From Octopus vulgaris (Eukaryota), in assembly GCA_951406725.2 (NCBI GenBank), contig OX597827.1:50468001-50532000 (forward strand): a stretch of DNA of 64,000 nt, read 5' to 3'. The first letter of the stretch is position 1. Each line of letters opens with the position of its first letter. This document shows positions 1 to 64,000 of this stretch, one piece after another. The notes below the pieces were generated by a model. It was not told where the DNA came from and did no database searches. It saw nothing but the letters and a program-made list of their open reading frames with translations. The translations under genes and the position numbers were made by a program.

Positions 1-85
1 AAAAATCGATATCCACGAAATAGCCATGCTTTCGCTGTGATAAAATAAAGTATAAACCAACTATTTGGGTCGGTATAATCGACTT

Positions 86-396
86 GTGGAGGTGCAATGG
101 CCCAGTGGTTAGGGTAGCGGACTTGCGGTTGTGGGATCGCGATTTCGATTCCCAGACCGGGCGTTGTGAGTGTTTATTGAGCGAAAACACCTAAAGCTCC
201 ACAAGGCTCCGACAGGGCGTGGTGGGGATCCCTGCTGTACTCTTTCGCCACAACTTTCTCTCACTCTTTCTTCTGTTGGCTTGCTCGCTTAGCCAGCGGA
301 GTGGCGTCATTTGAAGGCTAAAACAATGCGAAGCGCATTGTGACCAGCGATCTGTAGCAACATCTGATAGCCTGGTCGGTCACGGTGATCACAGTG
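86..396 (+). mobile_element. tRNA-derived SINE, family A, tail type 1, nested in a decayed SINE-B copy
   Basis: A-box-like TGGCCCAGTGG and B-box-like TTTCGATTCC; exact 11-bp TSD ATAATCGACTT at 75-85 and 397-407; head shared with the copy at 45184-45549. Confidence 0.9.
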
Positions 397-957
397 ATAA
401 TCGACTTATCCCTTTCATTTACTTCGATTATATCAAAAACAGTGCATTTGATTGACAGAATCGTTAGGGCGATGGAAAAATTCCTTCGTGCTATTTTCGT
501 ACAACTTTTTATGTTCTGTGTTCAAATCATGCTGAAGTCAGCTTTACTTTTCAGGATTGATAAAATAATGTCCCAGTCAAATATATTGATAACAGTGACT
601 TAGCCCTCACCTGAAATACGCTGGTCTTGTGCTTAAATTAGAATCCATTATCTCCTGTTCATCTCTTAGTTTTCGCTTTATAAAGCGAATATTTTGATAT
701 TTGTTGTGAGAATCGTTTATTGATTTTTTTAAAGCTAACCAAGAACCTGGTGGGTTGATTAATCATTTATTTCTTGTCCCATTCTGTACAGAGCTTATAA
801 AAAAATTCTAGAAAGTTTTGTTTCAGAAAACAAATTTAAAAGAAGGCAGTGCCTTCAATGGCCAACTAGCTTGAGAGAGAGGTTAGAAGTGAGCATGCCT
901 ATACTATCTCTTTATGATGGCTTTTCGTGCCGATATTTACAGTGAATAAAACAGCAA

Positions 958-1095
958 ACTGGCAGAACCGTTAGCACACCGGGAAAAAGCTTAGCGGTAT
1001 TTCGAACGTCTTTACGTTCTGATTTCAAATTACGACGAGGTCTATAAAATAAATACGAGTTGAACACGGGAGTCGATGTAATCAACTACCTCTCC
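958..1095 (+). mobile_element. SINE family B, diverged copy
   Basis: CTGGCAGAACCGTTAGCAC...CTTAGCGGTATTTCG...GTCGATGTAATC matches the full copy at 11609. Confidence 0.75.
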
Positions 1096-1242
1096 CGTTG
1101 GGTCACCAAGAAACTATGAGTTTCCCAGCAACGGAGTTTTGTTTCGTGGATTGTTTTTCTTTCCCATGTTATTTCGCATGCTTTCAAAGAAGGTGCCATT
1201 GAAATCACACGTAAACGGCTCCTTTCCCCAGAAAGGGAATGA

Positions 1243-1350
1243 TTTGGCTGCTATTTTTTGCACGCCCTGCTACCATGTAACAGGTATTTCGGGTCCTTTT
1301 CGCAAATAGCTGTTACATGATAGCAAGACGTGCTAGAAATTGCAGCCAAA
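1243..1350. repeat. ~47-bp-arm inverted repeat built from the family D motif
   Basis: TTTGGCTGCTATTTTTTGCACG...GTAACAGGTATTT pairs with AAATAGCTGTTAC...CGTGCTAGAAATTGCAGCCAAA (about 7 mismatches, 14-nt loop). Confidence 0.8.
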
Positions 1351-2209
1351 TTTTTGGATGTGAGATATATAGAATGCACTTGAAAATAACCTATGGAAAA
1401 AAAAACTATTTCACACCGAGGTTAAGAACGGATCTTTTATGAAATATTTACAGTAGATTTATTTTCATTTTAACATATTTTTTTAATATGCCAAAAATTT
1501 TTGTATTGATATTCACTTGAAAATAATTTTAAAAAACATTAAAAGATTGTCTGTTTGAAGAAAGCTAAACTATAAATACTTACTGTACAAACAGCTTACA
1601 TTTTTGAAATCTCATTCACTTAAAAATATTTCTAAATGATAAAAATATTGTTTAACAAAAGCGAAAATAGAAGCATTTATTGTAAAAAAAATTCGTATTT
1701 ATTTTTGTTGTCAAGTCACTGTTTCTAACAGAAAGATAAGAGTTTCTTCCCTTTCAGGATTAAGTTTATTTTCGGAATATTTTTCTATTATGCACCGTTT
1801 TGGGTATTTATACCCGAAAACCTGAAATCTCTTTAAAACTACTTGTCCGATTTATGCGAAACTTGTTTTATTCCGTTCGTATTAACAATTCAGGGTCAAC
1901 TTAATTCATAGTATTTTCCCATTAGGGAAAATAGTATTTTCCCAGTTTGGCTGGGTAACATTGCAAGCAAGCAAGCAAGCAAGATTCAAACTAACTTTTA
2001 ATGTATGATAGATACTAATGAGTCTATAACATTCCTTCTTAATCTTTTTATTTGTGCGCTGTACAATGCCTAGTTCATCGTCTTTGGACGTCTATGATTT
2101 ATTGCATTCTCTTATCTCAGTTTCTTTATATAGCATGAGATTAAGTGATCGTAATTAAATTTAACCTTCTTCGTAGTTGCCATGACGCAGAGTTATTGTT
2201 ATTATAAAG

Positions 2210-2420
2210 AAAGCTGCTAGACTCATAATCACGCCAGGCAAAATGTTTAGCAGCAATTGTCTGCTTTACGGTCTGAGCTCAAATTCTGCTGGGGTCGACT
2301 TTGCATTTCATCCTTTCGGGGTCAATAAATCAAGTACCAGTTGAGTACTGTGGTCGATATGATCGACTTTTCCCCCTCCACAAAATCCAGGCCTTGTACC
2401 TATAGTAGAAAGGATTATTA
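2210..2420 (+). mobile_element. SINE family B with ordinary (ATT)n-ending tail
   Basis: GGTCGACTTTGCATTTCATCCTTTCGGGGTCAATAAATCAAGTACCAG core; tail CAGGCCTTGTACCTATAGTAGAAAGGATTATT. Confidence 0.85.
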
Positions 2421-2444
2421 TTATCATCATCATCATTATTATTA

Positions 2445-4235
2445 GCAAGCCTGTCTTTGTCGAGTTCAAAATAATAATTGATAAAGATTCAAAATTATAG
2501 AAATTTAAATTGAAAACATGAACAAGAGTAACCAGCATCCAAACGTTGATGGAATGACATCATCAGTCTTTAAGTTTCAGTTTTATAACAGACGAAAAAA
2601 AAGACAGAAAAAAAGAAGAAAGAAAAACAGAAAAGGAAAAGAAGAATAGTTAATCAAATTGTATAAATTTGATGATATTCTCCTGTCATTTTATCAAATC
2701 CTCCAGGGAGTGATGTTTATAACCCGCAAACATATTTCTCCTCATGCATTTTGAGAAGTGAAAGTGAAGCAAATTCAGAATATTTTCTGAGAATAAGCAC
2801 TTTCAAGTCTTTTTCAAAATTGCAGCCGTTTGAAGAAAAATTTTCGGCAAATTCTTTCTAACTACTGTTATTGTGCATGTCGTTATATCTGTGGCCATTA
2901 AATCTTTTGTTTATTGTTCTGTTGTACAACCAACATAAATCAAGCTGCGTTTCGTGCATTCTACCGCGTACACCAAATGGGAATCTCTACATGTGCCACG
3001 TTCTGTATAAAGCATAACATTTCTGTTATAATTCCTGGTGGAATTCACATGACTCATGTTGTTACACAATGAACAGGACTTACCTCTCTTTTGACTTCGT
3101 TTTCTTGGAGTCAGAAATAGAGGTCAATATTCTTATTCCGTCTAAAGCCTATACAATAGGTGGCTGAGGAAATTCTGTTTGAAACGGGTATATTTTTTCG
3201 CCACATGCTGGTAACTTTCATGAAACACTTTTTAAATGCCAGCGAAATTTCGGTGCTAGTTAATCACTAAATGAATTCTGTCATCTATTTTATTGTGCTT
3301 TCAAAAATTATGCGTGAAAGTTTGACTGTTTTAGTTACTCTTAGCTATTTCGTTTGCTATTTCCTTTAATCGTTATTCGTGGTAACTGCGTTTGATATAA
3401 TGATGTACAAAAGCATTTGCATGTTTCCAGTTATCCCCTATGTCAGTATAAATCCGTTTCAACCGCAAAAATTGGGATTTCGGATTTGACAGAATACTAT
3501 GATGTGGAGGATCGGAGCAACGGTGGAGATAAATGTGTGATGACGTGGGCTTGCAAAATAACTCTGTCACTATTCTGCCTTCAGAAAACTTAACTTTTGT
3601 GTCCAAAAATTCAACGCTAGTTTTTGAAAAACTAGACGTAATTCTTATGTTGGACTTAAAGCCATAGATTTTAGCATAACAGCCACAGAAATGCAAGAAG
3701 TCACTTAAACTATCCTGTGACCCTTCCCAAACAACAAAGACCTCATCAGTGAATCGTAACCAGAGTGTTCATGAAGGGATTTGAATGTCTTCAGTAACTG
3801 CGTATCAAATTTCGTCATGAAGACATTAGCGAAATTAACTGCCACGGGAGTACCCATGGCTAGGTCTGGCGAAATTAACTGCCAAGGGGGGTACCATGGC
3901 TAGGTCTGGCGGTAAACTTTTTTTGTCCAAACTTCATTGTGTTACTTTGTAACACAAACCTCAATAATCTACAGAGAAAACTTGACAGAGTACTTTGTTT
4001 GACAGCTTTTCGATGGCAACCCTGCATGTTTCTATCCCTCCATCGTGGTCAGATAACTTTTGTTCTTTTCTCTGGTTTTTAACTTAAAGACTGATGATGT
4101 CATTCTATAAACGTGTGAATGCTGGTTGCTCATGTTCGTACTTTCAATTTAAATTTCTATAATTTTTAACTTGACAAAGACAGCCTTGTTGTCGAAATAA
4201 CGTTCAAACAATAAAGTATCTATTGCAATCGCAAT
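2445..4235 (-). mobile_element. Penelope-like retroelement (decayed RT + GIY-YIG endonuclease) with inverted pseudo-LTRs
   Basis: Minus-strand RT remnants AMGTPVAVNFAN, WLRFTDEVFVVW, VEFLDTKV, KPTSSHIYLH, SQFLRLKRI; GIY-YIG-like CRDSHLVYAVECTKRSLIYVGCT at ~2911-3020; ~130-bp inverted repeats at ~2445-2575 and ~4080-4190; 39-bp tandem duplication near 3829-3910. Confidence 0.9.
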
Positions 4236-4236
4236 C

Positions 4237-4999
<763 letters not shown>

Positions 5000-5001
<2 letters not shown>

Positions 5002-5182
5002 TTTCGTCCGTCTTAGTGTTCTTAGTTCAAATTCCGCCGAGGTTAACTTTGCTCTTCATCCTCGGAAAGTCATAAAATAAATACCAGTTGATTGCTGGAG
5101 TCGATTACATTGACTTTTCCTTTCCCCCGAAAATGGTGGCCTTGTGGCATAATTTGAAATTATTATTATTATTATTATTATT
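5000..5182 (+). mobile_element. SINE family B, 5'-truncated; its (ATT)n tail hosts the R4/Dong LINE
   Basis: GTTCAAATTCCGCCGAGGTTAACTTTGC core; tail GGCCTTGTGGCATAATTTGAAAT(TAT)n. Confidence 0.8.
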
Positions 5183-6848
5183 CTATGTTTGACTTTTGCT
5201 TTATATTTGTACAAGTTGGCTCCAAGTCTCACCCAGAGACCTCAAGAGACAACAGGGTTGGAAGTTCATGTTGTTGTTATGCCTAGTGTGCCATATATTT
5301 GGGGGGTGGGGATGTTGTACTAATGAATGTCTAAAAAGAAAAAAAAAGGGGTTTTTTTTTTTTTTTTTTTTTTAAACCGAAAATTATGTTTGTTTTAAAC
5401 CTTGAGATTACATAGAGAGTATTTTGCGTAGGATATGAGCAGTTCCCATGAGCACTATCTTTTGAACTTCTGCCATTTTTGGGTTTCCTGGTATCTGAGT
5501 TAGGTAGCTATCAGCCCCTTTTGCTATCATTCCCAGGGCACCTATGACAACAGGTATTGTTTTAGTCTTCAGCTTCCACATTTTGCTGATTTCTATTTCA
5601 AGATCTTTATATTTGCTCAGTTTTTGGTTGGTCTTGACAGATACGTTTATATCGATTGGGACAGTCATATCAATGAGGAGGCATGTTCTTTGTTTGAAGT
5701 TTTTCAATATGATGTCTGGCCTATTTGCATCTATCTTCCTGTCAGTTTGAATGGTGAAGTTCCAGAGGAGTGAGATGTGGTCATTTTCAAGCACTGGGGG
5801 TGGTTTGTGTTCCCACCAGTTTTTTTCATGGGGCAAATCCAGGTTTTTACAGATTACCCAGTGAATATATTGTGCAGCTCTATCGTGCCTGTTGAGATAC
5901 TCTGTAGGCGCTAGAAGACTGCACTTGGAGACCACATGGTCAATGGTTTCATTTTGTTGCTTGCATACACGACACGTTGGACTGCTTCTGATCTTTAATA
6001 TGTTGGCCTGGTAGTTTCTTGTTGGTAGGCATTGATCTTGAGCTGCTATGATAAACCCCTCTGTTTCAGATTTTAAGCCAGAGGCCATTAGCCATTGATG
6101 GGTCAGGGCTTTGTCGATATCTGCATTATTCGCTCTCTTTGGGTATTTGCCATAGAGAGGTTTTTCTTGCCATTTATTATTCAGAATATCTAAGGCCGCA
6201 GTTTTGGCACGGGTTTTCATGCGCCTAGCTTTTTCTGTGCTTGTTTCTTGTATATCTATCTCTAATTCCGAAATTGGTTGTATTCGGAATTCACTTAGAT
6301 ATTCCTTTGCCTGTTTTGTGACTGAGTATGATGCTTTCTTGTTTTCATGTTTTGAGACAAGTTTTAGCATCCAGTCCTCAGAGTTTTTCAGGTAGGTGTC
6401 TAGGCCAATTGTAGCAATCTTCATTGTTATTGCCAGTTGCAAAAGACCACGGCCTCCTCTTTTCTTGGCAGATAGAGTCGTTCTGTATCTGCCTTAGGGT
6501 GGTGCATTCTATGCATTGTCAACAGTTTCCTTATTTTTCTGTCGAGCTGACATATTTCAGTAATTGACCAGTTAAAAATATTGAAACTGTAAGTCACGAC
6601 TGGTATAGCTAATGCATTGATTGCTTCGATCCTGTTTCTTGCATTCAGCTCTGTCTTGAGTATTGCTCTCACTCTTCGATAGCATTCTCTCCTGATCCTT
6701 TCCTTCATCTCTGAATGCCTTATTCCGTTCCCTTCAATTATCCCTAGGTACTTGTAGCTCTCCGCTGGGTCTAGTTCTTTTATGACATTCTGTTGGTCAA
6801 GGTTAACGTTAGATGTTTCTGTCATTTTTCCTTTCTGTTCATTTTTCC

Positions 6849-6849
<1 letters not shown>
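5183..6849 (-). mobile_element. 5'-truncated R4/Dong-clade non-LTR retrotransposon (RT C-terminus, CCHC finger, restriction-like endonuclease)
   Basis: YKYLG motif; CRVC...ETIDHVVSKC finger; RHD; NRPDII...LLIDMTVP...KLSKYKDL PD-(D/E)xK nuclease; one frameshift near 6440, stop at 5408; (TAA)n on both flanks, the known Dong target. Confidence 0.92.
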
Positions 6850-6903
<54 letters not shown>

Positions 6904-6999
6904 CATTATTATTATTATTATTATCATCATCATCAATATTATTACTATTATTATTATTATTATTATTATTATTATCATCATCAATATTATTACTATTAC

Positions 7000-7050
<51 letters not shown>

Positions 7051-7059
7051 TATTATTAT
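6850..7059. repeat. compound (ATT)n microsatellite
   Basis: Direct reading. Confidence 0.98.
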
Positions 7060-8079
7060 GCCTGTTCGAAAAGTTAGGAGAAATTTTTTAAATTATGTTC
7101 TCACAGAAAGTCGCCCATTAAGTTAGGCAGCCGGAAGCATTTAAGAGTGTTTTTGTGATAAAAGAAGCATTTGCATTTGCTTTCACTGCACGAATGAGCG
7201 CAGTTGCATGCGCTTTGGCTGAATGCAGTGTTTAAATTTTTTTATTGTTTTTCCATTGCAATGATTCTACTTTAAGTTAAACACACACAATAGCCAGTAG
7301 TAATATTTTCTGTACGTAAATTCTGGGTTTTGGTTATGCATTATTTTCTTCCGTGTCTTTTTTCGTGATTTACTGGATAAATATCATGAGATTATTTTGT
7401 TTTAATCTCTGCACCTGAACGTCCTTATTTTCAGTTCTTTATATTTGGATAGCTACTAACTAATGACTCAACTAGACATCTGTGTAGAAATTATAACGGT
7501 AAAACATTTGTTTTATGGAAACATAATGACGTGTCAATTTATGCTTTTCTGTTTTATTTGCCGGACTTTAAGCAACTAGCGAAGACAAGAATGGCAAATG
7601 TATGGGAACTTGAGAGAAAGAGCACATCTGTACTGATAGAAATAAGGCATCATTAATTACAGATTCCTAGGTATACAACTAGATTACTACATTAGTTTTA
7701 AATCTGAAACCGTATTCTACGGGTTTTTAGAAACTTTGTCGGCAGCTGGTTTTCGTCAGTTTCTGCCTTACTTGATAATCATGGAGACACTAAATTTGTA
7801 AGTCCCATCTTTTGTAACTTCATGCATGTAATCCCAAATCAGCATTCTTCTTTGCAACTTTGTCCGAATCAGATGGTTTTCATTCGTATTTGTTTGAATT
7901 AATTTAATTTTATTTATTCATTACGTTTATATATTTGTTTTGCAAGATTTTTGATGTGAAATTGTTGTATTTAGGAATGGTCATTTTGCCAGTTTAGCCA
8001 GTAAAAACACGCACTATATATTTGGTGTTACTTTGCTTCAGCGTTATTTATTTTTTACATTAATCTTAATCTTATTTCG

Positions 8080-8122
8080 GCCAGAGTTCTTTCGTCACAC
8101 TCATGTGACCGCATCAGTGGTC
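8080..8122 (-). ncRNA. minimal type I hammerhead-like motif (Penelope-type), A9 substituted
   Basis: Minus strand CCA CTGATGC G GTCACA tgag TGTGAC GAAA GAAC TC TGG: perfect 6-bp stem II, stem I CCA/TGG, CUC triplet. Confidence 0.6.
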
Positions 8123-9461
8123 CTTTGCTTTCTTCTATCTTATTTGTGTATCTCTCCTTATTAACCGTCAGCCATTTTGTATTTATTTATTTATATATTT
8201 ATTCATTTATTCGCTGAATTTATCTGGTAAGGATTAAGCATGTTGCTCGGTATTTGACAGAATATCAATTAGAAAAAGCAGAGACATTCCTCCACCAAGT
8301 GATGCTCATCTCATTGTAATTGTAGGAAATCACTGAGGTTACAGAAGATATGTCTATCGCATGCAGATCATTGATCGACTTGCTAACAACAGAACCAAAG
8401 TCACTCTATGATGATATATTGCACTATCTTGTTAAGAAAAATGAAAGACATATTGGACAATGTGGCTCTTAATCGACAGGGCCAAGACAAAGTATTTTGA
8501 TCATAGGTATGTTCGGTCAAACTTAACTTCGGTAGTAAGCAACGAGATCTATTTTATTTTATCGTTATAACATTTCCTTGTTGAAAAGTTGCTCCCTTAA
8601 ATGCGTTTCTAAAATCTTTCTGCTCATTTGCACGTGCATAATAGATACTGGAGCATGTCGGATTGAATTGTTAAGCAATACTCAGTTTTTCCCTTGGTTC
8701 CGAACTAAGATAATTTCGGGTTTGATAAAAACGAGATACAGTCAAATTATTTGGTCCGATTCTGTAAAATATCTGTTAACTTGTAAAATCTGCTAAGTTA
8801 ACAAAATAACTGCTCAAAAAAATTTTATAAAATTATATTTGAATGAAATACCTACAGATAGTGGGCCATGCTAAAAAAACCACGGTGGAGTTCAATCAGG
8901 TTTTACTAGCCTCGATATAGTCAAAATTTTCATTTTAAAATATATTTAGATAAGAATGCAAATCTATATATACACAAATATGCATGCACATGACCGAGTG
9001 CCATTTCGAAATACTACAATATACAGATTTGTTTTTATTGAATTGTAAAACATTTTTCTGTAGTTTCCAGTCTCAATTGTATGCTGTTGTCTTCAACATG
9101 CCAAGACTGTTTTATTTCAATATCTTTCACCAAAGTTATTTTAAATATGACTAACACAATAACAAGAGCAGTACCGTAGAATTGAAATTCTTAGAACTTT
9201 GCGTTTGTATGTGTGTGTATTTACGCGTGCGTGTGTGCTTGTGTGTGTGTACGTGCAAGGTTTATCATTTAATGTTGAAAAATCACATCGTATTTTTTGT
9301 TTAGATGAGTAAGAATCTATCATATGTACCTTCTTCAACCATTGACATTCGTGAACAGTATATACCTAGCAGTAGACAAGCAATACATATATGCTATTTT
9401 ACATACATTACATACAGATATACATATATATATATATACACATACATACATGTATGTATTT

Positions 9462-9838
9462 GACAGGTTACATCAAAGGAAAAGAAAACAAAACGCAATA
9501 TTCCATCTAAAAATAAAAGTAGTCTAAAAACTCAAAAAAATCAACTAGCTTCCTCAGCTTCCCCCACGGCCTCAAGACGGCTCCAAAACATCGTCCTTGA
9601 ATTCTTAATTCTGTCTTTGGGAAGATCTTCGAATAGTTCCTTGATCTTGGCCACTAACTCAACCGCACTCCCACGTAATAATCCATGGGATTACAATCGG
9701 AGGAAGTAGGAGACCACAAATTGGTGCTGGTGAAGCTCTAGCAATACTTTTTGAATTTTTTAAATACTTTATCTTTGGGTGCGATATTGCGTTTCCTTTC
9801 CCTTTTATGCAAACGGTGAAATTTAACCCGAACACCAT
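9462..9838 (-). mobile_element. Tc1/mariner-superfamily deletion derivative (transposase C-terminus)
   Basis: Minus-strand NLWSPTSSDCNPMDYYV (WPPxSPDLNPxD-type motif) then ELVAKIKELFEDLPKDRIK; boundaries approximate. Confidence 0.6.
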
Positions 9839-9875
<37 letters not shown>

Positions 9876-9918
9876 CACACACACACACACATATATATAT
9901 ATACATACATATATATAT

Positions 9919-9971
<53 letters not shown>

Positions 9972-10301
9972 TGAACTTGTTAATAATTTCTCAAAAGATT
10001 TTTTTCTATAAACTGTTTTTAACATATTATTATCAAAGAATGTATACATGTATTGCAACTTTTTGTGCCCAATATTTTAATGAACTTTTTTATATTTTCC
10101 AAAGATTTTTCCTTGTAAACTGTTTTTAACATGTTCTTATTATCATCAAAGAATGTATATATGTATTGTAATATTTTGTGACAACCTAACACAACAAAGC
10201 TTTTACATGTTACTTTTAACAATCTTTTTCTAAAAATGTGAAACCGGTCAAGTAAATAAACATCTTTTAAAATTGCATTTTCAAACCTTCTTTCATATAT
10301 A

Positions 10302-10381
<80 letters not shown>

Positions 10382-11608
10382 TGTTCCCTAATTGATAGCA
10401 CAGATCAACTGCGATAAAAAAAAGTAGTCGCAAATTAAGCTAGACCATTTATAGATAGCCTGATTTGCAAGTTTGTACTTCTGGCGGCTTGCCATTAATT
10501 AAACAATGTTTACGTTAAGCACAGCACACCGTGTTATGCAAACGTATAGTGTCTCATCATATTTATATATTTTTAAAATATCTAAAACGTTACATTGACG
10601 TATTAATGCAGTAATACCTATGTTAATGTACGCTAGTGTAACCAAGAAATTGCTACCAGGATCTGCCGTCTTGATGTTCTTATTCATAATCTAAAACTTT
10701 ACTCAGGATGGTTTCCAAACATGAACAACAAACATTCATTCATTTCTCTCCAACACCTTATAACTTGTTGTATCAAAGTGCATACGATTAACAAATGAAT
10801 AGATGATTATTATAAATCTAAAGTCTATAGAATTTGCTAGAATAAATCTTTCCTATGGAAGTAATATACAAGAATTTATTAGCAAAGGAGTATTGATATG
10901 TGATGATTTTTGAAGACCTAAAGTTCTTAATCTAGACACATCGGTTAATTGTTCAGTTGATCAAACACCAACTTAAAAGATAAACTGGAGCACGTTAATG
11001 GCACTTTTTCTTCTTCAGTTTATTTCTTCTTAATGACAAGAACATCAAAGTCATACTGCATATGTGTATCGATATTGCTTACCAAAGGTCATGTGTTACT
11101 TAGTTCTTTAGTTTGTTTTAGACATTAAGGTCAAGGTTACGCTGGACCAATATCATCACATATATTTGGCTCTGCTCTACATTTTATCCATATTTAAATG
11201 AGGGACGGGATTCCGTATGGAGTCACTTTGCTTGTTGGATATAGCAGTCACGTTTGCATTAAATTACACCCTACCTTCTTAAAACAAAAGGAATATCACA
11301 TTGAAGAATGCAGTCCTGGATAAATACTATGAGATGTTAGTCAATACTAGAAAGTTTTAATCATAGTTCTTTTGGATGAGAGATGACCTGTGGTCAAACA
11401 ACAATAGCAAATCTTTACGTTGGAAAGATACATTTTAATTACCATCGTATTCGCGAGCATCATCAACACTGTTGCTATTGGCATCTTCGTTGTAGTCATC
11501 ATCGTCGTAATCGGCCTCCAATTCCCTTTCTCGTCTTCTACCTCCTCCCTCTCCTCTTGTAAACTACAAAGCACCGCAATATTGGGTTGTTATAATAGAG
11601 ATTTATAA

Positions 11609-11827
11609 GGCGGCGGGCTGGCAGAACCGTTAGCACGCCGGGCGAAATGCGTAGCCGTATTTCGTCTGCCGTTACGTTTTGAGTTCAAATTCCGCCGAGG
11701 TCGACTTTGCCTTTCATCCTTTCGGGGTCGATTAAATAAGTACCAGTTAAGCACTGGGGTCGATGTAATCGACTTAATCAGTTTGTTTGTCCCCTCTGTT
11801 TTGCCCCTTGTGGGTAGTAAAGAAATA
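11609..11827 (+). mobile_element. SINE family B, full length, with Tx1-type tail
   Basis: GGCGGCGGGCTGGCAGAACCG head, B box GAGTTCAAATTCC, core CCTTTCATCCTTTCGGGGTCG, tail GCCCCTTGTGGGTAGTAAAGAAATA; 17-bp TSD with 2 mismatches (11591-11607 / 11828-11844). Confidence 0.92.
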
Positions 11828-13698
11828 TATAATAGGGACTTATACTGATTGGGGTTGATACACGCTATCGAGAATGGTTATTGCTTGCTTTACCAAATAA
11901 ATGTTAGAAAGTATTTTAAACTATAATATACAGGGTGATTCAGAGGTTCCTTCTGCATTTAAATGATGTATAAAATAAAAATGTTAAAGGGGCTTATTAA
12001 TCACTCTGTACATTTATTTTCTTTAATTAGCGAGATGTGAACTCCCTGGAAGGGAGTACCTGCATAAGTGTACTCTTATCTGTGTCTTCCAGTATGTCTT
12101 CCTGGTTGTTTCAATATTTTAAGTCATCTGTTCTTCTTCTTGTTTTTATTTACTGGCAACACGTGAATCCATAAATTCGTTTTGGCTACTTTGTCAAAAA
12201 GATCGTTAAATTGTATATAAAATAAAATTCGAAGGGACTTCAGCGAGTATTTCATTTTGAAGTATGTCCCGTTTTGTTAAAATATATTTTCTCCGTAAAT
12301 GCTTGTTTGATTGCATAGATACCATTTTGTTAACTTTTCGTGCTTAAATTAATGTTAGAATTGTCTACAGCTGATTTGACATTCGTAATTGCAAGTAGAA
12401 CAACGAGAATTCCCACAATCAGCACGCAGTCATTATTCTCTTACACAGTTCTCTTTTCTGATTGATCACCTTTGGACTTCTCTCTACTTTCTTGGTTATG
12501 CATTCATTGCAGTGTAAATATTATGAATAATATTCATTGGTCTTAAATGTATGCCATAATCTTCCCCAACCCTTTTAAAATGCACTCAATTTTCAGCAGC
12601 TTTGTTGCATTTAGTCTTTTATCGACAGTTTTCTTTTAAGATTTAAAAATTTTATTTAAAATGTTTCCGCAAATCTACCATTTTTCTTCGTCGTATTCAG
12701 ATTTATATTTTTCTATAGAAATTCAGTAAAGGAAATTAATACAATGATCATCATATCTTTGACACTTTACCTCGTATTCTTCTTTTACCCGACTTTTTAT
12801 CTACTTACATTCCACCACTCTCAAACATATGTTCAATATATCTTTTAGTTAATTATATTTACTTCCTAAACCTAATCAATATCATCTTCCATCTCAGCTT
12901 TCACTTTCTTCTTTCATTCATATAACACTTCTACTGCTTTTCAAAACTTCTTTTCATAACCATAAATGCTTTTTAACAATATCTCAGCATATTTTTCTTT
13001 ATAATGTTCTAGTTTTTCAAAGCACTATCGATTTATCTATCTGTCAGTTTGTTTGTCAAGCTATGGGGAAAATATGTGCGGCAATCTTTTTCTCTCTTAT
13101 ATAGTATATTTCGTATATACATAGCCATATATCAACAACGTCCTAAGGTTTCATGATGCCTGTGAATGTAGCTCCTCGTCTGTGGATTTCTCTTTACATT
13201 ATTTAGGATAATTTCAAGTCACACGTCCGGAAAAAAACAACCGAGAGGCACTTGAGAGACGAATTGTAATTTGTCTTTGTATTTGTGTGCCACAGTTGCT
13301 TGGGCCTACACATAAAATACATTAATTGCAGCCTATGGAATATATGCAAATGTTGAGCAAATCCAACAACAACGAAAACAATCTCAAAATGCGCACTTTA
13401 CATGAACTTTATTGTAACACAAATGGAGCCAATCGTAGTGGACGGATGCAAATCAGTAAGACTTAATTGAATTAAACTTTTCAGAAATGTCATATTTTTA
13501 TCGCCGTAAAATATTCCAGAATTATCACCCCTTGCTTACTGTTGTTAATATCGTTTAATTTAACTTGACAACTAACACATTCCTATTAGCTTTAAGCAAT
13601 TGTTTTATCATAGTCGTCGTCATCATCATCCCCATCATCGTCATCATTATTGTTATTATCTCCTCTTCCTCTTCATCATCATCATCATCATCATCTTC

Positions 13699-13733
<35 letters not shown>

Positions 13734-14711
13734 ACTGTTAGTTCATGAACACTACAAAACAAAATGCACGTGCCGTTGCCATTGTACGCCACTGAACTCA
13801 TTGATTGTATGTTTACTTGATGCACACATATTCCTCTCCCACCTCAAAAAAAACAACAACAACAAAAAATCATTTTAAAAATTGAAAAGCAATGAGCCAA
13901 GAAAGGGACCTCTACACGGGTGCTTCACATGCTAGATGTAGTAACCAAATCATTCTCAAATCATAAAAAACAAAAGTAAGGCACACTTAGATAACGGAGT
14001 TCTAAAATAACCCTAAGTAGCCAGGATGTTGACAGCTGATGAGTCATTGACCCTAGGTCTGTTTGTATGAAGTTGACCAGCAGCAGAATTAAACAACATT
14101 CGTCAGATCCAACGAAAACAACAACAACAAACGAAATAATACATGTATACAAATGATTGTAATAATATAATAATAATGCCATTTCAGTAGACATATGAAT
14201 GAACAGTAGTAAACATTACTGAATGCTATTGAACTCTAATAAACTCTAGTGAACACTAGATAACAATAACAAACGCTGATGAACACTGTCAAGAAAAACG
14301 CATAATTATAGATTTTAATTTTTTTTTTTTTGAAAAAGTAACGAGTTGTTTATGATTTTTTTTTTAAAAAAAAAAAAAAAGGTAACGAAATCGCAAAGTA
14401 TTTTATTGAGCCAACGAGAGATCCTGTTCTGACCTTACTTGACTTGCTAAAAGTAGCAATCCCCCCAAATCACACACAGTGCTGTTTTATAAAAAGAAAC
14501 ACACACAAAATACACTTACTGGAAATAGAATTATAAAGAAACATAGCTGACTTGGTTAAACAACAATAACACGAGTTAGTATATTGTTAACTAACACAAG
14601 ACTTTAATATTGTCAATTTAGCGATCTATTATGTCACCAAAGCCATTTGGAAAAGTATAGACGGGATTAATTCTTTTATCCCTCGTTTGTACTTATTGTT
14701 CATATAATCCA

Positions 14712-14728
14712 TACTACTGCTGCTGCTG

Positions 14729-14783
<55 letters not shown>

Positions 14784-14805
14784 AATTTGTTCACTATTGA
14801 ATGCA

Positions 14806-14870
<65 letters not shown>

Positions 14871-14910
14871 TTATATATAAACATATATATATAAAATCAT
14901 TCACTTTATT

Positions 14911-14948
<38 letters not shown>
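14712..14948. repeat. (CTA)n, (CA)n and (TA)n microsatellites just upstream of the large ORF
   Basis: Direct reading. Confidence 0.95.
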
Positions 14949-14950
<2 letters not shown>

Positions 14951-15156
14951 GAATGTACACAATTACATAATGTATAGACTATATATAATATAATATGATA
15001 TCACAAACATGCACATGATATAATGCACTCAGAATAGATATGTAAATAGATGATTTTTCGATTATATCTAATTATTTCATTCACTTTACTGTTGCGTGAA
15101 AATTAAGGACAGATCATAATAATATTTGCTCAGTAACACTTCAGTACCGAGTGAAA

Positions 15157-18100
15157 ATGGCAGACTCACACCCTAAGAAGACCAAAAATATCTCAACAAA
15201 TCCAACATTTCCAGCCTCTCCATCACATGATGCACCCCCACATATAACTGTCAGTCCACCACCCCTTGCAACACCACCAGCAAAAGACTCACTACCATCA
15301 ACATCATCATCATCATTAAAAGCATCATCAACAACGGTGACTACTGAGATTTCTACTAGTGCCCGATTGGCAACATCAAGACAGTCTAGTAGTGTAGATT
15401 CATCTGCTTGTACAGAAAAATTGACAAGATCGTCGTCACAAAATGTTTCAAGTGTAAAACAATTACCTTCAGTATCAACTTCTTTGTCTGGAGCCAGTAC
15501 TTCTTTTCAGACCAGGACTGGCACTGCCCCGAAACCCATAGCCAAACCTACCAGTTTGAGTCTGTATCGTCCCCTCGAAAATGGTGGGATCGGTTACAGT
15601 CTGAACGCCTCAAAACATTTTAAAGAAGGGGATAAAAAAGCGAAAAAAGGTGACAAAGAAGATTTAAATTCGAAATTTAAGCCAAAGACAAGACGTTGGT
15701 ACTCAGCTGATCAAGAGCCAGAGTATTTTACAGAAAATGAAACACCGGAACAAACCCAACATAAGACTGAGTCTGAAAGTCACAAAGGAACTTTTAATAA
15801 AAGTAACAGTCTAGAAGAGGGCCAACAGAAGAGAGTTCTTGATAGAAGAGGTGCATTCAAGTTTAATAAAAGCAAATTAAAAGGTGACAGTCAGCAACGA
15901 TGTAACACTAAAAAAGAAAAGGATAAAATGCAGAAAAGTAATAGTACAGATAATAATTATGTTGGCGATGATGATGGTGATGTTGATCGTAATGATGATA
16001 AAAAAAAATCTAGTAGTGGATGTATGCCTGGCTCAGGAAAACGTAAAAAGATCAATCGTTATATTGGACATTTGGGGAGTAGCAATGAGGGAAGCGATGA
16101 AAGTGAAGGCTTCGAAAGTTCGGGCCGCGAACAGAAAGGAACTTTAAATCGACTGAGTAATAGTTTCAATCTTGGTTTACTTGGACTAGGGCTTGGCGCA
16201 ACTCGTTCAAGCCAAAAAGATGAGAAAAAGAAAAAGTCTGGTAAGAAGAAAAAAGAAGATAGTGAAAATAGTTGGTCTTTTAAAAGAAGGAAACCAAAAC
16301 GTAGCAAAAGTGAAGGATCGAATAGCAGTGACGGCACAGACACAGACGAGAGTTCGGCAACTACTTCAGAAAGTGGCTATCATAAAAGAAAAAAAGGTGG
16401 TATAGATCAAGCTCTCAGAAATACTGCCATAAGATCTGTAACAGAAATGATATCTGCAATACAAGCAATAGAGCTCCCGACTGTAACGCCATTTGATAGG
16501 AGGGAAGCGGTTCACAGATCCGAAAGCATGACTGAAAGAGAAGAGAGTTGGGATGATGCTGGATGTCCTCATTTCGAAGAAATTTCTTCATGCACTCGAT
16601 GTTATGAGAAGGAACATGACTGTAGAAATATTAATACTAATACAGAGCCAAGAGTTCCTTCACAGTCATTGTGGTTGTCGTACGATAACCGCAAACAAAC
16701 TGACAATGAAGAAAGTTTGCGGTACGAAATACAAGATCCGGCAGATAAACGAATGTCGCTAAAAGAACAATGGCTAAAGGAAAACAAACTAATAACATCC
16801 GAGCTTTTGTTACCCAAAACAATGCACCTAAAAACACCTCCTCCTGTCAGATCAACTCAAGACGTCGGACAACTTCATAATATAGCTATTTCTCAGGATA
16901 AATTTATTGCAGACCCAAAATCCTCAAAACCATCCCCTTTGTTAAATCCACAAGTATCCTCTCCATCTTATGCGCTTGCGTACATTCATGAAAACTCTAA
17001 ATCAAGCAAGCAGGGGTCCGTACTTCCCCTAAGTCAAGCTTTAACATCAACAATGAAGGAACAACAGTCAAGTATAAAATACAAATATTCATCAAGCTCA
17101 GCTGGGTCTTCGTTGAACCCTCAAAATGTTACATCATCACAATCACTGATATCAACCTTTCCGAATGTAATAACGAACCGAGAAAAGGGCATAGTTGAGA
17201 AAGAAAACGAAAAACTGGATTTTCACGGCGAAACACTTGAATCACAAAAACGTTTTCAAATGAAACATCCAAGTGAATTCCAAAACGAAGAAACTCTTGA
17301 TAAATCATGTGAAAATAAAGAAAAGAAAAATGAAAAGAGCGAAGAGTATTCTGACAAGCAAAGTTGTAAGTTCTTTCAATCGAACAGTAAACCATCTCGA
17401 ATACCCATCCTTACTCAAAGATCGTCGTCGGCCGAAGGATTTTATAGAAATAAACGGGTAGATTTGAAAAAATCAATGAGTATTGGTACAAGTGTTTCTA
17501 GAAGTGGAGACAGGTACGCAGATATGTTTGTTTCCCAAATTAAAACTGGTAAAGCAAGGGAACGACAAGTACCAATAAATTCGCCAGTCTACACTAATGC
17601 GACTAGTATGAGTGGCTGCAAACTCAAAACTGATAATGCTTGTACAGGGACGACATTGTCAACTAATAAGACAGTTGTTTCTTCACTAGCTATGAATGTG
17701 TTGCCTCCTTCAGAAAACAGTATAAAATCCATTACAAGTACGTCTACTATTTCCTCTGATACTACAATACATACTATTGACAAAACCTATGCAAAAGATC
17801 AGGTATCTTCACTTACAGATCCAGCCGTATCATCTACTAATCATAGCAGCGGTGCAAGTGAAATTATTAACCTGAATAGCAAAGGTTCTGCTAGTGCCAT
17901 TAATGTCTCTGCTAGTAGCAGAAGTGCCGGTACCGCAGATGGGAAATGCCACTATTACGACGGTAGCAACAGCCACTGCCAACAGTCAGTCAATAGGACA
18001 TATAAGCTAATACACAGATCACAATCTGGCAACGACAGCCTCTGCAAAGCGGCTCTACTTCACGCTTCTAACGACAGCGAAAGGAGAAGTGATGTGTCTA

Positions 18101-19933
18101 TTGTTGACAGTAGCACGGTTGACTTGCATGGAGCTATTGATGTCGCTGGCAGTGGAAGCTATGCGCAAGCAGAAATTGTTGCAACTGCAACGAAACCAAC
18201 ACGAGGAGCGGAGAGAAGGGAAAACAAAAGGAATGTAATTCAAAAACAATATGCGCAAACTTCAGCGACAACACAATCCTATCAACCACTTGTTACTAAT
18301 GTTACCACTCAGCAGACTATCGGAGGAGGTTACCAACAGACAATTAAAAAAACAGAGCAACATAAATATCAACAAAAACAACTAATTCTGCAACAGAACA
18401 CGTCATGTTTACGATCATCAGCATCGTCAAACAGGGAGTTGGCATCTAGTTGTATCAAAGGACAAGATGGTGTTTATTTTGAGCCTGGAACATTTAATAA
18501 AACAGATATAGAACAAAGAGATTTTAATAGTATTAACAACAGAAGAATCAACATCAGTAACAATGGAACTGATTATACAAATGTATACTCCCGGGAGAGG
18601 CAGCAAGGGGCAAAATCAATCACATCCACTGATGGTACCGATTCATTGGAGCGGTCCTGGAACCTTGATAATGGCCAGAATTTAAGTTCCACTCAAGAAA
18701 CGAGTGATGTCCGAAATCCGAGGTATAAGTCACCAGAATTAAAGAAAACTAAGAATAATCTCAGTGAAGATAAATGTCAACACAATCAACCGGATCAAAT
18801 TAGCCGAAAGACTACAGAGCAAAGTAATTACCCATTAGTTTGTACTGTTTATACTGCCGATGGTCTGGAAACCATTCCGATATATCCGTATTATATTAGT
18901 AACAGTACTGACGGCGGAGACTCGAACTATCAGGACAACTACTCAAGTAGCTATCATTTTAATGTGGGAGATTCGAAACATACAGCTTCGTCGAAAATAG
19001 CTTTTACAAAATTAGTGGACTGTACAGAGGCTTCGTCCCAGACCGAAACCACATCTCCAGCAATTAGTCAAGTATCGTCGATTAGTTCAACAGCTGGTAC
19101 ATCATCGAGAGCGGTGACAGTTTTAGCAGCATCTGCATTAGCAACCACCACTTTAGCCGCTGCTACATCAGCCAGACGAACTAAAGCGTGTGCTGAAAAG
19201 AAGAAAAAACTACAAGAAACTATTCAACCATGTTCCGGTAAAATCACAACAAACCAAGGCGATGTGCGCTATAGCAACAGAGCAGCATACCAGGTTTTCC
19301 ATCCTGACAACAGCTCCAGTCACTTACCTACTACTGTAGCATACGACTCTTGTCAGAACTTTCACAACGATAGCTGGCCTGTAACCCACGTAGCTAAGAG
19401 CCAGGGCTTAAGTCACGCAGGGAATGCACCAGCCTTAGCAACTTACCGAACGAAGGAATCCAGTGAAGCCATACCAAATATTGTTTTGCCGAAAACAGTG
19501 TCTAAGGCAGACCACGTTGCTAGAAGTAATCGACGAATTAGCTCAGCACCTTTACAACATCAAGAGACACCTTTAATTGCATCAGGTCATCAAAATTATT
19601 CTAATGTATATGCATACCCTCCTCCCCCACCCTATCCTCCCCCTCCTCTTCCGCTACCTTCTTCTCAGCATCCCTGCGCTTGCTCTCATCAATGTTTACA
19701 ACCGTCGCGGCAATCGTGTTTACGGTTTAACAACAACGTTGACACAAACACATTAAATGCCCCGTTGTTGTCTAACACTAGCACGACTATAGCAGCAGCT
19801 ACTAATATTACGTCTACGACTACACTTTCTGCTGGGGATCTACTCAAAACAAACTGTCAAATAGAAACCGGAGACGATGGATTTACTTCGTTATCTAACC
19901 ATGGAAGACGAATGAAAATAAGTAATCATCATC

Positions 19934-19983
<50 letters not shown>

Positions 19984-20165
19984 CCAAACAGATTTTGCAA
20001 CGATAACTGGCAAAGCGCCTATAGCGATTCCCAAAAGATGTCATCGTCCCGAAAGCCCCCACGACGAACTCGAGTAATGGATCCACCTGTAAACTTTCAC
20101 AATCGACGAGACAGGTCGTTTGGGTTTTTATCATTTCGTCTTGGAGGAACAGAGAAGAATTTCAG
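15157..20165 (+). CDS. giant (~5 kb) coding exon of an unidentified host gene; Ser/Thr/Lys-rich, probably largely disordered N-terminal region
   Basis: About 1670 open codons in AT-rich DNA with no TE motifs; AAAATGG start context; basic NLS-like tracts, PPPPPY/poly-Pro, poly-Asn; ORF runs into CAG|GTAAAT donor at 20165/20166 (the in-frame TAA is part of the donor), so the protein probably continues. Confidence 0.85.
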
Positions 20166-21647
20166 GTAAATAAGAAGCAGAAATGCCACAGTTAAGGTTT
20201 ACAATTTCTTATTTGAGCTGTTTTCTTCGTTTTGTGTGCCATGTGTTTTAATTTCAACTTTATCTTTCAGAATTTTACTTTGTGTTTTGAAACTACCACT
20301 TTGTACTTCATATTATTTACATGTACACACGCGTGTACATGTACACACACATACACACAGAATCTTATGTCAATATAGAATAAACAGTAAATATAATGCA
20401 TGCAGGAGTGTGCGCATGTGTGTCTGTGTGTGTATGTGTGTGTGTGTGCGTGCTCGTGGAATGCAAGGAAGAGTGAGAACAAGCGGGTAGGTAGACTGAC
20501 AAATTGAAAGATTGAGTGAGCGAGAGATGGTGAGAGATAACTACGAGGGTTACGTTTTGGTCAGTAATTGTCATACTTGTTCCGTACAATTACACAAGTT
20601 AAAATAAAATTATCAATACAACACATTAAAAATAAAGACAACGACAACCTAAGTGAAAATATTTATTCTTTTAATGTTATTATAAGTTGGGGTGAGCCGC
20701 AGACGCCTACCCCCACTCTCTGTCTGTCTGTCTGTCTCTCACTCTCTCTTGTACTTCATATGTATTTCTGTATAACTTGATATAACTTCACACTCATACA
20801 CACACGTTTGCGCGCATGTACACACACACATGCATAAACAAGCAATCACACACGCACACATACATACACACACCTACATATATGCGTGCGTGTGCGCGTG
20901 AGCGTTTCTAAATAGTACAGGTATTCTTAGTCATACGGCTAAGGTTCCTGCAAATCGTAAAAAAAGTATTCAACAAATTTAAAGTCAGAGTTACAGTAAC
21001 CTTTAAAATATTGAATATGAATTCAACATAATATAATATCAACGTAATATATACAATATGATATAAAATATAATATGATATTAATGTAATATATAATACT
21101 ATAGAACATGCATCCCCACAACCCACAAATTCGCACATACACAGAGTAATGTTTGTATCTAAATGAACTGTGCCTCTGCTTCCTGTTTCCTCTTATATTT
21201 TATCCATCTAAAAAAATCCTCGGCGACACTATGTTGGTGTTGCACATGTGTGACGTTCACGCTTAGTCATCAAACATAGATGAAAACAAAATAAAACATA
21301 ATAAGGCACAAAAAGAAAATTACTCTCCCCAGACACAATAAAATAAAACACTTAACCTTGTATTTACATCTATATTGATGTTTGAGAAAAAAAAGGAGCT
21401 ATAGGGCAGACAACTAGAGACATATGTAAACAGGTCGATTAGTTTCAGACGCGTCGCGTGCTGCGGCAGACGACAGACTGGAGGAGAATTTTCTTGTCTG
21501 ACAGATGTAGACGGAAGTTTTCTGATTCCATTTCTCACTGCAATGTGGAGTAAGTATTGTCAAGTTTGCAATGGGTTAAAAGTTCTGATAGCTAATCTGC
21601 TAGTTCGCCCTCCAAATGGGACATCATGAAGGGGTTATAAAGTGATT

Positions 21648-22436
21648 ATTTGACCTGTTAAAAATAGCAGCAGGATTTTTCTGAAACCATACTCTACAGC
21701 ATTAAAACAAACAAATGCAGATGATAATGTTGTTCGTGACACAGCATATATCTGAATAAAATACGGGAGGGCCACGTCAGGAAGGACTTCGATCGTAGCT
21801 CTGCTCGATCAATGCTAACCTAGACTTAAACAATAACCACAAAAAATATAAAGTGAGGAGAATTGAGCCCACAGTGAGTCTCAACGTAGACACTCGCTGT
21901 GCTAGAAACATTAGTCAAATCTCAAGTCGTACGTTACCGTGTTTAACGATTGCGCACGAAAGGCGAGATGGTCACGGTTGTAAACATTTTTGATAAGTCA
22001 GCTGAAATTAAGTCTGACCTGGGAGTAAGCAACAACAAACATTAAAAGTAACAAAAGTATATTCAAGTTCTAAAGTAATTTAATTAAACAAAAAATAACT
22101 AAATAAGAAAAAATAGTGGAAAAAAAAACAATAATTGTTTCTTATAATTAATGATACTTACTATTCTTAATATTTGATTAAAATCCCATCAACGTAACCA
22201 AAGCATCACTGATGCAGCCAACAATTTCGATTTGTACTGATTAAAATAAAAGTAAAAGCACCAATTTTCACACATTTTTCTTTCTTTCTTCCATTTTTTC
22301 TGCTAAAATAGAAAGATGCATTTGATAAGGTTGTCTTGAATATGCAATGAGCAAGAGAAGGTCGAGATGGTCACGGTTGGAAAGCGTTCTATGAGATCTG
22401 TCCAGTTAGAGCTGGCTTGTGATTAGCCAACAAACA
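21648..22436 (+). repeat. three clustered copies of dispersed ~190-bp repeat family D ((AAC)n-tailed, SINE-like)
   Basis: Shared TGCTAGAAATAGCAGCCAAAT-like head, GAGATGGTCACGG, and GCTGACCTGG...AAACAACAAC-like end; other diverged copies near 8375, 11225, 13925, 41350, 44400. Confidence 0.6.
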
Positions 22437-22552
22437 TTAGTTATCAAACTTACCGGGAAATGTGTCGGAGGATGACGACACACGTAAAATACCTTTTTCA
22501 TTCATCTTTTTCAATACCAGCGTGTGGTGTTGGACACAGATGTTTTAATATC

Positions 22553-22689
22553 ATTCAAATTCCGCCGAGGTCGACTTTGCCTTTCATCCTTTCGGGATCG
22601 ATTAAATAGGTACCAGTTACGCACTGATGTCGACGTAATCGACTTAATCCCTTTGTCTGTCCTTGTTTGTCCCCTCTATGTTAAGCCCC

Positions 22690-22740
<51 letters not shown>
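22553..22740 (+). mobile_element. SINE family B, 5'-truncated, Tx1-type tail cut by (ATT)n
   Basis: TTCAAATTCCGCCGAGGTCGACTTTGCC...TTTGTCTGTCCTTGTTTGTCCCCTC. Confidence 0.85.
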
Positions 22741-22741
<1 letters not shown>

Positions 22742-22901
22742 ATCATCAGCCTATGATCTGAGAGACAATTGGCTACTATTTCTGGATAGTAGAACGATCA
22801 TGTTGAGGGAAAATCCCTTGCTGGTTCTATCTTTTCTCTCTTCACTCTAAAAGTGTGTGTGAGAGAGAGAGAAAGAGAGAGAGAGAGCGTGTGTAAACCA
22901 A

Positions 22902-22947
<46 letters not shown>

Positions 22948-23124
22948 CTTGCTAACCAACCACATGGTATCCGGTTCAGTATGCGTAAGATTAGAGTGTC
23001 TTCTGCTTAGCCCCGGAGCCGACCAATGTCTTGTGAGTGGATTTTTTTTATATATGTATATCTCTTTGTGTGTTGCGTTTGCGTTCTTGTCCCACTTTGT
23101 AATTTATATTTTATATTTAATTTC

Positions 23125-23212
<88 letters not shown>

Positions 23213-23744
23213 AGGGAAATAGGTAAAATGAAACAGACGGGTACAGAGAGAGCGAGAGAGAGAAAGAGGAGAGGAAAGGAAGAAATGTGTGTTTGTGTCT
23301 GAATCTTGGGAGGGATTCAGCGCTTGCAACTACTTAAACGGGGAAAGGGAAGAACGATAGAGCGAAGGAAACCGGAACGAAGTGACAATACGAAAGTAGG
23401 CAATCGATGCTTGAGTATACAACATATACAACGGTACGCTATGGAAACGCGTGATTGCACGCATCCAATGTGTGTGCGCTATATCGCTATATATAATATA
23501 ATGAGGCGAGATTAACATGTTCATATCGTTCAATGCGTTCATGGATGTTATTTATGAACGTTTCTGAAGGTTTAAACTTTATATAAATATAACGCTATGA
23601 ACTTCGTTGAGTGCGAAGTAATGTCAGATTCCTAGCCAAATCTTGTCAGACTACGTAAGAGCATATGTGTGCGTGTGTGGTGCATGTGTATCTGTGTATG
23701 TATGTATGCATGTAATATATATAGAAATACATATATGCATTTAC

Positions 23745-23803
<59 letters not shown>

Positions 23804-23949
23804 TGACAAAGTTGGTGTGTGAAAGCACGTGGTTAGATGTATAAAAATAGAAAAGAGGGAAAAAACTGCAGAAGGCTTGTTTTATAAGGTTAACCTTATA
23901 AAACAAACCTTTTGCAGTTTTTTCCCTCTTTTCTATTTTCTACACACAC

Positions 23950-23953
23950 GCAC

Positions 23954-23985
<32 letters not shown>

Positions 23986-24016
23986 GTATATATATATATA
24001 TGTATATATATATATG

Positions 24017-24061
<45 letters not shown>

Positions 24062-24154
24062 GTATATATATGTATATATATATATGTATATATATATATG
24101 TATATATATATATGTATATATATATATGTATATATATATATGTATATATATATG

Positions 24155-24206
<52 letters not shown>

Positions 24207-24220
24207 TGTATATATATATA
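23950..24220. repeat. (TA)n/(TATG) compound microsatellite
   Basis: Direct reading. Confidence 0.97.
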
Positions 24221-24227
24221 AAAAAAT

Positions 24228-24585
24228 TTTATCTTTTATTTGAGTCAGTCATTAGACTGCAGCTATGCCGGGGCACCGCCATAAAGAACTTTTAGTCGAA
24301 TGAAACGACCCGGTATTTTTTGTAAGCCTTACACTTATTATATCGATTTCTCTTGCCGAACCGCTAAGTTGCGGGAACGTAAATACACCAACACCGGCTG
24401 TCAAGCGGTGATGGGGCACAAACACACACACACTCATACACACAAATATATATTTATGTATACATATATACGACAGGCTTCTTTCGGTTTCCCTCAGCCG
24501 AATCCACTCAACAGGCTTCGGACGGCCCGAAGCTATAGTAGAAGATACTTGCCCAAGGTAACACGCAGTGAGAAGCAAGCTTCTT
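24228..24585 (-). mobile_element. SINE family C body (its head lies at 26558-26594), split by an ORF1-only element
   Basis: Collinear with the intact copy at 61772 (ACCTTGGGCAAGT...GAAAGAAGCC...CTTAGCGGTTCGGCAA...GACTAAA); B-box segment deleted. Confidence 0.9.
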
Positions 24586-26557
24586 TATTTCATCAAATTT
24601 GCCATAAAGGCATTACAAAGATAGAAGCAAGTGCGGGCTGCACAAGAACCCAAATGAAATGAATGATGAACAAAATAATGATATTGATGATAGAAGCAAA
24701 CGACGCCCGCCGATCGATGTCCCTCGAGAACACCGTCCTTTTTTCTTTTTTTTTTTAAACACAAATGATTTAATAAACCTCTTACAGTAACATAAATTGA
24801 GGCACTGAGCCTCTTATCAGTCAAAGAGTTCCAAATCAATCGAGGCGCCAAGACCTCTCACTCCACCTCCCCGATCAAATCTATCACCACCTGCAGGCAA
24901 TCCTGCAGTAGTAAGTCGGTGACCCAGAAAAGATGATTGAATTCCTTCTTAAAAAAGGCATCCATTATCTTATAAAAGTAACTCCCCCCCCCCCCCCATG
25001 ACCTCCTCAGCCACCTGCCGAGACTAATATGAGTTATCAATGCAGGTTTGGACCGCCAGTTCTCGATCTTCAAAACTTCTTACAAAGTTCTTTACGGCCC
25101 CTCCCTTTCAGAAAGAAGATCACAAATTCCTCATTATTTTCACTGGGATGGGCCACAGTTTCCTCCGTCGGTAGCACAATTTCCACCGACGAAGTTTCGG
25201 GACATGCTGGCAGTGCACTGCAAACCGCCGACACTATCCCATTCTTTTTTGTCTTTGGTACGGGAATGATTGGTTCCTTCGCCTTAACCGGAGGAACATC
25301 GCTTCCTCCCGCAGCTTTAGGATCCCTCGGTGAGCAACCATTGTTGCTCACCTTCATCTTTTTTTCCCCTTTTTCCCGAGGAGGTTTCTCTCTCCTCGCC
25401 TACCTCCATCTCTCCCTCCGCAGGACGAGGGGGTCTTTTCCACAACCAACTGTTCCAGGACCCTACGCAGGTCCTGGGGACAGTTTTTTTTTATATGGCC
25501 CGGTTCCAGGCACAGGTGTCACTTGGGTGGCGTCCCTCAAGAATCGCCGGGTATCTGCACCCGGCCATTTTCAAAAAATCTGGAAGAACCAGATTCTTGG
25601 CTGATTAGGTCCACAGGATCAACACAGCTTTTGACCCAACCAAATCAACCACAGGCAAAATTTTAACATTGAGGAGCTTGGCACCGCTGCCAACCAGATC
25701 CCGGCGGATAGTCTTCTCTATCCACTAGGGTTTTATCCCGGGTGGAAACCCGCAGACGCAAGCTCTTGTCAACTTCTTCCAAGAATACGTGGGAAGAAAC
25801 AAAATCTCTTTGCCCTCCAAGGACTGGCTCACAAATTTGCGAGCCTCCTTGGGGGTGTTAAATAGCTACCACCCTGTTGCATATTTGACCCTCACCCTTG
25901 GAGATGAATTTAATAGTTGGTAAATATTGTGCCAACTCTTTCTCAATTTCAGTCTTTTGAAAGAGGGCGTTGGTGTCGAGTGACTTGAAGTACGGTCGCA
26001 GCACCACCGTCCTCTCATCAAAGTCTTTCATCCACTGTTTGGGTTGGACAATCTCCCACTCCAACACAGTGTTATTTATCTTCTTTGTTATGCTTCTTTC
26101 TTGAAATGAAAAAGGTCACAAAAACCAAAAGTTCCGACTTCAAAAAAAAAAAAAAATACAGAAAAGAAGGAAGAAGACGAGAAACAGTTTTAAAAAAACA
26201 GCAAATTCTACTGGCTGTCCTAGTACTCGTGGCCAACTTGGTAACCCCCCTGGCAAGAGCACAATACAGTCGCAAAAAATAGCACAATTTTATGAGGGAT
26301 ACGCCCCCAAAACACACTTCTCACCGCTAAGTGAGACTTTAAACACAACTACAGGCAGACAAATGCGTGGAACTCAGTGGGGATTTCTTGTTCGACAAAA
26401 ATAAATAAACAACACGAGCAACAAACCCCCACTGAATCCCCCACAAAACAAATGTCTTACCTTGTAGTTGTGCTTCACTTGTTCAACAATTCACGGGGCT
26501 AGTGGACAGCGACATGCCTCCAGCAGCGAAGACAAACACATCCACACAGTTGTGAGC
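24586..26557 (-). mobile_element. ORF1-only (RT-less) Tx1/L1-type non-LTR element, ~2 kb, decayed
   Basis: Exact 14-bp TSD GAAGCAAGCTTCTT at 24572-24585 and 26558-26571; ~500-bp leader; frameshifted gag-like ORF ~26067-24858 with zinc knuckle [C>stop]HLCLEPGHIKKNCP at ~25477-25521; no EN/RT motifs seen; 3' end GCCTTTATGGCAAATTTGATGAAATA. Confidence 0.85.
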
Positions 26558-26635
26558 GAAGCAAGCTTCTTGCCACACAGCAATACTTGCGCCTAATTAT
26601 ACATACATACATACATACATACATACATACATAAC

Positions 26636-26751
26636 CCTATGGTTCTGGATTCGGTCCCACTGCTTGGCACATGGGGTGTCTTCTACTATTGCCACGGGCT
26701 GACTAAAGCCTTGTGAGGGGTTTTGAAAGATGGAAACTAAAAATAGTCCAT

Positions 26752-26786
<35 letters not shown>

Positions 26787-26920
26787 GCTTGACAACCGGT
26801 GCTGGTTTGGTTATGGCCCTCTCGTCAGTTAGCAGTTCTGCATAAGAGATCGATAGAATGAGAAGTTGTTCGACCAAACCCCAGCATGAAGCAATCCAAT
26901 GACTAAAAGACATAAAAGAG
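26636..26920 (+). mobile_element. SINE family C, diverged and 5'-truncated
   Basis: GGATTCGGTCCCACTGC...GCTTGACAACCGGTGCTGG...CCAGCATG...ATGACTAAAAGAC. Confidence 0.75.
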
Positions 26921-26966
26921 AAAATACATACATTTATGCATGCATACATATCTACATACATGAGAG

Positions 26967-27056
<90 letters not shown>

Positions 27057-27339
27057 TGTGTTTGTATTCAGCTGCCCGTCGGTTCACACAGTAGAACACT
27101 TACACGAGTTATCATGCAAATTGGAACCATGTAAAACAGGGGAGGGGGTGGTTTTAGAATGGTGGTTTGACAGAATCTTTAGAGCATTGAGAAAAATATG
27201 ATTGTAAATATTCTGGCTCTTCCTTAGTTCAAATCACGTACCTTTCATTCGAAATGGATAATAATTAGGTACCAGTCAAATCCTGGGGGTTGACTGGTAT
27301 CCACTAACACCTTGCTCCAAATTCTAGGTTTGTATACTT

Positions 27340-27912
27340 ATTGATTTCAAATTTCGGCACAGGGACTATACTTTCTATGGCGGGAGGAAGTCAATTACAT
27401 CGACAAACTCTTCCCTAGTGCTCAACTGGTACTTAATTTATCGGCCTCGAAAGGATGAAAAGTAAAGTCGACTTTGGTAGAATTTGGACACAGAACATAA
27501 AACGGAAGAAATACCTATTTCTTTACTGCCCACAAGGGGCTAAACACAGAGAGGACAAACAAGGACAGACAAACGGATTAAGTCGATTAAATCGACCCCA
27601 GTGCGTGACCGGTACTTAATTTATCGATCCCGAAAGGATGAAAGGCAAAGTCGACCTCGCTATAGCGGCAGACGAAATTCCTATTTCTATACTACCCACA
27701 AGGGGCTAAACACAGAGAGGACAAACAAGGACAGACAAACGGATTAAATCGGTTACATCGACCCCAGTGCGTGACTGGTACTTAATTTATCGATCCCGAA
27801 AGGATGAAAGGCAAAGTCGACCTCGGCTGAATTTGAACTCAGAACGTAACGACAGACGAAATACCGCTAAGCATTTCGCCCGGCATGCTAACGCTTCTGC
27901 CAGCTCGCCGCC
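27340..27912 (-). mobile_element. SINE family B trimer: head + 2 x (body + Tx1-type tail) + body with ordinary tail
   Basis: Junctions AGAAATA|GG(T/A)ATTTC at 27681/27682 and 27515/27516. Confidence 0.9.
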
Positions 27913-27929
27913 TTGGCTGGTACACATAG

Positions 27930-28085
27930 TGGTTTCAAATTTAGGCACAAGGCCAAAAATTTTGTGGGATGGGGTAAGTCGATCACATCGACCCCGATAG
28001 GATGAAAAGCAAAGTCCATCTCGGTGGCATCTGAACTCAGGGCGTAAAGACGCACGAAATGGTGCTAAGCATTTTTAACGATTCT
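27930..28085 (-). mobile_element. SINE family B, diverged copy
   Basis: AAATGCTTAGCACCATTTCG...GAGTTCAGATGCCACCGAG...GGCCTTGTGCCTAAATTTGAAACC on the minus strand. Confidence 0.75.
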
Positions 28086-30057
28086 GTCCACATGCAACTT
28101 ATTAGAAACAAATATTAATAAGAAAAATATAAACCAACAGTAAACATTTATTAAAATGTTGATAAATAATCAATATTATTTTCCTATGTGTGGGGTGCAT
28201 ATATATGTGTGTGTGTCTATGTGATGTACGTGTGAGAAAGAGACAAAGGGAGACGGACAGACAGACAAAGAGAGAGAGAGAGAGAAGCTTCGAATGTTTT
28301 CATAATGATTTGTGCGAAAGATCCAACTATTATCTCGGTTCTGGTTTGTTTCTTCCTTTCATTTGTTTTGTTTATATTAAAACTGTTTAGCAGCTTCCGT
28401 TGAACTTTTTAGATTTTGAATTTAATTTAACGACTTAATTCACATTTCCCGAGAAATCGACTTTCTTGATGTTTGAAAATCTATTATTCAGTCTCGGAAA
28501 AGTAACAAAATACACGAAATATAATTAACGTTGGTGCTATTTTAGCACAACACCTACCTGACTAAGCGAACAATTGAAACGAAAGTAAACACAATAGAAA
28601 ATTTAAAAAAAACGAAAACAAAGACAACGAATTGGATATTTAATTTTATAAACCGGCCAAAATCAAAACTGTGTTAAAATGAAACTGTGCAAAACGATTA
28701 ACGTGTAACACGAGGGACAACTATAAATATGTATGTGTAGTGTGTGTATATGTGCTTGTTTGTGTGTGTGTTCGCATACATACATATGTATACATATATA
28801 CATACATATATTACATATACAAACACACATACATACACACACATACACACACACACACTTATATATCTACATACATGCACCCAAACACTTTTCATTTCAT
28901 TTCATCTAGTTTCAGCTCACGAGCTGTGGCCATGCTGGGGCACACTTGCATATATATATATATATATATACTTCTTTTTTTAATGACTTCAGCCAGCAGC
29001 CAAGACCATGTTGCGGCACTGCCTTTTAACGTTGTTGATTTTCTTTACTGTATTGTTTTTGGTGAAGCAGGGAGTTGGACAGAGCTGCTCTTCTTTGCAC
29101 CAACTGCAGTGATATGGGTTCCTTCGGTATCTCAGATAAAAATTTGTCTAAACGTTCCTTGAAAACCTACACATCTATATCTCGCAGATACACGCGCGCG
29201 AGCACATACATACATGCATACACACACACATATATATATATATATATACACAAGCACACACGCATACACACAACAAAATCTCGCATGAAAATCTCACAAA
29301 TAATCAAAACAAAAGCAAAAGGAAGACATCTCCAATAACAGACACTCAGATTCAAAATCCATTGATACCATCGCAAATGCAGCGACGAAAAATATTTCTG
29401 GAGTAAATGAATAAATAAATAAATACATAAATGCATGGAACTTGAACTGGTGGATGTGTTATATTAAGTACTATGATTCTACCCAAATACAACAGAATTC
29501 GTTTCAATACACGAGTTCACATAAAGAATCTTGCAAACCAGATACAAAGTCCAATTATGATTTTCTATTCCCTGGTTCTGATGATCTCAGAATCCAACCA
29601 GTTACTCGCCCGCGCAGTGCTCGTGAGAGTGACTGATTGTATGGCCAAGGGTATGTCTGAGAGAACCATGTGTTTATATATATATATTCCTTTTTATACG
29701 TTTAATGTAGGTAAGGGTAAACTTTAATGTAAGTTATTATCACTAGTTTCCTTGGTGAATTTGAGGAGTGGGTGAAGGTTATATACATACATTTATGCAC
29801 ATGTAAGGGTTTGTGTGCGTAACTGAAGTACAATACAACCAGCCGTCACTCACTGCTGAAAATTATGAAGGAATTTTAAAATTAAGAAAAGAATAATGAA
29901 AAATGCTGCAGTTCTGTTGGGGTAGAAAAGTTCAGTCGTGAGTTCAATCTTTGTGAGATATTGCATTGTGTGAACTGGCATACTTTCAGTATGTGTTTTC
30001 ATTCGTTAAAAGTCTTTGATCTTGCTCTGAGAAAAACGATTACTCTTTTGAACTTAG

Positions 30058-30219
30058 AAAAATTGTTGGTTTCATTAGTTCATTACAATTTCCTGCTGAC
30101 AAGGTGAAGACATTTCGAACCAGTTATGTATGGGCGTGCGGTTTCGATGACTGGCCAATCAGTTTTGAAGCTGTAGACAACTCTGAACTTAGGTTTCTAG
30201 AGTTATTTAAACGGTGTAG
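30058..30219 (+). CDS. candidate small exon of the host gene
   Basis: Frame open from 30020 (...TSYVWACGFDDWPISFEAVDNSELRFLELFKRC) to a strong phase-2 donor TAG|GTGAGT; phase-2 AG acceptors possible at 30057 or 30078; no in-frame ATG; non-repetitive context. Confidence 0.25.
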
Positions 30220-31021
30220 GTGAGTTTCTTCTACTTTTCCGTTGTATACGAATTTGAGGCTATTTTCGGTTACACATTTATATATAACCTTTTTGTATCA
30301 TCATTGTTGCAGATAGAGAACTTTACGCACTAAAGAAAGTACAGGTGTTATTTGAGTGGCAATTGCATTTGGAAAGGAAAGTTTGTGCATTCAGAAGTTT
30401 TTTTATTAACTGTTGATAAAGAAGCGGCGAAGCTGGCAGTACAGGAGTAGCTAATGTTAACACTACTTTTGTTAAAGATTACTCCTGTGATGCGGTTTTA
30501 TGATTTCTTATCGAAGGATATGACTGAAATCCTCTTATTGACGATACTAAGTAAGCAGTTAGCAAAATCGGGAAAGCGAGTTAAAGATATTAAATATATT
30601 TTTAGGTTTCATGGTTTTCTGTATAGGTTGTATTTCCAGGAATCTATGTTGCAGGTAATATCTAAGAAATTAACTGGCGATGATTTGGGGGTCAAATTCT
30701 TTTAAAATGTCGATTAGGTCGTTTCTAAGTAAAAAAAAAAAAAAGAGAGAGAGAAAAAAACGTTGACTACTTTATTACGGAATTAGATCAATTCATCATT
30801 TCTGCAGGGCACAAATTTTAGCTGCTTAAATATTTTCTGAAGCGTATCTGAAAAAGATAAGCCCATGACATTGTATACGAAATCTTCTTACATCATAGCA
30901 AACCACAGAAATGTCAGATAGTTCGATGCTTTTACATTTGGCCTAGAGAAAGCCGTAATAATAAAATGCAAGTATTATGTTTATGACGTATGTCATCATA
31001 TCAAGTTATATTACATTATGT

Positions 31022-31052
31022 AGGCATAGGCGTGGCTGTGTGGTAAGAAGCT
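31022..31052 (+). mobile_element. SINE family C head (A box), separated from its body at 32845-33216
   Basis: AGGCATAGGCGTGGCTGTGTGGTAAGAAGCT matches the first 31 nt of the intact copy. Confidence 0.85.
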
Positions 31053-32844
31053 CGTTGACTGAGGTCAGTGTTGTTTTTGTTCCGAAAGGAATTTTATCGT
31101 TTAATATTGGATTTGTTATTGTATTTTTGAATTATTATTGTGGAACTTTGTGCTGTTGCCCGATATATCGGGTGATAAAAAGTGTTATTTCTTTTTGTAG
31201 CCATTGTGGCAATTTTTAAACAAAATACTGCGAAAACATTGGACTTGTTAAAGTCGTTTTAGACTTTTTGTGCACCGACCCCTGCGGGTGAGGGATTTGA
31301 ACTGTTGTCGAAAAATCTATAAAGTATTTTGTGCGAAAAATTATTTTAGATTTTCCTTGTGGAAAACCGATTTTTATGTTATATTTTCTTGTGTAATTAA
31401 TTTCGGCAGAGCATATCGGTCGAAATTATACATGAAGGTGACAGAAGTGCTACCAGAAGTAGACCCAAGAGAGGTGATGGCCGCCCTGTCGTTTAACAGG
31501 GCGGACAAGATCCAATTCCTCCAGATTATATGCTCTGCCCCCATCCCCACCCGGAATTGGCGTATGCGGATGACATCACCATCATCGTGGCGGATGAGGG
31601 CCAGCTTCCAGTGGTAGAAGAGGCCATCAAAAGTTACGAGCCAGTAGCAGGAGCAAAGGTTAACAAGTACAAGTCAGTCAGTTTGCAACTCGGCACCTGG
31701 AGGGACAAGCGGATGACGTCCAATAACGTCGTCGGACGTTGGGCGGAAAGTTCTGTTAAGCTGCTCGGAGTCTGGTTTGGTCCAGACCTCCAGATAGAGA
31801 AAAATTGGAGCGAGGTAACCAGCAAGGTGACTGCTCTAACCCAGACCTGGTATGGGCGGGCGTTATCCTTGCAAGAGAAGGCGGAGGTGGTGCAGATGTT
31901 TAGAGCATCAGTTATCACCTACCGTCTTACCGCGGTGCCTTGCCCCGATTTGTGGTTGAACAAGTTGGAGAGAATCCTTTTCCGCTTTTCGTGGAAAGGA
32001 GGAAAGCCGCCTGTGAAGCGCTCTGTATGCTGCCAGAAACCGCTAAGGGGTGGGTTAGGGATGCCTTGATTGAAGATGCGAAAATTCGCGTTAAGGATGA
32101 GGCACTTCTGGCTTTACCTTCAACGTTTAACGTCCTTAACGGACATTCGAGCATGGATCAAGCAGAGACCTAGGCAGGGAGACTGGCAATTCGAGTGCCG
32201 TCAGGCATCTCAGCTACTTTCTCGGGCGAGCAATGCCGGCAGTAGTAGTACCACCGCGGATTTTTATAGCGGGTTAGTGGGCTTTATGTCAGAAGACGCC
32301 TTGGAGGAGCCCCTAGCTACTATGAAAATCAGTTGATCAACCTGTTCAGGAGAACGTTCGGGCCGGGATATCTGGATAATTACCAGAAATCCCTGGCTTG
32401 GCAGTGCTTCCGTGCGGCATTACCTGTTCGAGACAAACTGTCAAGGCAATGAAGTGCCATCTCACCGACATGTCCGAGGTACGGGCAGGACTGGGAAATC
32501 GTCGACAGCCTTGGCAGCGAGGACAGCCTTGGACCGTCACTTCAAAACCAAACACGAAGGGTGCAGAGTTCGGGCTAAAGTGCAGGATTAATGTACGGTA
32601 GAAAGCCAGCGTAGCAACGATGCCACAATTATGTCTCTGGTGAATGACGGTGGGTGTTCGGTCCGAGGCAAATTGTTGCTTTTTGCAACAATATTTATGT
32701 AAATAATTTTTTAAATTACATCTGTAATCATATCATTCATAGGAACATTAATTTTTAACTAAAAGCAACTTATTCACCATTTGTGTTTGTCTGTCCTTGT
32801 CCGTCCCATCTGTGTACTGCTTTTATGGCAAATTTCGTGAAATA
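31053..32844 (+). mobile_element. internally deleted Tx1-clade LINE (leader, possible ORF1 scrap, RT C-terminal half, 3' UTR)
   Basis: AYADDITI, GAKVNKYKS, VKLLGVWF, W.GRALSL..KA.V, RGGLGMP motifs typical of Tx1/L1 ORF2; duplication AAGAAGCT at 31045-31052 and 32845-32852; 3' end GCTTTTATGGCAAATTTCGTGAAATA. Confidence 0.9.
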
Positions 32845-33216
32845 AAGAAGCTTGCTTCTCAATCACATGGTTCCAGGTTCAGTCCCACCGCGTGGCACCT
32901 TGAGCAAGTGTCTTCTACTGTAGCATCGAGCTAACCAAAGCCTGGTGAGTTGATTCGGTTGAGGGAAACTGAAAGAAGCCCGTCGTATATATATATGTAC
33001 ATACACACATATATATCTATACACACACACACAATATATATATATATATATATATCTTAGTGTGTTTACGTCCCGGTAACATAGCGGTTCAGCAAAAGAT
33101 ATTGATAGAGTAAGTACTAGGTTTAAAAGATAACTCCTGGGGTCGATTTGTTCGACTAAAACCCTTCAAGGAGGTGCTCCAGCATGGCTGCAGTCAAGTA
33201 ACTGAAACAAGTAAAA
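32845..33216 (+). mobile_element. SINE family C body
   Basis: AAGAAGCTTGCTTCTCAATCACATGGTTCCAGGTTCAGTCCC...ACTGAAACAAGTAAAA, collinear with the 61772 copy. Confidence 0.9.
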
Positions 33217-33300
33217 TAGTATGTTGTATTGTAGTATTGCATTATGGCGTGCTATTATACATAATAACTACGCGCGCGCACGCACACATACATAGAATGC

Positions 33301-33333
<33 letters not shown>

Positions 33334-33335
<2 letters not shown>

Positions 33336-34207
33336 CGATGTTTGATCAATAGATATCTGGACTGTTGCCATAGGAACGAAACTACAGTATACAGAATGAA
33401 GCCGCTTGGCACAGATTGACCTTGAACTCTGTTGTGCAGATGCAGTATTTTTGAAAGTTTCAGCTCACTTCCGCTTTTTACAGCATTGATTGGAATGTGT
33501 GTAGCGTGTGATTGTTGTATTGGCCATGACAGAGAAAGATGAGCAGAGAATATGCACCAAACCAAATCAAAGTTTGCTCAAAGGCCGACGCAGAATTTTC
33601 GAAAAGTTTCCATCGTTCTGGACACAATCAAGGAGATCTTGTGCAACTGAAACCCGGGTGTCTTTTTCGTCAGCTGAAAGCAGTTTTGGCACAAATTTGG
33701 TAAACACACGTCTCGTACCCAAAATCTTCAGTGATAATGGACTGAACTGAACCATAACTAACCTGCGCATCCTCTGATAACTCGCGGATGGTGATTCGAC
33801 GATTTCCCCTCACAGTTGCACGCACATCTGCGATGTTTTTCTCAGTTCTGCTGGTTGCGGGTCCAGAACGTTCGTCAATATCGATATTTTTTCGGCCATC
33901 TTGGAAAAGTCTGAACCACTTGTGTGCGTGTCATACACTCTTCTCCTGTCACTCTCTGTAACTTTGCGTAAGGCCTCTGAACAGGTATCGCCATAACAAC
34001 ATTCTCTGTAAAGGTCAATGCGACGATCACACGCTACACACCTTCATTCCAACACTGCTGAAAACAGTGGAAGTGAGCTATAACGTTAACACTTTGTGTG
34101 CATATACAGCAGAGATTAAGGTCAATCTGTACCAAGCGGTTTTACTCTGCGTTCTTTAGCCTCGTTACTATGGCAGCAGTTCGGATACTTATTGATCAGA
34201 CCACGTA
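33334..34207. mobile_element. mariner deletion derivative composed of two inverted 5' halves
   Basis: Imperfect TIRs TACGATGTTTGATCAATA / TATTGATCAGACCACGTA with TA ends; MTEKDEQRICTK on +; DERSG...NRRITIREL and KFVPKLLSADEK (WVPHEL-type motif) on -. Confidence 0.85.
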
Positions 34208-34280
34208 TATGAATATATGTGGATGGATGAGATTTTAGTTGGCACTTAACCAATGTTTGTTGATAGTTAATGGATTGGAT

Positions 34281-34326
34281 GTGGTACTGAAGAAGGCGCA
34301 ATAACTCCTGAAATATGCATATACAC
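34281..34326 (+). ncRNA. minimal type I hammerhead ribozyme with intact core
   Basis: GTA CTGAAGA AGGCG caataa CTCCT GAAA TATGCA TA TAC: CUGANGA and GAAA cores, stem I GTA/TAC, stem II with one mismatch, palindromic stem III region, AUA triplet. Confidence 0.65.
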
Positions 34327-34670
34327 TCATTACCTATATGTATACGTATTCATGTAAATGTAACTTTCAGTGGTAGCTCTAAGTTCTATAGAAAATCTGC
34401 AGAAATAAAGTGAAAAGTGATTTTATGTCTTTTATTCATTCACAAATATGTTGGTACCACGTCATAGTTAGTGGTAAACTACCTAAGCAGACACATTTTG
34501 TTGTACATGCAATGGATGTCGGAACACATCAAAAGAATGACTTTAGCTTTCGCGCTAACATAGAAAGAAATTATATATGCAAAGAAAAGCAATTTACGAT
34601 TCTATCTCTCACTAGAGATGGTTCCATTGTGGAATAGGATTTATATCGCAGTTTGCCGTAAAATCATTCT

Positions 34671-35136
34671 TGTAGTTGCAATTGCGAGAGAGGTGATTTG
34701 GAAGACGAGGCTGAAAGGTATAGAGCCAGGCAATTTCATCTCTAGCCCTGGATTGGTGAATTACTTCATCTTCCACCTGAAAAGGAAAATAGGGCTGGAG
34801 AGAAAATGCCTGACTGAGAAAGTGTTTGAAAATCGATGGAAGAGTGTAGCACGGATGTTGCGTGTGGATGGAACCGCATGAAAGCAAAACAGAACGAAAC
34901 CCAGGTATCAGTGGCGAGGCGGGGCTCGTGGGGTCCGAGCTAAATCCTCCCCCACTCCATCCATAATGTCTTTCGGTCTGTCTTAGCATTCGATTTCTCC
35001 GATTTCATTATATGTTTGTAATTATGTGTAATTTTTTCATTTCATCCTTTGTGTAAAATCATTCGTGAATCTGACCCCAAATCAGGTTGTATTGTCCCCT
35101 CTTTGTTCGCCCCTTGTGGGTAATAAAAAAAAGGTA
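34671..35136 (+). mobile_element. 5'-truncated Tx1-like LINE (ORF2 C-terminus + 3' UTR), second family
   Basis: Exact 17-bp TSD TGCCGTAAAATCATTCT (34654-34670 / 35137-35153); VAIAREVIWKTR...ERKCL...FENRW; tail GTCCCCTCTTTGTTCGCCCCTTGTGGGTAATAAAAAAAAGGTA. Confidence 0.85.
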
Positions 35137-35235
35137 TGCCGTAAAATCATTCTCTCATTTCATAATCACTGAATTCATCCACTTAACAGTAGCAACAAAC
35201 ACGTCCTGTTCTCTCTGATACTCATTCTCACCACC

Positions 35236-35572
35236 TCCTCATATTGCCGCTGACTTTTCGAGTTAATCATTGATTGATCCCTGTTGGACGTGAATTGCAT
35301 CGTTATTAATTGTCGCTGATTTGCAGCGGTTTTGCTGGTGGTGCTTTCTCTCCGCTTTGGGGAGAGTTGGCCAGGATAATGCCTAGAAATGCGTTTTATT
35401 CGGACCTTAGCTGGTTGGAATTGTCCACCTCATTATACCATACGTTCGTGAAATGAAATACGAACATTATACCATACGTTCTATTTATTTATTTTGTTTT
35501 TCATTTGTTCTGTGTCCCCAAATGTATTGTGTTGTCCCCTCTTTGTTGGTCCTATATGGACAATATAAAATA
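35236..35572 (+). mobile_element. ~340-bp non-coding retroposon with Tx1-type tail
   Basis: 16-bp TSD with 2 mismatches (ACTCATTCTCACCACC 35220-35235 / ACTCACTCGCACCACC 35573-35588); tail GTTGTCCCCTCTTTGTTGGTCCTATATGGACAATATAAAATA. Confidence 0.65.
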
Positions 35573-36102
35573 ACTCACTCGCACCACCCTCTTGTTTTGC
35601 TACACTAGAGATAATATTGTAATTTGAACTATGCTATAAAATGTTTCATTTACTATTCCATTGAAAGAGAATACTTGTCACATGCGTACATATTGATGTG
35701 GTTAATAAATAAGATTCACTCCTATCAAATTGATTTCTTATCTGCGGGGTACTCACACCTTCACAGCGAGGAAGAGCTTTGTTGTTAAAAGCCAGATGCG
35801 TTGACCTAAATACCAATTCAGTTGGTATGGAAGACAGCACATGCAGCATACGATTTCCAAGAAGATTTGTCAAGGAGACCCAAACAGCTTAAGATAGCTA
35901 TATCATTTATGGAAGATCCACAGAAGCTCGGGTTTTTTAAATTGTCGTTGCGCATCAATACCGCTGCTCATTTCTGGAATATGAAGAAATTTCAAGATCA
36001 CCTTAATGGTACAGACACCAAGCTTTCCACGAGGACTCAATACTCTCCTAGCATATGTACAAGACCTTAGAGCAGATTCTATCATCAGATACCACACATC
36101 TC

Positions 36103-36523
36103 GGATCTTTTCGGTTTGAACGGTAGTTTTTTTCTAGCGGTGTCATATGAAATTGTCACCCATAATTATGATCCTAGAATCGATCTATTGCATTTCAATC
36201 TCTTTTAGGGTTAGGGTTAGTTAGAGTTAGGGGAAGGGTATCTTTTTTTCTTCCCAAATGTAAACAAACCCAATCTGTTTCTTAAACGAGGGATATATTC
36301 ATACGACACAGAATGTTTTTTTTACCTCAATGGACGTCACTGATTTGTTGAAATTGCAGAAATGCAAGAAATTAAAGACCAAATATCTTACAAACTATAG
36401 AATTTTCTCAATAAAGCCAAGAGAAAAAGATGTTTTATAAACACATTCTACCAGTATACGAAGTTTAAAATTTTTTAGTTACCTAGAAATTGTTAAAAAC
36501 TGCCGTTCAAACCGAAAAGATCC
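36103..36523 (+). mobile_element. ~420-bp TIR element with internal TTAGGG repeats, copy 1
   Basis: ~29-bp TIR GGATCTTTTCGGTTTGAACGG(C/T)AGTTTTT; 30-bp flanking direct repeat. Confidence 0.92.
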
Positions 36524-37397
36524 CAGATTTTATCATCAGATACCACACATCTCCACCACTGTCATACTAAACACCAGGCGATGTCGAAATGTTATATTTT
36601 GGAGATTTCTACACTCAAATAGAGGACGAAGGTCACTGAACTAAAGTTTTATTCGCAGAGACACCCGGCAATATGAAATTGAGAACCTACAAAAGATAAT
36701 AAAAGAGAGATTCCTAGTGTTGTGTGGTGAAAAAACATACCTGTTGAGGTAACTTTCATCATAAAGAAAATTGCAATGGAAAATACTTGGTTTTTAGAAC
36801 CGAAGAAGTGAAAAAAAAAAACTCGTACTACTTGGTTGTATAGGAAATAAATGAAAGCATAGATGACTATTATGATACAACAGTAATTCCAGTTTCGATT
36901 CTAGCAGGAATCTCCTACTTTATTCACTTTCATGTTCTGACAACCACTTCATAAATGTAAACATTCATTTTCCAAGTCAAAGCAGCTTTTGCACAAGCAA
37001 ACACGCGTCATTTTGAATACTCCTTTCATTATATACATACTCACATAGCTATGTTTATGAATATATTGACGTATTAGCGGTTGCCAAATAGTTTTTTTTT
37101 TTTCTTTCTGATTATGTTTTGCGTGATTTTTTGAAAGCAATTTTTCACTCCTCCGACAGCACATTTGCCAGGAATAGTTTGACATGTATGTCTTTTTTTT
37201 TGCGAGGGAAATAGTAGCGATTGGAGAGTGAAAAAATGTAGCAATGTTTAATACGAGAGATATAGGTTGTTAGGTAAGTAGCCCAGTACATACTTCGTCG
37301 GATAAATATCTTTGCTTATATTGATCCATCAGTCGGTCGATAATAGGTGAGACACATATGAATGTATGTATGTGTGTGTGTGTGTACATAAATGTGC

Positions 37398-37431
<34 letters not shown>

Positions 37432-37872
37432 CTATACATTAGTGTATGTAGCTATGAATATAAGTGTGATAAGGCTGTACATTCATAAGGTTGTAGGTTC
37501 GATTCCTGTTGTGCACGTTACATTTTGCCATTACGAATGCCACTTTATTTGCTCTTTCGCCTGAAATGGATGTTCCGTTAGGTAAGGAGGCATCCGGTAC
37601 TCATTTTACCTGAGTAATTTAAAAGCTTTTGTGTGTTAGATGGATAAAATGAATTTTTACAATGTAATTGCTTCAGTTTTATCACGCGAGTCCCCATCAA
37701 ATCAGATAATTACAACGCTGATGTGTGTGAGCGCGCCCGCGTGTCCTTTCGCCATGCTTTTTATTCCCTTCTAGAATGCGTTTTCCAATTCCCATTAAAA
37801 TCTTGCCCACGGGTACAGTTCCTTTTGAAACTCCTCTTGAACTCACTTCCTCGTATGTTGTGTTTCTCTCTC

Positions 37873-38301
37873 GGATCTTTTCGGTTTGAAAGGCATTTTT
37901 TTTCTAGCGGTGTCATATGAAATTGTAACCCATAATTATGACCCTAATATCGAGCTATTGCATTTCTATCTGTTTTAAGGTTAGGGTTAGTTAGAGTTGG
38001 TTAGGGGTGGGGGAAGGTTATCTTTTTTTCTTAACAAATGTAAATAAGCCCAATCTGTTTCTTAAACGAGGGACATATTCATACGACACAGAATGATTTT
38101 TACCACAATAGAAGTAATTGATTGGTTGAAATTGCAGAAATTGAAGAAAAAACAACAAATATCTTACAAACTATAGAATTTTTTCAATAAGGCCAAGAGA
38201 AAAAGATGTTTTATGAACACATTCTACCAGTATACGAAGTTTAAAATTTTTTAGTTACCTAGAAATTATGTTAAAAACTGCCGTTCAAACCGAAAAGATC
38301 C
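37873..38301 (+). mobile_element. TTAGGG-containing TIR element, copy 2
   Basis: Same TIRs and interior as copy 1. Confidence 0.92.
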
Positions 38302-38498
38302 TCTCTTTCTCTCTCCTAATATCTTCATTCGAGGGCCAATTTTGAAATTGACTATTTTTATCTTAGTTATACCTATATGCTTATATTCCCCGGTTTATAT
38401 ATGCAATTACATTTCAGTCGGAAGACTTTCACTGTTTACTGACTTATATTTCAGTTCTATTTGGCTCAGCTGAACAATTATTAAGTTTAATCGAATAC

Positions 38499-38902
38499 GG
38501 ATCTTTTCGGTTTGAACGGTGTCATATGAAATTGTCACCCATAATTATGACCCTAGAATCGATCTATTGCATTTCAATCTGTTTTAGGGTTAGGGTTACT
38601 TAGGGTTAGGGTTTGGGGGGAAGGGTATCTTTTTTTTTAACAAATGTAAATAAGCCCAATCTGTTTCTTAAACGAGGGACATATTCATACGACACAGAAT
38701 GTGTTTTTTTACCACAATGGATGTCATTGATTGGTTGAAATTGCAGAAAAAAAACAACAAATATCTTACAAACTATAGAATTTTCTCAGTAAAGCCAAGA
38801 GAAAAATATGTTTTATAAACACATTCTACTAGTATACGAAGTTTAAAATTTTTTAGTTACCTAGAATTTATGTTAAAAACTGCCGTTCAAACCGAAAAGA
38901 TC
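38499..38902 (+). mobile_element. TTAGGG-containing TIR element, copy 3
   Basis: Same TIRs and interior; short deletion after the left TIR. Confidence 0.9.
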
Positions 38903-39410
38903 GTCTGATCCTTTTATTCTGTTGATAGACCTTAATATTTCTCGTACATACATTTCGTTCAGTTGAGTAACAGTTGAGTTTGTCTGTTCGCAGAGAGGTG
39001 AAATTCTAAGCAAAATTTTCTTAACCAGATTATTTATTACTAACTGAACCGGTGAATATTCCACGGAGGAGGCAACCTCTTCAACATTCTAATTATATTT
39101 GATATTTAACAAAAATAATTCCCGCTGCTATGAAATAGATCGTACTGAAATAATTATTTGAACACAAAGCAACACGTGAAATGTAACAATACTTTCTGGT
39201 GGTTACATTATTATTGTAAGATAAACACTTGCAGTTCTTGTAGATTTTTATGGAAAATTGTTCGTGATGAAGTTTCACTGTAGCTAGATCAATTTCTGTT
39301 TAAGCATTATCCCGGTCATTTACAGCTGTTTATGATCGGAACGAATCAAATGGAAAGCAGTAATTTAATTGGTTTTATTAAATATGAATACAATAATTTA
39401 ATACTAATAG

Positions 39411-39560
39411 GGCGGCATGCTGGCTGAATCGTCAGCACGCCGAGCGGTACTTTCTCCGTCTTTACGTTCTGATTTCAAATTCTGCCAAGGTTAACTTGAC
39501 CTACCATCCTTTTTGGAGTCGAAATTGCTGACCTTACGCCAAAATTTGAAACCAATTATT
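39411..39560 (+). mobile_element. SINE family B, diverged, with internal deletions
   Basis: GGCGGCATGCTGGCTGAATCGTCAGCACGCCG...AAAATTTGAAACCAATT. Confidence 0.75.
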
Positions 39561-39562
39561 TA

Positions 39563-39596
<34 letters not shown>

Positions 39597-39613
39597 TCTC
39601 CTTTTTTTTCTGT

Positions 39614-39656
39614 GTCTCTTTCTGTAGAAGAGCGTAGGCTCGAAACGTAAAAGACT
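39614..39656 (+). ncRNA. minimal hammerhead-like motif with variant core, within a short repeat also present at ~60480-60640 (-)
   Basis: CTTT CTGTAGA A GAGC gtag GCTC GAAA CG TA AAAG; second copy GAAGAGCATAGGCTCGAAACGTAAAAGAC on the minus strand at ~60563-60592. Confidence 0.55.
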
Positions 39657-42590
39657 TTTTCTATTCCTGAGCGTTATACTAATACATCTGTTTGTTTTGT
39701 ACACCACCTGTCTTCGTCTTTTTTTTTTCCGTAAACTCTCCCTATATATATATACTCTTTTACTTGTTTTCGTCGGATTTTCTAAAGGCGTGATGAAGAG
39801 AATTAGAATGAAGTTTTACACAAAGTCTACTCTGGGGAATCCTTACTCCTGGAAGGTCTTTTCTGATTCTGGTGATGGATTGTATTTATTCAACAACAGT
39901 AAGCCACCATCTTCGCATAAATCTTCTTCTACATAGTTTGTAAAGCAAGAAAAGCCGACGACGTTGTACATATGCTTGCATCAGATAGAAAGTATAATGA
40001 TTAAAAAAACGCTTTGAAAACATACTCCGTGCGCGTGATAAATCAGTGTCAGAGTTCATAATTACGTACACACGCATACATGTTCGTTATGGATATACGA
40101 CACCCCTTAAACGCTATCCTTACACACTGCCTACATTTTATCCTTTTATTTGGTTCAACATTTTAATTTTTTATTCTGTAACAGTTTTTCTTTCTTCACA
40201 CAGAATTCCCTTAAACCTCTTGCGACACCCGGGCCGACTGGTCAGCCCAAGAGAGACCGATGAAACGGTTTTGAAGCGTAATAGCCTATCAGGGATCGGC
40301 TTTCAATAAATATAATATAAAACTATATAATATATATAGTTTTACATAGTAATAAATTAGTTTTAGGCACTTTATCCTTTGTTTTCTACATGCTCTCATT
40401 AATTTCAATCTCAACAGGAAAAAAAAACGATGGCCATTTTCGCTACACATACCTAAACACCGTGTATCTCAAATGGTTTAACAGTTCAACCATTACTATA
40501 TCCTCGTTTATTTAGCTCTCTTTTTTTTTTCATTTAAAACAATCTCCCTTTAGCTCATGTCACTAATTTTTGGTTTTATTCAGAACCCTAAGCCATCCTT
40601 TTGAGTGTTAATTTAAACCTACAACATACCCCACTGATTTACCATATACCGAAGAAGAGTGATAGGTTGGACCTAGCGACCTTCTTTGTCTCGATTTTCC
40701 ATTTATTATAAATTTTCATTTGCTTTACTTTTGTGCTTGCCTTATATACCACTACATAACTATGAAGATTTCTGAAACCGAAGTTAGTTAATAATAATTA
40801 ATTGTAATATAATTCACCTTCCCAACTTTCTTCTTTGGGGAATAGTAACTACATGCACAGTGTAGAGTCTTAGTATTCTATTACAATTTGAAATGATAAA
40901 AATCTCATAAGAAAAAGTTAATGATCTAAGAAAGTAAATAAAGTGATGGAAGTAGAATCAATGGTGAAAAAAAAAACTCCTTGTAAAAACATTGCAGTCT
41001 AAAAGAAATTTGAAAAAAATTCTATGAAAACGAAATAATGTGAAGCTATTTGCAATCATTTTTTTTTTTTGAAAAGAAGGAGGGAACATTATAACATTCA
41101 GATGATAACTTGTCTATAAAAGCATATTCTTTGATTATTGGAACGACATGATTTGTAATCAAAGGTACCTAAAAGAGATATCACTCTGCTTTTTTTTATT
41201 TTCACATCAACCACGAAGATTGTTCTAATGAGTCAGTTACGTTGTATTTTGTGGTAAAGGAAACAGTATTTGGCAGCTGAAACACCGCTGTATATTCTAG
41301 GCGCAAACCATTCTACACCAACGACGAAACCTCTGCGACTACATGGTCGCTTAAAATAGCAGCCAAATTTCTCCAAATCATCCCTAACCGTATTAAACAA
41401 AATAAGAACGCACTAGACAATGACATCCTAGCTATTTACAAAAAAGACGATGAGGGATGGAATACTTTTGATTAAAGATCAACTCAAAAAGAAAAAGATA
41501 AATAACAACAAAAATAATATCAATTTGTAGCAACCATAATATCAATTTTGTGTGACCTGAGGTTGTCGAGGAGGCAAGCCTGCTTCCTCTTCGAACCTAA
41601 GCATTTAAACACGCAATGCATAGCGTAGCCATGTCAAACACGAAAAAGAAGGAAATTCGAGCTTACTTGCCCGTTCATCTTTCGAGAGGAATTATTCTCA
41701 GTATTTCTGAGACAAGTTCCCTCCTTCTTTTCTTTCGTACAAAAATGGTTCAACCTAAAATCGTTCACAGACACACTTTAACCTTCGGTCCACAAACATA
41801 TTGACTTTTCTCCGTTTTCTACCGCTAATACACTGGGGCTCCTCGCTAGATTCATGACATCGTCACTCTGACACATTCCCCTGCCCACTCGTGAATCTCT
41901 TCTTTGCATCACCTTTGTTGTATATTCCTTCACTTTGCTCGATCCTTCTTTCCCGAACATCGACTTTCAAGAATTCCCTTCTTGCTCATATTTTTACCGC
42001 AGGTGTTGACCTACAAATATTCAAGAGGAGCAATAATGATATTAATCTCATCCGCCACAAAGCACCTGCAAAGCGTCTTTCATCAAAGCCATCAAAAAGC
42101 CAGAAAAGAGGAAACGAGACAGAAGAACACATTAATGAGAACTGGTGAACAATGAACATTAAGTTTTCAGTTTTACTTCGGTTCGTTACATTTTGTTCTA
42201 ACTTAACAACGTGCTAATAGGGATTTCTACCATAGCCTCAAAGTTAAACATATTTTGAAGGGAGGCAGTCGAGTAAATCTATCCAAGTACTGAACTGATA
42301 CTTTATCGACTCCGTCAAGTTCGAACTGAGAAAGTAAAGGAACGAGCTTATACCGCAAGGCAATCATCTGGTTCGTTGATCGACAGATGCTGTGAACTCA
42401 CTGCTTTTCAATATATTAAATAATATTCTCTAAGTTTGAGAGAGAAACAGTTTGCAGAGCAGCTACAATCGATTATATCGAATCCAGTTCTCGACAATGG
42501 AAGTATGAAAGGAAAAGCTGACTTCAGTGGTATTCGAACTCGGGCTATAAAAAAGACACAACTGAATATTACAAGTTAATTTATTAATAA

Positions 42591-44334
42591 CGCTGTATAA
42601 CAATGGGGAAAAAAAAACGGAAATGCGAATAACCTTTTCTGGGAGTATTTATGTATATAACATCCGTTTCTTTCTGTGACCCTCCAGTTTGTCGTAACTT
42701 ACCATCTTTCTTACATTAATTCACTGGTGGTTCCGTAGGAATAGAGTGCAAACGGGATTGGGCCGAAACTGTTGGCTCTAAAATTTATGAACAGACATCG
42801 ATATAATTTTAAGGGGGTGTTTCTAAGGTACTTGTTAACCTAACCTATGAAAACTATAAAAGTACACTCAATATTTTTATTGCTATATGGGTCCAAATCC
42901 GTAGTGTATCTGACAAGAAACCACACCTCATTGCCCAACCTGAACTCAATGATCTAGTTCGTGATTTAACACTTACTAAGCAACAGTGTGAAGTACTGGC
43001 TTCATGCCTGCAACACTGGAACCTGTTGGATAAAGATGCTCGAATTATAGTACTTAGGAAGCGCTCTGCTGATCTATAGCAATTCTTCACTTTGGAAAAC
43101 AACTCGACTTATTGTAATGATATCAAAGACTTATTCAATGCCCTTGAACTGACCTATGAACCAAATGAGTGGAGGTTATTCTTAGATGCATCCCTTTACA
43201 GCATAAAAGCGAATCTTTTGCACATTGGGAACACCATGCCTTCAGTTCAAGTTGCTCACTCAGTCATTTTAAGAGAGGCATATGAGAACCACGCTTTTAT
43301 TCCAGACCGCATACGTTACAAGAAGCATGACTGGCTAATTCGTGCGGACTTGAAAGAAGTAGCCCTACTTAATGGGCTACAAACTGAATACACCAAGTTT
43401 ATATGCTTCCTTTTACAAGTGGGACAGTTGGGCCAGACCAGAACATTATGTACGTTCAGAATAGCCACCTCGGGAAACTACGACATCTGGATGCCATAAT
43501 GTAAGTCATGAGTCACTAGTTAAGGAGAAAATCATTTTGTCACGACTGCATATAAAACTAGGCCTAATGAAGCAATTTACCAAAGCACTGCAACATAACA
43601 AGCCATGTTTCCTGTACCTCAAGGAAATCTTCCCTAAAATAAGTGATGCCAAGATTAAAGAGGGCATATTCGTAGGCCCTCAGATTCGTCAACTTATAGC
43701 TGATGAGAACTTCGAAGCGACAATGGATGGAACTAAGCTAGCAGCCTGGCATGCATTCAAAGATGTATGCAAAGGACTTCTGTGAAAGCACCAAGTGGCC
43801 CAGCTAGGAAGTATAGTGGAGAGCCAAATAAAGTGCTACCAAGATCTCGGATGCACTGAAGATACACTTTCTTCATTCCCATCTGTTCCTCTTCTCAGAG
43901 AATGCAGATGTGAGTGATGAACATGGAGAGAGGTTCCATCAAGATATAGCGCCAATGGAAAACAGGTATAAGTGAAAATGGAGCCCAGCTATTCTGGCTG
44001 ACTTCTCCTGGAACCTGAAGCGTGACACACTTTAGACGTCTTATAAACGAAGTAAATACTAAAATGTAGGTTAATACATTATACCATGCTAAAAAACATA
44101 CTGATTCATTATATATTTATGAATTAATTACAATTGACATATTTAATTTAACTTTGAGAGCAAAATACATTTATAATATCGTGGAAATCGGTGTAAATTG
44201 CCGGTAATTTACAAGAAAATGTGACATGATAGGAAATTTTTGTTATAAAATTAGAATTTAACACAATCAATTTCATAATAAGATGTACATAGGAACTATG
44301 ATTTTTTCTTGATCCTGAAATTTGTTGTACAGTG
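42591..44334 (+). mobile_element. Chapaev3-type (CMC superfamily) DNA transposon fossil
   Basis: TIRs CGCTGTATAACAA / TTGTTGTACAGTG, 3-bp TAA TSD; transposase motifs EWRLFLDAS, LHIKLGLMKQFTKAL, KIKEGIFVGPQIR, VSDEHGERFHQDI with stops and frameshifts. Confidence 0.9.
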
Positions 44335-45183
44335 TAATTCTTCCTCCCTTTCACTCGAACTACAAGAAAATGGCAGTAAAAAGTCTCTGAAGGTTTATAT
44401 TAGCATCTGTTAGAATTAGAGAACGCATTAAGTAGCGAGGTTCTAAGCAAATTATGTTTGAAAAGAAAATACAAAGTGATGAGATAATCTCAGCAAAAAT
44501 CCATTTGATCAAGGGGTCTTAAACAACAACAATGACAACACCAATCAAAACAAGTGCGGCATTGTTTACAGTGTTAGTCTAATTGAATGAACCAAGTCCA
44601 ATACATCATTACAAAGAAACAGGTATAATCGATATGTTGGTCAGGTCTGAAAGAAAAGTTAATAAAATTATAGTGATTTCCTTTAATATTAAAGATAAAG
44701 GCGAATGACACGTACATCAGGCTGGTTCGATTTTTCTTTCTGTGGCAAATAAGTCTCGAAGTCAATGTTGGTTGTTGCCGAGTTATTCGATGTTGATTAA
44801 TAAATCTCTGTAACACGTCAATATTCTTTTAACTTAAATTATGTCCCATATCTCCACATACTCGTTTTGCCCATTCTACTCGATCTGATAAATAGCTATT
44901 AGAAATCATTTTTGAAAATACAAGTCGAAATAGAGAACATAAACAGAGAACTTGGATATTACTGTTGTACAGTAATGTCATTAAAACAGGTTAAAGAACT
45001 GGAAAACTTCGATTAGCTGAGATACATGCAATTAGTTGACATATACATAGCAGGGCAAGTTTAGTTGTAACCTCTGTAGATTGAAAGAAAAATGATAAAC
45101 AGCCTTAACTGATTTTCAGATTTTATTGGGTTCTCATCAGAGGTATCATCAACTGACCAACCCCAGAGAAGTAAACAGCCAGT

Positions 45184-45549
45184 GATGGAAGCACTCCGTC
45201 GGTTACGACGATGAGGGTTCCGATTGATCCGATCAACGGAACAGCCTACTCGTGAAATTAACGTGTAAGTGGCTGAGCACTCCACAGACACGTGTACCCT
45301 TAACGTAGTTCTCGGGGATATTCAGCGTGACACAGAGAGTGATAAGGCCGGCCCTTTGAAATACAGGTACAACAGAAACAGAAAGTAAGAGTGAGAGAAA
45401 GTTGTGGTGAAAGAGTACAGCAGGGATCACCACTATCCCTGCCGGAGACTCGTGGAGCTTTAGGTGTTTTCGCTCAATAAACACTCACAACGCCCGATCC
45501 TACGACCGCGAGTCCGCTGCCCTAACCACTGGGCCATTGCGCCTCCACC
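45184..45549 (-). mobile_element. tRNA-derived SINE family A, tail type 2
   Basis: Exact 11-bp TSD AAACAGCCAGT (45173-45183 / 45550-45560); same head as 86-396, B-box segment deleted, unrelated 3' half. Confidence 0.9.
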
Positions 45550-46849
45550 AAACAGCCAGTATATTTAGATACTCAACAAATTTAGCAGCTACAGAAAACT
45601 GGAACTACTTACATGCACACCGTTATTTACTATCTCAGTCCACACAGTGACAAGGCATGAGATGATAAATGTAACCGGTAGATATATAAACAGGGCAAAT
45701 TTAACTATTTCTCTGTAGACTGAAAAATATGATGACGAGTTTAAATCGATTTGTGAACGTTATTGTGTTCTCAGCATTTAACGTCTAGAAACACCAGACA
45801 AAGAAAATAACTCCAATACGATCAATAGTTTGGAAAATAAAGAAACTACAATATGGGAGAAGGTCTAGTTAGCGTTAACAATGAACATATTTCAGTCGTA
45901 TTAGACATCCTCAGCGAAACATTTTCAACTCAATTGGTAACAGAGAATAATTTAACTATGTTTGGAAAGATGCTTTCACGTATTACACATTCTGTTTAAC
46001 ATGAATGAAGACTATATTTCGAATTTCCTGCTCCTGAATTTAATATGGTTGTCAATATAATAGTAACTGGTTGATTCTTCTTATAACTTAGGAAATAATT
46101 TGCATAGCTTAGGTTTTAGAGTTACTTAAATATCATTGTATAGTTTTATTTCATTACCCAGGTCGAGACTTAAAATTTGTAAGAATTTAATATAATGTGT
46201 ATTTTTCACAAAACAACCGATGATATACAAAACTGAATTTAACTTTTATTATAAATGAGATATACTCAAGTACATCGAGCTTATGTTTCAGCATAACAAA
46301 GCTGCTTTTTCGTTATTTTTCACCCTTTTCACTTTCTGCGTGTTATATTTCATTGCTGGTGACATTGAAGGCTCTCAAGTTTATTTTGACTTTTCCTCGA
46401 CGTTGATACGATGCCACATATCTCCTTTCATTGTCATCAGATCATTCAAACTACGCCTCCTCAGTGATGTGATTATTTTGGTCTTATATTTTCCAGTCCG
46501 GTCACGTGGCTTATCTCGTTATGCTACAATTTATGGATCTATTTTTGTTGCTGACATAGTTCTATATTCTTTTAATTTTGTTCCAGTTGTTTTCAAATAT
46601 GGTGTGCTGATGTAGTTTTATACACTAATTATGGAAATGAAATTCATTTTTGCTATAAATTAATTAATAAAAAGTTGCTAGCGTTTCAAATTTTGGGTAA
46701 TTTATACCAATCGAAAGCCACAAACACATAGATACCTGTTTCCACAGTAACAGCTGTTGTCTGCTGAAAACCTCTACAACCGCTTGTATATTCTTTACCT
46801 GTCAATTTTCTTTGACGTTTGGACTACCTCATTTTTGTCATTGAAGAAC

Positions 46850-47370
46850 CGGGAATGAATCAACTGCACAGCAGTGGATTACGAAGCTATGTTCTTGAAA
46901 TATGTGCGGAGAACCTGCTCTGCAACCCAGTTCACATAGGCGGTCCTGGGAAAATTATTGAGTTAGACGAAACAGTCTTCTCAAGACCGTGGATGGATGC
47001 TTTCTACCTGAACAGTGAGTTTTCTATGGATTGTGTTGCGAAATCAGGAATGTTTCTCTTTATGCGGTGCAACGTCGAAATCACGAGACACTAGAGAATG
47101 TATACGTCAGTCGGTTCTTCCAGGAACCGCAACTTTCCATGATTAGTGGATGTCCTACTTGATGGTTGTAATTTACGACATAGGACAGTGAACCACGTTA
47201 AGTTTAACTAGAAAGATAGCACCCACATGTAACAATTGAAAAAAGCACATGGGCCTTTGTAAAACGAGGGGATACATGATGTTGTGGGGCCCACCGTTTT
47301 ATGGCGAGTTTATGTAACGCAGGAGATACGAAAATTGTAATTTCTTTAAGAAACTCATCGGGTGTATATT
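46850..47370 (+). mobile_element. Merlin (IS1016/ISXO2-like) transposase fossil
   Basis: HIGGPGKIIELDETVFSR motif, then SVLPGT...D.W.SY and HRTVNH remnants; termini not found. Confidence 0.75.
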
Positions 47371-47897
47371 AATCTCCGTTTTTGAATTCTCGCAACAAAA
47401 AGAAAGTATTAATTGTTATCGTCGTAACGTTTTGATTTTATTTTCATTAATAAAAATTCGTCGTTATGTTCTACATGATTGATAGCTATCACGCGGAAAA
47501 TGCCAACTTCCAAATCCTGTTTTCTGATTGGGTAAAAATGATCAAAATTTACTGTTCTACACATATTCCCAAAGTTTTTTTGAAACAAGTGAAAAATAAA
47601 ATGAGATTCTGTGTAAAGAATTACATCAATATAAAAAATTTGAAAATTTTCACTTAATTTGAAAGCATCAAAATCAGTGACAGCAGCAGAAAAAATCCCA
47701 ACTTATAGCGTTAAAAAACTGGTAACTTTAAAAATCCGTGTCAATTTTCTATTTAAGTCCATTTCACCCAAGCTACAATTGGCAATAAACTCTCTTCTCG
47801 CGATACATCTTCCTATGTATGCATACACTACCTCAATATATTCTCGTCTCATTCTGGTGATGATAGTCTGTTTGAAGAAAGCAGTTTTCTGCATTTG

Positions 47898-47932
<35 letters not shown>

Positions 47933-48029
47933 CGTGTGTCTGTTTATCTGTGTGTTTGACTGTGTGTGTGTGTGTGTGTGTGTATACTTATAAGCATGTA
48001 TGTACATCATGTACATAATATCTTATCTT

Positions 48030-48305
48030 TTTCTCGTTTCAGTCATTAAACTCCGGCCACGCTGGGGCACCGACTTGAAGGGTTTTATTGGTACAAATTA
48101 CCCCCAGTACTTTTTTAAAGTCTGGTACTGAGGTACTAATTGTATCAATCTCTTTGTCCGAACAGCTGAACAAATCGGTTGTAAAACGGATGATGGGGGA
48201 CAAACATGGTTGACACGAGAATAGGATAAAAAAAAATCCTGCCCATGATGGCGCGCTATGGGACTGAACCCAAAACCGTAGGTTGCAAAGCGAGCTTATG
48301 AATAC
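48030..48305 (-). mobile_element. SINE family C, diverged and deleted
   Basis: GGGTTCAGTCCCATAGCG...CGGTGCCCCAGCGTGGCC...AATGACTGAAAC on the minus strand. Confidence 0.7.
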
Positions 48306-48995
48306 ACGCACATACACACACACACGTTTTGGTAGCATCATAATCTGTGTTCGTTTCATAAGGTAAGTTGGAAATCTTTGGACCTGGCCGGGACCATTCT
48401 TTATATGTTAGACAATAGCAAATTGCTACTAAAAGACAATCAGACAGACAGCATGAGAAGAATCGACTCTTCTACAAGATTGGTACTGTGTTCATCAGCC
48501 CTAAAATGTAAGACGGCCTGTTTTATAAGACAGCTTTGCAGCAAGGTTTAGTCATGCGGAGCGGATTCCTAGGTGTCTTCAACTATTGCCACGTACCAAC
48601 TAACGCCTTGTGAATTCATTTGGTACGTGAAAACTGTGAGAAAACATGGTGTGTATATAAAAACACTAGCATGTGCCGTTTATCTTTGCAGTTGAATAAA
48701 ATTTGGCTAATAACCTTGATGTATGCTATCTATGCAACCTCATCCACAGTTATTGGCTACAGAATGACATCATATAGTGGGAACATATTTGTTACTGGAA
48801 ATACATCAGGAATTGCACAGTACCCGTCGAGTTTATATAATAAGATGACTAAGAGAAAATGGACTGAATGACATTCTTTATTTCAAATCACATTTGTTTC
48901 CACACATCGTCACACTCGTAGTACTTACGGTTAGTTCTTATTCGTAAGATGTATTCAAAATAATCACCTGAAGAAACACATCTTAAACATTTGAT

Positions 48996-49423
48996 CGATC
49001 TTTTCGGTTTGAACGACAGTTTTTAACATAATTTCTAGGTAACTAAAAAATTTTAAACTTCGTATACTGGTAGAATGTGTTTATAAAACATCTTTTTATC
49101 TTGGCTTTATTGAGAAAATTCTATAGTTTGTAAGATATTTGTTGTTTTTTTTTCTTCAATTTCTGCAATTTCAACCAATCAGTGACGTCTATTGAGTTAA
49201 AAAGCATTCTGTGCCGTATGAATATGTCCCTCGTTTAAGAAACAGATTGGGTTTATTTACATTTGTGAAGAAAAAAAAGATACCCTTCCCCCACCCCTAA
49301 CCCTAACTAACCCTAACCCTAAAAGAGATTGAAATGCAATAGATCGATTCTAGGGTCATAATTATGGGTGACAATTTTATATGACACCGCTAGAAAAAAC
49401 TGCCGTTCAAACCGAAAAGATCC
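48996..49423 (-). mobile_element. TTAGGG-containing TIR element, copy 4 (reverse orientation)
   Basis: Same TIRs; CCCTAA repeats at ~49295-49322; flanks CATTTGAT / CATTTGGT. Confidence 0.92.
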
Positions 49424-49613
49424 CATTTGGTGGATGATAGTGTTTACACAAATTGCTAATTATATTGTCCCACCAATATACTATGGGTGTAAAGATGAGT
49501 GGAAACAATTGTAATGGTTTTTAAATAAAGAATGTCGTTTAGTTTCTTTTATTCATTTCTCCAGATGAGTATGTATATATGTGTGTCTGTATGTATGTAC
49601 GTATGTATGTATA

Positions 49614-49836
49614 TAGTAATCCCTCGACTATCGCGGGTGTTACTTTCCAAAAACCCGTGAGATAGGTGAAAATCCGCGAAGTAGAAAAAGTAGTGTACTG
49701 TATATTTTGTTTTTAATATTTTATAATTTTTATATCTTTATTTTATTATAAATGTAAAACAACACCACGGAGGAATCGACGTAAGCTTAAATAATAAACC
49801 GCGATGGGTGAACCGCGATATGGCGAGGGATTACTG
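49614..49836. mobile_element. pogo/Tigger-like MITE
   Basis: TIRs (T/C)AGTAATCCCTCG...ATCGCGG / CCGCGAT...CGAGGGATTACTG, TA flanks. Confidence 0.85.
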
Positions 49837-51877
49837 TATACAGTGTTCAGTTTAACAAATAATAATGTCATGCGCTAAATTTAAGCTAAAAGTGTAACAG
49901 AATTTGCATATGCGATCTCTCTTAAAGGTACTTCTTGACATGTGGTTGCGTAATTAGCTTCCCCTGCTAATATATGTCCTATGTAATAAGGAGAACATTT
50001 ATTTTGGGCTTTTAAATAAATTATGAAGTTAAATACAAATAATATTTGATGTATCGGCAAAAACATTATTTAAATGCACTCGAAAACATATTAAAGTCAG
50101 AGCCTTTTTCTCTAGAAAAAAGTAATGTGTTATGATGATATGCGTATGGTCTTGCTCTATCAGTGGAGGCGCATATGTATTTATTTTAAAAGAGTGCACT
50201 AAGAGAATTTCTACTTAGGTAAGAATAAAGAAATGAGTTTCATTTACTTTCCATCCTCCTTCTTTTACATTTTTCTGTTGTTCTTTTTAAGTCTAATTTT
50301 TACACGTGCAGAACAGTGCAGAGGAGTTACAGTCATGAATAAAAGGCTGGGGAAGTCTTTGTTCCTGCCCTTTAAGTTCTGAGTTCAAATCACACGAAGG
50401 ACATCTTTAGCTGTCCTCCTTCGAGGGTCGATAAAATATAGTACTGGTCAAGTACTAAAATTTACTTACCCCTCCCCACAAATGTATTTTAGAAAAATTG
50501 ACATGTATGACAATCAGCTTTAAGTATTGCTTGACACGAAGTATTTAAGGATTTCCGAAAATCCTTTGTTTGTTTGATTTCTCCACAGAAGTCACCTTTT
50601 TCATTTATTTATTGACTCAGTTGTTTTGTAAATCCAATTAGTCTTTTTCATAGTTTCATAACGTAGAAGTAGGATCTTATTTATTCTCTGCTATTCTATT
50701 ATGCTTTATTAAAAACAAACAAAACAAATTTTTGTAGCCTTCAACCTAGCAACCACAATAATGATAAAGAAATTTAAATATATATTAAACACACTGTAAA
50801 CTGCAAAAAGAACCACAAGAAACCACAAAAGAAGGCCTCAAATTATAAATATAAAACTTAATAAAAAGATGACAAAAAATGCATTTGCGTTAAATTAACA
50901 TATTTAACGCTATATCTCCCGAAATCGCTATCAACCTCTTGCAGAAACCTAGGACTTCAAAGCACCCAGTTGGGAAATGCAGGACCAACGCCTACGACTG
51001 ATTCCTTTCTAAAATAGGTATATTGTATCTACGATATAAACAGGATTTTCTAACACATTATCTTTAATTTTATTTTTCATAGTTGTAGTTAAGAAAAAAA
51101 TATTGCACACATCATGGGTGAAATATTTGTGGATTGTTTAGTGTAGTAGTTGGTGATCATTGATATAATAGGCAAAGAATAAACAATATCTGAAAACGAT
51201 ATAGGTACAGAAAAGGAAGTGTTAACTGATGACCAGGCAGTATACAAACAAATTTAATCAACAGACTGATAGCAAATATCTCAATTTCCGTTGTTCGACT
51301 ACCAAATCTCGCAACTGAAGTAGTGAGTTCCATGAACGTCATATCTAAGTATATCGTAACGCTTTATTGTTACTCTCTCTCTCTCTCCCTATATATATAT
51401 ATATATAATGTTGATAGGTAGGGTAAAATTCTAGTTGTGCATATATACATATATATAGATATAATGTATAATATTAGAAGGTATTAATATAAGATATATG
51501 CTTTCTCTTGAACAATTTATTTGAAAGTAAGTTTTTCATGAGAATATCAGTAATTTTTTTTTAAGGAATTAGAAAACGTAGTTTCTTAAAAGTCAGCAAT
51601 TCTGAAAAACAAACCGTGTTTTAGTTGTTTCAGTAAACAGAGCAATAATGCATATAGAGTTTATTTGAGTGCTGTGGATCGGTTTAGAGTGCATACAATT
51701 TTAAATCATGCTTTAATTATTTCGCTAACATCAGCACTGTTCCTACAATTACTTTCTGTCAGCAATCATTGAACAAATATGATATATCATTAGATTATTA
51801 AAAATTCAAGTTGATACTCCATATTTTCATCGGTTATTATTTTCTGTAATTTTCGACGAACATATAATACACACACA

Positions 51878-51983
<106 letters not shown>

Positions 51984-52044
51984 TGAATTAAATATATATT
52001 GTATATATATATAATATATATCATATATATATTGTTTTAAAGTT

Positions 52045-52400
52045 AGGTCCCGTTATATTCTATGAAATTCATCACCTAATCAATTTTCTAGACATCCTAC
52101 TGAGACCCTTGCTGAAATACATCAAAAGTTTTAATAGAGATAGTATAGATATGCATAATCACCTATCAAAAACAACTAACAAAGAGACATTATTGGTTTC
52201 CTTCGATGTCATTAATCTTTACACCAATATCCCTCTCCCGCGTGACTAATGAATAGAAGCAATCAAATCCTGGTTGAAAAAGTACAATGAAGAACTACCA
52301 GAACGCGTTAACCAGGATTTTATCATTGAAATTTCGAAATTCAAACTTCAGAACAATTATTTCTTATTTGATGACACCTACTATCGGCAAAAATGAGTAA
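52045..52400 (+). mobile_element. Penelope-like RT fragment
   Basis: LDILLRPLLKYIKSF.RDS, LVSFDVINLYTNIP, LQNNYFLFDDTYYRQK. Confidence 0.85.
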
Positions 52401-53003
52401 CCTGAATAATAATAATAATAATAATAATAACATCGAAAAATACCTTAGGAATGAGAATTCGTCGCATACCTGTGATAAAAATAAGAAGTAGAGATAGATA
52501 AATAAAAATAAATAAATTTATATAAAGGTCATAGATACAAACACCATAAGAAGCGAACCCATATACACACACAAATATACACATACAAATATACACACAA
52601 TAAATTCATAGATAGCTGCAACAATATCAACAACACGACTGACAACGACAGGGGCAGCGGTAGTGACAACGATGGCAATAACAACAACTACCACGATGGC
52701 AACACCGTGGACGAACACACAAACACAGAGAGATACAGGAACTGTACCAAATTTTTGGGTCCTAGGACAGCGGCAGCACGACGGGTTGTGATGATCGGGC
52801 CGAGGGGAAGACAATAATGCTTCTAAGAGCAATGACAGACACACACAAGCATACACGCATAAACACACATGCACACACACACACATACGCGCGCTCGCAC
52901 GCGCACACACACACACGGACGCAAACGCATGCACACATAAGGATACACATATTAGAAGAGCAGAATGGAGTAATTGGAGCAAGAGCATACACGAAAACGA
53001 AAT

Positions 53004-53045
53004 GTTGCTGAAGAGGTCACAGATGTGTAACGAAAGATTTCCGGA
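53004..53045 (+). ncRNA. degenerate hammerhead-like motif related to the 8080-8122 copy
   Basis: CTGAAGA G GTCACA ga TGTGTAAC GAAA GATT TC. Confidence 0.45.
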
Positions 53046-53146
53046 CAATGGACATGAGTTAAAATAAGAACAGTAATAATCGAGTAAAGAACAAATATAT
53101 AGTGCGTGTGTTTATTTGGCAAAAAAAAAAACCACCGTCCCGAAAT

Positions 53147-53185
<39 letters not shown>

Positions 53186-54462
53186 AAAATGAGAAAATAG
53201 AGGGATAATTAAAAAAATATTATTCATTAATTAAAAAATTGACAAGCATCCCTTACGGCTGTTTCAGTTCAGATCCTCAGAAAATTAATTAATTAAATTA
53301 AAAATTATTTGAAAATCGAATCCCTTCAGAGGCAGATAAAGATATACAAAACAGGTATTCAATTTCCTCATGTTGAATAAACGGCTGCAAACCGTTTACT
53401 GATAAAATTTATGCATAAATAACATAGTGTACAAATGGTAGATCTCTTAGAAGGGGAGTAAGATTGTTTATAATGGAGTAGTAAAACAATATTTTCATCT
53501 GGAGCGTTAATTATAAGAAAGCTCAAGTAGATGTAATTGGTAAAAGTGTGATATTGTGCTATAATATCTATTCTTATTAAACCAATATAAACTTAATATG
53601 TAGAGTTTAATTCAAATGTGTGTAGTTGCTAATATATAATTAAAGTTGAAGATATTCAGGCAGTCTATTACATATTATAAATATCGAAATAATTAAAAGA
53701 CCAATATGAATATTGACTTGATGTTAGGATACATAAAAATTATAAATGGAAATAAATAAATCAAAATAAATACATCAAAATAGATAGAGTAAAGAGTGAA
53801 AACAGACAGAAAGAGAAAAATAAATAAATGAATAAAGAGTAATAGATTATTACGTATCACCCCTTAAAAATTTATTAGTGAGCTAGACTAATAAAGATAA
53901 AGAACTATTGAGCAAACTTTACTTTAAAGATTTCAGATATGCAGCGTTTGTATAGTGAAATACCGGGTGTAAATATGTTAAGTTGCTACGGTACGGAGAT
54001 ATGATATTTAACATGAATAAATAAATACAAAAATAGGAATTAAATGGAATAAAAATATGCTAATAAAAGTGATAATGAGGGCTTAAATATGGGTCAATTC
54101 AACAAGTTAGATTAAAATTTACTAATAAAAATATATAAATAGTTAAATATAAATCTCAAAAACCGGAAGTAAATATTCATATAGAGGTGAATGGCTAAAG
54201 AAAATCTAGGAATAATCTAATTTAGGGACATACCAAAGCGAAAACAGGTAAAACTAAATAATTATTTTCTCATATTATTATTATTATTATTATAAATTAA
54301 TACATATAAACTCCGGTTTATATAGTTACCTTGCCGTTGAGTATTCAATAGGATTTTGCTATCCCTGAATGAGGTTTGTAGCTTTTAATTGTGGTTATAT
54401 ATATATACATACATACATACATACATACATACATACATACATACATACATACATACATACAT

Positions 54463-54500
<38 letters not shown>

Positions 54501-54610
54501 GGGACAGTGTATAATTTCTTTTTAAAAATATCCCTTCATGAAACTAATGTCTACATTATTATTTTTTCTGTGACCTATTTATTTTATTTTCAATATTATT
54601 TGCGTTGTCA

Positions 54611-54825
54611 AGGCGGTGAGCTGGCAGAATCGCTTGAATACTAAGACAAATGTTTGCCAGCATTTCGTCTTTTACGTTCTGAGTTTAAATGCCACCGAGT
54701 TCGATTTTGCCTTTCATCTTTTCGGGGTCGTTAAAATAAATAGCAGTTGAACACTGGGATCGATGTAATCGACTATTTCATTACTCCGAAATTGCTGGCC
54801 TTGTGCCAATATTTGAAATAAATAG
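54611..54825 (+). mobile_element. SINE family B, full length, ordinary tail
   Basis: AGGCGGTGAGCTGGCAGAATCG...GCTGGCCTTGTGCCAATATTTGAAAT. Confidence 0.85.
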
Positions 54826-55770
54826 TATTCGCGTAATTTTCGAAAGTCGTGCTCAATAAAATTTTAATATTTTGCCCAACTTTAAAAATTCCACCAACCC
54901 AGTGCCCTTCATTGATAGGATAAAGACAGAGTTCAACTCGACGGGATTTGAACTCAGAACGTTTTAACCTATCTTCTAACCCCTTTGCCGATTCGCTCAA
55001 TTCAGTTGATATGTTGTAGAAAATACGATGATTCCTTCTATGTTATAGGTATTTATCTCTGCATGATATATTAAATATCATGCATAATGTTTACAGAAAA
55101 TCATTAAATAGAAAAAGCGAAACGAAGCAGATGCACAAGAATATCGATATGTACTCTTTATATAGAGGACACAAGATGAAAGCAGATTAAAATTTTATAA
55201 AAGACTATTATACCGTATGCACCATAATTTAGAAACGCACGTCAAGTAGAAGTCTGTGTTAATAGGAATTGAAAGGTGTTTGAATTGAAATGTGTCAGAT
55301 ACTTCATACGAAGAAAATGACTATCTAAACTGACTGGGAGAACAATTCACCTTTCTGTATCACCCCAGATAATCATGAAATTTCGTACTGCTTGAACTAA
55401 GAGGAGATTTTCTTTTCATTTGCTGCATACGGAAAGGAGATAATGTACTGAAATGGTTTGTCCAAATTGCTACCAACATGAAATCAATTTACTTATTGCC
55501 ACACAAGCAGACAGTCATCGGTTACAGAACAACAGAAGTTGATAAGTAGCAAGAAAACAAATATTGTATAGATGTTATTACTTTGGCAAATCATGTATTT
55601 AACATGTCACTGAGAGGGTTATTTGATGAACTGTATGGTAATCGCGCATGTAGATGTCTAATTGCTCTACAGAATAGACAGTTCTACAAAACGAAATTGA
55701 TGAATTACCTGAATGCTCGAGAAACGCATTTATAAATGCTACACTTTCTTAGTCGATATTTGGTTACGTA

Positions 55771-56291
55771 AAGGCGGCAAGCTAGCAGAAACATTTGCAC
55801 GCCGGGCGAAATGCCTAGCAGTATTTCGTCTGCCGTCACATTCTGAGTTCAAATTCCACCGAGGTCGACTTTGCCTTTCATCCTTTCGGAGTCGATATAA
55901 ACGACTTAATCCGTCTGTCTGTCCTTGTTTGTCCCTTCGGTGTTTAGCCCCTTGTGGGTAGTAAAGAAATAGGTATTTGGTCTGCTGCTACGTTCTGAGT
56001 ACAAATTCTGCCGAGGTCGACTTTGCCTTCATCCTTTCGAGGTCGATTAAATAAATACCAGTTACGTACTGGGGTCCTTATAATCGACTTAATCCGTTTT
56101 TGTCTGTCCTTGTGTTTAGCCCCTTGTGGGTAGTAAAGAAATAGGTATTTCGTCTGCCGCTACGTTCTGAGTTCAAATTCCGTCGAAGTCACTTTTGCCG
56201 TTCATCCTATCGAGGTCGATAAATTAAGTACCAGTTACGTACTGGAGTCGATCTAATCTAAATTTCGGGCCTTTTGCCTAGAGTAGAAAAG
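55771..56291 (+). mobile_element. SINE family B trimer (same architecture as 27340-27912)
   Basis: Exact 16-bp TSD GATATTTGGTTACGTA (55755-55770 / 56292-56307); junctions AAAGAAATA|GGTATTT at 55971/55972 and 56143/56144. Confidence 0.92.
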
Positions 56292-56619
56292 GATATTTGG
56301 TTACGTATATTTCTGGTATTTGTCTTGCATTAAAATATTTTAATATTTATTCCCCATTATGTTGACATATTGATAAGCCGGGAATCTATCATAACCACTT
56401 CATCTATCAGTCACTCACACACAGATGTACATACATATATATGTATAATACGCACACATACATACACACACTCTGTCTCACACACTTTACTGTAACCTCG
56501 AGATTTCTGTCTATACAATTAATTAATTTCTCTCGCCTTCTTTATATGTGTGCGTGCGTGTGCGTGTATAAGGGTGCTTGTATGTGTCCTTATGTGTGTG
56601 TGTGTGCTTGTATGTGATA

Positions 56620-56681
<62 letters not shown>

Positions 56682-57382
56682 CAAAATTGGACAAGAACGC
56701 AAAACATCCGGACAGTTAGGTGATACAAAAATGGGACAACCAAACATCCAGAGAGACGATACAAAGAAAACAAGGACGGGTCATTCGAAGTTTTCTTTCC
56801 TCGGTCAAGTACCAGATTATCTTCGCAATTTCGGCTGATTATACTTGAGATTGCTCCAATCTGGCCAGCCCCAAGGAAAAACTAAGCTAAGAGCATTAGA
56901 TTCCTTGGAAGAAAGCAGTGAATGTATACAAAAACAAGGACGTAAAAAAACGGACCATGTTATATATATAAGAATTTGGAGAGTCGTTAGAGAGGTTGAA
57001 GTATTTGACGTGTGCTCTCAAGTTTAAATCCCTACGATTACAACTCTGCCTTTATTCTTGGGTGTATCAGTCGATATTGCATTTCTCTCTCTCTTTATTC
57101 TCCTCTCTCTTTCTTTCTCTCTCTCTCTCTCTCTCTCTCTGAAAGAAATTAGTGGTTATGGTTAGATTTGGTGATGAATGAGATTCGCCATATTTAATTG
57201 GTCAATGCACACTGTATTGTTACGACCATAACTAACTTAACGCAGGTGTTATGGTTCATTAATATCATTAATATCATTTAATTATAAAGTGGAGAGCCCA
57301 CAGCATCTAGGTTCGTGACCATATATGCAATATTGTATAATTATATACAAAGGCAAAAAGTGATGCTGTATATTATAACCTA

Positions 57383-57595
57383 TTTACTCTTTACTCTTTT
57401 ACTTGTTTCAGTCATTTGACTGTGGCCATGCTGGAGTACCGCCTTTAAACCTCATTCTCTGTAAGCCTAGTACTTATTCTATCGGTCTCTTTTGCCGAAC
57501 TGCTAAGTTACGGGGACGTAAACACACCAGCATCGGTTGTCAAGCGATGTTGGAGTAACAAACACAGACACACAAACACACACACACACACACAC

Positions 57596-57633
<38 letters not shown>

Positions 57634-57800
57634 TACGACGGGCTTCTTTCAGTTTCCGTCTACCAAATCCACCCACAAGGCTTTATTCGGCCCGAGGCTA
57701 TAGTAGAAGACACTTGTCCAAGATGCCACGCAGTGGGACTGAACCCAGAACCATGTGATTGGTAAGCAAGCTACTTACCACACAGCCACTCCTACGCCTA
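57383..57800 (-). mobile_element. SINE family C, uninterrupted
   Basis: AGGCGTAGGAGTGGCTGTGTGGTAAGTAGCTTGCTTACC head through (GTAAAAGA)n tail, with internal (TA)/(TG) microsatellite. Confidence 0.92.
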
Positions 57801-59861
57801 TATTTGTGTAAGTTTTGTGCTAATTCCTTCATTCTTGAATACATTATTATGTTTCTAATAAAACTTTAGTACAGAGTAAATCCATAGATTTTGACCACAA
57901 CCCCACTGCGTTTATAAATTAATTAGATTTATTGCAAACATTCTATAATTGTAACGTCCGTCGCGTTTATACAATCTTACTGTGGACAGGAAGAGTGGGA
58001 TCGTCTGGACCCCAGCCTAAAACGTCATTACATTCTTGTAACAATTCATTACCATACTCGTAGCTGACCACTGTGAAAGTGTCTTTAAAGCCACTATTAT
58101 TAAGCATATAGCTGAATCGGCTAGACGGATATGAATATTTGACGTAGTTGCTGTTAGTAAATAAATTACTGGTGCGTCAGTGGCGTATATTTTTATTACT
58201 AAAATTAACTATTGGATAACTCCATAACTTTTAGCCGTCACAGTATTTATAAATTTAGTAAATTTCTGTGTAAACATGACTGGTGTTAACCGTTGTCTTG
58301 TGCCTGTAATAATGATATACTACGTACGAATATATGGATATGTATTTCCTGAAAAATATTTATAGTCGCAGATTTCTATATAGCCAGTCGAAATAGAAAT
58401 GAACCAGCTTACAATAAATATATAGTAAAAAGAAAATATATTCGTATACATCTCTGGCTCTGTTGTCTAATCTTATTCCACAACTTCAAATTTGTTCCAC
58501 ATACTTTCCATTCACTTTCTGTGTGCTAAAAGTGATTTTGTTTGCTTGAATTGAGTAAGAAAATTCATTGTGAAAGTCCAGTTTAGATTAACACGAAAAT
58601 ATCTATATTTTCCTCGCGTATCATTTTAAATTTTCTTCCTGAAAACACTATTTTACTTCATATGTATTTGAGTCTAGTTTTAGGAACAAAATAACGACTT
58701 CACATATTTTGGTCCAAACTTTCACCGTTTAAACTTGCTGTTCAGACAGTTCATAACAAGATATTTTCAAGAAACTAAGATGATATTGTCAATATTTATT
58801 CTTAATTCTGTATTTCTATTGTGAAGTGATAGAATTTGTATGATAGATTAACTGAAAAACCATCAACAGAACTATTCTGAGTATTTATAAATGTGTATTT
58901 GAAAGATTAATATTGAAAATAGAAGGAGGAATCTTGGTATTTTGGTATGAGATGAAATATCGGAGTGGCTATGCGTTAACAAAAGCAAAAAGCGATTTAG
59001 ACATTGTATCAGCTATTTAAATTACAAAACTAATAAATAGAAACATTCGTCATTTCAAATGATTACAAGTAACTTTTGTGTTAACATTTATTGAAATAAA
59101 CCGATACTAGTTGCTGTGGCAGCAAGCACTAAATACACATTTCCAATTAATTAGTAACTAAAAAGGAAAATTCAGCTGGTGCATCTGTACGTCTTTTGAT
59201 ATTCACAAAACACCAATTATATAGCTACTCTATCTAATATAATGGAATCTAAGTGGAGGCAGAAGTCACTAAAAGCAAAATACAAGTAGCAGCGGTGGTA
59301 ATTGAAGTTTGAAAATGAAATCATTTTAAAATAAAGGAAATGTAAATTTTCTCAGATTTATATGCGTTTCTTTCATTTATATATGGATAACAATATGAAT
59401 ACGTTGATACAAGTAGGGTGTATATGGATAGAGAGAGAGAGAGAGAGATTAAGATATGGAATGAGATGAGACTGAATAGAATGCGCTTGGTTATACTCTT
59501 ATATTAATATTACGTCGGTATTTAGTTTCCTTACATTACATTCTGATTTCGAATCACGTCTGTGTCTGCATTGTCTTTTACGTTTCTAGATTCAATAAAA
59601 CAGTTCCACTTGATGAGTATTGCTGACATTATCGACAATACCCATTTAGTAAAACTGATGGCTTTGTGATTACGACAGAAATCAATATAAATAACAAGCG
59701 AAGGTACAAATGTATATAGAAATGTTACAACTTTTGACAAAATGGATTTATGTGAGATAATTGGAATAGCTTCGTCGACGTTCTAACCTGAAAAAGGATT
59801 GAATGCATTCGTTTCTGTGACTTCATGTATGTATATAAATACACACACATAAATATATGTT

Positions 59862-60218
59862 TATATATATTATATATTTAAAATGACATATATAAATGTA
59901 CATACATAAAAATATATGTATATACATATTATATATTTAAAATGACATATATAAATGTACACACATAAAAATATATGTATATATATATATTATATATTTA
60001 AAATGACATATATAAATGTACATACATAAAAATATATATATATACATATTATATATTTAAAATGACATATATAAATGTACATACATAAAATATATGTATA
60101 TACATATTATATATTTAAAATGGCATATATAAATGTACATACATAAGAATATATATACATATTATATATTTAAAATGACATATATAAATGTACATACATA
60201 AAAATATATGTATATACA
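59862..60218. repeat. ~58-bp minisatellite, about 6 copies
   Basis: Unit ATATTATATATTTAAAATGACATATATAAATGTACATACATAAAAATATATGTATATAC repeated with few changes. Confidence 0.95.
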
Positions 60219-60224
60219 CATACA

Positions 60225-60416
60225 GGCTAAAAAAGCTCCTTCCTGAGTTATATAAACTCGTAGATCAGGATTCTCTGATGTATACAGCCCGCCCTCACCA
60301 CCCCACCGAGTGGAATGGAGCAACGTTAAATGAAGTCTTTTCTCTGGTCCAGGAATCGAAACTATAATTTTACAAACAGGAGTTCAATCCCTAAACTATT
60401 AAGCCACGCGCCTCCA
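60225..60416 (-). mobile_element. diverged tRNA-derived SINE (head related to family A)
   Basis: GTGGAGGCGCGTGGCTTAATAGTTTAGG...GTTTCGATTCCTGGACC on the minus strand. Confidence 0.55.
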
Positions 60417-60420
60417 CTAC

Positions 60421-60468
<48 letters not shown>

Positions 60469-61537
60469 ATATAGTTGAAATTTACAGAAAAACAAAAGAG
60501 GAAGACAGGGGTATGAACATCAAGCAGGTGTATTAGTTTGACGCTCAGGAAAAAGTGAGAAAGTCTTTTACGTTTCGAGCCTATGCTCTTCAATAACTGA
60601 AAGGAATAAAGGAAAATAAAGAGAGAGAATAAAAAAAACTTGTGGATTTAGCGGTCAAGCTGTGCGACTGCTTGTAAAAAAAGGTTTGATAAGAGAGGTA
60701 GAAAGAAGGGGAGATAATAAAGTATTGGTGATCCCAAAATGAAGGTGCACGTGCGTATGGGAGAATGTGTAAATGTGTGTCTGTGGATAGTGGCTAGTGA
60801 CTTTGAGATGTGTGGATGTGTGCGTGTGAAAGTGTGTGCGTGTGAAAGTGTGTGCGTCTGTAATTACTCTTTTACTTGTTTCAGCCATCCGGCTGGGGCC
60901 ATGCTGGGGCACCGCCCTTAGATGTAATGTGTGGGTATGTGGATGAATGTTTGTGTTTGTGCGCGGATGATGGTGTGGCATGGTGTGGCATGGTGTGGGG
61001 ATGTGGACAGTGTGGGTGGGGGGTGCGGGAGTGAGGGAGTGGTAGGGAGTATCAATGAAAAGTGAAGAGGAGGAGTGTTGAGCCAATGTGGCGCAAAGAA
61101 GCGAATATATATATATGTATGTACGTATGTATGTATGTATGTGTATATATATATATGTGTGTGTGTGTGTAAATATACATACATACATACGTAAAGGTAT
61201 GTACCGTCATAGAGGTTAGCTGCCGTGCACATATCAATATCTCTTGATATCTATGGACAACTGCTTCGAACCTCTAGCTTCTATCTCCATACTATGAATT
61301 CATATTCATACCAATAATAATTGGAGCATTAGGTTTTGTTAGTAAATGCTTAAACGATAAACTGAGATTTTTAGAAAGAGAAATCTACCGGCTAATTCGT
61401 ACATTACAAGTGCAATCTGTGAGTGGAACAGTAAAACTATGCAAGTCTTTTCTCAAGTTCAAAATGTGAATTTTTCTGTTAACTACCTAAAAAATGGAGC
61501 CTTGTGTCATTGTTGGAAATAGAAGAGACATGCATAC

Positions 61538-61568
<31 letters not shown>

Positions 61569-61580
61569 CATGCATACATG

Positions 61581-61728
61581 TAACCGAAAGGTAGAACTAT
61601 AGACGTAACTAAAGTGACTAAGGATGCTAGTTGGCTGCGAGTTGTTGTAACTCTTATTTCTAACAACGCTGGTACCAACTAGTACCCTTAGTCATTTTAG
61701 CGATGTCTATAGTTCTGCTTTTCGGTTG
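61581..61728. mobile_element. ~150-bp palindromic (foldback) MITE
   Basis: AACCGAAAGGTAGAACTATAGAC...CTAGTTGG pairs with CCAACTAG...GTCTATAGTTCTGCTTTTCGGTT (~54-bp arms). Confidence 0.8.
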
Positions 61729-61771
61729 TAAATAGTAAATAAGCCACCTCTATTATTTAGTTATATATATA

Positions 61772-62165
61772 TAGGCGCAGGAGTGGCTGTGTGGCAAGTA
61801 GCTTGCTTACCAACCACATGGTTCCGGGTTCAGTCCCACTGCGTGGCATCTTGGGCAAGTGTCTTCTGCTATAGCCCCGGGCCGACCAATGCCTTGTCAG
61901 TGGATTTGGTAGACGAAAACTGAAAGAAGCCCGTCGTATATATGTATATATATGTATGTGTGTGTCTGTGTTTATCCCCCTAGCATTGCTTGACAACTGA
62001 TGCTGGTGTGTTTACGTCCCCGTCACTTAGCGGTTCGGCAAAAAGAGAACGATAGAATAAGTACTGGGCTTACAAAGAATAAGTCCCGGGGTCGATTTGC
62101 TCGACTAAAGGGGGGTGCTCCAGCTTTGCCACAGTCAAATGACTGAAAAGAAGTAAAAGAATAAA

Positions 62166-62168
<3 letters not shown>
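61772..62168 (+). mobile_element. SINE family C, full-length uninterrupted reference copy
   Basis: A box TGGCTGTGTGG, B box GGTTCAGTCC, CORE-like TTGGGCAAGTG, internal microsatellite, A-rich tail, (TA)n flanks. Confidence 0.93.
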
Positions 62169-62220
<52 letters not shown>

Positions 62221-62249
62221 ATATTATATATATATATAAAAGATTAAGA

Positions 62250-62318
<69 letters not shown>

Positions 62319-62341
62319 ATATATATTATATATATAAAGTA

Positions 62342-62416
<75 letters not shown>

Positions 62417-63516
62417 TATACATATGTATATACACGTATATATATGTATATATTTCTACGCGTTTATGCGTGTGAACGTATGTGTACATACATATACATA
62501 TGTGTACATACATAAGGAGAGAGAGAGAGAGACCGAGAGAGATGTAAAATTCGATTCGATTGACAGCTCGTCCTTTTCTTGTCATTGTGAACTTCTGTTA
62601 TATTGTTATTTCTTGTAATCCAATCTATACCTTTGTTATTTTGTTTTTCCTATGTTGCATCAGTTACACAGCAACTATATACCAATGATTTGCTCTAGTG
62701 ATTGCCTGCATTATAATTGAGATATTACTAATGTTTTGTCAAATATAGTGCTTCAATCATACAGAAAGATGGATTTATCGAGATTTAATGTTTATGCACA
62801 CACGAAGTTGAAAAAAAAAGGCTAAAGTTTTTTTTTATTTGTCATATCACATGTATTTACGTTAGAATGTTGTAGAGACTTGTCTGCCAAAGCTTACTGC
62901 CACAGTAATCAATATCAAATTATCAATGAATTTTCTCTGCGTTCGTCTCTTAACCGATTAATCTACTCGTTAGCATTTCTCCGATATAATGCGTAACAGA
63001 ACATTGTTCTCAGCACTCGTCTTTGGAAGAGACCAAAGAAGAGTAACAATAAATATTGTTACAATAAAATAAAAGAATAACGTGTAAAAAGCCTAAATGG
63101 AAATTTGCTTTAGTAAATTTAACGAATGTGAAAAAATTGCTTCGTTTAAATGATAATTATTACGTTACGGAAGACGGAAAGCTGTAAAATACTTAGAAAT
63201 TACATTTCTTGCAGTGTTTTACTTTAGTTATTTACTTATACTAAACATAAGATGTTCTCTATCTTTTGTGTCCCGTACATTTATGTTTTTTGCTGGCTTT
63301 ACAGTATACGTAGATCTAAGATAGAAACATATTTGTGGCATTGTTAATAGTAAAATCTGCTGGCGATGATAAAAACAGTACATTTCATACACAAACATGC
63401 ATATATGCATACATACACACATGAACACAATCGCACAAACTCCCACGCACTTGCATACACATGAACGCACTCCCACACACTCGCACGTAAGCACATACAA
63501 TTACACTCATACAAAA

Positions 63517-63591
<75 letters not shown>

Positions 63592-63593
<2 letters not shown>

Positions 63594-63700
63594 GTTCTAT
63601 CCTCTTCGTAGTAGCCCAAGTATCACTTGCGTATAAGAGCGCAGGTAGCACGGTGCCTGGCACTATGGCATTGTCTAGCTTTATTCGGGGCACATCCTTT
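63592..63700 (-). mobile_element. short RTE-like LINE RT fragment
   Basis: TVLPALLYASDTWATTKRIE resembles the post-RT LP.LLYGSETW motif. Confidence 0.55.
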
Positions 63701-64000
63701 ATTGAATTAAATACTTTCCATTCTGATCATATTCTCTATGAGATAGGACATCGATTAGCTACGACACAAAGGGCCATGAAAAACTTCATGCTAGGAATAT
63801 CTTTAAAAGAGCACATTCGAAATTAAATATTTCAATAAAGGAACGGAGTGAACATTACGTTCGCAGAGTGCCGAAAGCACGTGTTTCGCTGTGCTAGAAA
63901 TGTGTCATGGTTCACAGATAATAGGTGGACCGTGCAGTTATCGAATGGTATCCAAGAGATCGGAAAAGGCCACGTGGACGGCCTCAACATCGATAGGAAG

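What the first reader, a model, noticed from the sequence alone, without database searches (positions are those of the whole stretch)
55755..56307. SINE-B concatemers built at one fixed junction: apparent self-targeting by Tx1-tailed copies
Seen: this trimer and the one at 27340-27912 both read head-[body+Tx1 tail]-[body+Tx1 tail]-[body+ordinary tail]. All four internal junctions are AGAAATA|GG(T/A)ATTT, the same position between A and B boxes. The terminal units of the two trimers have different ordinary-tail subtypes, which argues for independent origins, and a single outer 16-bp TSD brackets this one. Inference: Tx1-tailed SINE-B RNA is reverse-transcribed at GGTATTTC in pre-existing SINE-B copies, with homology-resolved 5' junctions. 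That would be a second specificity paralleling the SINE-C system. Targeting is not absolute, since the copy at 11609 sits elsewhere.
Basis: partly seen in the sequence, partly recalled or inferred. Interest (0 to 1): 0.72.

Follow-up and report, generated by a model that had tools for sequence, protein, structure and literature searches.

The report
SINE that lands inside itself
An abundant short repeat of this octopus-like genome lands preferentially at one fixed spot inside older copies of itself, which likely builds its head-to-tail chains and would show how a jumping element can seed tandem DNA.

Summary
55771-56291 is head + two units with the AAAGAAATA tail + one unit with another tail, inside a perfect 16-bp target-site duplication. 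27340-27914 has the same plan. All four junctions read AGAAATA|GG(T/A)ATTT.

The junction is genome-wide: 23,743 exact copies, and 59 of the first 100 such tails on contig 1 run on into a SINE body.

Insertion into resident copies is shown directly. New full-length copies sit at this spot with their own 15-17-bp duplication starting GGTAT (120 pattern matches against 4 for a control position). At unrelated loci 12 of 38 tails are followed by GGTA(T), against a background of 0.3%.

In two-unit chains the units are no more alike than random pairs. Chains of three or more cluster by locus, so local amplification adds to them.

The head of a chain is young and of the tailed type. The last unit looks old, and no source-like twin was found for it elsewhere (85-90% at best).

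I read the in-register chains as insertions resolved by homology (inferred). Template switching by the reverse transcriptase is not excluded. The Tx1 label and the partner LINE were not confirmed. Earlier notes of this scan describe the same system on other pieces of this genome.

The parts
55755..55770 (+). 5' copy of the outer target-site duplication GATATTTGGTTACGTA
   Evidence: 16 of 16 identical to 56292-56307
55771..55820 (+). head of the chain (promoter-bearing 5' part, 50 nt)
   Evidence: In chains ending in the O1 tail the heads are of the young tailed type.
55821..55971 (+). unit 1: body + AAAGAAATA tail (151 nt, with an internal deletion)
55972..56143 (+). unit 2: body + AAAGAAATA tail (172 nt); starts GGTATTTGG at the fixed junction
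56144..56291 (+). unit 3: body with the other ('O1') tail ...CCTAGAGTAGAAAAG; likely the resident, older copy
56292..56307 (+). 3' copy of the outer target-site duplication
27340..27914 (-). second trimer: head 27914-27866, unit 1 27865-27682, unit 2 27681-27516, unit 3 27515-27340 with an 'O2'-like tail
   Evidence: Units 1 and 2 are 93% alike, the closest pair among the six units.
11607..11827 (+). single copy of the tailed SINE at a non-SINE site; TSD 11591-11606 / 11828-11843 (14 of 16)
34670..35135 (+). 5'-truncated copy of a LINE family (RVT_1 + zf-RVT in longer copies) with a related tail; it ends ...AAAAAAAAGGTAT, with GGTAT outside its TSD GCCGTAAAATCATTC

Best explanation
Copies of a SINE whose LINE-type tail ends AAAGAAATA are inserted at GGTAT(TTC) sites, most often the one 48 nt into resident SINE-B copies (shown by nested copies with their own target-site duplications), and in-register chains such as 55771-56291 likely arise when the new cDNA is joined upstream by homology with the resident head, which it would replace.

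Steps shown:
- The junction is fixed and occurs genome-wide.
- At unrelated loci the target-site duplication starts with GGTAT.
- Full-length copies sit nested at the site with 15-17-bp TSDs.
- Template RNAs can carry downstream letters (a trailer).
- Units of two-unit chains have independent origins.
- Chains have young heads and old last units.

Steps inferred:
- The RNA trailer GGUAUUU(CG...), read through from a master that already sits at such a site, anneals to the nicked bottom strand and primes reverse transcription.
- The cDNA's head part anneals to the resident head's top strand, so that exactly one 184-nt unit is added and no duplication stays visible.
- Unequal exchange or slippage later lengthens chains.
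For: 1. Frequency. There are 23,743 exact junctions. Of the first 100 tails on contig 1, 59 continue into a SINE body.

2. Target preference outside SINEs. Of 38 non-junction tails, 12 are followed by GGTA(T) and 20 by GG; the background is 0.33% and 4.3%. In one search, by my reading of its list, 8 of about 32 elements with a clear TSD (9 or more matched bases) have a 5' TSD copy that starts with or near GGTA, GGTT or GTATT (L033, L046, L047, L050, L051, L070, L079, L094). The motif is therefore in the target.

3. Nested insertions. The pattern 'site zone + 2-12 nt + new head start' gives 120 matches, at 80 distinct loci among the 100 listed. The same pattern at the B box gives 4.
- L110: the inner TSD GGTATTTCGTCTGCA carries the resident copy's private variant on both sides of the new copy, inside an outer 17-bp TSD.
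- L054: the inner 17-bp TSD carries the resident copy's private deletion.
- L121 shows the same layout.

4. Trailers. L066 holds head-body-tail plus 29 nt of a next unit inside one TSD. The window LINE copy ends in GGTAT outside its TSD.

5. Independence. In two-unit chains, adjacent tailed units match at 3.96 of 8 marker sites, against 4.30 for random pairs (n=26, permutation p=0.86).

6. Age.
- O1 last units are more diverged than first units: 9 of 11, 0.104 vs 0.074, p=0.059; 14 vs 7 of 22, 0.092 vs 0.068, p=0.07.
- Heads of those chains differ from the heads of stand-alone O1 copies (mean divergence from the tailed-type head consensus about 0.08 vs 0.21, p=0.0007).

7. No source-like twin for last units beside young first units. 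The best other full-length copy is 85% alike for L082, 89% for L226 and 90% for L093.

8. The junction between the L082 last unit and its flank is held by contigs of three other organisms. One of them differs at 11 of 122 letters. L082's head and first unit are only about 2% from consensus.
Against: - Only 1-2 of the 59 junctions in the sample are of the TSD type, so the proposed homology resolution would have to win about 50 to 1. It leaves no unique scar and was not observed directly.
- The age differences are modest (p 0.06-0.07), and for chains ending in the same tail they are not significant (0.061 vs 0.071, n=26, p=0.45).
- The twin searches scored only 40 of 3,307-5,734 first-look candidates each.
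- Two to four chains start at position 49-51 with no head (L055, L081, perhaps L031 and L080). One O1 copy (L140) starts exactly at GGTATTTCG with its own TSD. Both fit a reverse-transcriptase stop at that point, which would favour template switching.
- Junctions read GG in 51 of 56, against 42 of 73 at native head-body boundaries. This needs either target choice or an RNA-borne GG.
- No autonomous LINE with the exact tail was found at the site.
Confidence: 0.62

Rival explanations
1. Template switching in one retrotransposition event. The reverse transcriptase copies a SINE RNA from its tail to position 49. There its cDNA end (complement of GGUAUUU) would anneal to the GGUAUUU trailer of a tailed SINE RNA and go on, once or several times, until a head is copied. 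The whole chain would then be integrated with one TSD.
For: - One TSD brackets whole chains and abuts a head of the tailed type.
- The first unit's site zone is not a copy of the second unit's.
- Junctions are GG in 51 of 56 whatever the native dinucleotide.
- Trailers exist.
- Head-less chains begin at position 49-51, and an O1 copy is truncated exactly there (L140).
Against: - It predicts last units as young as the rest, each with a near-identical source copy elsewhere. For L082, L226 and L093 the best other copies are 85-90% alike, while the first units are 2-4% from consensus.
- Last O1 units are as diverged as stand-alone O1 copies (0.092 vs 0.096).
- It cannot make the nested copies with inner TSDs.
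- The L082 tail-flank junction is shared with an organism that differs at 11 of 122 letters.
Confidence: 0.22
2. Local DNA events only. A monomer ending in GGTAT(TT) carries a short direct repeat 184 nt apart, and slippage or unequal exchange duplicates the unit. Alternatively, a few multimeric master copies spread ready-made chains.
For: - Chains of three or more tailed units cluster by locus: 6.21 of 8 markers, against 4.30 for random pairs (n=19 adjacent pairs).
- Arrays of up to 11 units occur (L254).
- 64-69-bp arrays of head + site zone occur with 9 and 21 copies and only one body behind them (L251, L253). DNA-level tandem amplification therefore acts here.
Against: - Two-unit chains, the majority, show no locus clustering.
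- The units of this trimer are no closer to each other than to those of the other trimer.
- Last units carry at least three different foreign tails.
- Pairs of marker haplotypes differ from locus to locus, so there is no single master.
- A 5-8-nt repeat cannot explain 59% of tails.
Confidence: 0.1

Closest known systems
SINEU-3 / SINEU-1/2 with Tx1-Mar LINEs of crocodilians (Kojima 2015, PMC4494074; abstract and passages of sections 3, 6, 14-17 and 20 read)
   Same: - A SINE shows target preference: 90% of SINEU-3 copies lie in one repeat family.
- A fixed expected TSD.
- Tandem copies 'sandwiching a TSD' are explained there by sequential insertion.
- The preference is shared with Tx1-type LINEs.
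- That paper also raises transcription together with flanking target sequence.
   Different: - Here the target is the SINE's own body, not an unrelated DNA transposon.
- Most chains have no TSD between units and are in register.
- The head of the resident copy appears to be replaced.
- The partner LINE was not identified here.
Other target-specific Tx1-clade LINEs (Tx1 in Tx1D, Keno in U2 genes, Kibi and Koshi in microsatellites), as listed in the introduction of PMC4494074
   Same: Site-specific target-primed insertion into repeated sequences. Eight of 38 non-junction tails here sit in (TA)n.
   Different: Those are autonomous LINEs. Here only the passenger SINE was studied, and clade membership of its helper was not tested.
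Chimeric L1 insertions in which the new cDNA pairs with a resident L1 upstream, and U6-L1 template-switch chimeras (recalled from memory: Gilbert 2002, Symer 2002, Buzdin 2002; not read here)
   Same: They offer precedents for the two ways of making the 5' join: homology with a resident copy, or switching of template.
   Different: Those are sporadic events. Here one fixed junction occurs tens of thousands of times.

Membership tests
Target-specific non-LTR retrotransposition (SINEU-3 / Tx1-Mar type) | More than 20% of copies flanked by one kind of sequence (criterion in PMC4494074, section 6) | tested here: met
   59 of 100 tails run into a SINE-B body at the same position.
Target-specific non-LTR retrotransposition (SINEU-3 / Tx1-Mar type) | Insertions carry a TSD of the target's own sequence at a fixed place | tested here: met
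   L110, L054 and L121 have inner TSDs of 15-17 bp starting GGTAT. The pattern gives 120 matches against 4 at a control position. Most chains, however, show no inner TSD.
Target-specific non-LTR retrotransposition (SINEU-3 / Tx1-Mar type) | An autonomous LINE with the same tail and the same target | tested here: inconclusive
   - A LINE family with RVT_1 + zf-RVT has a tail about 85% alike by eye, but 0 of 39 copies with a recognisable tail lie in SINE-B.
- 8 matches to a LINE-like tail variant gave 4 SINE copies, 3 other retroelements without RT hits and 1 uncharacterised locus.
Tx1 clade of LINEs | RT phylogeny places the helper within Tx1 | not testable with these tools
   No reference Tx1 sequences were at hand.
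tRNA-derived SINE | tRNA-like head with internal promoter boxes | tested here: inconclusive
   ARAGORN and Rfam find nothing in 11500-11900 / 11590-11840. A B-box-like GAGTTCAAATTCC and a 12-bp head hairpin are present. The box motifs are recalled, not tested.
tRNA-derived SINE | LINE-derived 3' tail and TSDs | tested here: met
   The tail is shared with a LINE family. TSDs of 9-24 bp flank monomers and chains.
Tandem repeat made by unequal exchange | Units within an array more alike than units between arrays | tested here: not met
   Not met for two-unit chains (3.96 vs 4.30 of 8). Met only for chains of three or more units (6.21 of 8).
Template-switch chimera | All parts of one age, and a source copy of the 3' part elsewhere | tested here: not met
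   The best other copies of three last units are 85-90% alike. Only 40 first-look candidates were scored per search.

The most novel reading that the evidence does not exclude
A SINE uses resident copies of itself as landing pads. An RNA trailer inherited from the previous landing site guides priming at the same spot. The incoming copy swaps in its own fresh head and adds one unit. A retrotransposon thus renews promoters and seeds 184-bp satellite-like arrays by reverse transcription rather than by DNA slippage.
Probability: 0.45. Interest if true: 0.75.

Novelty: new variant of a known kind. Interest (0 to 1): 0.62.

Why it matters
SINEs are said to make up about 11.6% of a published 2.8-Gb octopus assembly (PMC13282606, passages read).

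A SINE that mostly lands inside its own older copies would spread with little damage to host genes. It would also keep supplying intact promoters and would create tandem arrays. This is a concrete, testable route from dispersed repeat to satellite.

It also extends target-specific retrotransposition from foreign targets (rDNA, snRNA genes, DNA transposons) to self-targeting.

My searches found no paper that describes this (passages of PMC13282606 and PMC8967140 read). Subscription journals and Repbase reports were not searchable.

Tried and rejected
1. Sister-species empty-site test on L082.
- Contigs break inside the repeat, so whether the young unit is present in other organisms could not be told.
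- The zero cover of 1120-1251 was a filter artefact. One search shows that stretch covered in X2, X3 and X17. X11 gave nothing there, which is no verdict.

2. Partner LINE.
- The LINE at 5408-6984 (-) is another, poly(A)-type family.
- Scanning all held loci found no LINE with the exact tail at the site. Neither did a pattern for what follows the site zone (mostly internal deletions) nor a tail-variant pattern.
- No names came from the protein search.

3. A lack of 5'-truncated chains as an argument: dropped. Real mid-body truncations are only 4 of about 45 monomers against 1 of 57 chains.

4. Concordance of the site zone between neighbouring units. Hamming distance has little power: 4.5 against 4.99 for random pairs. 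By my reading of its list, about 2 of 10 chains with a GTCTTTA-type last unit are concordant at the marker letters. This speaks against the simple model in which the resident head and site zone are kept.

5. The junction region and the tail do not fold better than shuffles (z 0.88 and -1.39).

6. The ~465-nt element at 34670-35135 was first taken for a short passenger. Longer copies show that it is a truncated LINE.

Full report
**What is there**

The flagged stretch is one composite SINE element, 55771-56291 (+). It consists of:
- a 50-nt head;
- two units of body plus a tail ending AAAGAAATA (55821-55971 and 55972-56143);
- a third unit (56144-56291) with a different tail ending CCTAGAGTAGAAAAG.

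A perfect 16-bp duplication, GATATTTGGTTACGTA, brackets the whole (55755-55770 and 56292-56307).

The element at 27340-27914 (-) has the same plan and a third kind of terminal tail. A single copy sits at 11607-11827 with a 14-of-16 TSD.

All four internal junctions join the tail end to the same body position, AGAAATA|GG(T/A)ATTT, 48 nt into the element.

That position is at the top of a strong head hairpin (12 bp, -15.3 kcal/mol, 1 of 200 shuffles as good).

ARAGORN and Rfam do not call the head a tRNA. The promoter boxes are therefore inferred from motifs that I recall.

**Genome-wide picture**

The window lies in a 2.8-Gb genome.
- The exact 32-nt junction occurs 23,743 times, and the reversed control 0 times.
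- The 21-nt tail occurs 79,902 times.

I fetched the first 100 tails on contig 1 as an unselected sample.
- 56 are followed by a SINE body with a recognisable B-box zone.
- 3 more are followed by a body with that zone damaged.
- 1 is followed by only 29 nt of a next unit and then by flank.
- 40 are followed by other DNA.

The sample loci hold 56 chains and 44 single copies. With the four window elements included, the main architectures are head-body-tail 32, two units ending in the same tail 19, and two units ending in another tail 17, with longer forms up to four units. Arrays of 11 units exist elsewhere (L254).

**Is the site a DNA target?**

Three results say yes.

First, the same motif marks targets at unrelated loci.
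- Of 38 non-junction tails, 12 are followed by GGTA(T) and 20 by GG. The background is 0.33% and 4.3%.
- Where a TSD is clear, the 5' copy of the TSD also starts with or near GGTA, GGTT or GTATT. By my reading this holds for L033, L046, L047, L050, L051, L070, L079 and L094, 8 of about 32 elements with 9 or more matched bases. The motif therefore belongs to the target.
- Another 8 tails sit in (TA)n.

Second, full-length new copies lie nested in older copies exactly at the site, with their own TSD.
- In L054 the 17-bp TSD GGTATGTTCTGAGTTCA carries the older copy's private deletion on both sides of the new copy.
- In L110 the inner TSD GGTATTTCGTCTGCA carries the older copy's private variant, and an outer 17-bp TSD brackets the older copy.
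- L121 is alike.

Third, a count with a control.
- A pattern for 'site zone, 2-12 letters, start of a new head' matches 120 times, at 80 distinct loci among the 100 listed.
- The same pattern placed at the B box matches 4 times.
- Of the 30 loci fetched (29 distinct), 9 distinct loci have an older head directly upstream. In 12 the new copy sits at the junction site of a unit within a chain. Eight are unresolved.

**Trailers**

- L066 is head-body-tail plus 29 nt of a following unit, all inside one TSD (GGGCCAGAAGARATGC). Its template RNA therefore read through from a chain.
- The truncated LINE copy at 34670-35135 ends ...AAAAAAAAGGTAT, with GGTAT outside its TSD GCCGTAAAATCATTC.
- RNAs can thus carry letters of the previous landing site. 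Such a trailer would pair with the nicked target. This pairing step is inferred.

**How do the in-register chains arise?**

Local duplication is not the main source.
- In chains with exactly two tailed units, neighbours match at 3.96 of 8 subfamily marker sites, against 4.30 for random pairs (n=26, permutation p=0.86).
- In this trimer, units 1 and 2 are 84% alike, no closer than to units of the other trimer.
- Chains with three or more tailed units do cluster by locus (6.21 of 8, n=19).
- 64-69-bp arrays of head plus site zone exist with 9 and 21 copies and only one body behind them (L251, L253).
- Slippage or unequal exchange therefore also acts, after the first junction exists.

The two remaining models are insertion into a resident copy with a homology-resolved 5' join, and template switching within one event. 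They predict the same layout but different ages.

Results for insertion into a resident copy:
- Last units with the O1 tail are more diverged from an O1 consensus than first units are from theirs: 9 of 11, 0.104 vs 0.074, p=0.059; 14 vs 7 of 22 with one locus counted twice, 0.092 vs 0.068, p=0.07.
- These last units are as diverged as stand-alone O1 copies (0.096, n=9).
- Heads of those chains are close to the tailed-type head consensus (mean about 0.08). Heads of stand-alone O1 copies are not (0.159, n=9; 0.21, n=15, p=0.0007). A few of the 15 may lack a head.
- Some chain heads carry the GCGTAGCC variant, which I saw only in tailed copies (L087, L141, L226).
- For three chains with first units 2-4% from consensus, the last unit has no source-like twin elsewhere. 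The best other full-length copies are 85% (L082), 89% (L226) and 90% (L093) alike. Only 40 of 3,307-5,734 candidates were scored in each search.
- The junction of L082's last unit with its flank is held in contigs of three other organisms. One of them differs at 11 of 122 letters. This suggests that the last unit is older than the young head and first unit.
- A subfamily with the tail GGGCAATAAAGAAATA is the second unit in 9 of 26 two-unit chains and never the first.

Results against it, or for template switching:
- For chains ending in the same tail the age difference is not significant (0.061 vs 0.071, n=26, p=0.45; 13 vs 9 of 23, p=0.13).
- TSD-type joins are only 1-2 of the 59 junctions in the sample.
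- The first unit's site zone is not a copy of the second unit's.
- Junctions read GG in 51 of 56, against 42 of 73 at native boundaries.
- Two to four chains begin at position 49-51 with no head.
- L140 is an O1 copy that starts exactly at GGTATTTCG with its own TSD.

I therefore put insertion into resident copies at about 0.6 and template switching at about 0.2.

Because heads are young, the resident head must be lost. I propose that the cDNA's head part anneals to the resident head's top strand once the nicked bottom strand is peeled back, so that the new strand replaces it and one 184-nt unit is added. Nothing here shows this step directly.

**The helper**

The 'Tx1' label could not be checked.
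- The tail is shared, about 85% alike by eye over its last ~45 nt, with a LINE family that has RVT_1 and zf-RVT.
- Of that LINE's 39 copies with a recognisable tail, 7 share one foreign 3' flank and none lies in SINE-B.
- Other retroelements also carry the tail: L257 with a zinc-knuckle frame, and L259/L261 with a 321-aa frame of no family.
- No autonomous element with the exact tail was found.
- Earlier notes of this scan report Tx1-like LINEs at a fixed site in this SINE on other pieces of the genome. I did not verify that.

**Comparison with print**

The closest described case is SINEU-3 with Tx1-Mar in crocodilians. There 90% of copies lie in one DNA transposon, and tandem copies sandwiching a TSD are ascribed to sequential insertion (PMC4494074, passages).

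The case here differs in three ways:
- the target is the SINE itself;
- most joins are in register without a TSD;
- the head seems renewed.

Two octopus repeat papers (PMC13282606, PMC8967140; passages) do not mention it. Searches found no description.

Noticed in passing
L251 (G000:C10:17995600-17999600), L253 (G000:C5:87872000-87875800), L252 (G000:C13:69033500-69036600): Tandem arrays of a 64-69-bp unit made of the SINE head plus the first ~16 nt of the body. L251 has 9 copies and L253 has 21, each followed by a single body. L252 has 4 heads followed by 3 tailed units and a body.
   Followed up: partly
window 34670-35135; L150-L154, L185-L218: The window holds a truncated copy of a LINE family (RVT_1 + zf-RVT). 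Seven of its 39 copies with a recognisable tail share the same 3' flank, CACAGCCGCTTCTACTGAGTACTGCTG..., so this LINE seems to have a fixed target of its own in another repeat.
   Followed up: partly
window 5408-6984 (-): LINE with a zf-RVT domain and a poly(A)-like end. The genome search returned 117 matches at 99-100% amino-acid identity (one is the window's own copy), with open frames up to 1,318 aa. This is a very young, probably active family.
   Followed up: partly
window 15151-20169 (+): Open frame of 1,672 aa with no Pfam family.
   Followed up: no
L140 (G000:C5:31386135-31389292): An O1-type SINE copy begins exactly at GGTATTTCG, has no head, and is flanked by the TSD AAATTTTAGTGKAT. 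The same position may be a stop for reverse transcription.
   Followed up: no
L219-L248 and the other places listed: A recurrent internal deletion in SINE bodies between two GCCG motifs (GTCTGCCG|AGGTCGAC). It also occurs in arrays of such deleted units with a ~158-bp period (G000:C26:21174790-21177348).
   Followed up: no
L038 and L041: Two tailed copies are followed by the same sequence, GGTACTGGCAATGSCYATGCTCAAATG. This is perhaps a second repeated target or a composite element.
   Followed up: no
L257, L259, L261: Non-SINE retroelements end in the same GGGTAATAAAGAAATA tail. One has a CCHC zinc-knuckle frame. Two have a 321-aa frame with no family and no likeness to the LINE's C-terminal part.
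   Followed up: partly
window 11640-11667: The insertion site lies at the apex of a 12-bp hairpin (inverted repeat) of the SINE head (-15.3 kcal/mol, z -2.9).
   Followed up: no
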